A stretch of DNA of 62,247 nt, the filler included, from Choristocarpus tenellus KU-1152 (Eukaryota; Protista; Phaeophyceae), in the NCBI GenBank assembly GCA_964200185.2. It is 9 parts of 9 records of this genome, joined end to end, with 100 filler letters (N's around TTAATTAATTAA, not from the genome) between each part and the next. Parts side by side here need not be neighbours in the genome. Positions count along the whole stretch, not along the records: positions 20,253 to 24,465 come from CAXNAD020015657.1; 8 more parts are not named here. One strand, 5' to 3'. The translations under genes and the position numbers were made by a program. The notes beneath the pieces are model-generated. The model worked only from the letters and a program-made list of their open reading frames with translations, did not search any database and was not told the DNA's origin. Each line of letters opens with the position of its first letter. The stretch's first letter is position 1. Below, piece after piece: positions 1-62,247 of this stretch.

Positions 1-562
1 GGATGTGACCTATCTATCCCTTTCTTGTACAAACCACATCATCACCCTTTAATAAATATTTATAACTAGTGGAAGAAGACTTATGTATGTATGTATTGTA
101 TAATACAATATGTAGTGTACCATATATATAAGTATACCATAACCGTTACCGGCTTCCCTCCGGGGGGCCCGTCTATCCTTATACCTTTGGCTTGGTTAGG
201 GTCGCTTCCAAATCGTAGCTGTGCCTTCCACAAGCACCGAAATATTTTTGAACAAAAATATATCCCATTCAAAAAGGGGCCCTTAAAGGTGCCGCAACAT
301 TTACTAATAAAAACATAAGGGCACTTTCCGCGCACCATTTTCGGTCAAACCCATCCTCCATAGTATGCTCCATCCTCAATTTTGGGGAGAGGCTGTTTAC
401 TACCCCACCCACCACTACACTACTACTACTATCGCTACTACTACTAACTACACTGCAACTTTTCAATAATTGAATGTATTGACAGGAACAGGTATACCAG
501 AGTGTTGTTAACCACACTATTTTTCAAACATCTCTCACCACATAGCCACAAGACGACTGACC

Positions 563-3500
563 ATGGCCGACTTTGACGTCGATGCTGATCTCAAATCAGG
601 GACAAAGAGGGCAAGGGTTGGACAACGTCCCAAAGACGTAAGGATAATCCCCTCAATTATATTCTTAATTTCATGATCACCCCGTTGGACAATCCTGTGG
701 AGACCCCTGCATCAAACTTCGTTGCCCTTGGTCCTCCCTATCTCGTCAGTGCCAGCACTTCGATTGACTGTGTTGCTGATCTTGTCAATATCGTATGAAG
801 TCTCCCCAGGTGCCGGACTTCGGTGCGGACTCTGATGATGAGGGTTGCGGCACGAAAGATGTTGTTGCTCCCTCGTCTATGATTGTGCAATTTACATCGC
901 TGGATGGCGAGTCAAAAGGCCCGCAAATAGATGTACCGCTGGGGTCTACCCCGTTGCAGATGGAAGAATTGGTTAATCAGTTACTCGAGAATGACGGAAA
1001 GGTGAGACTCTGGTGTCTGTATTCCCGGGGTCGTGACCTGGACATCCTTGAGTTGTGCCAACATAATGGGCGTCCTGAGACGGGTGTGGTTTGCCATGCC
1101 AGTGACGCCGCATCCTCACGAGTATCGCGGCATCACTATACCGTTAGTGGAAACCCCGTTGTCAAGATATAGCCATTTGTGCTGAGGTGATGATCTGTAA
1201 TCAATAGGAGAGTTCGAGCCTAATTGTCACCGATCCTACCTTGTCACTTCAACTTTGAGAATCCCCCAGGTACCTTACACCTTCTACGTCAAAGACACCG
1301 AGGTTATCGAATCGCTGGAGCGGACAGTGGCAGACTTGGGTGGGTTGGCTCAATGGCACAAGGGTGGAGGTGTAATGGATGGTATATCGTGTTGGAGGGG
1401 TGGTATTCTCGTCTTTGCATTACTACAACTACATAGTAGCAGTACAACGCGATTGCAATATTGCTACTCGCTCTATTTTTATATCAACTGCTTTAGGTAG
1501 AATCACTGCCGTTTGCGCCATAATGGTGTGAGCCATGTGCCTTCCTAACATCTTGTAGCTATCCCACGTATTTCATAGGAGATCAGGCTATCTAGCTCCA
1601 TCTAAGAAACATATAACTCAAGTACGGAAAGTGTGCTCGTCCCATTTGGACATGACGTGGCACCAGTTGATTGCTGTGACAGAAACGATTGTGGTGAGGG
1701 CACAAGTGAATGGTGATTTTCATTCACACTTTGCCCTGGTGCTTGTGAAGCTGCTCATAGTTAGTTGCCACTGGATCTTGAGGAGGGGCAAGCCCACCCC
1801 CTCGACAGTATTTATATTGCACGTACGTTCAGGGTCACCACCAATTGCAGTTCGGAAAATGGAATGGTGATGTAACCATTTGGGTTGTACCTTGAAATTC
1901 TTTGTTCTGTGTTATCCACCAAGCATTTGCTCTACCACAAGGACTCAAAACTGGATAGCTACCCTACCATGAATTGTTATAGTTGAGTAGGAGTTGTAAA
2001 TCATGGCCCTATAGTTGCTTTTACAACCCTCCTGCAATCTTTCTGATTGTTAGCTTTGACAGATATCTTTGTTGAACAGGTATTTCAACAGAGGCTGTCC
2101 TTCGCGTGGTCTACCAGCCCCTTGCGGTGTTCAGGGTGCGCCCTGTGACACGATGCACCAGCACCATGCCTGGTCACACCGAGGCTGTTCTGCATGTGAG
2201 CTACAGTCCGGATGGGAGCTTGCTGGCTAGTGGAGGTGGGGATATGACCGTCAGGTAAGCTGTTGCCGAGGAGTGCTTCAATCTCTTTCTTTGGCTGGGT
2301 GGGAGGTATTTCTGTTTTTATTGTACCCAGGTAAAATGTGCTCAAATGATAAATATGATGTATATCAAATTATCTAGATAATCGTCTTCTGAACCCTGCC
2401 CTGAGCTAGGACGGATTATGATTGAAGTCCCTGCTTCTACTGTAGGATTCAGTGGCAAGACTTATCAAATGCCATCTACTATTATCTTGTATTTTGTGTT
2501 CATCTTTTGCTTAAAATCTGAAGGATGCTACATTGCTCTTGTTCAACATGTAGGCAAGGTTTGATAGCAATTGGTGGTGCGTCACTTTATTGGGTGTATT
2601 AAGCAAGACAGTGTTGTGAAGAATCACCAATCCCACAAGGTGCAAGACTACCCATCCTCTTACTCAACACCTTTCTATCATCACATCTCTTGTTCCCCTG
2701 CGACACACACCTGATTTTTTTAATGGCTAGGTTCTGGGATGTGGGCACCTCATTACCACAGTTCACATGTCGAGGCCATCTCCACCATGTCCTGTGCACT
2801 GCATGGTCCCCAGATGGTGAGCTTTAGTAGGTGGTTTAGGCACATGCTAAGATCTTGTCTTGGTTACCAGAAAGGGTTTGAGGGGTAGCCCTTGAGTGGT
2901 GTATTCTTAGGAAAGCACTGTGTCCCGACTGCATGAGGATTGACTTCCTGGTATGTTTGCTATCATTTAGAGGTTTTCTTCATCAGGGAGACTTCGTGCT
3001 GTGCATGTATAAATCTCATTACAAAGGTTGCACCTGATGGGCAATACCTTTTGTACTTGGCTGCTCCTCCTTGATCGCACTATACTGTGGTTCACTATTG
3101 GCTTGTGTGTCAGAGTCAATAAAATATGTCTCATAGGAGACAGTCAGCTTGCTTCTGTAGCAATTCTGGAACTCTATTATAGTTTGAAAGTGAAATCTGC
3201 AATCATTTGGCAGGTCACCTTTTTTTGTCAGACTTCCAGCCTCAATATTTACAGTGCAGTACTATTCAATTTTAATCCAATCAGGCTCGTCCCTTAGCAA
3301 GAAGTGGAACCAATACTATCTCGATCCTTTGACCTAGAAAAAACAATCCCTGTAGAATCTCCTAGAGTTGGCCTCACTTTTTCTGTGTTAGATCAAATAA
3401 ATTATATCAAATTAACCTCCTTGGAGCGACACTGTGCAAACAGGTAAGAGGTTTGCATCTGCAGATAGAAAAGGTGAGGTTCGACTGTGGGACCCCAAGA

Positions 3501-4946
3501 CGGGGAAGCAGCAGGGACATCCCCTCACGGCTCACAAGCAATGGGTCACTTCGTTGAGTTGGGAACCCCTGCATCGCAACGCTACTGGTGAACGGTTAGC
3601 AAGCTCATCCAAGGACTGTCTCATCAAGGTTTGTGTACAATATATTTGTTGGTGAACAAGATGTTAATGTTCTACCACTTCTCACACCTACCCCACCTCT
3701 CTAGTGGTGACGTTCCCCTATAGCCCCGCTCTTTTTTATTGTTGTGTGGTATTATTTGTACTGATATTTGTGCTTTATCTCATTGTATTGTGGTGTGGAG
3801 CATTGATGTGAGATGTGTGTGTGGGAGATTGAAACATCTTGGATGGTTGGAGCTAAAGCTGTGAAAATTGATGACTGCTTGCTTGTTCCCCATGTTTTTT
3901 TAACTGGATTTATGGGCAGGTTTGGAATACCCGCACAGGGCGGTGTGAGATATCCCTCTCAGGACATGCTGACTCTGTGGAAAAGATCATCTGGGGGGGG
4001 GAAGGGTTGCTTTACAGTGCATCCAGGGATCGCACAATAAAGGTGACAACAATGATACCATAGCCACTGCTAGACATGTCCTCAATCACTTGATCAAGCA
4101 ATTGCTGCATTTGCCAGGGCACAAGAGGTACCTTTTGTTGTCCAAGTAAAGTCAGTTACCCTCCAGTACACACCGATGTGTGCTCTGCTTTGGAATGATA
4201 CCCAGCTATGGTAAAACTGTTTAATCTTGAGGAGCAGATCACACCAGTTTATGTGATGACACTTGTCTGATTGGCACTTACCGCTACTCTGTTTTTTGTG
4301 CTCTGCTGTAACGTAGTATGTGGATGAAAATCACCTGCATGACAACTTTCGGAATGTTATCAATGTGCATTGATCTGTATTGCCAAGTTACACTCAAGTA
4401 GCATGGTGCGGCATACTGTATTGTGCTTGGTGCTGCCTTTTCGTTGTTGGGCCTTGTTTCTGTATGAGGTAGCTGAAAGGGATATGAGATAAGGTAGGGA
4501 CTGCTATCAGCCAAACCAGACTTGTGTCTGTTTCCCCGTTAGAATGCACTCATTTTGCTGAAGGTAGACTTTGACTTGAGAACCTGCAAAACAGAGTGAA
4601 GGCACTCACCAGTATTGTATACAAGTGCCTCTGATATCTTGGCAGTCTATGTATTCCCGCTGCATATCGTGGAGTACTTCTGTTGCTATCTTAGGATGTG
4701 TAACATCTGAAGCTAGTTGGTCCTGACCTTGCACAAGGTGTGGAATGTGGAGGGGAAGAGTGGCCGATTGGGTGTCCTTGTACGCACACTGGTTGGTCAT
4801 GGACACCGTGTTAACACGCTAGCACTGAGTTGTGAAGCGGTTCTGCGGACAGGACCCTTTGGAAAGGATATTGAAGCAATTAAAACTAATGTTTTCACCC
4901 CAGAGGAGGCAGAGGCAGCTGCCTTGGCACGATACAATCAAGCCAG
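563..4946 (+). CDS. NLE1: Notchless homolog (NLE domain + WD40 repeats; Rsa4), spliced, 3'-truncated at contig end
   Basis: Eight GT-AG exons splice in frame: 563-637, 810-1001, 1270-1339, 2080-2254, 2731-2816, 3444-3628, 3920-4042, 4738-4946. Product includes VPYTFYV...STEAVLRVVYQPLAVFRVRPVTRCTSTMPGHTEAVLHVSYSPDG, SLSWEPLH, IWGGEGLLYSASRDRTIKVW and GHGHRVNTLALS, which are hallmark Notchless/Rsa4 motifs. Confidence 0.96.
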
Positions 4947-5290
4947 GTGAGGAAAGGTTCCTTTAATAATAAGAAAGTGGAGGCTCTGATAGAAGAGTTT
5001 CAATTTCTCTATGCTTGCACATATTGGGATAATTCTGAAAGTTGAAGCTTAGGTAAAGGCAGCATGTTTGAGGATAAATTATCGAATGCATAGGCACTTG
5101 GAGTGTCTAAACCACAGCTACCTCTGGAGCCCCACCCTGTTTCATTGCTGGTGGGGAATGTCCTGACTAGAGTTCTTGTTGCCCCTAATTGACCAGTAAG
5201 ATTATATCCAGTATCTATGCAAAAGAGAGCTACTCTGATAGAGTATTTTGCTTTATGTGGTATGGATTTGTTTATTAGCGGAGTGAGCAC

Positions 5291-5390
5291 NNNNNNNNNN
5301 NNNNNNNNNNNNNNNNNNNNNNNNNNNNNNNNNNTTAATTAATTAANNNNNNNNNNNNNNNNNNNNNNNNNNNNNNNNNNNNNNNNNNNN
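5291..5390. other. Artificial contig linker
   Basis: N44-TTAATTAATTAA-N44, with stop codons in all six frames. Confidence 0.99.
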
Positions 5391-5689
5391 GTGATTCTCT
5401 TCGCCACCCTTGCCTGAGTGAACCACGCCGCCACAGAATCACACGATTCACACATATATGTATATAAAATGTCCTAAACATAAGACTACTATAAACATTG
5501 CGTGGAAACCACTAATCAGTTACTTCATCACAATCAAATATTGTACTACTATCGTCCTTATCTTCCCATCTACCTACTCCTGTGCCCCTGGGGGGCAACT
5601 TCATCACTACTTCACCACTATCAACATTGTACTACTGCCTTCCTGCGCTTCCCATCATCTACCTACTCCTGCGCCCTGCTTTGTATCGA

Positions 5690-6447
5690 TGAATGTCCTA
5701 ACTTCAGAGAACGGGAGCCATGTGCCAATCAAATAATGACAAAAATGCGGAGGAACATCCCCCGCGCAATTTTGAAGGTCACGACTTCAAAACAGAGAAA
5801 AATGAAGTGGTTCTCTGAATTCCCCCCCAAAAAAACTGATGCGGGTTAGGTCGGAGCCCAAATTTAGTGTGTGTGGCGATACTCCAAAAAACCCCAAGAT
5901 CTGCGGACATCTTTTTTAGCACCATTTCCAGACTTATTGTGGGCACACACACACGTGACCCACACAGCAACATGAACCACGCCAGTGAGACAAGGAGAGC
6001 TACCGAGGCCACTCTGCCCCCTGGATCTACCCTCGGCACCTTCTCTATCGAGAGGCGACAGAAAAGCAAGTACCGTGTGACAGTCAGTGCGGTGTTAGGT
6101 GACGAGAAAGTGCGAGTACTGTGGCGCAGCAGCATGATCAATTCGCGCAATGGATCACGCGGCCGTGACATTGACGCTGAGAGAAGATGCATTGAAAGCA
6201 TTACCACACAAACGTGGTTGGATCTTCAACCGATACGGAGAACTGCTCTGCAGCCTTTGCCACCTCGGGAAAGCAGGAAGAGAGCGGCGAGTCCATCACC
6301 AGTTGATACAGGGACGAAGTCTGTGGGGAAGCCTGGTCACGGCGGGCGAAGGAAAAACCAGGGTGGCCGGCCAAAGGGAAGTTTGGGGAGGAGAGCAGTG
6401 CGACAGCGTGCCATTGCGCTGAGGAAACGCCTAAGCGAAAACCTGGG
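5690..6447 (+). mobile_element. Truncated DNA-transposon fragment (paralog of ~15790-16550)
   Basis: Colinear with the 16074 ORF region (MNHASETRRATEATLPPGSTLGTFS vs MNHDGETRRAAETTLPPGGTLGTFS) and has a GRPKG AT-hook-like motif. Similarity stops at ~6450. Confidence 0.7.
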
Positions 6448-8900
6448 TGTTTAGGAGAAGTAGATTCTGACGGTGTATAGTGTCTGCGCTACAAAGGAGA
6501 GTGTTCGTGGATAGTGCTGCTGATACACTGTAGACACTAGCAGTGGAGTAGATTAGGAAAGGTATAGCCAGATATGTATTTCCAAATATTTCAGTTCAGC
6601 TATACCCAACGTACATGTGATACAATGATATTATTTTCTGATTATCCATGTGGACGTTGCAAGTCCCACATGGTAATCTACACCTGTCTCACCCCACAAG
6701 TTCAATCAATAGAATTGAGACCACAAGCCCCTTGTAAAACTAACATTATATTCACACCAAGCTATTTATTGTCCTCTACCAAGGCACACGATTGATCATC
6801 TTAACCGCGGGTCCAGTGTGGAATACTTCAACAGTCTTAACGTACATGATTTGACTGACGATAATGCTCCTTGCAGTCCTATCATGTGAAATTTCACATC
6901 CTACGTAATACTCGAAGTCACCAAAACCCTCAATATAAAACTGCTCCTCAACCTTAGATCGAACCTAAATCAGAACATTATGCAACCCTGCAACCATGAG
7001 ATCTTTAACGTGGGCGGCTAACGCTGCACACAAAACTTCATTTACTTGGTCGTAGAACACAGGGATCTGCTCTACACGGCTCATAACCACACTACTCCAA
7101 ACACGTACCAACAACAATTGTACTTTACTTGCTGGTGCATTTAGCAAACAAGATCTTACTGGACAACGAACCACATCCATCGCACAAAATGAGCAAAAAT
7201 CTCCTACTTGAACTTTGAATGGAGAAAGTTTGATGAACATCTCTATGTATCTATCTATTCCAATCCAACTCTGCAGTAATAGTCCATACCATTCTCAATG
7301 ACGCAGGCAAAGTTGTAATGGCGAAAGTATGATGAAAATCCAATCCCTTGATCTGACTGAAATGTTTTGCTGCCAGACGCCCCAGGTATCTTACAACCTC
7401 TCTAAATTTGTTAAGCTTGTGCTTGTGTATCCACCAAGCATCAACTGCCCTGCGCCCATAGGTAAATTGTCCTCTACCCAACTATCATGCAACAACAAAC
7501 CAGGTATCTTGTCTTCTGCTCTTGCTTGATCCCACAAACAACTCACTCTCAGGAAAACTCTGTGCTGCCTTTACACTCTTGGATTCAGGAAGAAGCTTGT
7601 CAGCAAGCACTCTGATAGACACTCAAAACAAAGGTGCACTCAATGAACACAGACAAACACTTTGAAAAGGCATTGCTGTCAAGTAAAAAGCAGCTCTTGA
7701 TGATTCACCAGAAGGTGTTGCATGGTAACCAGACCTGGTGCCGTGTTGCAGAATATTATTGCTGTTGCCTCTCCTGCTGGAGTTCCCTTATGCTTCTGTG
7801 GTCATAATCTTCCTTACTATCCTCTCCACTTTCTTTGCCCCCTACAATCCAGGAGTTTCCATCCTTGTCACCCCTTAGTTCCTGGGCTGAGGCTAAACTC
7901 TCTATCCCACTCCTGCACACAGGGTAGAACGTGAATAGGATCCAATACTTCCTTGTCGTCCTCAGTGAATGTCCCCCCGTCTTTTCTTTTATTTCGAGGA
8001 GGGAAAACAGATCTACCCGTCTTTGGCCAAGTAACAATGTGTACACCAGCAAGTTGCCACACTTGGCTTGTCTCCATGTCTAGAACTCAAAAGCTCCCCA
8101 TGATATCCGAAGCATGATACACTTCTTTCCTCTGTATTGTGTTCTTCTCCTTTGCTATCTTCCATAGCACAGACTCAATAACATAATTCATGATGCAGGA
8201 ACACATTTATGTGCAAAAGAGAGGGGAATTGCGGGTACACAATCAGGTGACCTTATACAATTTCCATCAGCAACACACATACCTCCATCCCACATAAATC
8301 TGGGGGGTGCCCTCCCTATCGGACATCATTTTGAGTCGACTCCTTGGGGCATAAAGGCAGAGTGGGAGGGCAAGAGATTGTACGTGATGCTGGGCACTAA
8401 TGTACAGGCTTCAGTGTGACCTCAATACGTTTGTTGGGGGCTACCAATATCTTCAGTTCTCAAGGTTCCATAACCTCTTTTACCAGTTTTGGAATTCCAA
8501 TGCCAAGACACATACTCCTTCCTTACTGCTTCAGGTGAAAATCTTACATACACGATTAATCGATATTGGTTACACTGATAGTGCCACCCAAATAACATTT
8601 CTCATACCCTAAGAGTCCCACCTGGTTCATCTTAGTCACAGCATCTAGAGAGAACAGAATCTTTTTAGCTCCGCTAGTGTTCTCCAGCTACAACTTGCAC
8701 CCCCACCTGTTTAGGCATGATTGCCTTATTCTGACAACATATCAACATCCTTTGACCTTTCTTGCCTCAGTAAAAACACTATTGCTGCAGGGCTGGGATC
8801 TGCACCTACCACACATGACACCCTCCCAAGTGATACTATGGTGGTCTCTCTTGTGCTGTTGATTTTGGTGTTATTGCCTTGCAGTCAGGGCATTTTCTTG
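6448..8900 (-). mobile_element. Decayed Ty1/copia LTR retrotransposon (pol remnants)
   Basis: Minus-strand WIHKHKLNKFREVVRYLGRLAAKHFSQIKGLDFHHTFA resembles the copia RT motif W.YK.K...RYKARLVAKGFSQ..G.DF..TFA. An RNase H-like VEDNK lies near 6765-6780 and VPSITYNLL near 8370-8400. Many stops; boundaries approximate. Confidence 0.8.
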
Positions 8901-9242
8901 TCCTCCACGTTACCCGGCCTCCCACTTGAGGGCCAAGTAACTAGATCACGACCGAGCCTACTGGTCCAAACAGCTATGGCAGTGAAGATCACCAGGGGAT
9001 CAGTTTCCCATGGCATTTTGACTGTGAGCACAATATGTGCAATAATTCATGTATATTTTATTGTGACCTCTGACATTATACAGATGCACGAGAGAAAAAA
9101 ACTAAACTAAATCACAAGGACTGATGTAAAGTATACCAGTTGTCGTCAATTCAAAAAGATAACTCTCTTTGTAAACATGAGAATTTTAATAGTACTTGGG
9201 CTGTATATTTCCATGCATATACATTTTATGTTTTTATTATTA

Positions 9243-9603
9243 TGCCTCCGACATTTTGGAGATGTGTCATGGGAAAAAACAATGACAAGCCAATTAAGTA
9301 TCAGAACAACCCCTGCAAATTTATATAGGGACCTTCAAATATCGTATATAGTAACATTAATATTTAACCGCAGAACCTATTTAACCTTTTAGTGTACCAT
9401 TTTCTTCCCTTGTTTGAATTAAATAAGTTAATTTAAAGAAGTGAGAATAAATACGCCTGATCAAACTCTTGAATATATATACAGTAGTACCTACACTGTA
9501 TATTCCAAGTGTTTAGTTATGCCAAACCACCACTGCTTTTGATCACAAAAAAAATGATATTATCGGGAAAATGAAATTACTACAAAAAAGAAATGTCGAG
9601 GCA
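9243..9603. mobile_element. MITE with TGCCTC(C)GACATTT TIR and TTA target duplication (Tourist/PIF-Harbinger-like)
   Basis: tta|tgcctccgacatttt ... aaatgtcgaggca|tta, with an AT-rich non-coding interior. Confidence 0.6.
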
Positions 9604-9856
9604 TTAGAACAGTACAAGCATAAGGAGCACGAGGATTGATTGCAGTTAGGAGCATAAAAGCACTTCTTGTGCTACACTGCCATTTTCAAATCACAATTGG
9701 ATGCCATTCAAGATAATCTTGATATGGGATCTCACTGTTAGAGCTACATGTTAGCACCACTATCAATAATATACTACACTACTACATATATTGAGTTCTT
9801 AGGGTACAGAACAAAATTTATTACAGGTCCTCTTCAGTTGCTGAGCTCCCCCCAGA

Positions 9857-12043
9857 TCAGGAATACCTCCTCAAATCATCCTCCCTCTCAGTCAATTCAC
9901 TGTCCTCTTCTTCCTTGTCCTCCTCCCCCACTGAATCTGATTCACCTACACCTTCACCTACACCTTCACCTCCCCTCTGATCCCCTTCTACACCAAACGT
10001 CCCTTTTCCGTCCATTGAGTTCTCTGACTCCGGTGACATCTGGGTGGATGGAGGGGCGGGGGAGGCTACAGGAGGGGAAAAGAGGGGTGGCAATCCTGTT
10101 CCTTGAATGAGTCTTTCCTCCATTTGTCGGGACCTAGGGGCATGCAGGAGTGGGTTGGCAAGGGGGTGGGGTGGAGAATACAACTCTGCACAACTCCTTG
10201 TTGAGACATGCATTTGAAAGCAGAATAATGCGTATGTGTACAAATCCAGTTGATAACTTGATTCCTTCGCTTCTTGCATAAAAAAATGGATTTTTTTTTA
10301 GAGAATCCCCCCTTTTTGGGACAATCTACAATAGGACGAGCAGCTAGAATTGCCAGGCAACATAATCCAACTATAAAGCGGCAGCATACATGCAAGGTTT
10401 GGCCGCAATAACAGACAGAGCATCTTTCCTTTGATTGTGAGTGACAGGTTTAAACCCTCTCCTACTTGAAACTACTATACTTCTCTCCGTGACAGGTATG
10501 GACTTCTGCCAGAAACATCAATTCACTCTGTCTCACCTATGGCTGCCCCCAGTTCCTTGGACAGGGGGGTCCTCCTCAATGTCTTGCATGAGTTGATCAC
10601 CCCTGCCACTAGTCTCCAGTTGCCTGTACCTTTCCTTCCTCTCTACTCCCTTGTCGTCTACTCCTACCTGGTTCACACCCGGACTCAGACTTGTCTGAGA
10701 ACTAGAACCTGTAGGGTCTATTCCCATTGGACCTCCCTTCTCAGTATGTTCCCCTTTTATCTGTAAAGATGTCGATACTTGTCTACCTTCCTCTACCCCC
10801 CTGTCATCCTGGCGTCTATCCTTTATCCCCGTTCCTATATCCGGACATGTGTGGGATCCCACAAGGCCTGGCGAGGGGGTCATAGTGCTGCAAGCAGAAC
10901 CCCCTGACGATGTCCCACTCCCATGGTCCACCACACTGCCAACACCATCCCTGACCTCGGTTGGTGGGGTCAGCATGGGAAAACGTCCTCCCTTTGCTCC
11001 AGCTTTGCCACAGCATGGAGGTCCCCTATGCGTTGCATCCATCATTCTCCCACTGTCTACCCCACCCCTGGCACTCGCTGCACCTATGGTTTCTTGGTGC
11101 TGGATGAGGGAATAGTTATGCCTCACTGAACTTTGCTGGTGCCGTTTACCACGGATTGATACTGGATCGCAGGTCAACTCCCCACCCTCCTCCCTACCCT
11201 CTTGGTCGTTGCCACTCCAGTCTCGCATGTTCTTTCCTTCTTGGCCTAGAACATGGAGCACAGACCCTTCATTTCTACTGTTACTGGGCTTTGGTCCTGG
11301 CCCAGTGGTTACCTCTAGCCCGGGATTTTGCGTAACTGGGAAGGAGGGTGGTGGTGGGTATCCACGAACACATGGTTGAGCAGGGGGGATGTCATAGTCT
11401 CCTCTTCCAGAGTGCCCAGGTTCATCTGGAGGAATGGGGCGCTTGCATCCTGTAAGCACCACAGATTCTGGCATTATTCTATAATCCTTAGGAGCTGCGA
11501 CTCCTGTTGCCGCTGCCCCTCCTGTTCCTTCAATGCCTGCCCCCAATCTAACCCCATTTGTGAGTGGAGCTGTTAAAATTGGAGGGTCCTCAGGCATGGC
11601 AACTCCATCACAAGTCTCTGAGCGTCGTGTGGTGAAGGTAGTGGTGTCATCAATGGTTGCAGCCTGGGGTGAGGGAAGAGTGTCGAAAAAAGTGTCCCGA
11701 CCACTTAGAAATTCTGACAACTTGCCTGCCAGTGCGGTCTCTGTTTCTGCCCTACATACATCCAGGGGTGACCATCCATAAGAGAGGAGGGATGGCGAGA
11801 TCAGTGTCAATATGGGAGAACAGAGCAGCATATGAATGGGGTAAGATTTATCTAAAATCTGTAGGATGTGATCAAAGAAATGTATGACACAGATATTGTA
11901 GGTATTTTGAGATAACTTGCACAAATCGGTCCACTGAAACACTCCATTTCTTGCACACATTCACCTGCACAAAATACCAGAGCCTCTACTCACAGTTGTC
12001 GTCGCCGATTTGCCCGAGAGTTTTGCCCACATAAGGTAAGTTC
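9857..12043 (-). CDS. Hypothetical low-complexity (G/S/E/D/P-rich) protein, spliced, 5' end unresolved
   Basis: Open ~1.2-kb exon (~10537-11760) ends at a GTGAG donor. An acidic exon (~9857-10133) follows a CCCCTAG acceptor. A small upstream exon near 11995-12043 reads NLPYVGKTLGQIGDDN. No family recognised. Confidence 0.6.
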
Positions 12044-12549
12044 CTGTGCAAAGTTAGCATTCTGCTCTGCAAAGCCCAGAACCATATCCTGATTGTGGGT
12101 TGACATGGCTAGGTCAGAGGTATGTTGTGTAAACCTGATGTAGAAGGTGACACCGAAACAGTGGGTACCTTGAGCAAAGTGAGATCTGAGGAAGGTGGTG
12201 GATATTCCAGTACTCTCTACTTAATCATAAGTGCATATATCGTGGACTATTTACTTGACATTAAACACAAATCCGTGGAAATGGATCGTTCAAGGCAGAG
12301 GTAAAAAAAAGGGGGGACTTTGGAATAAATCGATGCATCTTGAAAAAAATACAGCCAACAAGCACAAACAAATAGAAAAGGAGGAAAACACAACTTACCA
12401 TACAACGGTGAAGATCTTGCAAACATTTTGTTATCCTGCCCTGCAGCACCTGGACTCCTACATTGTTTACGATTCGGGCCTGCCCTGCCATTTCAGGGTG
12501 GCATGGAAGTAATAGTTATCTACTCGATGAGGTTGCACAGGGGGTTCTG

Positions 12550-13600
12550 CCCTTCCGACTACCAACGTTATCTACAATTGAGTAAGATATATCGGCCTTG
12601 TTAAGGCTAGCCTATTTGTACGAGCTCTTTCAAACATATATACGGGGTCACTGCAGTAGTATGCAGATGGTATTGATGAAGCACTACTGGATAGAAGTGT
12701 GGAATGCATGGATAGGACCAACAGAGTCATCGGACTTATGATTGACTTATGATGACCCAATTAGAAGCGACCAATCTAGGGATTTTTGGGTTACCATACC
12801 CAACTGACGCTGGCATAATGATCGCGCTGACCTTTCCAATCTTCCTGTGTTCAGTCCTCATACTTCAATGAGGTGGGCACTAAGTTAACATTATATTAAG
12901 GAGAGAGACAGAGAGATCTCGGTAGCAGTTTTCCTCCCCTTGGACCCCACACATTGGGCATATCCTCTTTGGGGTACACTCACCAAGAAGAGGAACAAGC
13001 ACAACCATCTTTGCCTCTTTGACAGCAGAGAGCTGGCAGTCCACTCTGAGAGTCTGCTAAGGGTAAGAGCGAAACATTAATGCACTGTATGTTATGTGAC
13101 ACCATGCAACTTCTTTCTGTGGAGAAGGTTATTTTCAGACAAATGGTTATGTTCTCCTCTGGTGGCGTGTCCTGGAAGTCAGACAAAAACTTGGATACCT
13201 GCTGATGTTCAACCCATCTGGCTAAGCGTTCCATCAGGAAGTCAAACTCCCCCGCCAGTTGTCCAATCTGGAGGAGAAGCGTAGCCTATCAACGGAGGAA
13301 TGGAGTATGCAGGTGAGGAGACAATGGAGTAGATGGGTTGGGTCACATAAAATCGATTTTGAAAAATATCTGGTTGTGCAAACACATTGACTTTCACCTC
13401 CTTGCGACTGGTGATATTATCAATGATGAATTCGATCGGGATGCGCAATGCATCCTCTATCTTAGAGGGATGCAGCGCTTCCGTAAACATGAGTCTACGC
13501 GTCAGAACCTCTTCGTCAACACACTACTATTTTTAGTAACATCTTTTGAAAAATGGCGTTCATAATATTTGGAGGGTCTTGCGATATTTCCCCTAATTAT
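12550..13600 (-). mobile_element. Probable LINE reverse-transcriptase remnant
   Basis: FDFLMERLARWVEHQQVS resembles the LINE RT region RL..WVE...S..Q.GF. A GVQGG-KLLP-like segment near 12925-12950 resembles GVPQG..LSP. Heavily decayed. Confidence 0.45.
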
Positions 13601-15202
13601 CGTTCCCTAATCTTACGATAGCACTCGATATTTGAAGGAGAATAAACTTGATAAAAAAAAATGTAAGTTATGAGTCTTACAGTGATTAATTAGTATTGGT
13701 GACACTAAGGGAGGTTCGAACTCGAGCATGTGAAACACACAAACTTAACAATATTGCAGGGTTTTTACCACCTCGGTCCGATAATCACCAAGGTGTCTTC
13801 ACTGATTGATGACTTTCACATGTAGTGTGTGACTCAGCCAGACCCAAAGGCAAGACTTCTGTCCAAAAGTACTTAATTCCAACTTACAATGCATCCGCTT
13901 GGCAAAGGGTGTAAATTCGTATTCTCTCTATATGGAGAGGCACACTGGACCGACACTAGTCAATGCCTCTCACTTAATGACCAAACACACTACTTGATGC
14001 ACCAATGATTACTCATCAGCAATAAAGAGGCCCACAGCAATCAGCAGACAGCTGAGTCCAGGAGAAATCACAGTCGAGTTTCCACACTACTACCGGGGTA
14101 GGATTGGAACCATGAGCAACATGAACCAAGCCCAAGCAAGCAGTCTCTGCTTTCCCCGTCTGGTGCTGGTCTGGTACTGGGATTACTTCTACTTGGACCT
14201 GATTAGGACAAGGAGTTATTTCCACGACTCATGGTCGAAGGGCACTCAGAGGGAGAGCCTGCCATAAACCTCAATTCGGTGAGGATTGAAATCTCCGGGA
14301 GCTGCAAGCCCCCAGCTGTGACAGCTCCAGCTGTGATGGCCCCAGCTCCAGCAGGTCCAGAGCGAGCTCTATCTTCGCCTCCATGTTACGCACACCATCT
14401 GGCAGCAGAGGCGAGTGGTCAGATGATGAGGACATGACCCCTGGGAGGTGACACTGGAGGGACAATGACAGTTTTAATATTGCAGAACCCTCTCCACAGA
14501 GGCGATTTTTTTTCTTCTTCTTAGCAACCTGCCACAGTCCCATTATTACATACTCTGCCAGGCGCCTCGAGACGAGTATCTGCGCACCCATGCACACAAT
14601 TGTTAATTTGTACACCACAAAAAAAATGTGACAGGCAATCACTTTTGATCTCCGTTACCACTATGTACATGTGTATATATACATGTAGCATATTGTTGAC
14701 TAGAGTATATGCGTCCACACTCAACTAGCGTCATAGACATGCGTATTGAAAACTCTTTCTACCGTGCTTAGCTAAGGTTGACGGCATCCGCACCCAACCT
14801 TTCAGCCTTGCCTCGCTAAGGTCATGATCATACACGTTCAACTTTTTGGGCATGCCTCGCTAGGATCGCAAATGTACGCATTCAACCCTGACATAGTCCC
14901 CCTCTTCCCAACTCTCCTCTGTTCTCTCGCCCCTCCCCCTCGTTGCCTTATATGTGGGACATGTCCTCCTTCAGAGGGTATTTGGCGAATGGCACTCTTG
15001 ACTTTTTCAGCACCTTCACACAAATCTAGTGCATGATCACATTCTGCACTGCATCAGGCTTGGTAGCAGAGCAGAAACGGCTGAATTGTCTCAGTGAGAA
15101 ATATATTTTTACTTACGAGCAGGTAGATCCACATGTTGCTTTGTGTGGTAGAAGAAGGAATTCCCTCACCAGCCCACGTGGCAGGGACTTTTTGCAGACT
15201 CT

Positions 15203-15356
15203 GGCTCAAAGTATCTGGGGGGGAGGGTGGAGGCTGTCCATTTGGGGACAATTTTTTAATGTCACGATTTTTGGGTGATTTGGTTGCATAAGTTGGATGG
15301 ATAATGTAAATTCACTTTTCCTATTTTGACCCAAATGGACACCCTGGCGTAGACCC
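15203..15356. mobile_element. MITE family B, cut by contig end
   Basis: GGCTCAAAGTATCT + G-run + GTCCATTTGGGG ... CCAAATGGACACCCTGG. Confidence 0.85.
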
Positions 15357-15456
15357 NNNNNNNNNNNNNNNNNNNNNNNNNNNNNNNNNNNNNNNNNNNN
15401 TTAATTAATTAANNNNNNNNNNNNNNNNNNNNNNNNNNNNNNNNNNNNNNNNNNNN
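15357..15456. other. Artificial contig linker
   Basis: N44-TTAATTAATTAA-N44. Confidence 0.99.
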
Positions 15457-15520
15457 TCCTGGTTGTGGTCCAAATGGCTACCCTGGTGTAGCCCCCCCCC
15501 CCCCCCAGATACTTTGAGTC
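15457..15520. mobile_element. MITE family B, terminal fragment
   Basis: CCAAATGG.ACCCTGGTGTAG + C-run + CAGATACTTTGAGTC. Confidence 0.85.
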
Positions 15521-15534
15521 TCAGCAAGATTCTT

Positions 15535-15644
15535 GCTGTCCCTACAAATATTATTAACATCAATAGTGTGCTATACTTATCATTCGATACTATTATTTAC
15601 TTGTACAGCACACAAAATACAATGCGTAGTAAACACTATTCATA
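15535..15644. repeat. Partial unit of ~180-bp tandem repeat (left of the mariner insertion)
   Basis: aatagtgtgctatactt...ttacttgtacagcacacaaaatacaat...acactattcata matches the units at 19152-19620. Confidence 0.85.
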
Positions 15645-16073
15645 CTACTCTTTGTCTTAAGTTTGTAAGGTGGTACCAATAGCTTCGCAGTCTTTGACAA
15701 TCTTGAATGTTTTCACCAGTTTTCCACAACAGTCATACAAGATTGCATATATCAAATGAACGGGTTAGACAAGAACTTTTGAAGGTTTGGATGCACGAAT
15801 ATCCAGGCTTAGGGGAAAGGGAACTATTTCCCCATCAAGTAATGGAAGAAACGCGGGGGAACATCTCCGGCACAATTTTGAAGGTCACGACTTCGAAACG
15901 GACAAAAATGAGGTGGTTGACCGAACTCCTTGCAAAAAACTGGTCTGGGTTAGGTCGCTGACAAATTTTGCCTGGTGTAGAAATACCGCCAAAAGTTCAA
16001 GATTTCCGGACATATTTTTAACGCCTTTTGTGAACGTTCTGCAAGCACACCCCCCCGTGACTTACACAGCAAC

Positions 16074-17019
16074 ATGAACCACGACGGTGAGACAAGGAGA
16101 GCCGCTGAGACCACTCTTCCCCCTGGAGGTACCCTCGGTACCTTCTCTGTCGAGAGGCGAAGGGAAAGCAAGTACCGTGTGACACTCAGTGTGATGTTAG
16201 GTGACGAGAAAGTGCATGTACTGTGGCGCAACAGCATAATCAAATCGCGAAATGGATCATGGGCCCGCAACACTGACGCTGAGGGAAGAAGCATTGAAAG
16301 CATTACCACACAAACGTGGTTTGATCTTCAACCGATGCAAATCACTGCTCTGAGGTCTCTGCTGCCTCGGGAAAGCAGGAAGAGAGCGGCGAGTCCATCA
16401 CCAGGTGGTACAGTGATGAAGTCTATGGCGAAGCCTTGTCATGGCGGGCCAAGGAAACAGAGTGGCCGCCCGAAGGGCAGGTTGAGGAAGAGAGCAGTAC
16501 GACTGCGTGCCATTACGCTCAGGAAACGCCTAAACAAAAACCCAGGTGTAGAATATCTTAGTAGTCGACAGTTGCAGCAGGCCCTGGCTGTTTGGAAGCT
16601 ATGCGAGTCAGAGTGGCTTAAGGAAACGAGAAAGAAGGTGTTAGGGTTGGGCTACAAGGGCTCTGAACTCCGAAAGAAGGTAACCCATTTCCGGTGCTCA
16701 ACAAGGAAATGTGATAGTAAAGGCTCTAACACTGCGAATCCTGTACGTGTGTATGAATAATGGGAAAGATTGTCAAACAGCGCTCGAGATGGCAGCAGGA
16801 TATGCGATGGTCAGGCCGGAAACTGTGAGTAAATGGGAGAGAGACTTCCTAACTAAGAGCCACATCAAGGTGTCGGAGCAAGGGTGCGAGGAGAGGCGTT
16901 TTGTTCTGGGCCTCGACGAGGACATCCTTGCCGAGGTCAAAGAGTGGGTACATGAACATACAGGAAGAAAGGGTGGGAAGGCTTTTTCCCCGTCTAAACC
17001 CTATACTTTAATCAAGTAA
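16074..17019 (+). pseudogene. Frameshifted transposase N-terminal region (AT-hook-like + HTH)
   Basis: Overlapping ORFs 16074-16760 and 16711-17019 contain SGRPKGRLRKR and LEMAAGYAMVRPETVSKWERDF...LDEDILAEVKEWV, an HTH-like region of IS630-Tc1-mariner-type transposases. Confidence 0.55.
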
Positions 17020-17758
17020 TAGTATGTATGTTGCCATTCTTGGTAACCTACAATCCAGGGTTTGAACCCCAATACGACTGCTCTTTCTTCAAAAAAAGAA
17101 AAAAATGGCGAAAAAAAACGAAGCCCGTACTCTGGAGGGCATTGTAACGGGCATCACGAATATGCTTGTATTTTTTAAATCTGATGTCTAAATCAAAAGT
17201 TTTTATAGGACAACATTAGAAGGTGAAGCTACTGGTACCACCATACCATGAAACATCTGTGTTCGCCGAGCGAGAACGGCGCCGAATCGGACGATAACCC
17301 CACAGAATGAAATCGGGTTGGCAATCTCAGCTTTCAAAAAAGGTTGGGGTCGAGGAGCATCAGGTACAACCTCGAGGTGCTTCAAGTCGTCAGAGTAGGG
17401 GTCTTTTGAGGTGATTTTGAGGCCAGAACTGGGCACGTTGAGGGTCAGAATGTCAGCATGGTAACCCCCTCGTTGACCCCCCTTCGTAGGAAGGGTGTCC
17501 AAGTGTCCCCGAATACCACAGTTGCTCTTGCAGTGCGGCACGCCCTCGTGATGGTCCCTGGTGAGCTTAAACTGCTGTGACCTGTTGGGCTGGCCTGCAG
17601 CGGAGTTTGGAGTGTCCGAGTGTTACATGTGAGGATTCTGGGAGGACTTCGTTGATCAGCTTGCCCATGGACACACACTTGACCTAGGGGTGGTGGTACG
17701 TAGTGGGCTACCTTCGGAGCTCACACCAAGATGGCCGCAATACACAGTATCAACTCCA

Positions 17759-18008
17759 GAGTCAAAGTATCTTAGAGGGTACAAGTGTTGCCTCTTTGTC
17801 CATTTGGGCATTGGCTTCCCTCAGGGTTTTTGATGACATTTCAAAATATTTCAGAGTAGGTAAAATGTACACGTTATGAAAAGGTGTGTCCAGAACAAGG
17901 ATATTGACACTACTTAACAGACATGATAGCCAAAATTACATCAAAATCGCAACATTGGATTTTGGCCCCCAAATGGACGCGGCTCTACCCTCGAAGATAC
18001 TTTGGCTC
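17759..18008. mobile_element. MITE family A (~250 bp)
   Basis: GAGTCAAAGTATCTTAGAGGGTA ... TACCCTCGAAGATACTTTGGCTC; flanks TCCA/TCCG. Confidence 0.9.
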
Positions 18009-18038
18009 TCCGATAATCAGTCATCCACCGTGTGTCAG

Positions 18039-19026
18039 GTGACAATGAAGATGGCCGCTAAGGGACTGAATTATAGCACGAGCACCATAAACAGGTAGTT
18101 GGATGATATGGGGGCCATGCCAAATTGCCGCTGGATCAAACCCAAGCTTAAATTGTGGCAAAAGATATAGAGAATGAACTTTGCGATCAAGTGGTCCGGA
18201 AACATGGTGTGTACGCCTCCATGGCGAACATGATTCACGTCCATGAAACCTGGTTTTACGTGATGACTGAGGGGGAAAAGGTTAGGGTATTTCCGCATGA
18301 GGATGATAGCAACCTCCCAGGGTCCCCTACTGTGCAGCACAAGAATCGTATCCCCAAAACTTTAATCATTGCAGCCAACACCCCCCTAGATTCGGCTGAC
18401 AGCTTTGATGGAAAGCTTGGTGTTTGGCATGTGTGTGCACCAAAAACGGCAGACAGGACAAGCAAGAACCATAAAGAGGGGGATGTGTAGGGGCAGGACT
18501 GTATTTTAGATCACTTGTGGTACGGGAAGTAGTACACAGAGGAGTTACTGCCTGCAATCAAGACCAAGGTGCCTTGGTTGCAAGGGAAGCACGTTGCCAT
18601 TCAGGAAGACAGTGCCACCCCCCACACGGCCAAGGGCAACTCAGAAATCTTGTCAGGGGCAGGGAAGACTGAGGGGTGGTTGATTAGGCTTGGAACACAG
18701 CCATCTATCTTGACCTCAATATCATGGACCTGTGCTTCTTCATGTCTTTGAAATGCCGGGTGATGGTGGAGCGGTTTGGGTTCATCAAGGAGATGGTGAA
18801 GGTCATTAAGAAACAGTATGAATATGATAGAAACCACACATGAAAGGGCTTGGCAGCTCCTTTTTGTGGTGTACAATCAAGTACTTAGAAAAAAAGGGGG
18901 GAATGACTTCAGTGTGGAGCACACAAGGGTAAGAAGAGGCAGTTGTCTGGTGAGCTTGAAAACACACTGAAGCTAGACATGGGGGGGGTTTCTGTGGCTG
19001 ATAAAATTGTGATGGATGGGGAGTAA
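18039..19026 (+). pseudogene. Plant-mariner-like (DD39D-type) transposase pseudogene
   Basis: Motifs STSTINR..WIKPKL, IHVHETWFY (HVDEKWFY), VQHKNRIPK, FDGKLGVW, QEDSATPH, LGTQP and DLNIMDLCFF, broken by stops and frameshifts. The first catalytic D appears as H. Confidence 0.88.
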
Positions 19027-19151
19027 TAATAATAAAAAGAGCTCACCCTAACCAGAAAGTCGTTAAGGATTCCGAAAATTTCAGAAATAAATTTCATTAA
19101 CATCTTCAAAAGTTAGGGACAATGTGGAACAGGCTAATGTCACGGAGGTAG

Positions 19152-19620
19152 TACTATGCATAGTGTATACTTTGTACTAGTAAGATAATGACAACATTTC
19201 ATCACACTTTGAACACGCTGTGGTCTCCATAAATACTACTAACATTAATAGTGTGCTATACTTACCATTCAATTACTATTTTTTACTTGTACAGTACACA
19301 ACATACAATTCATAGTTAACACTGCATATTCATACTATGCATAGTGCATCCTATGTACTAGTAAGATAATGACAACATTTCATCACACTGTGAGCACGTT
19401 ATGGTCCCTATAAATACCATGAGCATTAATAGTGTGCTATACTTACCATTCAATACTAGTAATTACTTGCGCTATCAATTACATACACTATCAATCACTT
19501 GCACAGCACACAAAATACAATTCGTAGTTAACACTATATACTCATACTATGCATAGTGCACACTTTTTACTACTAAGAGAATGACAACATTTCATCGCAC
19601 TGTGAGCAAGTTGTGATTCT
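19152..19620. repeat. ~180-bp tandem repeat (about 2.5 units)
   Basis: tactatgcatagtg recurs at 19152, 19333 and 19545 with colinear sequence between. Confidence 0.9.
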
Positions 19621-20152
19621 TACTATATTATTGCTGCATGCAATACATACTTCCAAGGTCACCTGCACAAAACGAATACTATCAAACTCCTCCCACTAAC
19701 ACTCAGTGCATGCAGAAATCTATCACAACAACATCCATTAACTGTAAGTAACTAACTTCAGTGGCCATGTTTTTGTACTACGTATACATTGTGTGATTAA
19801 ATTCTTGCATCTAGTGGATGAACAGGTGTCACCAATCAATACGCCAGAATGTGAATTATCATACCATCCCTTACTTCACAAAGATCAAAAACACCCACCA
19901 ACACTGTCAATAGGTATCACAGCAGCAACAGCAACAGTCCTCCCTCCTTTTGAATCATACCACAGACAACAGACACATTCTCCACACATTCTTCAAACAA
20001 TACTTCACAAGGAGAGCAATATCCTCATCCCCAGCCTCAATCCATGTTTTTCCTCCCCGGACAATGTTGCCACACTGCACCCCCCAAGGCAGGGCATCTC
20101 AGACCATGAATAGGACACAAGCACAAGAGACAGAACCATAGTCACCACTAAA

Positions 20153-20252
20153 NNNNNNNNNNNNNNNNNNNNNNNNNNNNNNNNNNNNNNNNNNNNTTAA
20201 TTAATTAANNNNNNNNNNNNNNNNNNNNNNNNNNNNNNNNNNNNNNNNNNNN
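20153..20252. other. Artificial contig linker
   Basis: N44-TTAATTAATTAA-N44. Confidence 0.99.
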
Positions 20253-20262
20253 GGGGGGGGGG

Positions 20263-20297
<35 letters not shown>

Positions 20298-20309
20298 GAG
20301 GTGGTCCTC

Positions 20310-20649
20310 CTCACCCTGATGCTCTGGCTTGTTCATCAGCTGCCTCTCTTCGTATGTCTGTCCTGCTATACCTACCCTTACCGGAGAATTAATTCTTCCA
20401 GCTATTGCCAATCACTTGCTTGGCAAAAATGGTGCATTATTCATAGCAATTATCATAATATTTTCGTGCTTAACCACTGCAGTTGCACGTAATAGTATTT
20501 ATGCAAAATATTTATGCACTTTCAAATCCTTTGGAAATAAGAAATTCAAGAAAGTTTTACTAGTAACTACTGCATTCATTTATAATTTCATTATTAGATT
20601 TTGCTCACCCTGATGCTCTGGCTTGTTCATCAGCTGCCTCCCTTCGTAT
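20310..20649. repeat. 46-bp direct duplication (20310-20355 / 20604-20649) of the eIF4G exon end plus donor, flanking an insert
   Basis: ctcaccctgatgctctggcttgttcatcagctgcctc(t/c)cttcgtat occurs twice with one mismatch. Confidence 0.95.
20356..20603 (+). pseudogene. brnQ: Bacterial brnQ-like (branched-chain amino acid transport system II carrier) gene fragment
   Basis: AT-rich insert translating ELILPAIANHLLGKNGALFIAIIIIFSCLTTAVARNSIYAKYLC...VLLVTTA and, after a frameshift, SFIISLLDF. This matches the BrnQ G..L..I..(A/S)CLTTA motif and the following TM segment. Recognised from memory, not from a search. Confidence 0.75.
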
Positions 20650-23600
20650 CTCTTCTAAGGTCTTTGCCTTAGCTTGCACACGCCGTGGCTTCCAGTCGAG
20701 TGACTAGTCAACAATGTCAAGAGGAAACAGAGATCAAGAGGTTTTGAAGAAAAAAAAATAGGTCAAGCCTGGGGGGAGGGGGAGGGGGGAAGAGCCAGCT
20801 AAAGGGGGACACAATTCATCACAACGACATTAACAGATCTAGATCTAGGCCACACTCTACAGCCAGGTTACATTATTTTCGTTCTATTTTTTTAAAAACA
20901 TAAAAAGAGAAAAAATCAAATCATCGCATCACCCGCCCTTACCACAGACAGCTAACTCCCTAACCTCCTTCCATACCTCTAAATTCCCATGCAGACTATA
21001 CACTTCACCAAAATGTGACCCTCATCTATTCATTCATTCATTCCAAAGAGGAAGTTAGACACACAAGCTCATTCAAGCAAAACATCAACAAAAAAAGCAT
21101 CTAAAACCCTAACCCTAACCTCCACCTATACGCCACAAACCTCTTAGACAAAAAAAACATCAACACAATTAACCTCTCAAGAACAAATCCATCACCCACC
21201 GCCCTTACCTACCCTCACCTCAAGAAACACCACCAACCCTAACAAACCACAACCTCCTTCAGGGTCAAAAAATATCCACCACCACCAGAACACACACACC
21301 CCTCCCTCCTCCTACCAGGAATACCCTTGCTCTATGTTCAACTCCACTCATCCAACCCCAACCCCATCCCCAACCCCAATCCTCACCCTCAGCTCCTCAA
21401 GATCCCTGATCATATATCGCATACGGGAATTAAGCTTGGTATTGTTGGCATGCCTCTCAAGCAGACCAAAAACCGCCTTCATGTATGTAGCGTTCTTGCC
21501 GCTATCCAGCCTCTTCCCCACTGTTGTCATCAGCTTGCCCAACGCCTATCAGTACCATACAACATCAAGATTAACAAGCTTCAGAGTAAAATAAAGAAGA
21601 GCAAAGAGAAGTGATGCTGTCCTTCCTGTATAAAACCTAGAATACACCCAGAAACATTTAAAAATCAAAAACATTCTGACCCCAGAAAACTTTTTAAACA
21701 CTCTCATTCACCTGCAAAAATCCATCAGAGTGCGACTTGTACTGCCCCCCTCCCCCTCAATACACAAAAGAAGTCATTTTCTCAGAAAGTTCAAATAAAA
21801 TAAAAAATCAATCTGTGGAAAAAAAAAAACATATCTGTCGTACACTGATGCACAACAACAAAGCTCCAAACAAAATCCTACTCACCTAACCCTAACCCTT
21901 AGAAAGAAATAAAATCAACAAAAAGCAACATGAACTCAATCATCAACAGTACAAACGCCCATACCTACAAGAAACAAACCCTAACCCTAACCCTAACCAT
22001 ATGAACAAGACACTATCATTACATACACATGAATCACAGAAGTATACACCATTACAGCAAGGAGAATAATTTGTCACATTGTCACACAAAAACTCTCCAA
22101 TAGACTTAATGGGCTTGTTTTCTGAAATGAGATCAATTTTTTAATCAATGGAACAGTTCCAGTCGATGACATTTACCAGCTTACACCCTTGTACCATCAT
22201 CCCACCAAAAAAAATAATCATAATGATAATCACTGCAATGAAAAAATAATATATATACCAAAAGTAACAAAAAGAATGGCAGTGATAATAAAAATGTAAT
22301 ACATAGTAACACTAACAATAATACAATAAAAATAAAAATCATTCCCATTACACAGTCAATAAAAATAAAACTCTCCATCAAGAGCACACAAGGCACCATA
22401 AATCTCTTCATAACATTTTCTTCCAGCATATCTTCTCCCAGTCTCACTCCTACAGCCCTAACCCCATCCCCTTCAACCACTACATCACCACAGTGCTACT
22501 AAAACACTAAAACACTCTAGAAACAGTACAACAAACCACCCTCAAAATGAATCACTCTACCACCAGGATAACTAAATAAAACCAACAGAGTCCTTACAAA
22601 CAGCTGCCCAGCAACACACTACAAACTCCTTAAATTTCAACATACCCCTCCATGACAGAACATTACTCACTAATCCACCACTTTAACAAAACCACACATA
22701 AAAACACTCTAAGCACTCTAAGCACATGCAGATTCATTTTTACAAAACTCTTCCTATTGAGGACGAGATACCTACACTCTCACAAAAACTACCACACCCA
22801 ACACAACATAGACACCCCCACACAAGAACTGCCACACCCAACACAACATGGACACACACACACAAAGTGTACCTCCAGGTTAGTCTCATCCACGTCACCA
22901 CTGATGAACTTGAGCCCCTTGAATTGTCCTAACTTGTCCAATGTCTTTTCCGCATTGAGCAACTTCTCAATACACCTCTGTTACACAAAACAGTTACAAA
23001 AAACATTTACATGAAAAAATAGAAAAAAGTACATACAACACCTCGATTAGCAGATGGGCATATTGTCTATCATACCATACACAGTACAATTCAGAATAGT
23101 TTTTTTCAAAACGTCAAACACATGCAATACACAGCAACATACCACAATTAAATTAAACATGCCGAAATTACATTTACACTACATATCATTTTCTCGGCTC
23201 AATGTTATTTTCGGTTAGGGTTAGGGTTAGGGTTAGGGTTAGGGTTAGGGTTAGGGTTAGATACAAATCACACCAATGACAAGACTGATCGTGAATATAA
23301 TCAGGTTCACATGTCAAACTTTCAAACCAATACATAATTCAAAGGGATGACATCTCCACACACCCTACTGATGTAAAAATAAATAAAATACTACAGTACA
23401 AAAAAGGTACAATGAACAAGTTATATACTAACCAAAATCCCATAAAAGGTACAATGAACAAGTTATAATAATCTAAATTCAATAAAAGGTACAGTGCAAC
23501 TCCTCTCATTTCCAAGGTAACCAACTCTCCCTCGAGAGTGTGTACACGCCACCTCAGTTCAGTAAGTGCCAACACGAACAAAAGACATTAACCAATCAGA

Positions 23601-24059
23601 GTAAGTGCCAACACGAACAAAAGACATTAACCAATCAGAGTCATTTTCAAGATCCTAACATGCAAACATCGGAGAGATCAAAAACCCTAACCCTAACCCT
23701 AACCCTAACAATCACCTAAGGAATCTCTAAACCTAAACCAAACATCCACAGGAGTTACACCACAACCAAATGCAATCAACTAACAAAAAAGATTAATATA
23801 TACCACACAAAAACATAAGTCCACAACCTCATTAAACAGATGTCCTCCAATCCCCCAACCAAGACCAACTTTGAAAAACTACTCAAAAACAAAACATGAA
23901 TATAATATGTAGTGCGTTTGCCATTATCAACTACATTTACATATCTGCATATGTGAGTCTTTGTATGTATTTGTTCACCTGGATAACGTTCTCCTTGAGA
24001 ATGTAGACCTTACACAGCTCGCCAATGAACTGGATGTATCCCAACATCCTCCTCTTCAA
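20609..24059 (-). CDS. eIF4G: Eukaryotic translation initiation factor 4G, MIF4G region (partial, 4 exons)
   Basis: GT-AG exons 24059-23979 (LKRRMLGYIQFIGELCK), 22977-22873 (RCIEKLL...DETNLE), 21545-21387 (ALGKLMTTVGKRLD...SRMRYMIRDLEELR) and 20703-20609 (WKPRRVQAKAKTLEEIRREA) splice in frame. Confidence 0.93.
23213..23260 (+). repeat. Interstitial telomere-type (TTAGGG)7 array in an eIF4G intron
   Basis: GG(TTAGGG)7TTAG. Confidence 0.95.
23561..23641. repeat. 39-bp tandem duplication
   Basis: agtaagtgccaacacgaacaaa(a)gacattaaccaatcag occurs twice. Confidence 0.9.
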
Positions 24060-24375
24060 CTGGAAAAAATGACATCCAGGTATCAGGTTGCAAAACGCCA
24101 TCCACACAATAAGTACAACATACAGTACCAGTGTAAAAGAAAGTCAGAGAGGAGTCATAACAAACCTACTTGGGACCATACACCACATCATAAAAAATCA
24201 CATTTTCACTACACATTTTTTCAACTCATCTCAAGAAAATAAAAATACAACACAACTCGGAACACATACCCACATCTAACCCTAACCCAACCTATCCTAA
24301 AAGGTGACACAGACAATGACCAACCCAGGGGTGTGCGGGCCTCCCTCTTGGCATATTAGATATACAATCCTACAC

Positions 24376-24386
24376 GCTCAATCTGT

Positions 24387-24417
<31 letters not shown>

Positions 24418-24465
24418 AGGGGGGGGGTCTACACCGGGGTGTACATTGAGGACCTGATCAGGAGA
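24376..24465. mobile_element. MITE family B fragment, cut by contig end
   Basis: Long G-run + GTCTACACCGGGGTGTACATT..GACCTGATCAGG. Confidence 0.7.
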
Positions 24466-24565
24466 NNNNNNNNNNNNNNNNNNNNNNNNNNNNNNNNNNN
24501 NNNNNNNNNTTAATTAATTAANNNNNNNNNNNNNNNNNNNNNNNNNNNNNNNNNNNNNNNNNNNN
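24466..24565. other. Artificial contig linker
   Basis: N44-TTAATTAATTAA-N44. Confidence 0.99.
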
Positions 24566-25725
24566 CTGTGTGTGATGTGGATCAACTGAATATCAACTGA
24601 TGCTATACTTCTATCTACTGTCATCGATGTGATGATGAATTGGAATGCGCAATAAATAAATGAACACTAACAACCAGTGCAGTGCACCAATCAACAGTCA
24701 GTACAAGCTGGTAGTGTGTGTATCATATCAACAAGAAACAAATGAGTAGCCTATGTTTTAACATTGTCCAGAGGTTTAATCATATGGGTCGATCCTGGCC
24801 CAGAACTGAGCTTGCAAAAGTTGTATTACATTTCATTCCGAACGGAGGAAGTAGGAGAATTAGAGATAACCCAAAAGTAGAAGCCCACAAATGGACAACG
24901 TTGTAAACAAAACCACGGTGACATTTCTCTCTGCCTTGGGTGTGAGGTCTACAGACTACTCGAGCAGTACCTTTTACAATGCGCGTCACGAGATATTGTG
25001 GGACACTTCAGTAATGTACCTTGTCTAGAGACTGTAGGAGAAACGAGAGACACAATTTCAAGACGCTCCCAGCAGTACCTTAGCCTTGATGAGATGTATA
25101 GCTCCAATTCAGAATTCTGTAGGCTGATGATGAGCCTTTGCTGGCTTGTGCTGTCACTTTGTGTATATAAAGGGGAAATAACAATTTTGCGTGCACTATT
25201 GCATGTAAGGCAATGAAATAGAGTGCGTCATACAGGGTAAGAACGATGGATTGGGATGCAAAAGGGTCCAAACCTGCCTAATTCTTGATTGGTTTGGCCT
25301 TGTCTCATCTTGTTTGAATTACTCCTTATATATATATATATATGTGCTTCATGAACAGGGAATCTGTTAAATGCAGACTCAGTCTTTGACGGCTAGGTGC
25401 AAGGATTATTAAATACATTGGAACTTTGAAGAATATTTTGTTCTCTTACGTGGAACAAGATAGTCATTTCTTGTTTGCAAAGGGTGGTTTGGATTTGCTG
25501 ACAATGAGACCGACCAAAATAAGGCCAATGATGGCATGATGCCTTGCCAATCTATGTGCATGCATCTCCTTGTGTTGAATTTGAGCACCTTGAGGAGGAT
25601 AACATGCTCGTCTACCATTATTGTGATGAGTTTATTACTAGTTGCTCATTGTGTGTAACTGAGTGTGCGTGAGGTGCATTGACTCCATCGCCCCAAGATG
25701 ATCGTCTGTATTCTCACTTACTCAT

Positions 25726-25775
25726 AGTAGCAGTAGCAGTAGCAGTAGCAGTAGCAGTAGCAGTATATTAGTAGT

Positions 25776-25825
<50 letters not shown>
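25726..25825. repeat. Compound microsatellite (AGTAGC)n-(AGC)n-(AGT)n
   Basis: Directly visible. Confidence 0.95.
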
Positions 25826-26849
25826 AATCTCTGGTAGCACTAACACACTACTACTACCACCACTCCCTATTACTTACTAACAAAGTACTTATGGGTAGTA
25901 GTGATAGGTGACAACGAATATAATGGGATGGATTGCTCATGAACAAGTAGATGCTGCCACTACTACTGGCACACTATGCATAGTAATGTTAAAACTGCTA
26001 CGACAACTACAACTACCATTATTGCCAGGACCTGTAACAACAACAACAATAAGCAACGAGGAGGAGGATACTAATAATAGAGGTAAAATAGCAGCAATGT
26101 TCTATTTGGTTACTACTCTGAGTCAAAGTAAACAAGAGTTGCATTTTATGGATGAGGGAAAAAAATCTCATTAGCTGGCACTGCTGGTGGTAGAATGCGA
26201 AGGGTACATGTCCATGCAATAGGAAGACAATGGTTGGGTCCATAGTGTTATAGAGGGGAGGGTGTTTAGCCTGGGTTGTACATTTGGAGCTTGATGGGAT
26301 GTAGAGGATACCCCAGTTTGATGCACATTTTGCGGACGATTTTCCTTCAGGTTTGGTTCAGACAGGGCGATGGAAAATAAAGGTGTGTTCAGATAAGGAA
26401 AATACCCTTACATCTGACAAGTTCACTCAGATTGCATGAAAATCACTCCAGGTTCACAGAGATACATACATATATACATACACACATAGATTATTACATG
26501 CATGCATACTCTCCTAATAAAGGAACAAGAGATGCGGAAAAAGAAAAATGAGACAACATTGTATGCTGAGGTACACCAGGTGCAAGTTCAGGACGGGAAC
26601 AAGTTTCGACTCTTTTATTTTGTTCGTATTAAAAACATTTGGGTGCTGTTAAAGAACGTGGAACAAAAAAGAAATGCCAAAAAGACGATTTTCCCTTCAA
26701 TGTTTGTTAATTTTTAAGCCCCAAGATGCAAATATGTCACATTTAACCCAAATGTTGGGGACACTTTAACGGTCCAGTTCTGTGACCGAGACGAAATTCC
26801 AATTTTTTGGGGGGTGTTTCTGTTTCACTCCCCTACGTTTCACCCACAT

Positions 26850-27290
26850 TACAGGAACAGTATGGTCCACTAATAACACTCCTCACCTCTTACAAAGTGA
26901 CCACACCTCGTACATTGCCTTGTGTCACCGCCACCAAATTCCATTCTTCGTTATTTCGCCTCGTTTCTTATTCCTCCATAATTCGACAATGTTTTGGGCA
27001 CTGTATGACACTTTGGCACAGTATTAACACTCCTCTCATCTCTTCAAACGTAGACTTCACCAATGTTGCTACAGGAGCAGTATGACCTGTCACTAACACT
27101 CCTCAAGTCTTACTTACAAAGTGACCTATATCTCATACCTTCCCTTACGTCGCCACCACGAATCTTCGTGTGTTTTTTGCCATGTTTTTTGCCATGTTTT
27201 TTCCCTCTTTCATACTTAATGTTCCAAGAACAGTACGTACGACTTCCACCTGGTGTTTAATGCTCCTCATCTCTTATTCGCCTACTAGAC
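26850..27290. repeat. Diverged ~220-bp tandem duplication with internal sub-repeats
   Basis: agg(a)acagtatg..taacactcctca..ttacaaagtgacc..cgccacca near 26852 and 27072. Confidence 0.65.
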
Positions 27291-28581
27291 TTTAGCTAAA
27301 TTCCCATTGCTCCTTCTATCTATTGCTACGGGTATTCTATCTTGTATGAAATAGTGTGTTGCAATTTACAAGTATATAGACCGTATATTCCTCATCTGCC
27401 CCACCTTCCACATCTTCAGCAATACGTAATGTGTGAGTTAAGGAGGCCAGAATAGGGAGGTGAGTTGGAATATTTGTCGAGAAATGTAAACCGTAGTATG
27501 ATAAGTACTCAATCTCTGCCCCGCTGATCGCACCTCTAACAATAGGCAGGTGCTGCTTGATTCCACGAGGAGGTATGAAAAGGAGGTGTGGTGGGACAAT
27601 GAACTGGAATTATACTCATCAAGTCGTACCTATTTTGTTACGTATATTGCGTTGTCGGTGTTTCAGAAATGGTGTAATTCGCAGTGTTAGTTACAACGAA
27701 CACACTGATGATAATCTAAAAAGGCTAGAATGTATTCACTCCAACTCGCATTTTCATATTGCTGTGAATGTTAGGGCGATCCTATATCTTCTTTCCCCTA
27801 CCAACACATTGAGGCAGTATATAATGTTTTCTCTTCCCATCCTTCACCTGTACCTACGCAAAATGAAGTATAACCTTGTTAACTCTCCCTCCCTCAAGGA
27901 CCAACAACCTCACTTCTCCACGATATCGGTATCTAGTACGAAATGGAGGTAGGCAGGTCAGAAACGAGAACCCCCCACCTCAATCTCCTCTGTGCCCGCT
28001 GCTTCGATATATGTACCTCCCAATGAAGAGATGCATACTACTTCGAAGTAGAAGTTGCTGCCATAGTATTCACAATAGTCAATACTCACAATCTCCTGGA
28101 GAGAAGCAAACTTAGACCACAACCCCAATGCAATACAGGGCATTAGACTGCAGCAGTAAATATCCTCTGACCCCAAAGGCGAAGGAGTCTCCACTGTGCT
28201 GAAGTAATAATTTGGTGCATTTGAATGTTTCGAGAAACAACACATGTTTAGATGGTGTATGACACGTCGCTTCCAATTTGGATTCAATATGCCCTTGAGT
28301 AACTAGATGAAACACGAAACTCTCCCCATCTCTATAATATGTGGAACATCCAGTTATAGTTCCCCTCCATGGAAGAATACTCAATGTTGGAAGCAGCGAA
28401 GGACATCTCTGTTTGTTGATGGATGCCCACACTATGGAACATGTATGAATAGTCACTGGTCGTGTATACTTGAAAAAACAACAGATGTTGATATCGGAGT
28501 GAGCAGGTGTGATATATGTGCAAACCCTTGTGGGAGCCTGTGTCTCGAGGAATGCTTTTAAAGTTTGGGGACAGGGGGATG

Positions 28582-28724
28582 ATGTGAAGGTGTCTTAGAG
28601 GGTATGAATTTTGCCCTGTTTGTCCACTTGGGGCTTGGCTTCCCATGGGTTTTTAATGACATTTTCCTACTCCAAAATGTTTCCAAGTAGGCAAAATGTG
28701 TATGTCACGAAAAGGTGTGTCCTG
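28582..28724. mobile_element. MITE family A, truncated
   Basis: TCTTAGAGGGTATGAATTTTGCCCTGTTTGTCCACTTGGGGCTTGGCTTCCC; no second TIR. Confidence 0.8.
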
Positions 28725-29286
28725 CCACATACATTTATGGTTCAACTGCACAACGTACTAGCTCTCTATGACTGCATATCGCACTGGAGGCGTCAGGAGA
28801 TACTTTCCCCACAATCTCTCTCTCGAGGTACACCATAGGCTATATAGACGTACACATTCTGAGCTGCAGGTGCTATCACCACCAAGGGGGGGGTCCCATT
28901 CACCAATCGTCCACCATAGCTGGAAAACGTTGGCAACCACTTTTTTGTACAATGCCATCAACCCCAGTAAACGGTCAATGTATTACTCCTGGATAGATGT
29001 TGATTTGGAGGCATCCTAAACCTGTGTTTTATACCCCGCCCTACCAGATGTTGACTGGAGGGGAGAGGAAACCTCTGAATGCCTTGCAAAAAAACATAAC
29101 CTCACAGGACGATACACACACGCTTTTCACTCAGCAAGCATAAAATCCTCCGATGTCATACCATACACACATACATTGGCAGGAGGATTGCCTTCTTGGG
29201 CAACCAAAACCTGCCGCATATCTCGAACCCCCGGAGGATCACTCTTGTCCCCCTCGTGTCGCACAGTAAGCTCGCGAAACGTATGT

Positions 29287-29317
<31 letters not shown>

Positions 29318-29873
29318 GACCGGTGGGTACCACTCAATCCTCCACCGAGGTAGACAAGGGAGTGAGGAGAACTAGTGCCTCGGCACTCTACTGTCATTCA
29401 TCCACTGACCATCGTGGATCACAGTGCCGTTAGCACTCCACAGCGTACCCTGCACAGTGCCACAAGACACGTAGGGGCAGGTGAGAAGGAAGGCGAGATA
29501 AGACATGAATTTGAGATCGTTGGTTTATACTGAGTGACGGATTGCATAATCGAACCTTGGGGCTATCTGCACTAGTTGAAATAAGTTGAAGCTTTCTGAT
29601 CTCACGGCCACATTCCACCATCCGACTTCCTGCGAGTCCAAACCCTGGCACAAATTGGTTCTTAGACTTCATGAAGCATGCATGGCGGTAGTCAAGTCGG
29701 TCCAAGCCTCTGCTCGGTGTCCAACGATCCCACTGCTTCCTCCATTGCTCCCCCATATGCATACCGCACCACAAGAAAAATACAACCTGCTCGCAACACA
29801 CAGAAATATACACTACACGTGGCACAGGCGTTCAAAACGACGAGAGAGTGGCGGGGAGGGGCGGGTGATATAC

Positions 29874-30527
29874 CTTGCCGTGCCTCTTGTTGTTCCAGAA
29901 GTCTCCAATGTACTCCCTCCTGTTCTCATACACCATCGTTCCCTTTAATGTCGTTCCAACCGGAATTCGGAAGAGAAGAAGGGACGAGTGAGAGCCCCTG
30001 GCAAGAGTGCTGTGAAAAATGGTTTGTTACGATGTAGTAGTGAGTGCAGTTTTGGGACTCATTTCGATCGTTTTTTCGTACCTTGCCATGCCTGCGGCCG
30101 TTCTTCCATTCACCGTCGTACGTGCTGCCATCTTTGTACCACATCTTACCCTGTATGGTTAAAGCAGAGTGGGGGGAGGTGGGAAGGCTGGGGTGGTTGT
30201 TTGGATCTCAGGCACAAGTAAAGAGGGAGGCGTAAAACCTCACCAAACGGAGACATCGCAGGCACAACAAACTGTGTCGTCGTGTACTGCCGGTTTCGGC
30301 GATCCAACAGGTGGAGTGAGGAGACCAAATGGGGACATCCTATTCTGATTCGATCTAAAGTCGAGACCAAATAGGGGCTATCTATTTGAATCCCATCTGA
30401 AAGTCGAGACCAAATTGGAATCATCTATTTGAATGGGAGACTGCTGTTCGTGCCAAGATACCTTGCCATCCCTCTTGCCACCATTGCCTTTCCCTCCACG
30501 ATACTTGTCACCATTGGCGTACGCCAT
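29874..30527 (-). CDS. MORN-repeat protein, 5' exons
   Basis: Phase-0 exons 30527-30462 (MAYANGDKYRGGKGNGGKRDGK), 30150-30082 (GKMWYKDGSTYDGEWKNGRRHGK) and 29942-29874 (GTMVYENRREYIGDFWNNKRHGK). Downstream exons not resolved. Confidence 0.85.
30321..30437. repeat. 42-43-bp minisatellite, 3 units, in MORN intron 1
   Basis: gagaccaaat at 30321, 30363 and 30406. Confidence 0.8.
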
Positions 30528-30939
30528 CCAGCCCTTGTTCTTATTTCGTTTTGTGGGGGGCGTTGAAGATGTGGTGCGATGGTTCAGAGATGATTCAGCG
30601 TCGATAAAGGTTACGCTTCAAGCTGAAGCGATGGGTCGATGATTAGAGGCAACCCCCTACCGTACCGCTGCGCGCCCTTTCAGACGAGGATCGCTCATCG
30701 TGTTAGAGATGCTTCCTCTAGTCCTATCTTCGGAACCCAGATTTGGGGAGTCCAAAGGATGGTATTTTCGCCAAAGTTGAACCTTGTATTCGTACGCTCA
30801 CCTTTCTCCTGTTGTTCTTCTTCTTGGTTCTATGTCCTCCATTCCTAACGCCGAGCCCTAAAGTATTTCCCATCCTTTGTAATTTTCGAAGTTATGAGGT
30901 GGTTAGCACTAAAGGTGGTTGTGTCTAACGTACAGTAGT

Positions 30940-32750
30940 GGTGGTTGTGATGATTTTGTGGGATGACATACACAACAGAAAAGGCGACAAAACACACTAA
31001 AGGAATTAGACATTCTGTCTTTTCTCCCTCCTTCAATTTGCAGTAGTTCTTTATGGTACATTTCCAATACTTCGGTTGAATTCATAACCACAAGAACCGT
31101 TCCAGGACTGATACAAAACCTGTAGACGATCAAAAACTTTCCTTCTGTTATTCGAGATACGTATTGTGTATAATGTATGCGTAGAAGTATACGTTAGTAT
31201 TTAATGAAAATCACTTAGGAATTGATGGTGTTGGGATCATTACATTGTTTAGGATTAATACCCGTTATTAGGTCGGCGTCCCGACACTCCAATGAACAGA
31301 AGCGTGAAGGTTGAACCTGGTAATTCGCACAATTTCCAACCAGTCCCTTTTCTTCCTTCTTTTTATTCTTGGTTCCCTGACCTCTAGACCCCACACCAAG
31401 TAGTACTTAGATAATTGTTATCATTCGAACTTTGCGAAGTTACCACCCGATGGCCCTTCTAAAGATCGTTGTGTGTGGTTGTGTGTGTGTGTGCATTGTG
31501 TATGTGCAGGACCGTTGTGGAGGCGATTGTGGATGACATATATATATATATATATAGATAGAGAGAGAGAGAGAGAGAGACAGAGAGAGAGAGAAAAGAG
31601 ACAAGTCAACACTAGACACGAAAGGAATTTGACATTCTGTTATCTCCTTGTGCATGGTTGATTGTATGGGATGACATATGAAATCAATAGCCAAGGCAAC
31701 GAGAAGTTAAGAAAGGAATTTGACATTCTGTATCTACTTCAATTTAGTTGCGGGTGGTTGATTTCCAATATTGGGTCAAAGTATCTGGGGGGGGGTGGTT
31801 TGTCAGGGGGCGTCCGTTCCGGTCAAACAACTCTTTCTTTTGCTGACATTTCAAATCTGATACGTGCGACCAAATCACACCAAAAAAGTGAAAATGGAAA
31901 AAGGGTGAAAGAAGGACACCGACACCCCCTCCCCAGATACTTTGACCCATTTCGGGTGAATTCATATCCACAAGCATCATTCCAGGACAAATACAAAGAT
32001 GGTAACAAACTACGAACCTCCTTTGAAATTCTACGTACGTAATATATATATTTTATTACTTGTATACTACATAGTAATTATATGTTAAGACAGTAAGTTC
32101 GTTGGATGACCTAGGAATTCGTGATGTGAGACTCTTTCCCTTCATGTTATTTGTTCCTGTCTGAGGAGCTGGATGGTGGATAGACGAGGTACCACCAAGA
32201 AAGCAAGGCCTTGTTGAACCTAGTATACGCACGCTTCCCTTGTCGTTCGTCTTCTGTGTCCACTATCCTCTAGCCTGCCGTCCAAGCACTAACGTAAGCC
32301 CCATCCTTTCGACTCTTGTTTGCGAGTACGCTATTCCACCAAACGGTGATAAAGATGGTTGGTTGCATGCGTGTGTGTGTGTCTGTGTGTGTGTATGTGT
32401 GTGTGTACAATGTGCAATGGTCATTGGTTGTGGATGGCACACACCAGCCAATCAGAGATGAAAAACGAATTCGACATTCTGTTCTTCCTTCGGCTTTTTC
32501 AGTCATTCTGAATGCTGGGTGGGTTTATCTTCATTATTTCGGTTGAACTGATGATAGTCACACACACAAGCACCATTCCAGGACTGATACATCATATGTC
32601 ACTCACCAATCACGAAGTATTCTTCTTACACACTTCGAATTGCTCCCTCGCTCTCTCTCTCCATATATATTATGTATTACTGACTACTATGTATTGCATA
32701 CGTATGTAGCAGTATGTAGTGTGTATCTATGCGCTAGTAATTTAGTAGTT
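30940..32750. repeat. Cluster of 3-4 diverged copies of a ~300-bp repeat
   Basis: GAATT.GACATTCTGT near 31004, 31625, 31716 and 32467, followed in three copies by TTCGG.TGAA..CACAAG.A.C.TTCCAGGAC. Confidence 0.75.
31773..31948. mobile_element. MITE family C (176 bp)
   Basis: ATT|GGGTCAAAGTATCTGGGG ... CCCCAGATACTTTGACCC|ATT; the paralogous repeat at ~31062-31084 shows the empty site. Confidence 0.9.
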
Positions 32751-33106
32751 GTACCGCTCGAGGACAGGTAAGGAGATTCAATTTAAATACAGAGAAAAAT
32801 ATATCCAAGTCCCATCCAACGGGGCCACCGCTCAATCTAATATGGAGTCGGGAGCACAAAACAACAATGAGAGAACATTGGCAGAACAGGAAGAAAAGAG
32901 CCGGTAGACACGCGCATCCCTATATGCGGTGGTACATGTGGACACTACTACAATGGAGGCGTGGTCATAGCAAGCAAGTTTGGGTATATAAGGCCAAGCC
33001 TCCACGACCTTTTCAGACATAAAATTAAATGAATGTCACTTCCAGGTCCTACCATATCGGTAGGCAACGTTGGGGATCCAGGGGAGGAGGAAACCTGGAG
33101 GGAAAG

Positions 33107-33298
33107 GGCTCAAGGTATGCGGAGGGGGTGGCGGCTGTCCATTTGGGGTCAATATTCCATGTCACGATTTTTAGGTGATTTGGTTGCACACGTCGGATGG
33201 ATATTGTAAATGCACCTTTCCTGGTTTTGGCACAAATGGACACCCTGGTGTAGACCCCCCCCCCCACCCCCACCCCCACCCCCCCACCCACCCGCCCA
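33107..33298. mobile_element. MITE family B, cut by contig end
   Basis: GGCTCAAGGTAT..GTCCATTTGGGGTCAA...CAAATGGACACCCTGGTGTAGACCC + C-run. Confidence 0.85.
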
Positions 33299-33398
33299 NN
33301 NNNNNNNNNNNNNNNNNNNNNNNNNNNNNNNNNNNNNNNNNNTTAATTAATTAANNNNNNNNNNNNNNNNNNNNNNNNNNNNNNNNNNNNNNNNNNNN
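33299..33398. other. Artificial contig linker
   Basis: N44-TTAATTAATTAA-N44. Confidence 0.99.
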
Positions 33399-33443
33399 TC
33401 TGTCATATTCCTTACTAGTGGAATTTTGGGTACAGATAATTCG

Positions 33444-33618
33444 CGGGGGGGAGGGGGGGGGGGGGGTCTACACCATGGTATCTATTTGGACCATAATCAA
33501 GAAAAGTGCACTTACATTATCCTTCCGACACATGCAACCAAATCACCCAAAAATCGTGACATAAAAAATTTGACCCCAAATGGACAGCCGCTACCCCCCC
33601 CTCTAGCTACTTTGAGTC
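33444..33618. mobile_element. MITE family B (one TIR lost)
   Basis: G-run GTCTACACC...CCCCAAATGGACAGCCG..TACTTTGAGTC. Confidence 0.85.
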
Positions 33619-34339
33619 TGTTGCTTAATGTACATATCTTTCCTTGTCGATATTATTGTATGAGATATCTCAAGTTTAATTTTTCCCCATGTTTTCTAGG
33701 AAGCTGCACCATGCTACTTCATTGATACCATATCTGGTGCAGTCTGACCCTGACAGTGTAAAAATGGTCTGGTAACGGTCTGAGATGTGCTCAAGGCAGG
33801 TCTCTGGATAGGAGGTCCTGGATTACACAATCTACTGGTGTGGAGACCATGTAGTGCAATGACAGCAAAAACGTGTAGGCAGTGTCCTGGTAGTTCATTG
33901 GTTGTCAGTTGCAAGGAGAATAGAAGTACCGCCACTACTCTAGAAAAGCCGTTGCCATGTCCTTGTTCTCTTTCCTCTATTTGCGCTGAGTTTCCTATGT
34001 TCTACTTATTATGTACCATTTTTCTCAGGTAAGAAATATAATCCTGAAGCCTCATCTGCATTAAGTTTACCGTAAATTAAGGGAGGGAAGTGTTGAAGGG
34101 GAGAGTGTCAATGCTATTGTTGCACTGTTTGCCCAGGAGTCGGATGCAGCACCATCAAACAGAATGGCCGACACTATAATGCTGATATGATGAATGTGGA
34201 AATTTGAAATACACTCGCTGTGTTGACATAATTCACTTTACTCCTGACCAAAAGCTAATTTATTCAATTTATTCCAGATAGCAAACCTTAATAAATGCCT
34301 AAGCTATTGGTCGTCCATATGGTGTGTGGTTCTGTGTGC

Positions 34340-37300
34340 TCAAGAGTCGGCAAACTTGTAGTTGTAAGCGGCCTCCAGGGTGTTGAGTCTACGACTGGCA
34401 GTAGCAGCAATGCGAGAGAGGAGAGGCTCCCAGGTTTTCCATGTCTCAGAGCGCCCTGCCACTGCTCCTGTTCCCACCCTTGAACAGGACGTACTTGGGT
34501 CCATGGTAAGGACCAGGCCATAGCCCACAACAGATTTGTTCTCACGCGTGCAGCGATCGTGGAAAGGCACAATTAGGTGTCCAGTATGCGCCATAAACGG
34601 GCGAGAGTTGTACTGGTCCCCCTTAACCCCCATCTCTGACTTTTTGTTGTCCCTATCCTTGACCTTGGAATTCACATGGTGACCCTCTACATCACTCACT
34701 GTATTCTCTCCAGTGTAATCATGTGGGGTTACTGCATCTGCCTCCATTCCGGAGGCTGTCACCCCTGTTTTCCCGCCCAAACCTCCTGCTGATCCATATG
34801 TGCTGCCCAAACCGGTTGTCCCTCCCCAATTTTCGGCAGTGCAGAACTCCCATTCATCAGCTAGGAGGCGGAGATGTTCATCAGTCCAGTCTTTATAGCC
34901 CCGAAAGCTTCCACCAAATATCTTTTTCTTTTGCCAACGTTCCAACCTTTTCTTTTCGTGTGGTAAGGGTCTCCACAAGGACCGTAGGACGACCTTCGGA
35001 GATCCCGACCACGTTCGGCCTACGACCAACTCCCACTGCTCAGGTGTAGAGACAGAGTGTACAGGGGGAACCTTTCTCTCACACTTCGTTCTTGCTACAG
35101 CGTCATTGCTTCTCCCGTCTACATTTGTGTCAGCAGGGGATACTGCAGTGGTCTTGGTATTAGCGTAGCTCAGGTAATGACCAGAGGAAGTCGGAATAGA
35201 TGCTTTCCCACTCCTCTGTTTTTTGACAGGGGAGCTTTTCATGACTGAATTTGGAAGTTCGCTGCCATCCACATCTTCCTTGAGTATACCTGATTTCGAA
35301 GAGCATGGGGTTGGGGATCTAGGGGAGGAATGTGGAAACAATCTGTTATCTTCAGGGATTGAGGACACATGCCATATCTCGACCCCTCGAACCCAGGGTA
35401 GACCTTCCACCACTGCCGCCCGGGCCAATCTGTAGACATCATAGATGGCCTAGGGGTCAAGGAGTAACAACACAGGCCAGGAGGGGATGAAAGGATCGTC
35501 CACAGCATATAGTGATGTGGTTGTGTAACTGAAAGGGTGATTGGGTCAAACCGTTTTTCTCTTGGCAAGTGTTACTGAAGAATAATATTTTGTTAATTTC
35601 CCTTTATAATCGATGTGATACATGACAAAATAGTGTACCTGATATAATGGTGACAGTAGTATCCGTGATATATGAGAAGAGGGTAGATCAATGCATTGAA
35701 TAATTAGAGATTTTTTCAATGTCACAGCACATCGTCTGACATCTTACATTCTTCCATCATCCTCTGAAGTCTATCCCACTCCATCCCACTTTTCTTTTTT
35801 GAGACTGAGTACTAAAACTCAGGTTTGATACAACCCTGAATAGGGTGATATTAATTTATCAAGAGTGTGTGGTATGGCAAACCATTATACTATGGCATGT
35901 AGTGAGAACATTTTTGTTGGTCTATGGATGGATCCTCTTACTACACACCCCAATATCCACACCAATCTTGCACTAACTATTGGTACCTGTCTGTCCACCA
36001 AGTTCCCAATGGTGTGGTTGAAATTGGAGGCATTATAGTGTTGTATGTCTACAAGTGGTCCAACAAGGACACTGCGTTAACTCAAACCGTAATTCTATAT
36101 ACACTGCTGAATGTATCCCAAAGTAGAATTAATTGAATAGAGAGAAAAAGGTATTCCAGAGTAGATAGTACAGTTAACACGCTACACTACTCATTATGCG
36201 AGACAGCATTGAAGTCGCTGGTCTTTTAGTTATCTAGTAGAAGTATTCAGTGGCATAGCCTGAGGGTGCCAGAGAATGTTGCACATTTAAGTACCTCTCT
36301 TTCCCGAATGCCTTAATTCTCTCACCTTGTATTTGTGGTTTGCCTGATCCAGAGACACAGATGAGAATGAGAGGGGAGGGTTTGCGTTTCCCCCTTTCTT
36401 GTAAGTCACACTTCGATTGAAATTCGATCCTTCCCGATAAGCAGTAGACAGCGCCTGTTCTCCTGTCTCTGGCCTGGTGTTGGAGGTCCGATTAGATTGA
36501 GAGAGGGGTAGCTCACAGCTTATGCAATAAAAAAATATCTCAAGCTGGTACTATGTTGACTAAGTTGCACGCTTCACAGGCAATCTGACATTTGGTGCAC
36601 ATCTAGAGATAGTATCTACAAGTCACTTACACCTGCTTTTTAACTGCAATTATTCTACACAAAAAGCCTACTGCAGTTCTATCAATTCCGTTTGTTGCTT
36701 TGTTTTCATAGGACTCAAGTGTCAATAGCAAAACATTTGCCAACCTTTTTCGGTGACATGATGACATTACTGGACCTGCACCCCACAAATGGCTCTGCTA
36801 AATCTGCAGACACTATGATATCACTGACCTTGTCATGCCTCCAGTACTCTCCAATGCTCCATCAGTTTTATGCTGGGTTTTGACTCCCTTATCTAGCAGC
36901 TTTGGTGCTTGTACTCCTCCAATTTGCATTCCTCCAATTTGCTTTTGACAAAGGCCTCCCCCAATTGATAGGCCCGGACAAACTGAAGTTTCAATTGCGC
37001 CAAGAAGGAATTCTGTGCGTCGTTGGTGCACAGCAGTAGCAAGAGCTATCCCAATCCTGTGACCAAGACTCACAAGACCAGGCTCTATCATGAATGGACA
37101 ACGGCCTACTACCAGCTCACTGCCCTTCCCAGCATCTTTGTTGTCCCCCCTCCCAGGTATGTTCTCCTCCTTGCCACCCCCCTGCTTCCTGTCCCTGCTG
37201 TTCACCCTTGGATCCTGATTTGAACAACTTGGCAATCCTTGCTGCTGGGGCTGCTCTACAGGGATGAAGGGCAAGTCTGTTGTGATCAGAACCCCAAGGC

Positions 37301-40300
37301 ATCCCATACCAGGGAGCCAAAGTGGACCGATCATGAAGCTTTCAACATTCCCACCAAGGCTTTGCCGGAATCCCATGACAGAGGCTTGAAGGTCGGGATC
37401 TGAGGAGACTTCTAGATGAGGCATAGTCTTGGAGGGGGGGGATGCAATTTTGGAGATTTGGATTGGAGGGATGACGAAAGAGAGGGATGAAGGAGGGATA
37501 GATAAGGAAACATTTTGTTAGTCGTTCCTCCAAGTAGAGTATCAGTGAGGGGCATAGTCCAAGTATTTGTGTGGAGAAGAAAGGCTCCAAGCAAGGACAA
37601 CTCCAGGCAGCAACACACCTCATGCCTGACATTTCTCCAGTTTGTATTCCCAAGACTGATGGACCCCTTAGCTACTACGAAAATGTCACCCATTTCCACC
37701 ACGCGACGGACCAGCCCACAGGACATGAGTAATTGTACAGATCTGCATTGTTGATTCCGTCGCTGGTGATATGGCCAGTCACAGTCTCTCTGTTGTCTCG
37801 TGCAAATACCAGCAGGCATGGACAGAGTTGGCAGGAGTGGTCAGGAGTAGTCATGAGAGTGAAAGTATCTTAGAGGGTAGGTATAAGTTTGCCCTGTTTG
37901 TCCGTTTGGGGCTTAGCTTCCCACGAGTTTTTTTTATTACTTTTCCTACTCAGAACATTTCGGAGAAGGAAAATGTATACTTTATGAAAATGTGTGTCCG
38001 GAACAAGGATATTGACACTTCCTAACAAATGTGAGAACCAAAATTACATCAACATCGCAAAATTGGATTTTGGCCACCAGACGGATGCGTCTCTAACCCT
38101 TAAGATACTTTGACTCATGACCAGGTGTCATATTGACAAGAAGAATGAGTGAGCTGGTTTATGATACTCAATACGTTGGTATGCATCATGAATTGTGTTG
38201 GGTCAAGCCAGTGAAAGAAGTTGATGCAAGGTAGGGCCACAGAGTCCAGTGCTTAATATTGAGCGAACAAGGTCTAAGTCCTGCAGCAGATTTCAAAACT
38301 GCAAAAATTTGTGCTTCACATCTTCAAGAAAATTCGGGTTCAGGTGGCAGTGCTGAGTGTCATGAATACTCCTAGTATGTTAAATCCTCATTGAGATAGG
38401 GAGAGGTTTGAAGATAAAATATTCTGACTGAAAAAAGAGTGAGGTAGATCGCCATGTCTAGGGTGGAGCATAGTATATTAAAAGGATCCTACGCTGCTAA
38501 GCTGGTAGACTTTGACAAGCTGTGGAAAGAATTTGCACTTTTTGTTGACCAAGTCATAGCACATTTCAACACATTCCCCCCTGAATCGGATATCGAATTT
38601 TTGTTTTTGGCATAAGGATTTGAAGAAACGGTTTTCTTGGCTGGACCAACCTGTCCCTTTACATAGATATATGTAGGTTGTTTTTTTCGCAACGTTGCCT
38701 TTACCTCATGCAAAGGAGATGTAGCCCCTTTAAAAAATTGCTCCTCCTTCCCCAAGTGCCGGTGAACGCCCTTACTGGTGTTCAAGGCGTTTGAATCTTC
38801 CCGGTCACATGAAGCGACAATTTGAAGTCGACAGCCACCAGGAACAAGAAGACCTATCAGGCATTTCATGTCCCTAGGCTTACAATTCATCTCAGCGCCT
38901 GCACCGGTCAGGCATGGCTTCATTGCAGCCAAGACTTCTGCAAAGAGGTCTGAAACGAGGGGTAGGCATGCTGATGGGAACAAACTCGCAGGGAGGGAAT
39001 GATCTTCCGCAGCAAGGAAAATTAATCGATGTACATTATGACAACCCTAAAGTTCCAATATCTTCATATAACCTCACTCCTCTCCACCTGGCCTAGCTGT
39101 GGGATTTCGTGCCCCTGTTTTTTCCTACTAGACTTGATTTTTTTTTTCTCCAGTACTATCTTCACATTAGCCTGAGGGGTCTCATATCTGTCGTCAAAAT
39201 CTATCACAGATTAGAATTAGCATGGCAAAGAACAAAACAAAGAGCCTAAGCTAAGATGTGAAAAATTGTATCAAACCTCTATCAGCCGTTCACATCACCA
39301 ATAGGCACAGGGAGTGATAGATACAGTCTGTGACACAGGAGAACAACAAGCTTGAATATTTATATCCCAACTCTTTCCTCATCTCCAGACTCACCTGGGG
39401 AATATGTTGAAGGTGGGATACGAAAAATTGAGATACGGAGATGTTGACAGAGAGTTGCTTCTGCACTATGGTGTGTTGGTGCTATCTACATGCTCACCTC
39501 CTCTCTTACCTCCGCTGCCATTCTTTGCACCCTGTCCAATCTCCTGATTTTTAACACTACACCCTCTGCATATCATTTCAACCTGTTTCACACAGATATC
39601 AAGGATTTTCTCCCTTCGCCTTCTTTGGGCGATTCTAGCAGCTTCCCGCTCCACCTCACGGGCTACCTCATTTGCGAATGCAATATCTTCCTTGCTCACC
39701 TGACATGGGGAAGGGGGGAGAGTAAGTGAGAAGAAGAAGATTAAAAGTATCTGGAGGGGGGGGGGTCTACACCAGGGTGTCCATTCGGTCCCTGACCAGG
39801 AGAATGAACTTACATTGTCGATCCAACGAATGCAAGAAAATCACCCAAAAATCACGACATGGAAAACTGGGCCCCAAATGGACAGTCGCCACCCCCCCCC
39901 CCCTAGATAATTTGAGCCAGAAAGAGTAGTGGTCGGCAGTAGGAAATAACTGTGGAAAAGCGGGAGAAGTAGTTTTACACCAGGAGACAGGAAAAACAGA
40001 TACCACTGTGTATAGTGCCCTTCTTTGAGTGAGGGTGGAACTATTGGAATTCTTGATTGAGAATTAAGGGCAAGGGGTTGGCCAGGTTTTGCTTGGGAAC
40101 AGTAATTGTTAGCTATGGCCAGGAGTGTTGGACTTGAGAGGGGGGGGCAAGTGGGGACAAGAAGTTGTAGCTAGGTTCTTTATGTTCCCATAACATCAAG
40201 TCAATTCCCCAAGATAGTGGCTGTTTAAATGTATGAAATGTGAAATGAGTCCTTTGCCCAAACCTACTGCTACTGTATCTGTGCTGTACAATTTGACAAG

Positions 40301-43300
40301 CATGCATTGCATGTAACACATGCCTTGTAATTATCAGGCAGAATACCCACCTGGCCTGGCATGCAAGACACCACCAGAGCATGCTTTGTTCCCCCTTCTC
40401 TTGTTTCCACCAATGACTCAAGATTTTTGCATAGCTTGTCGTTGATTCCCTCTCCCCTCCCCCACTTCTTCTTTAACAAAGTGTGTATCACCTCCTTTTT
40501 CCTATGCTGGTGGTCCTGTTCGTATTCATGTTTCATCCAACCCTCCCTTTTACCTCCACCCCCCTCCTCTCTCCAGTCCTCTTTCTCTTCACCTATCTTT
40601 GGGTCGAAGAGGACCAAGAGGCGATCATTCACCCCCCCCCCTCCAGGCAACACTGTATGAGACCCACGCCGCTGAACAAGACTCAAAACCTGCCCAGCCA
40701 ACAACTCTGGGATTACAGCAGCTGCCCCCCCAGTAAGGCCAGCAAGCTTTGCTGCTGTACCCCCTGTTACAATGTCACCTGTTTGGCCAGGGTGGAGCAG
40801 ACGAGATTTCCATTATGTAGTGTGGACGGTGAGAGGTGGAGCTGTATAAATTGCCTTGGGTTGGTATCAGGGTCCAGCTTGGTGATATTCATTCTCCTGT
40901 ATGAGACATACTTTGAACGTGTGGAAATGTGGAGTGGGAGGTCACATAGAAAGGCGTGGCGACTTACCAGCTGACATTCTATGCTTGTCCCACTTCATCT
41001 ACCAATAACAGAGAGTTTACATTTTGTATACACACATACTGGAAGGCATCTCATCTCCAACCACTATGGACATCATCAATAACAATATTCTAGTTCTGTA
41101 TGCATGTACCTCGACACCAAATGCCTTTTGTCTGGCACCCCAGGCATTAGGCCACCCCTCTATAATCCGTGTATTCTGCTGTGTCAACTAAGGGCATGAT
41201 AAGCACCTTTTCATTGGAATATTGGCATTTCCCCCTCGTACCCACTCTTTGATATCTCTACCCCCCTATCCACTTCCTCACCTCCGAGTTTGTCATGAAG
41301 TGCCTGAACCCGTGCAAGCATTCTTGGCACAGCTATACCCTCTTTGTTTCTCCTTTTTTGTTCCTCCCCAAAGTCCTCGGCAATCTTGAATCTCTGCTCA
41401 GCAAGCTGGACAGGCCTTTTCCAATTGTGTGCTGACTCTTCTTGAATACTATACTTACCTTGAGTCTTACCCTGGTCGTTGTATCCTCGGTTTGACTCCT
41501 TAGTCTTCCTCTCAAAGTTGAGTTCCAGGGAGAGGGTCAGAGTCCCTGTCACTGCTGCTTCCTCCTTGCCATGGGTATGCTTGATGACTCCCACTATATT
41601 TTTTGCTAGTTTTCCTACAGTTTTCTGGAAACCCTCTTCTGCTTCGCTCGACCTTCCATCCGCAGTGGGGCATCCAGTCTCAACAGTATTATTTAGTGCT
41701 TCAATATCTTGGTCCTTTCCAGGTGCAATTGTTTCCTCTGAGATGTCATCACCTTTTCCAGCTCCATCAGTATCAAGCCTGTCATTTTGCGCATATCCCC
41801 TGTCTGCCTCCTTCATGGACTGCAATGGGAATACAATGGGGTGCTTCCTACCCCCTGCAGGGGGGTGCTGCAGCTGAGCAGCCCCAATCTTGACTTGACC
41901 TAAAATTTCTCTTAAAGATGGGTGGTTAAGGTGTAGCACATATATCAAATCACCAAGTAGTTGAGTGCTTTCTGGTTTAGTTTGGACTTTTTGATCATGG
42001 TGCATGAGTGAGTGAGTGAGTGCACACGCGTGTGGTTGCATGCATGTATTTGTGCTTTTGTGTTATGTGTGAACGTGACCACAGAGTCAAAGTATCTTAG
42101 AGGGTAGAGCGGCGTGCATTTGGGGGCCAAAATCTAATGTTCCAATTTTGATGTAATTTTGACTATCGCGTTAGTTAGGAAGTGTGAATATCCTTGTTCT
42201 GGACACACTGTTTCAAAACGTATACATTTAACCTACTCCGAAACATTTCCGAGTAGGAAAATGTCATAAAACACCTGTGGGAGCCAAGGCCCCAAATGGA
42301 CAAACAGGGCAAAATTCGTACCCTCTAAGATACTTTCATTCCACACTTAAGAAGGCACACAAACAACCTCCTGCACCATAGTGATACCCACTACTGATAC
42401 ATACTAGAAAGAGTAATAGTTACATTTTTGGCTAGATCAGGGCGAGCTCTGATGACTCTTGAGCGCTTTTCCCATCCAGAGTTGATGTGCCCTTTGTTCG
42501 ACATTCAGGTCCTAGCACTTTTCCTGCTTCTCCTAACCACCCCTCTCTGCAAAATACCCTTCCCAGACTCCAAATCCCATATCTCCTGCAAATGCCACCA
42601 TATGAGTGAGTCAAAGTATCTTAAAAGGTAGAGCTGTGTCCGTTTGGGGGCCAAAATCGAATGTTGCGATTTTGATGTAATTTTGGCTATCGTGTTTGTT
42701 AGGAAGTGTCAATATCCTTGTTCCGGACACATCTTTTCATATCACACATATTTTACCTGCTCCGAAACATTCGGAGTAGGAAAATATAATAAAAAATCCA
42801 TTGGCAGCCAAGCCCCAAATGGACAAACAGGGCAAACTCGTACCCTATAAAATACTTTCACTCAGTAAACAGGGTACCATTCCCTTGGGCAAATACTGTT
42901 GGGCTATGAAATAGTGGGCACTACATTGGTGATGATTGGGGTTGGGTATGGTGATAGTATCATCAACTGTTGAGAGGCACATCTGTCGTGGGGTGCAGGC
43001 AAAGAAAGGGTTCTGAGCCATCTGTTTTTCGTGGTTGGTGAACCTATGGCCATTGTGGCTTTGTTGCATTCTAACAAGTACAGTGTACTAGTTCTCACCC
43101 ATCATAACGATCAACAAGGTGGAGTGTTCTGTTTATTTGAAGACTATGTATGGCAAGGACTGATGGCACCATTTGTAGGGGTTACCAAAGAAACAATAAC
43201 TCATCCATGAAGGAGGATGGGTCGCTTTGATGGAGATAGTGTCGCTTTCTTGCAAAACCACCCCTGGAGTCTGATACTTCGACCTTGGGAGATAGTTTGA

Positions 43301-46206
43301 CTATGGTGAATACCTTGGTCAGGACTACATATAACATTACTTCCCCAGGACTATTGTCTCCCTTTCCTCCCTGAAGTCTACCTCTCTTTGCCTAGGCCTC
43401 TAGTGACATTTCATATCCGATATAACAGCTTTCTCACCCTTGTATTACTCCCCCGTAGTCCATGTCCCACACTTCCACGTGCAACTCAGCCAGGGTTATT
43501 TTTTGAGGCAGAGTAAGAACAAATACCTCCTTGTTGGGGTTCCATTCTGGGTTTACTGTCCTGTGCACAACGGATGTTTTCCCTACCTCCTGCCCATTCC
43601 ATAATAACACACACATTGGATTAGATGTACCAAGATATCCTGCCTGTGTCATGTAGCAGTGACATTGGAATAAGGGGGGGGAAGGGTACAATTCAGTGAT
43701 TTAGGAACCTCAGGTGACTCATTACGTCGTGCAATTCTGTTACTAATAAGCATCGGGACACATTCTGCAACACAGTATAGCACTCCCTCATTGACATATT
43801 TGTCAGGTGCATACTTGTTGTGGCTTCAGAGGAGTTGGGTTGTCCAGGGGTGTTTGATATTTAGTATCCTGTTTTACTGTTGTTATCCAGTCATAGATTT
43901 GCCAAATCTGTTGGGGGACCTGATGTTGCGACTGGATATTCACCTTTATTCTGACCTAGGTCAATCATCAGCTGGGATGAATAGCAGGATCTCACCATGT
44001 GATTAAATGTTCGGTTGTTACGTTCCTTAGATACACATTTTGTTCCTGATTTCTTTTGCGCGTCTATCATGGTAGAAACCGTCAACTCTCTTCTTTATCT
44101 TGTTTACTCAAATATTTTTCTAGGTTGGGCACTATTTGTGTGGCAAACTACACTGACCAAAATGTTCATCTTGTCAGGATTGGCACATCTCCATGATATG
44201 TTAAGGCAATCGGCAATGCATCTGGGGTTATGCTATTGTTACTCTTCACCTTGTGCAGGCCAGATGCTCTGTGTACCCGTACTGTTACTTGGCCTCTTCC
44301 CTGCTCCCATGCTCCTTTGTTGCTACCCCCCTGTCCCTTCCCAAGCCATATGTGAAGACAAGCATTTTCTATTGTTGGGGTTTCGGCATCCCTATCATGA
44401 CCTTGTGGGTTGCGAGGGGTTTCTTCTCTCTCCACCTCTGCCATCTCCCTGCCCCTACTGGTGGTTCCTAGCGGTTGTTTTGCTAGGAGAGGAGGCCCCC
44501 ACCTGATTTTTTTTTCCCTTCCTCCTTCCCATGTATCATTCCCCACCTCTGTCATCTGATGCAATTTACTTTGCATAGATACTGATGGTTGCGTTTGCTT
44601 GTTGAGGGGCAGGATCATGTTCCCTGGGGGATGCAGTATTTGCTTGTTTGTTAATGTAGCAGACCCTAGGCAGTCCCCACCTCGCACTAAGCCTTTATCC
44701 CAAAGTTCAAGAGTTAACGCAGTGTGGGCTGGGGTGACTACATCACCAGGCCCTGACCTCAACATTTCTTTGTCCATACTACTCCTTTCTTTGGCCTCAT
44801 ACTCCTGCAACATTGTTTGGGTGACTAGGATGATATCACTCATTGGTATGGTGAAGTGCTCCTGTGGGTTTGTCCATGTTGGATTCGTAGTATTATGGAG
44901 CACACGTGTCCTCCCAACTTCAAGGTCACCAGCCTTGATGATGCAGTAGGGATCCAAGTGACCAAACAACTCCACCTAGAGAAGACAACAAGAAATAAGT
45001 GCAAGTAAGAACAATGAGTAAAGGTATGAATAAACAAATTTACATGTGAACATCTTTGTGGATGTTGAGCATAAAGGATAATGTCTTCACTTTACTTGGG
45101 GAAATGCGGGCTAGATTTTCTAGTAGTATCCAAATCCTTGTATGGAAGAAAATCAACACATACATCCAATACATTTTGTTCGAACTAAACATACATTTGT
45201 AACCATTTGGATGATGCTCATGAGCTTAGCAGTAAGCGCCAACGGACTCATAACAAGCTCTATTTTCTTGAAATGAAATGTGTTCTTACAGTTGAACTAT
45301 AATTTCACCTTGTACAGGTGTAAAAATCGTAATATATATATTTTTTCAAGACAGCAGTGAAGACAATATGGACTCACTGCTTGTACAGTGTTGCATGTCG
45401 GTGTCATTGCTTAGAAATATTTCAACACTATTGCTGGAACACAGGCACACACTATTCTTGAGGTCACACAGTCATGACGACCATAGCAGTGGTTTCAGGA
45501 AGTACAGTGCACTTCTTTGCTTGTAGTAGAGGAGTGAGCAAAGAATACGCTCACCCATGTACTGGGTGGCAGATGGGTGTCAAGAGAGCTAACTCAGTTC
45601 AATGCCCATGTCATAATTGCATACCAAATTTCCGTCTGGCATGATTACACTAAGGAGTAGATCACATTTGTGTGCACTTGACAATTGCATAGATACAATA
45701 AAGCACATACAGACCTGTTTCTGCTGAGGATAGCAATAGAGCTGAGTGGCTATAGGAAGTGATAGGGGGAGGATTATGGAAGGAAAGAACACATCATGAA
45801 GAGGGTCAGCTCTCACATTTCCCAGGCCTGCTGCAGATTTGACCCATAGCAGAAGATTTTTTTCTTCCAGATCTTTCATTTCCTCATTTTCCATATCATT
45901 CTCTTTGATAGGGCATGGATTATCTTCCATCAAATCTTCTTCACATTCCTCCAATGCCAAACCTTTCCACCCTCCCGTTCCCCACCCTTCCAGGTCGCCA
46001 TCCTTCCACTCAATTGCCCCCACCGCATTCATTGGATGCTGTATCGATACCTCCCCTTTTTCATCACCCTTGCAAAGTTTACGGGTCTCAAATACCAAGA
46101 CCCCACCCTTTGCCAGGGAGTTGAATAGTTCATCCTTTCCTGGATTTGGCCCTAGCAACACCTGGTGGAGTCCGCCATGTAATGCTTCTTGTATAGAAAT
46201 AGTTGC
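34340..46206 (-). CDS. Large multi-exon protein with at least two C2 domains and downstream GAF-like segments (partial)
   Basis: C2 motifs are split over introns: LLLWVKSAAGLGN|VELFGHLDPYCIIKAGDLEVGRTRVLHNTTNPTW...LTLELWDK and VTVRVHRASGLHK|AGYLGTSNPMCVLLWNGQEVGKTSVVHRTVNPEW...VEVWDMD. Approximate exons: 45817-46206, 44250-44976, 43438-43644, 41210-41960, 40595-40778, 39395-39700, 38492-38990, 37618-37790, 36776-37428, 36326-36454, 35987-36048, 34340-35429. The GAF assignment is tentative. Confidence 0.8.
37857..38116. mobile_element. MITE family A (intronic)
   Basis: ATGA|GAGTGAAAGTATCTTAGAGGGTAG ... TAAGATACTTTGACTC|ATGA. Confidence 0.92.
39739..39918. mobile_element. MITE family B (intronic, complete)
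   Basis: AGAA|GATTAAAAGTATCTGG ... AGATAATTTGAGCC|AGAA. Confidence 0.9.
42084..42341. mobile_element. MITE family A (intronic)
   Basis: CACA|GAGTCAAAGTATCTTAGAGGGTAG ... CTAAGATACTTTCATTC|CACA. Confidence 0.92.
42608..42863. mobile_element. MITE family A (intronic)
   Basis: AGT|GAGTCAAAGTATCTT ... AATACTTTCACTC|AGT. Confidence 0.92.
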
Positions 46207-48074
46207 CTGATCATGGGACGAATGGCAGGGCAGAGATGAGGGAATGACAAGCAAGAATGAGAGAGGAGGAATTGGAAATGAGAGCTGGAAAATTATGGGG
46301 GAAGGGGACGTGTAATGAATAGGCAGGTAGAAAATGACAGGCAAAACCCGAGGCAATAATATACAAGTGTTGTCATGAAAAAATTGCATCAAAATACGTT
46401 GGGGTGTGATTTCAAGCAAACAACAATTCAGGAACGGGGATGGGGGGAAGGTTGCAGCAGAGATATGTAATTTAGTGGTGGCTATTGTGTGAAGGATTGA
46501 TGGCAATCGGGTGATCTGGTATTTTCTGTAGGAGTAAGATATGATGAGAAACCCCCCCAAATTGATGTGATTATTGAAAACTTTTGCAATTTTGTATGAA
46601 AAAAATTGTCTGGTGCATATTTGCATTTTAGGGAATAATAGAATGGAAGATGGGTGACCAGGAACAGATATTTGTGAACAAATCAATCACACTGGATCCT
46701 TATTGAAGATAGCAGCAATATCTTTGGGATTGTAGAAAATCCTGTGCCTGTACCTCAAAGTTTCATTTGATCAAAAGTCTAGTGCCCGTGTCACTATATC
46801 TTCTTTAGAAAACTACGGTTTTTGACATTTAAGAAAAAGAAAGTAGTGAAGTTGGTGCTGCTGCTTTTCTCATGGGATTTTTGTTCTTCATCATGGTCAC
46901 TCATCCCATCAGGATTATTGCTAGTAGTCTGGAAGAGGGAGTCGCTTACAACCCATCACCTAACATTTGTTACAAGTCACCCTATCTACAACATAGTTTG
47001 CTGTAGAAGACAGTTGTGTAGAAATTGGTGTGATTTATGTCTCATGACAAAACAATCCATCCCCCCTTCTCTCAAGGTGATGGGGACAGAGTATGTATAG
47101 AATTTAGTGCACTGCAAGTATCACCCTCTCTGGGAAGTAAAAGAATGCACACTGCTGGCTAACATTTCCTAGTCGGAGTTGGTATTTCCTGAGGTCTAGG
47201 GAAAGATGCATGTTCCTTGTCATTTCCCTGACATGGGTTATGTTTGGAAGTACTATGGGCACTGCAGCATTGGAAATTGAGACGAGAGGACTAAGAAAGA
47301 GGCTGAAATGACATTCACAAGCTCACAGGATAGTCCTACACGATGAACTTGGGACATGCAAATGGAGGATAGAAATACCTCAACAACTCATACACCTTGT
47401 GCCTTCAAGTTTAAGGAGCAAAAGGAGGACCTGGGTGAGTAAACGACCAACAAACAGCTCTGGAGGGCAATTCCAAATTGGATGGCGCCTGAAAATGACC
47501 ATATGAGGACATCCGTCGGTTCTCATGTGAAAAAAAGGAGGAAAGCCTTACTCAACAGGTGCTCAACTACTTCAAAAAATAGATATGCACCCCACTTGGA
47601 ACAAACAAGGTTGATATGAAGAAGAGATTGCATGTGGACTGACACAACAGAAAGAATGGACGCTGGGGCATGCATTATCAGAAGGTGGCAAAGAAGGGAC
47701 ACTTATGTCCTTCTGGGCAGACCCAGCTAAGAGGAGCAATAAGGAAAATAGTGATGCTCTCTGCCAGGGACCCTTCACCACTCCAATGCTGACTGTAGAA
47801 CACAGGAGAGAAGGAGCAGTGAAGCCAAATCTGGCAGGAGCACTGTTTGGTCGGAAGTTAGCTAAGCTGAGGTTTTCACTCTCAACAAGGACACAATCAT
47901 GCATCAAGCTTGGAGGACGGAACTTGCTATTTCGTGGGAGTGGCAGCCTTTTACACTTGTTGGATTCAGAACTCTTTGGCAGTGACCTGCCAGTTTGTCC
48001 ACAGGACTACAAGCAGGCGCAGAAACTCTGAGGTATTGTGAGCACTAATGATCCCACCCTTTCTGCTAATGAAT

Positions 48075-48246
48075 GACCCAAAGTATTGGGGGGGGGTCGA
48101 CACCAGGGTGTCCATCTGGGGCAAATCAGGAAAAGTGCGTTTACATTGTCAATCGGACGTATGCAACCAAATAACCCAAAAATTGCGACATGAAGAAACT
48201 GACCCCAAAAGGACAGCCGCCGCCACCTCCCCAGATTATTTGAGCC
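48075..48246. mobile_element. MITE family B (complete)
   Basis: AAT|GACCCAAAGTAT ... CAGATTATTTGAGCC|AAT. Confidence 0.88.
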
Positions 48247-48548
48247 AATAGTATTTTAGCATGCTGGAGAAGCTATGTTGGTAATGGTGAACATATTTGT
48301 GGTGATAAAGTTGTATTTTAACCTCATCGCTTTATCAACAGCTCAGGCAAAGGGTGTGGACACCATGCTCATAGCTAACCTTTATCACCATGATGGGGGT
48401 GTATGGTTCCCTCTTCGGCATGGAGAATACATCTATTGCGTTGAGTACAGCAACCCTGTCCCGAGGTCTTGGGGGCACAATGCAAACAAGGAGATTTGTG
48501 CCAATGAGCTGATATGTATTCTTCCCTCAATTTGTGGGCGGTTGCTTT

Positions 48549-48587
48549 GACCCAAAGTATCTGAGAGGGGGGGGGGGTCTAGACCAG
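48549..48587. mobile_element. MITE family B end at contig break
   Basis: GACCCAAAGTATCTGAGA + G-run + TCTAGACCAG. Confidence 0.8.
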
Positions 48588-48687
48588 NNNNNNNNNNNNN
48601 NNNNNNNNNNNNNNNNNNNNNNNNNNNNNNNTTAATTAATTAANNNNNNNNNNNNNNNNNNNNNNNNNNNNNNNNNNNNNNNNNNNN
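48588..48687. other. Artificial contig linker
   Basis: N44-TTAATTAATTAA-N44. Confidence 0.99.
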
Positions 48688-48759
48688 GCACTTTTTCTGG
48701 TTTTGGTCCGAATGGACACTCTGGTGTAGACCCCCCCCCTCCCACAGATACTTTGGGTC
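48688..48759. mobile_element. MITE family B end at contig start
   Basis: AATGGACACTCTGGTGTAGA + C-run + CAGATACTTTGGGTC. Confidence 0.85.
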
Positions 48760-50559
48760 CCATCTGGGAATTCAATAAATTCAGAGTGTACTGCTTTCAG
48801 TAGACTCGGGCTAGATCCTGGAACTATTGTAGAAGGAACCAGTTTATAGGAACATGGCGGTAACATTTGTGGTTTTTGTTCAAATTTTATTAATTGAATT
48901 CGGTAGGTAGCAAATGGCATGAAGCTACTTCTGGTGTTTTGAAATTGTGGGAATGAGGTGGAAATTACACATCACTGGTAAAAGCCGTGATAGTTTAAGG
49001 CTTCACATTAAGCATATAGTGGTAGAGAGTGTGTGTTTAAAATGCTTGTGGGTGTAGGTGGTAATATTGGGAGTAACACAGGACTTGAAAACACGGCATT
49101 TTCTTTTGGGACAGCTGCGAAGCACTTCGAGGTATTTGTTGACAAGGCATGAATAGTAAAGCAGAGAGCACAGATATTCGGTGCATTCTGTTCATGGCAG
49201 AAACTAAACAACATATGTGTGCCTTCAAGTTGCTGTGATGTTTGGGTCAATGAATCATTGAATCATTGAAGTATTTTGTGCTCACACAATTCACTATTTC
49301 CTTCAATCTCTTCATGGACTACAATGTGTCTATCGACCTCTTCGTCCACACATCCTCCTCCTGCTCTTCATCATTGAGCCAAACCAAATGCGACTAAGCC
49401 ATCTTCCCTTTCCCTGCGCAATATACTCTGTGCCATTGCTTTAAGTGCACAATGGTGTACACAAAACTGATACTCCCCCTTTCCAAAGATATATTGACAT
49501 CACAATTCAGCAAAGTCTCTATCTGCAATTATACGAAATTAGATGTTTTTTACCTTTCTCGGGATACTTAAAATACAACTCTGCCTATCTCTTACTTGGT
49601 TTCACTCTTTCTCTTTCGTATCCTCGTCAACGCTTAATTATTCTGGGGCATCATCCCTAGTCCCAGGGGGGGCAATGAAGCTGCCAACAGTCCCCACGAA
49701 TACCTTGATCATTATCCACTCATTCATGGGTTGGTGTCCATAGCCCAAACCTTTTGTACTGCGATGAAGGCAATCACTTGCCCTCCTTCCCCTTCCCCTT
49801 CCATACTGGGGTCCCCATATCACCCAGGACCGATCTGACCTCGAGCCTTGTGCAAAACATGGTTATTTGTAGTGAACGGTGACGTGGTCCTTGCCATGCG
49901 TCTAAAACAACTCAATGGACTGGGCTGAAGGCATAGATGTAGGAGTCGAAATCAATTCAAATCCCTTGGACTCTGCCAAGCTCCCAGCCCTCTCTCCTGC
50001 AGTTTCTCAGGAGCATGCCTTCAAAGTGTGGGCTGGTGGCTGCAGCTAACTCCTCACTACCAACATCATCGTCAATTGAGAGCACTAAGGAGAAAAAAAT
50101 CCGGAGGGGAATTCAAAGTCATATGTCACTCCATCTCAATAACTTGTACTCGATGTTTCGTCCCTCATCTGAGCCCATCAGCACTTTCCCGCCTTTCTTC
50201 CACTCCATGAGAACATTGCGAATCTTTGTTGCAAAGTGAGCACTACCTAGTCCTTCCTACCTAGGTAGGATGTACCTAGGTAGGGTGTTGGTGGCTGGAG
50301 ATACTAAGCATATTTTAGTCAGAAGTTATGCCAGGATGAACATTAGACACAATTCGTAGGACCTTCAATTTGATTATTCATTAATTATGGCAATAAAATC
50401 GCCTGGATCAGTTGAGAGATGGATGCCTCTAACCTAGACAAAATAAAATAAAAGACCTAAAAGTACGGTCAGACAATTCAACTGAATATATGTCCTATAT
50501 CAAGTTCATACAGGCATTTTTGAAACCGCCGTATGGGACTTCCACTCTGTAACATGCTT

Positions 50560-51300
50560 CCTAGTGTGAAACACTTCTATCTGCTTCGATGATACCAGTA
50601 TGTAACTGGACAGGGAAAGAAAACGCATTTCCCTGGTATAAAATGAACGTATCAGAGTGAAAAGGATTATTATCGTCGGGTCCTAACCTATGTACAAGCC
50701 ACACAGAAAGAGACCAAGTCCAAATAACTCCCGTCCAACTTTGCCCTTGGCGATAGATATGCCAGCATAACACAAGTTTGCACCTCACGGTACTCACTCT
50801 GCATTTAACTTCACGCTCCAAGTGAAAAGCAACTCACTCACCTCTGTACGGCCCAAAGTATCCCTGGGGCGGGGGCAGGTGTCCATTTGGGGTCCATTTT
50901 ACCATATCGCGATTTTTGGGTAACTTGCTAATATGCGGATTACACTTAATTATAGTCGTGTCAGGGTAAGTCCAGCAAAATATGCTGCCACTGCTTCGAG
51001 GATTTTGAATTTGGACTTCATTAATGAAAAGAATGGTTGGGGATTGGTTTAGGTATATGGCTGAAGTACCCATGTTCGCGTGCTTTTGCTCATGAAGTAT
51101 TGGAAATTTTGTCATTAATTAAGCTTAAATGGTGGTTTGTGCTTCGTGAGGTCAACAAAATGTCTACATCCATTGTGAAAAAGCATGACTTATGGGGTTT
51201 CGAATGTGATGAATATCGTAATTTCTTAATTGGACTTTTTAATTGAAGCGACCAAATTGTGTTGGGGTTAGTGGGTTGGGTTGACGACTGTCCATGTGGA
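50560..51300 (-). mobile_element. Decayed Ty3/gypsy RNase H region
   Basis: Minus-strand LKQWQHILLDLP (cf. LKQWRHYLLG.P) and VHFIPGK (cf. YIPGK.N); interrupted by a MITE-B half at 50850-50945. Confidence 0.5.
50850..50945. mobile_element. MITE family B, half element
   Basis: GGCCCAAAGTATCC..GTCCATTTGGGGTCC..CGCGATTTTTGGGT. Confidence 0.8.
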
Positions 51301-51444
51301 CGAGGGGTGGACCTTGTCATGGATTTCGGTCGATTTGGTTATATGAGTAGCATCAACCCTGCATTATATATGTGCTGTTACAGGCGCCCCTCAATGCTCA
51401 CCTTCCAGGATGTACAACTCAAATCCAACGACCTTAAAACGATG

Positions 51445-51544
51445 NNNNNNNNNNNNNNNNNNNNNNNNNNNNNNNNNNNNNNNNNNNNTTAATTAATTAA
51501 NNNNNNNNNNNNNNNNNNNNNNNNNNNNNNNNNNNNNNNNNNNN
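51445..51544. other. Artificial contig linker
   Basis: N44-TTAATTAATTAA-N44. Confidence 0.99.
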
Positions 51545-51614
51545 CCAAAAATCGCGACATGAAAAAATTGACCCCAAATGGACAGCCGCCACCTCCTCCC
51601 AGATACTTTGAGAC
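51545..51614. mobile_element. MITE family B end at contig start
   Basis: CCCCAAATGGACAGCCGCC..CAGATACTTTGAGAC. Confidence 0.85.
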
Positions 51615-53028
51615 TCTACTCCCGAAGAACTGAAAAAAGCTCGGGATGATTTGAAGAAGGTTTTTCTAAAATGGATTTGTAAATACACAACTGATGCTTT
51701 CTGAACAAGTGGGATTACTAGATATTGTGACTAAATTCAGACCAGTCTTTTCATTGTCTGAAAATGAATTAGGTTGTTGCACCACTACTTCTGTTGATTT
51801 TCCACTACAACCAGGTACTAAGAACACCATATTGTGCGGCACCAGAAATACGCGACAATATTCGTCAGTATGTAACTGATACGGAAAAACAGGGCATTAC
51901 CAAACCCTCATCTAGCCCATGGATCTCCTCAGTTCTGTGTGGATCTTAGAGTAACCAGTAATAAACATTTGACACGTAAATCATGGCCATTGCCATCCAT
52001 GGACAAGCGTTTATCCACCTTGGGAGGTTCAATATTTATATTGTTTAGATATGCAGTCAACCTATTAGTAACTACCGATAACTGAGAAATGCGAACGACA
52101 AAAAATTGCATTCATCACACCAGGTGGGAAATATGAGTTTCAGATGTTACCACCCGGAGCCCAAAACGCATTGTGGATCTTCCAACGCTTCATGACTGAA
52201 ACCTGAAACGTTTCTATAATCTGTCATAGCCCTGAGGTATTGGTATATTTCAGACGATATTGTTTTGGTCTCTCCATCTTGGGCATGCCATAAACAGTTG
52301 ATCCCTGCAGTATTGTCAATGGTACATACGGTAGGGGTTACGTTAAAGCTATCCAAGGCTCAATTTTGCTCAAAGCAAATCCATTGTTTGGGACATGATG
52401 TTTGTTTATCCACAAGGAATAGCTATATCACAAGCTCGTATCGAAGCTACTTTAGAATTGCATCCCCCTCAAACTGTGAAAGGCATACAATCTTTCTTAG
52501 GCTCTATGGAGTTTGTCAGGAAGTACATTCCTCATGTAGAACAGCAACAGAGCCGCTAGTTTAATTGATTTGCCATACACAAAAGGGAGGTTGAAAAAGA
52601 GATCACACCACCCCAAAGAAACCCCCCCTGAGAAAAGCGATACCTCATCTAGATGGAATCGACCACAGCAAACTGCTTTTGACAAGTGCAAACGACTTCC
52701 AAGCATATCTTCAGTTCTGCACTTCCCTGATTTTTCTAAGGATTTTTTTCTACATTTAGATGCCAGTAATGTTGGGACAGAAAGGCGTTTTTGATCCAGA
52801 AAAGTGATGATGGCAATTTTGACATAATTGCATAACATAGTGCCTTACTTTTCCCCTCCTAACGGAAATATTCTACCACACAAAGGAGTGCCTTGCAGTT
52901 ATTCTGGCAATTCAACACTGGAGACCATATGTTTGGGGTAAACACTTGACAGTTATTAGTGACCATTCAGCCTTACGGTGACTGCATATGATGTAAGACA
53001 CGTCCAACCTGTAAACTCGATGGGCCTT

Positions 53029-53461
53029 GAGTGAAAATATCTTACTCAAAGTATCTAGGAGGGGGGGTGGGGTCTACACCAAAATCCATTCGGGACCTGA
53101 CCAGGAGACGTGGGCTTACATGATCCATCCGATGCATGCAACCAAATGACCCAAAACTCGTGACATGGAAAATTGGGCACCGTATGAACAGCCGCCACCC
53201 CCTCCCAGATACCTTTGAGCCTCTTAGAGGCTACGAGGTTTCCCCTGTTGGTCTATTTGGGGCTTTGATTCCCATGGTCTCTTTTTATGACATTTTCCTA
53301 CTCCAAAATGTTTCGCAGTAGGCAAAATTTATACATTTTGAAATGGTGTGTCCGTAACAAGGATGTTGACACTTCCTAATAGCCAAAATTACATCCAAAT
53401 CGCAACATTGGATTTTGGACCCCAAATGAACGCGGCTCTACCCTCTAAGATACTTTGACTC
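53029..53461. mobile_element. MITE family A inserted in gypsy pol
   Basis: CTT|GAGTGAAAATATCT ... AAGATACTTTGACTC|CTT; removing it restores TRWALALPSVDF. Confidence 0.92.
53043..53221. mobile_element. MITE family B inserted in the TIR of MITE A
   Basis: TCT|TACTCAAAGTATCT ... AGATACCTTTGAGCC|TCT; removing it restores the A terminus GAGTGAAAATATCTTAGAGG. Confidence 0.9.
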
Positions 53462-56409
53462 CTTAGCTCTGCCAAGTGTTGATTTTACCGTTCTTCATAA
53501 GCCTGGGAGATTACACTACACCCCAGATATGTTGTCACGTCCTCCACTAGAAGAATTGTGTAAACATGAACCTGAACCAGCACCCCTAAGACCTATATGT
53601 CGAAATGTGGGCACAGGAATCACTGATGTAATTTCTCAAGCAAGTAAGGTATACTCTGCCTATGAATTGTCTGTGGATCGATTAGGTGAAATCACTAAGG
53701 TGGCAAATGACCCTGAGCTCTTTGTTTGCTCCATCAATGTTTTTCCAGTACTTGATACTGAAGTTCTAGCCAAAGTCGAACATGATCAATTTGGAGCATA
53801 TTTTCAATACCTGACAGACCGGAGTACTGCAACATTACCCGGTAAGGAAATGGCCTACATCATGTCATATTTTTTCACACAAGAGCGAGAGAAGAAAATT
53901 TTACTCTACCGGTCTTACCAACCTGGTCATATTCGAAAAAATGGAGAATTTTGTGATCAGTTAGTAGCCCCAACAGAAGTTCAGGGTTTAATTTTTGATA
54001 TCCTACATGACCATAAAGTTGCCGGCCATCTTGCTTTCCAACACACGTTTGACCGTGTTTGAGATAGATTTTGGTGGCCGACCTACATAAGGATGTTAGG
54101 AAGTCGTGTAAAACTTGCCAGTCATATCAAAGACGGAAGACCCCTCACACTCTTACTACACTACCTACTGGACACACGCCTGTTACACGTCCATTTCTAA
54201 GACTTGCTATTGGCTTACTTAGTTAAGTATAAGACCACGTCAGATGGTGCAAAATATGTGTTATCTGCTATAGACCATCTTACAAGATTCGCAGTCATGG
54301 TTGGCAATTGCAAATAAGCAAGAAAAAATCGTGACTAAATCTCCTATCGACTGTATTTTTTCCATCTTTGGTCCTCTCGAAACACTCCACTCTGACCAAG
54401 GCAGAGAATTTGAGAATAAACTCCGGGATGAGTTGCGTCAAGTGTATGGATCTCACAAAACCAAGACAACAGCATATCGACCGCAAGGCCATAGTATATG
54501 TGAACGTATTCATTCAGCAATGCATGGTATGCTGGCCATGTATTCAAATATGGACCAATCTGACTGGGCCTCATTATTGCCTTTTGTACAGCTAGCACAC
54601 AATACAGCCCATAATACCACTGTTCAGGAAACCCCATTTTTTCTCATGTTTGGGAGGTGTCCAATTTTACCAATTGATCTTATCTTGGGGGTCCCTGAGG
54701 CCACCCCCATATCTGCACAAGAATACAGTGTGAAAACAGTGAAGAATTTACAGCTAGCCTATGAATTAGCCCGGCGTAATATTGGTGAGATGACTTTAAG
54801 AAACGAATCAAAGCACGTGAATCATAAACTCCCATTATATGATCCTGGAGATAAGTGTGGGTTCACAACCTCAGCTGATGCAACCGAACCCCAAGTTATT
54901 GTCCCCATGGAGTGGACCTTATGAAATGAAGGAACATGTAGCATATAGCGCTCATCTATTAGATGAATTGAGGCTTGTGGGGTAGAAAGATAGCTCTTAT
55001 TCGGAGATACAAACACAGATTGGTTCTATCCGTGAGAAGCATGCATATTATTCAAAATATACTTTACCTTTTTTTTAATACAAATGCACATATAATAAAA
55101 TATTTGAAGCCCAGCTTCTCTGGTTGTCCAAGCAACTTGGAGGTAAGTTGTTGAACAAGAGGTGATAGTAAGGGATGATGAGTTTTCCAACCACCTTTGG
55201 CACTATCCCCACAACACTCTCCAATAGATGACTTGATATACCAAAGCTGTGGTGATACTGAGCTTCTTCCACTCAGATCCCTGGGAGACACGTAGGAGAT
55301 AGCAGGTCCACGCCATTTTCTCACTGTGCTTTCCACCCGTTAACACAGATTTCACTTGGACTAGAGTGCGATATTTTTCATTTTTCTTTGCCCTGAGTTG
55401 ATTCAACCAGGATGTTTATATTGTTTTTTTCCCTCCCAAAGATGGACCTGTCAACAGAAGTTCTGGCCTGCCACTTTTGTGTTTGTGCCAGATAGAATCC
55501 ACACTGGGGGGGAGGGGGGTCATGCCACAGAGACGTTGCCTCTTGGGGATCTACCAACATAGATGAGGACAATACGCACGGCCATATCCATTTGCGCGCG
55601 TCACCTTTTGCCATTGAGGCCAGGCCAAGTGATGTGTGGGTCAGATGCACAACTAGCATGCGGTAACCCCAATATGAACGGCGGATTCAAACCAGGAAAG
55701 CCTGAGATTGTGTTTTCTGTTCTAACTCGTCACAACCAATCACAGTGGAGATTGATCCATATGGTACTCTGAGGCTGTCAACATACACTATCATACCCCA
55801 GTCTCATCTTTCGCTTCCTCTCTGAACCTCATCTCTGGTGGTTCTCATTACCCCCCAAGGAAAAAAACATTATTTAATGGGATGTAGGAACTTTTGTCCT
55901 CAAGTACATTATTATATTTTTTCCCTCGTACATTGCATATTCTTGTTCGGGTTGGTTTATTGCATGCCAAACGTTCCTCAAAAATAGGTCTACGTTGCGA
56001 TTTTAATTACCAACTCTCGACCCAAACGTTTAAACCAACCTCTACGTACAACTATACACAACAGCAAGTAGCACTAAAAAAATACAAAATAGAAGCGTCT
56101 TTTACAGAATGGCATTAAAAAAATCACAGATACGCCAAGCGGTTAAATACATGCCCAGCAAACAAGTCATTAAAAACACTCGAGAGAAACATCGCCTAGG
56201 TTCCTGCAAACTACATATTTTGCACTCTATTCACAGTAAACCTTGCCACCAATGCGCAGAGGCCCTTTCGACGATTGAGAAGAACGATGGATATTTCGGG
56301 GAACCCTTAAATTGTAACCCAGCCTACCTCTCAGCAGGTTGGCCTCTTGTTAAACAGTCACCGAGGAGCTGCATTTCAATATGCATATATATATATATAT
56401 ATATCTTTC

Positions 56410-56960
56410 TGCAGGTGATGTACCTATTCTCTAACCTTCAAAGATAAGCTACAATAATACAGGAAAATTTCATTTCTAGTGTGATGTGCGAATTTCGTAA
56501 CCGTGAAAGAGGAGCTAAAGCACAACACATATTATTTTCTATCACGATGTACCCATTATCAGACCTTCAAAGATAAGGTACAGCGCAATATATATACCTC
56601 CAAGTATATTTCTCTACTGTGATTTAAGTACTATCTAACCTTCAAGGATAAGTGACATTTCGAAATTTCATTTCTAGTGATACATATCCTATTTTGTAAC
56701 CATCAGAGACATGATGCATTGCGTTATATTGAGTGATGTACGTATTGTCTAACCTTCGAAGACAAGTTCAACAACCAGAGGTTGACTTTTTCTATTGTGA
56801 TATATCTACTGCAACCTGCAAAGATAAGGTACATTAAGTGTTCTTTAATTACAGGATTTACCCCGAAAATGTGAAAGTATATTGTTTTCTCTAGTGCATA
56901 TACGTTAACCTTCAAAGATGGTATACATTATGAGAGTTGCTCAGTTCTAGTCTGATGTTC
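56410..56960. repeat. Degenerate ~55-75-bp tandem repeat array
   Basis: AACCTTCAAAGATAAG-like core near 56433, 56563, 56637, 56751, 56813 and 56907, with interleaved TTCTA(G/C/T)TGTGAT. Confidence 0.75.
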
Positions 56961-57190
56961 TGTACCGGTTATCCAAGCATCGAACATAGCTGCATCAGGA
57001 GAGTGGATCATTTCTAGACTGATGTAAAACATGATAATGTAAACCGCTGTAGGGCTGGATGTTCAGCACTTCTTAAATTTGTCTTCTGATGGGGTCAAAG
57101 CACAGGGGTCATTGAAACTAAGGGTGTTGTATTGGCACCAAAGTTTCCGCTAGAGGACTCTACAGGTACAGGTAAGGTTCAAAGTATCTG

Positions 57191-57290
57191 NNNNNNNNNN
57201 NNNNNNNNNNNNNNNNNNNNNNNNNNNNNNNNNNTTAATTAATTAANNNNNNNNNNNNNNNNNNNNNNNNNNNNNNNNNNNNNNNNNNNN
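57191..57290. other. Artificial contig linker
   Basis: N44-TTAATTAATTAA-N44. Confidence 0.99.
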
Positions 57291-57351
57291 TTGTTGTTTT
57301 TTTTGTTTGTGTGTGTGTTTGTTGTTTTGTTGTGGGTTTTTGGGTTGTTGT

Positions 57352-57384
<33 letters not shown>

Positions 57385-57980
57385 GGTCGCAGGTTTTTGT
57401 TGATTTATTTCATTGGTGCAGGCATGGAAGGGGATACGCGGCAATGTTTGGAAACCTTTGGTAATGTGTGTAGCGCTGTTCTGAGTCCTGGTGGGTTATA
57501 GGGTTGAAGGTGTAACTGTCGTTGGTTTCAAATTGTGTAACTGTAATATTGATAACGGTAGTGATAGGTTCTTACAACTATGTGCTGTTTATTTAGTTTT
57601 ATTGCTAGTTTTACTGTGCTACAGTGGGTAAGGAGGGTTTGGGTTAGGGGTTGTTACCATGGACTGTTTTTACTGTTGACTACCAGGCCTTCTACCTGTG
57701 TTGACCCCAATTGCCACCACCTCTTACAAGTCTTTAAGATGTCTAAAGGGTTGAAAGGGTTCAATGTATTAATATGATGTTGTTACTTGCTATTTAACCA
57801 TAGTTGTGTGTTTTTATATGTGCTTCCCCCCCCACCACCACCACCACCACCTTTAATACAAGAGTCATGAGCACCTCTTCAACGCTATCCTCTTCTGTTG
57901 TATTGTATTTATGTGTGTTGTTATGTATGTTATTATGTATGTTATATATATGTGTGTTGTGACATCACCATCGCTATTAG

Positions 57981-60931
57981 GTTCTCAAGAGGGAGGTCAT
58001 CCGTACCCAAGAGAGTGGAATGGAGAAAGGCTCTCAGTACCGTACGTTGCTTGTACAGGCCATACATGGATGCGCTATCAAGTTCCATGACGTGGCAGAG
58101 AGGTGATTAGCACTGTTCAACACACACACTCACTAATTCACACGTCTCGTCTAACAGTGGCATCGTTTTTCAGGCCCTAACCCTAAGGTGTGCTGCTATT
58201 TTTAGTACGATTATTATTATCATTATTATTATTCTGCAAGTGCATGTCTCTTTCGAGACATTTTATTGGTCTGTGGTATGTATCTCTGACCGCCCTGGAC
58301 CGGCTCTATTCAAAATATTTCTCACTGGGACTGGACTGGCCTGTGACCCAATCCGGTCCGGTCCGGTACGATGCGCCTCTGAAAGGTTGTACTGTGCAAT
58401 AGAGCCAGTTCAGGAATCGTTCTGCTTCTTCTGCACCGGCTCTTGTATACTAGGTATATCACTTTTCCCTGGCCTTTCGAGAATTTTTTTTTTGTGCCTG
58501 TTACTATATATTTTGTATTATATTTTTCTTGTGTTTTTTTTATGTGATGGAATGTGATGTATGCTGTGTGTGTGTGATTGTGATTGTGTAAAGCGTGGTG
58601 GATGTGCTGATGGAGTTCCTAAACGGGGATGGCGCCATGGACGTGATCTTGTTCCTGCGGAGTATTGTGGAGCAATACGAGGTGAGCAAGAGAGTTCGTA
58701 GTGAAGGTGTACAGGCGTTGTGTGTGTGTGTGTGTGCGTGCTGGTTGGAGGTTCCCATGGAGGCAGGAGAGGGGTAGGGTTAGGGTTGCGTGTGTTGGTT
58801 GAAAGTTCTCGTGGAGGTAGGGTTAGGGTTAGGGTTAGAATTGTTTTATGGACAGTGGTTGGAGTGTGCATCTATGACATTCACTATGTTGGTCAACAGC
58901 ACCATAACACTAGAGGGTACGGCAATCAGGAACGCATTTTTGGTGATGTTTTCTGAGTTGTATTTTTTGTGCGGTCTACGGCTATCCCTAACCCTAACCC
59001 TGCAGCAAGCTAGGCGGTAGGTGAAGGAGGTATTTCCTACCTTACTTGCATTGTGGAGCATCACAAGTGTTTTTGAAGTAAAAGGGGCTTTTGATTTTTG
59101 TTGGCATTATGATGTGATGTTTTAATGTGAAACATCAGTGGGCGTTGATATTTTATCTGTAGGGTTAGGGTTAGGTCTATATGTGCAATGTCGTACCGCT
59201 CTGCCCTAACCCTAACCCTATCACTCCTGATTTCAACACAAAGAGTGGAAGAATGTGGAAATTTTTGTGTAGGTAGGTGACTAGACTGTGGAAAAAAAAA
59301 AAAGTGCTTCTGTTTTTTTTTAACGCTTGAGGGTGAGCACACTAGTAACGTTGGCCAATACTGTACTGTACTGTACTGTACTAGTGGTACTGTATAACAA
59401 CACTAACAATAACAATAACAACGATGTATTATATGTATTATATTTTCTATTTAACCATTTTGATGCGGTTCTTTTTTAACCTTTTTGTGTGTGTATTTCG
59501 TTTGTTTGTTTTTTTGAGGGACTGCGCCCGTCGGTGGTGTCTAAACTGATCTATTCCATCAAGGATATGCGTAGCAGTAATGTCATTGCCGTTGCGCTTT
59601 GGATCCTGGGGGAGTACTGCGAGGTGAGAAAATGGTTTTAGTAAAATATCTTTTGAGCATATTCCTATTGAGGGGTCTTGGCTGTGGTGCATCCTCTATT
59701 GAGGGGTGAGATACGTGATACACTGTTAACGATGTTGTTGTTTTTTGTACAAAGTTTTTTTTTGTCATTGTTCAAGTTTTTGGGGGGTTTTATGCTGATG
59801 TGTTAGGGTTAGGGTTAGGGTTATAGGACCTTTGCTGTGTGGAGATGCCCCCTAGGAGATGGAGGCTGACTCTTATGCTGTCCTCACCCCCAAAGTTGTT
59901 TAGGGTTAGGGTTAGATCTGAAAATGTCTGGTCGTTCCACCCTGCCATGTTAGTTGTAACTGCCATCATCGTCTTCAAGAGTCGTCATAACATAACACAC
60001 AACTAACACACAAGAAGTGTGTTATGACTGTAGTGGTGGAGTGCTCAGTGTTGAGAAAAAGTGGTCTTTATTTATTGATATATTTATTTTCCCCCCCTTT
60101 TTCATGCTTGCACTGGCTCTATTGATAAAAATCGAAAGTTACTGTAGTGGGTGATGGGATGCTGAAAGAGCGTAGGTGATCCTTCTTTTTTTTTAACTTT
60201 TTTAGTATATATATATATATATATATATTGAACTCCAACAAGTGATTTATGTCCTGCTGTGAATCTAACCCTGTGAGGACAGGATGCAGAGGCCATTGGG
60301 AGTGCCTTCAAAGAACTTCAGGAGGCAGTAGGCCCTCCCAATTTTGATTCAGAAAGCCCTTCCACTGGAACTGATGGGGTTGCTGGGGGAGAGGCAGGGG
60401 AGTCTGGGGCACCTTCTGGGGGAAGTACTACTGTTACCAAGAATGTGGTTCTTTCAGATGGGACATACGCCACCCAGACAACAGTGATTGGTCAGACTTG
60501 GAGGGGATGGGCTGGGGGGGGGGAGTTATTGTGTATTATATTGTGTGTTGATGTTGTAAGGTTAGGGTTTGAGGGTTTTAGGATTAGGGTGATGATTGTC
60601 TTGTTTTGGGGGTAGGGAGGAGAAGCTGGGAGGGTGGGAAATGCACTCTAAGAGGAAGTTGGGGGGATGTTTTTGTGTGTTTCTTGTCTTTCCCTCTTTG
60701 TTGGCAGTTAAATTAAAGGCTTGGCCTCCTTACCGCCTGCTTGGTTTTACTAAATCCCTCGCAGGCAGCACATCGGTGGTGGTGGAAGATAAGGGGGTAC
60801 AGGCTATCAGAAAGCTTTTGTTGGGTGGAGACCTATTCCTTGGGTCATCCCTGTCTGCATGTCTGACAAAGATGACACTGAGGGTCATGGACCTTTTGGG
60901 GGACACTTCTGCCGCAGCAAAGGACATGCAG
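57981..60931 (+). CDS. COPB1: Coatomer subunit beta (beta-COP), internal exons
   Basis: GT-AG exons 57981-58102 (VLKREVIRTQ...YRTLLVQAIHGCAIKF), 58594-58681 (VVDVLMEFL...), 59519-59623 (ALWILGEYCE), 60283-60490 (VLSDGTYATQT) and 60765-60931 (GDLFLGSSLSACLTK) splice in frame and carry beta-COP signature motifs. Confidence 0.95.
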
Positions 60932-62247
60932 GTAGGGTTAGGGTTAGGGTTGTGTGTGCAGTGACTTATCGTTGTTGTTCTGTGCCTCTTCCCACTTATC
61001 TTTGTCTGTTTTTTGGATACATAAAAATAAGAATGTTTGGCAGTGTGGGTGAAATTGTCTCTTTATTATTATTATTATTATTGTTGAAGAACAGGAGTTT
61101 TTGCTGGAAGGGTCCCAAAACACTGGTTGTTGTTGTTGGTGTGGTGTGTTGTAAGAAACTTGGCAACTTGAGTTCATTGTATCACAGCCAGTGTGTTTGT
61201 TGATACTATGTGGCGGAGACATGTTGATGGGTGATGAGTGTTGACATGCGATGGTCTACTCCGCTAAAGATGGGTGTTGAGGGGGCTCTGGAGGTGTAGG
61301 GTTAGAGATCTGGGGGCCACAGTACAAACTTTCATTAAAAACATTAAAATTCCGTCTAAAGCATGTAAAAAATATATATATAGTCTCGTTATAAACAATA
61401 CAAATCTCTTAAATAAAAAAGTGAAAAGTTATATTGTCCGTCAAAACCTGCCTGTGTACTCCTAGTAAAAAGTTATTGGAGTTTTTTATTTTTACTCTTT
61501 AGTGGTTTCTGTTGTTGTTGTAAGAGTTTATTTTCAAATATCGTATGTACTGCACTTCAGTTCAAGTGTTGGAAGAGCATGGTATGTTCCCACAAGAAAT
61601 AAAAGAAATAAAACCGATTGATGTGTCTTATTGACGGATGGATGATGTAGAGGATGTGCAGATGACCTGACCCTCTTGTCACCTCTTTTATTTTATTTAT
61701 TTTCAGTGTTGTACGTATGGATCAAGGGGTGAACCGACTTCTCTGTTCCAAGAATGAACAAACAAACAAAAATAATAAAAGGAACTGTATTTTTTATTTT
61801 TTTGAATTGCCTTGAGAGATAGAATTATTATTATTGTTAGGTAGTGACTAGATAGTGACTGCTATTTGGGGGCAGCTAGCGAGTATATGAGCAAATGAGT
61901 GTTGTCTGTCTGGGTGTGTCACACCATGTCACAACATGTCACACCCTATGCACCTATGTTTTTGTCTGTGTCATTATCCCACTGTTTTTTGCTTGCGTGA
62001 TGTTATTATTATTATTATGTAACTGACATAACTATTGCAATAGTGCCCGAGAAGGCCGTTAGTCCCAAAATAATAATAATAATAATAATCTTACACTGGG
62101 GTTAACACTGGGGTTTTTTGTTTGTTTGTTTGTTGATGTGACGATTGATGTGAATTGATGTGACTATTGATGTGTTCCCCGTCGTTGATTGGTTGTATAG
62201 CGACTCAAACGTCTTAGAGAGGTACACAGGGTTTTTTCTGGGGGGGG

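Follow-up and report, generated by a model that had tools for sequence, protein, structure and literature searches.

Positions 20253 to 24465 of the window (the whole stretch of DNA that was analysed, 62,247 nucleotides) are identical to the GenBank contig CAXNAD020015657.1, which has 4213 nt and belongs to assembly GCA_964200185.2. This piece carries part of an eIF4G-like gene on the minus strand and, at the start of one of its introns, a fragment of a Rickettsiaceae brnQ gene that lies between two copies of a 50-nt direct repeat (Table 1).

Table 1. Features of the eIF4G contig, in window positions, with the content of each and the basis of its borders.
Feature	Positions	Strand	Content and basis
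Poly-G run with one C	20253..20296		44 nt at the left end of the contig, where the assembly stops; direct reading
Presumed original intron start	20297..20309	-	13 nt after the second GTGAG; direct reading; X1 and X2 contigs start at 20317 and 20321
Copy 1 of the duplication	20310..20359	-	Last 45 nt of the eIF4G exon and the GTGAG donor, copied and now intronic
Filler	20360..20376		Between copy 1 and the bacterial segment
brnQ (LIVCS carrier) fragment, Rickettsiaceae	20377..20603	+	227 nt; codons about 251-326 of 375; antisense to eIF4G; piece of a pseudogene
Copy 2 of the duplication	20604..20653	-	GTGAG donor in use (20608-20604), preceded by the final 45 nt of the exon
eIF4G exon, 95 nt	20609..20703	-	Encodes SLDWKPRRVQAKAKTLEEIRREAADEQARAS plus 2 nt; both borders from spliced contigs
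Intron	20704..21386	-	Between the exon that ends MIF4G and the 95-nt exon; X3 contig joins ...GAGCTGAGG to 20703
eIF4G exon, end of the MIF4G domain	21387..21545	-	Encodes ...LNSRMRYMIRDLEELR; 3' border from a spliced contig, 5' border predicted (AG and frame)
Predicted further MIF4G exon	23979..24059	-	Encodes LKRRMLGYIQFIGELCKVYILKENVIQ; Pfam MIF4G E 0.022 on the ORF; AG/GT borders by reading

Host gene, flanking duplication and contig ends

The ORF at 21348-21542 on the minus strand matches the Pfam MIF4G domain (PF02854) with an E-value of 6.1e-5 over profile positions 148-200 of 203, a score under the whole-domain cutoff because it comes from one exon only. The best PDB matches of this exon were human eIF4GII and eIF4G1, in agreement with the eIF4G gene named in the original prediction, and the collection's gene model for the contig also carries PF02854. 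The exons were searched one by one rather than as a joined eIF4G model; the PDB search with the 31-residue exon (20609-20703) gave no match, and the ESM Atlas look-alikes of the MIF4G exon were weak, animal-leaning matches only. Furthermore, a W-x-P-R-R motif with an acidic stretch behind it lies right after MIF4G, an arrangement typical of eIF4G. The eIF4E-binding motif and the MA3/W2 domains, by which eIF4G is told from other MIF4G proteins, fall outside the 4.2-kb contig.

Four runs, all from one study (X1-X4), contain parts of the stretch, and their Logan contigs, rather than reads, were compared with the window. A spliced contig of 1297 nt with a depth of 1071 in X3, and one of 151 nt in X4, match 20608-20704 with no differences, and continue on one side into the end of the upstream exon (...GAGCTGAGG, 21387) and on the other side into an exon outside the piece; exon borders were set allowing for one shared G at each joint. 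These spliced mRNA contigs define the exon, its donor and the MIF4G exon upstream, and thereby show the host gene to be an expressed eIF4G-like gene. The contigs stop exactly at the donor, which identifies the duplicated segment as the 3' end of the exon plus GTGAG, as had been described, and the mRNA is spliced at the GTGAG of copy 2 and skips the insert, as expected from the intact donor that had been claimed.

The two copies of the direct repeat are identical at 48 of 50 nt, with an exact match over the first 37 nt and mismatches at 20347 versus 20641 and 20356 versus 20650, while no exact repeat of more than 16 nt arose when the piece was shuffled 50 times. The near-identical duplication of 46 bp noticed earlier is therefore real, and its full length is 50 nt, 46 being the stretch up to the second mismatch. 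The sequence between the copies (20356-20603, 248 nt; about 244 nt between the 50-nt copies) shows a GC content of 30-32%, in comparison with 39% in the remainder of the piece and 54% in the eIF4G exon, and the description of an AT-rich insert of 248 bp stands (32% GC against 39% in the rest of the piece). The insert begins at intron base 6, just after the working donor.

According to the DNA comparison, the filler (from 20356 or 20360 to 20376) has no counterpart in the bacterial loci or in other parts of the piece. A near-duplication within it, CCTACC/CTTACC, may represent brnQ sequence that has diverged. The insert ends show neither an inverted repeat nor an A/T tail, and the sole coding similarity of the insert is to brnQ; without terminal repeats or an A-tail, a transposon or retroposon as the source of the duplication was ruled out. 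No Rfam family was found in the piece.

The stretch 20253-20312, which includes the left poly-G tract, was masked as repeat when public contigs were aligned to the window. A second long poly-G run (24389-24428) is found near the right end of the contig; it is internal, with 37 non-G bases after it. Because a 3' dark-cycle tail of an Illumina read would not be expected at the left end of the plus strand, and because the right-hand tract is internal, the left tract may be a natural, native homopolymer. The runs at both ends of the contig may be natural homopolymers where assemblies break, or joins made by the assembler.

Telomere-type TTAGGG/CCCTAA arrays are present in both orientations in the eIF4G introns (23213-23260, 23683-23709, 21977-21998, 21105-21120, 21885-21899 and 24276-24288). 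An inverted pair of them (23213-23260 and 23683-23719) flanks about 430 nt in which 39 nt are duplicated perfectly in tandem (23561-23638), and this unit may represent a small mobile element whose ends resemble telomeres. In addition, a G-rich motif (20768-20790) and a CCCTAA stretch (21100-21127) match many loose-ended other contigs in X1-X3, and one other contig in each of X1 and X3 has the same 26 nt between the two motifs; they are dispersed multi-copy elements of the genome or of the community.

A Rickettsiaceae brnQ fragment and its decay

Frame 1 is open, with no stop, across the insert, and its translation reproduces the peptide quoted in the original prediction. This peptide matches Pfam Branch_AA_trans (PF05525) with 28.3 bits (cutoff 22.3, E 1.1e-6) and TIGR00796 (livcs) with an E-value of 2.9e-8, the latter far under the 243-bit full-length cutoff, as expected for a fragment. 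The alignment covers profile positions 259-322 of 429 and the fragment keeps an FSCLTTAVA motif, so that the brnQ-like identity and the (A/S)CLTTA signature proposed for it, here SCLTTAVA, are both upheld.

Scanning prokaryotes with a single genome for each species gave five loci, all of them in Rickettsiaceae-labelled MAGs, with 82-92% protein identity. Homology at the DNA level is confined to 20377-20603, with 93.5% identity over 230 columns to locus L002 (JALZUG010000002.1, assembly GCA_023301685.1), 91% to L008 (a 54-kb ENA contig, ERZ24894575, ctg21090l) and 89% to L001. A maximum-likelihood tree shows the window fragment as sister to L002 (support 88/83) inside the Rickettsiaceae MAG clade, and nothing closer than the L002 protein was found among 5.8 billion protein clusters. 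The Rickettsiales-like affinity claimed from the sequence is thus borne out by a sister position to a Rickettsiaceae MAG with up to 93.5% DNA identity, and the insert is a fragment of a Rickettsiaceae brnQ gene. Ca. Megaira, which had been given as an example of the donor, is unsupported: BrnQ of named Ca. Megaira (about 51%) and Ca. Tisiphia is 51-52% identical to the fragment, versus 92% in the unnamed clade, and therefore the donor belongs to an unnamed Rickettsiaceae lineage.

The rest of the 4.2-kb contig has no other similarity to the bacterial loci. In JGI metagenome contigs, an exact-pattern scan with the 32-nt core of the repeat gave no match, and a protein-guided scan with the fragment gave no relative, with no empty or filled site elsewhere.

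Two of the contigs with brnQ of this clade show peculiarities of their own. L006 (ENA ERZ1742291, NODE_344506, 560 nt, coverage 0.87) is a mosaic contig with 263 nt of the brnQ clade (L006 positions 183-445; 94% identical to L001) flanked by an unrelated stretch of 22% GC on one side and a stretch of 49% GC on the other; it represents a low-coverage chimera or else another brnQ fragment in a foreign context. In L008, SAICAR synthase and a class I tRNA synthetase are called in pieces and brnQ is called from an internal start (241 aa); these broken gene calls could be long-read indel errors or pseudogenes.

Relative to all seven relatives compared (L001-L005, L008 and L009; L006 ends before the site and was left out), the fragment lacks 2 nt between 20575 and 20576. 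A second indel, a 1-nt deletion relative to the bacterial relatives, probably lies between 20382 and 20383. The single frameshift reported earlier is therefore real, and it is probably one of two indels. A frameshift shared with the relative P0080 was ruled out, the P0080 sequence and its DNA (L008) being intact at the site. States found only in the fragment were judged against five to eight bacterial relatives per site; they include CTT>CGT (Leu>Arg) at 20489, in the codon that follows the CLTTAVA motif, where Leu is invariant in the eight relatives that cover the site, ATT>TTT (Ile>Phe), which is absent from the bacterial relatives, and two or three synonymous changes.

Instead of a complete carrier ORF (about 375-440 aa with 12 membrane helices), only codons about 251-326 are found, with two deletions. 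Two frame-breaking deletions in 227 nt make the copy non-functional, and the brnQ piece, as read from its frame, is functionless and decayed. These deletions may have arisen during the repair or by drift afterwards.

The differences between the copies were also considered as a sign of age. Copies 1 and 2 vary at 20347, 20353 and 20356 versus 20641, 20647 and 20650, two of these sites being fixed and 20353 polymorphic, and all three are third codon positions of the eIF4G frame (AGG/AGA, ATA/ATT and GAG/GAC), a pattern with a chance of about 1 in 27. Judging from this pattern, copy 1 may have been templated from another allele or a paralogue during repair; alternatively, the exon copy could have undergone synonymous drift after the event. 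Since the third-position sites are explained no worse by copying from a second allele than by decay, the mismatch between the copies speaks only weakly for age. The original prediction had taken frameshift and mismatch together as marks of an aged integration: its first half agrees with the degenerate state of the fragment, and its second half carries little weight.

Recovery in other samples and alternative readings

The insert was recovered in two further samples. The X1 contig (324 nt, depth 14) covers 20317-20640 and the X2 contig (458 nt, depth 5.64) covers 20321-20778, that is, insert, copy 2, exon and the start of the upstream intron; each aligns with no gaps and one difference. In both contigs the difference is an A for T at 20353, in copy 1, and otherwise they show the same indels and filler as the window. 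This SNP indicates that X1 and X2 are not the data behind the GenBank contig.

The depth of the host flank is 24.2 in X1 and 6.65 in X2, versus 14 and 5.64 for the insert. The 58% ratio of insert to flank in X1 may reflect polymorphism, composition bias or an inflated flank mean. With a depth near that of the host flank, the insert is low-copy, and behaves neither as a repeat nor as a sequence at the depth of a separate symbiont. A multi-copy host repeat, named earlier among the findings that would overturn the integration, is ruled out by these depths in X1 and X2. The same indels in two further samples argue against a one-off chimera or fresh contamination, and the same deletions, filler and joints, near host depth in the X1 and X2 contigs, favour a real integration over contamination, as had been suggested.

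The 37-nt exact repeat is longer than the Logan k of 31, and therefore Logan contigs cannot prove which copy joins what. On the right side, the insert is continuous into the exon and intron in the GenBank and X2 contigs, across a repeat that exceeds this k. On the left side, the GenBank contig shows the 50-nt host copy and 13 nt before the poly-G run, and neither Logan contig reaches these 13 nt. The X1 contig passes through the shared core without a second incoming branch, which fits a short dead-end clipped at the homopolymer, or no left flank at all.

These features bear on an assembly artefact, in which symbiont and host reads would have been joined via the shared 37-nt node, or a graph loop threaded into the eIF4G contig. 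Besides the length of the repeat relative to k, the short contig with its poly-G end and only 13 nt beyond copy 1, the lower insert depth in X1 (14 versus 24.2) and the origin of all runs in one study would be compatible with it. However, both junction types are found in two samples at 5-14x, so that host-derived sequence lies on both sides in real molecules, and junctions, filler and indels are identical in three assemblies, where a chance chimera would not recur in this way. Furthermore, the bacterial loci show no copy-like (repeat-like) sequence beside the matching part of brnQ, and deletions such as those of the fragment are not expected in the gene of a living symbiont. We regard an artefact as unlikely.

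Slightly less probable still is a real integration at another locus, where the insert with its flanking repeats would belong to a divergent allele, a paralogue or a duplicated piece of eIF4G that was merged with this contig via the 37 nt. The three differences at third codon positions are what a second, selected coding copy would show, and the X1 insert depth of 58% of the flank points the same way; but copy 1, with only the last 45 nt, is an incomplete exon, the X2 contig leads without a branch from the insert across copy 2 to unique intron sequence (75-138 nt), and the GenBank contig is likewise continuous for 3.8 kb.

It is very improbable that the insert has acquired a use, be it as a new exon, as an antisense transcript or as a plus-strand ORF of 75-94 aa. 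Frame 1 is open across the whole insert and the gene caller predicted a 75-aa product; however, this open frame crosses two frameshifts relative to brnQ, the mRNA skips the insert, and X3 and X4 have no RNA contig over 20323-20602, although the depth of the eIF4G mRNA reaches 1071. The reverse direction, a host eIF4G snippet inside a bacterial genome with the contig bacterial at its left end, is the least credible of all, because, although nothing is assembled beyond copy 1 and the left context is formally open, the brnQ piece is short (227 nt) and enclosed by host sequence, its depth matches the host, and the right side leads into 3.8 kb of an intron-rich eukaryotic gene.

Origin of the insert and comparison with known systems

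A genuine nuclear capture of symbiont DNA in the host genome is the best explanation (probability about 0.7). A scrap of the chromosome of an intracellular Rickettsiaceae bacterium would have been captured in the host nuclear genome at the start of an eIF4G intron, leaving a 46-50-nt tandem duplication whose joint contains about 17-21 nt of filler and the 227 nt of brnQ, antisense to eIF4G. The upstream copy keeps exon and donor intact, so that splicing takes out the insert and the second copy together with the rest of the intron and leaves a normal eIF4G mRNA.

We infer that the event was a break repair with captured foreign DNA. A duplication of 46-50 nt is much longer than typical end-joining footprints, and this points to a staggered break or to template-switching repair. 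In a first possible route, a break with long staggered ends would have been filled in and a stray bacterial fragment ligated; in a second one, template-switching repair, by polymerase-theta end joining or microhomology-mediated break-induced replication, would have copied bacterial DNA. No microhomology was found at the right junction. The homopolymer tract 13 nt downstream of the donor, if native, would be a plausible cause of fork stalling and breakage. On balance we lean towards a heritable nuclear relic of the unnamed Rickettsiaceae lineage, left by template-switching or polymerase-theta-type repair at a fragile site in an essential gene, with the foreign DNA at the joint of the 46-50-nt tandem duplication and 13 nt from a long homopolymer.

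If genuine, the nuclear capture would offer a small, fully readable bacterium-to-eukaryote junction, with both joints, the filler, the long duplication and the nearby homopolymer, and would bear on the route by which foreign DNA enters nuclear genomes. It would also link the eukaryote, at present or at an earlier time, with one particular unnamed Rickettsiaceae clade, and the donor bacterium may still live in the host. Presence or absence of the insert could be scored as a marker across populations and related species, and a heritable relic would be a datable marker of the association between host and symbiont. The insert adds no host function.

Symbiont-to-nucleus transfer, from Rickettsiaceae included, is already documented and the general phenomenon is not new; the notable points here are the small size, the position at the donor of an essential gene and the long flanking duplication. 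In NUMT/NUPT filler capture, short non-nuclear DNA is ligated at double-strand breaks with little or no microhomology, often in introns and neutrally, whereas the source here is bacterial and not organellar. The Wolbachia nuclear transfers (nuwts) of insects and nematodes are chromosome fragments fixed in host nuclei, mostly non-functional and decaying. The present fragment resembles them as a decayed piece of the chromosome of a Rickettsiales endosymbiont, but the donor family is Rickettsiaceae and the host group is probably different; a long junction duplication is not known as a usual feature of nuwt reports. In relation to the BrnQ/LIVCS carriers (PF05525, TIGR00796), the fragment is a relic that represents about 20% of the carrier, with two deletions, and lies antisense in a eukaryotic intron.

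The nuclear genome of Volvox carteri contains about 9 kb of rickettsial DNA with four gene-like regions, which is intergenic, was verified by PCR in symbiont-free strains and was taken as a sign of an endosymbiont, either present or former (Kawafune et al. 2015, PMC4324946). There, as probably here, low-copy and partly degenerate Rickettsiaceae DNA is integrated in a eukaryotic nuclear genome (PMC4324946). Unlike the Volvox carteri insert, the one described here is known from contigs, contains 227 nt of a single gene, and occupies the first intron bases of an essential gene with a 50-nt flanking duplication.
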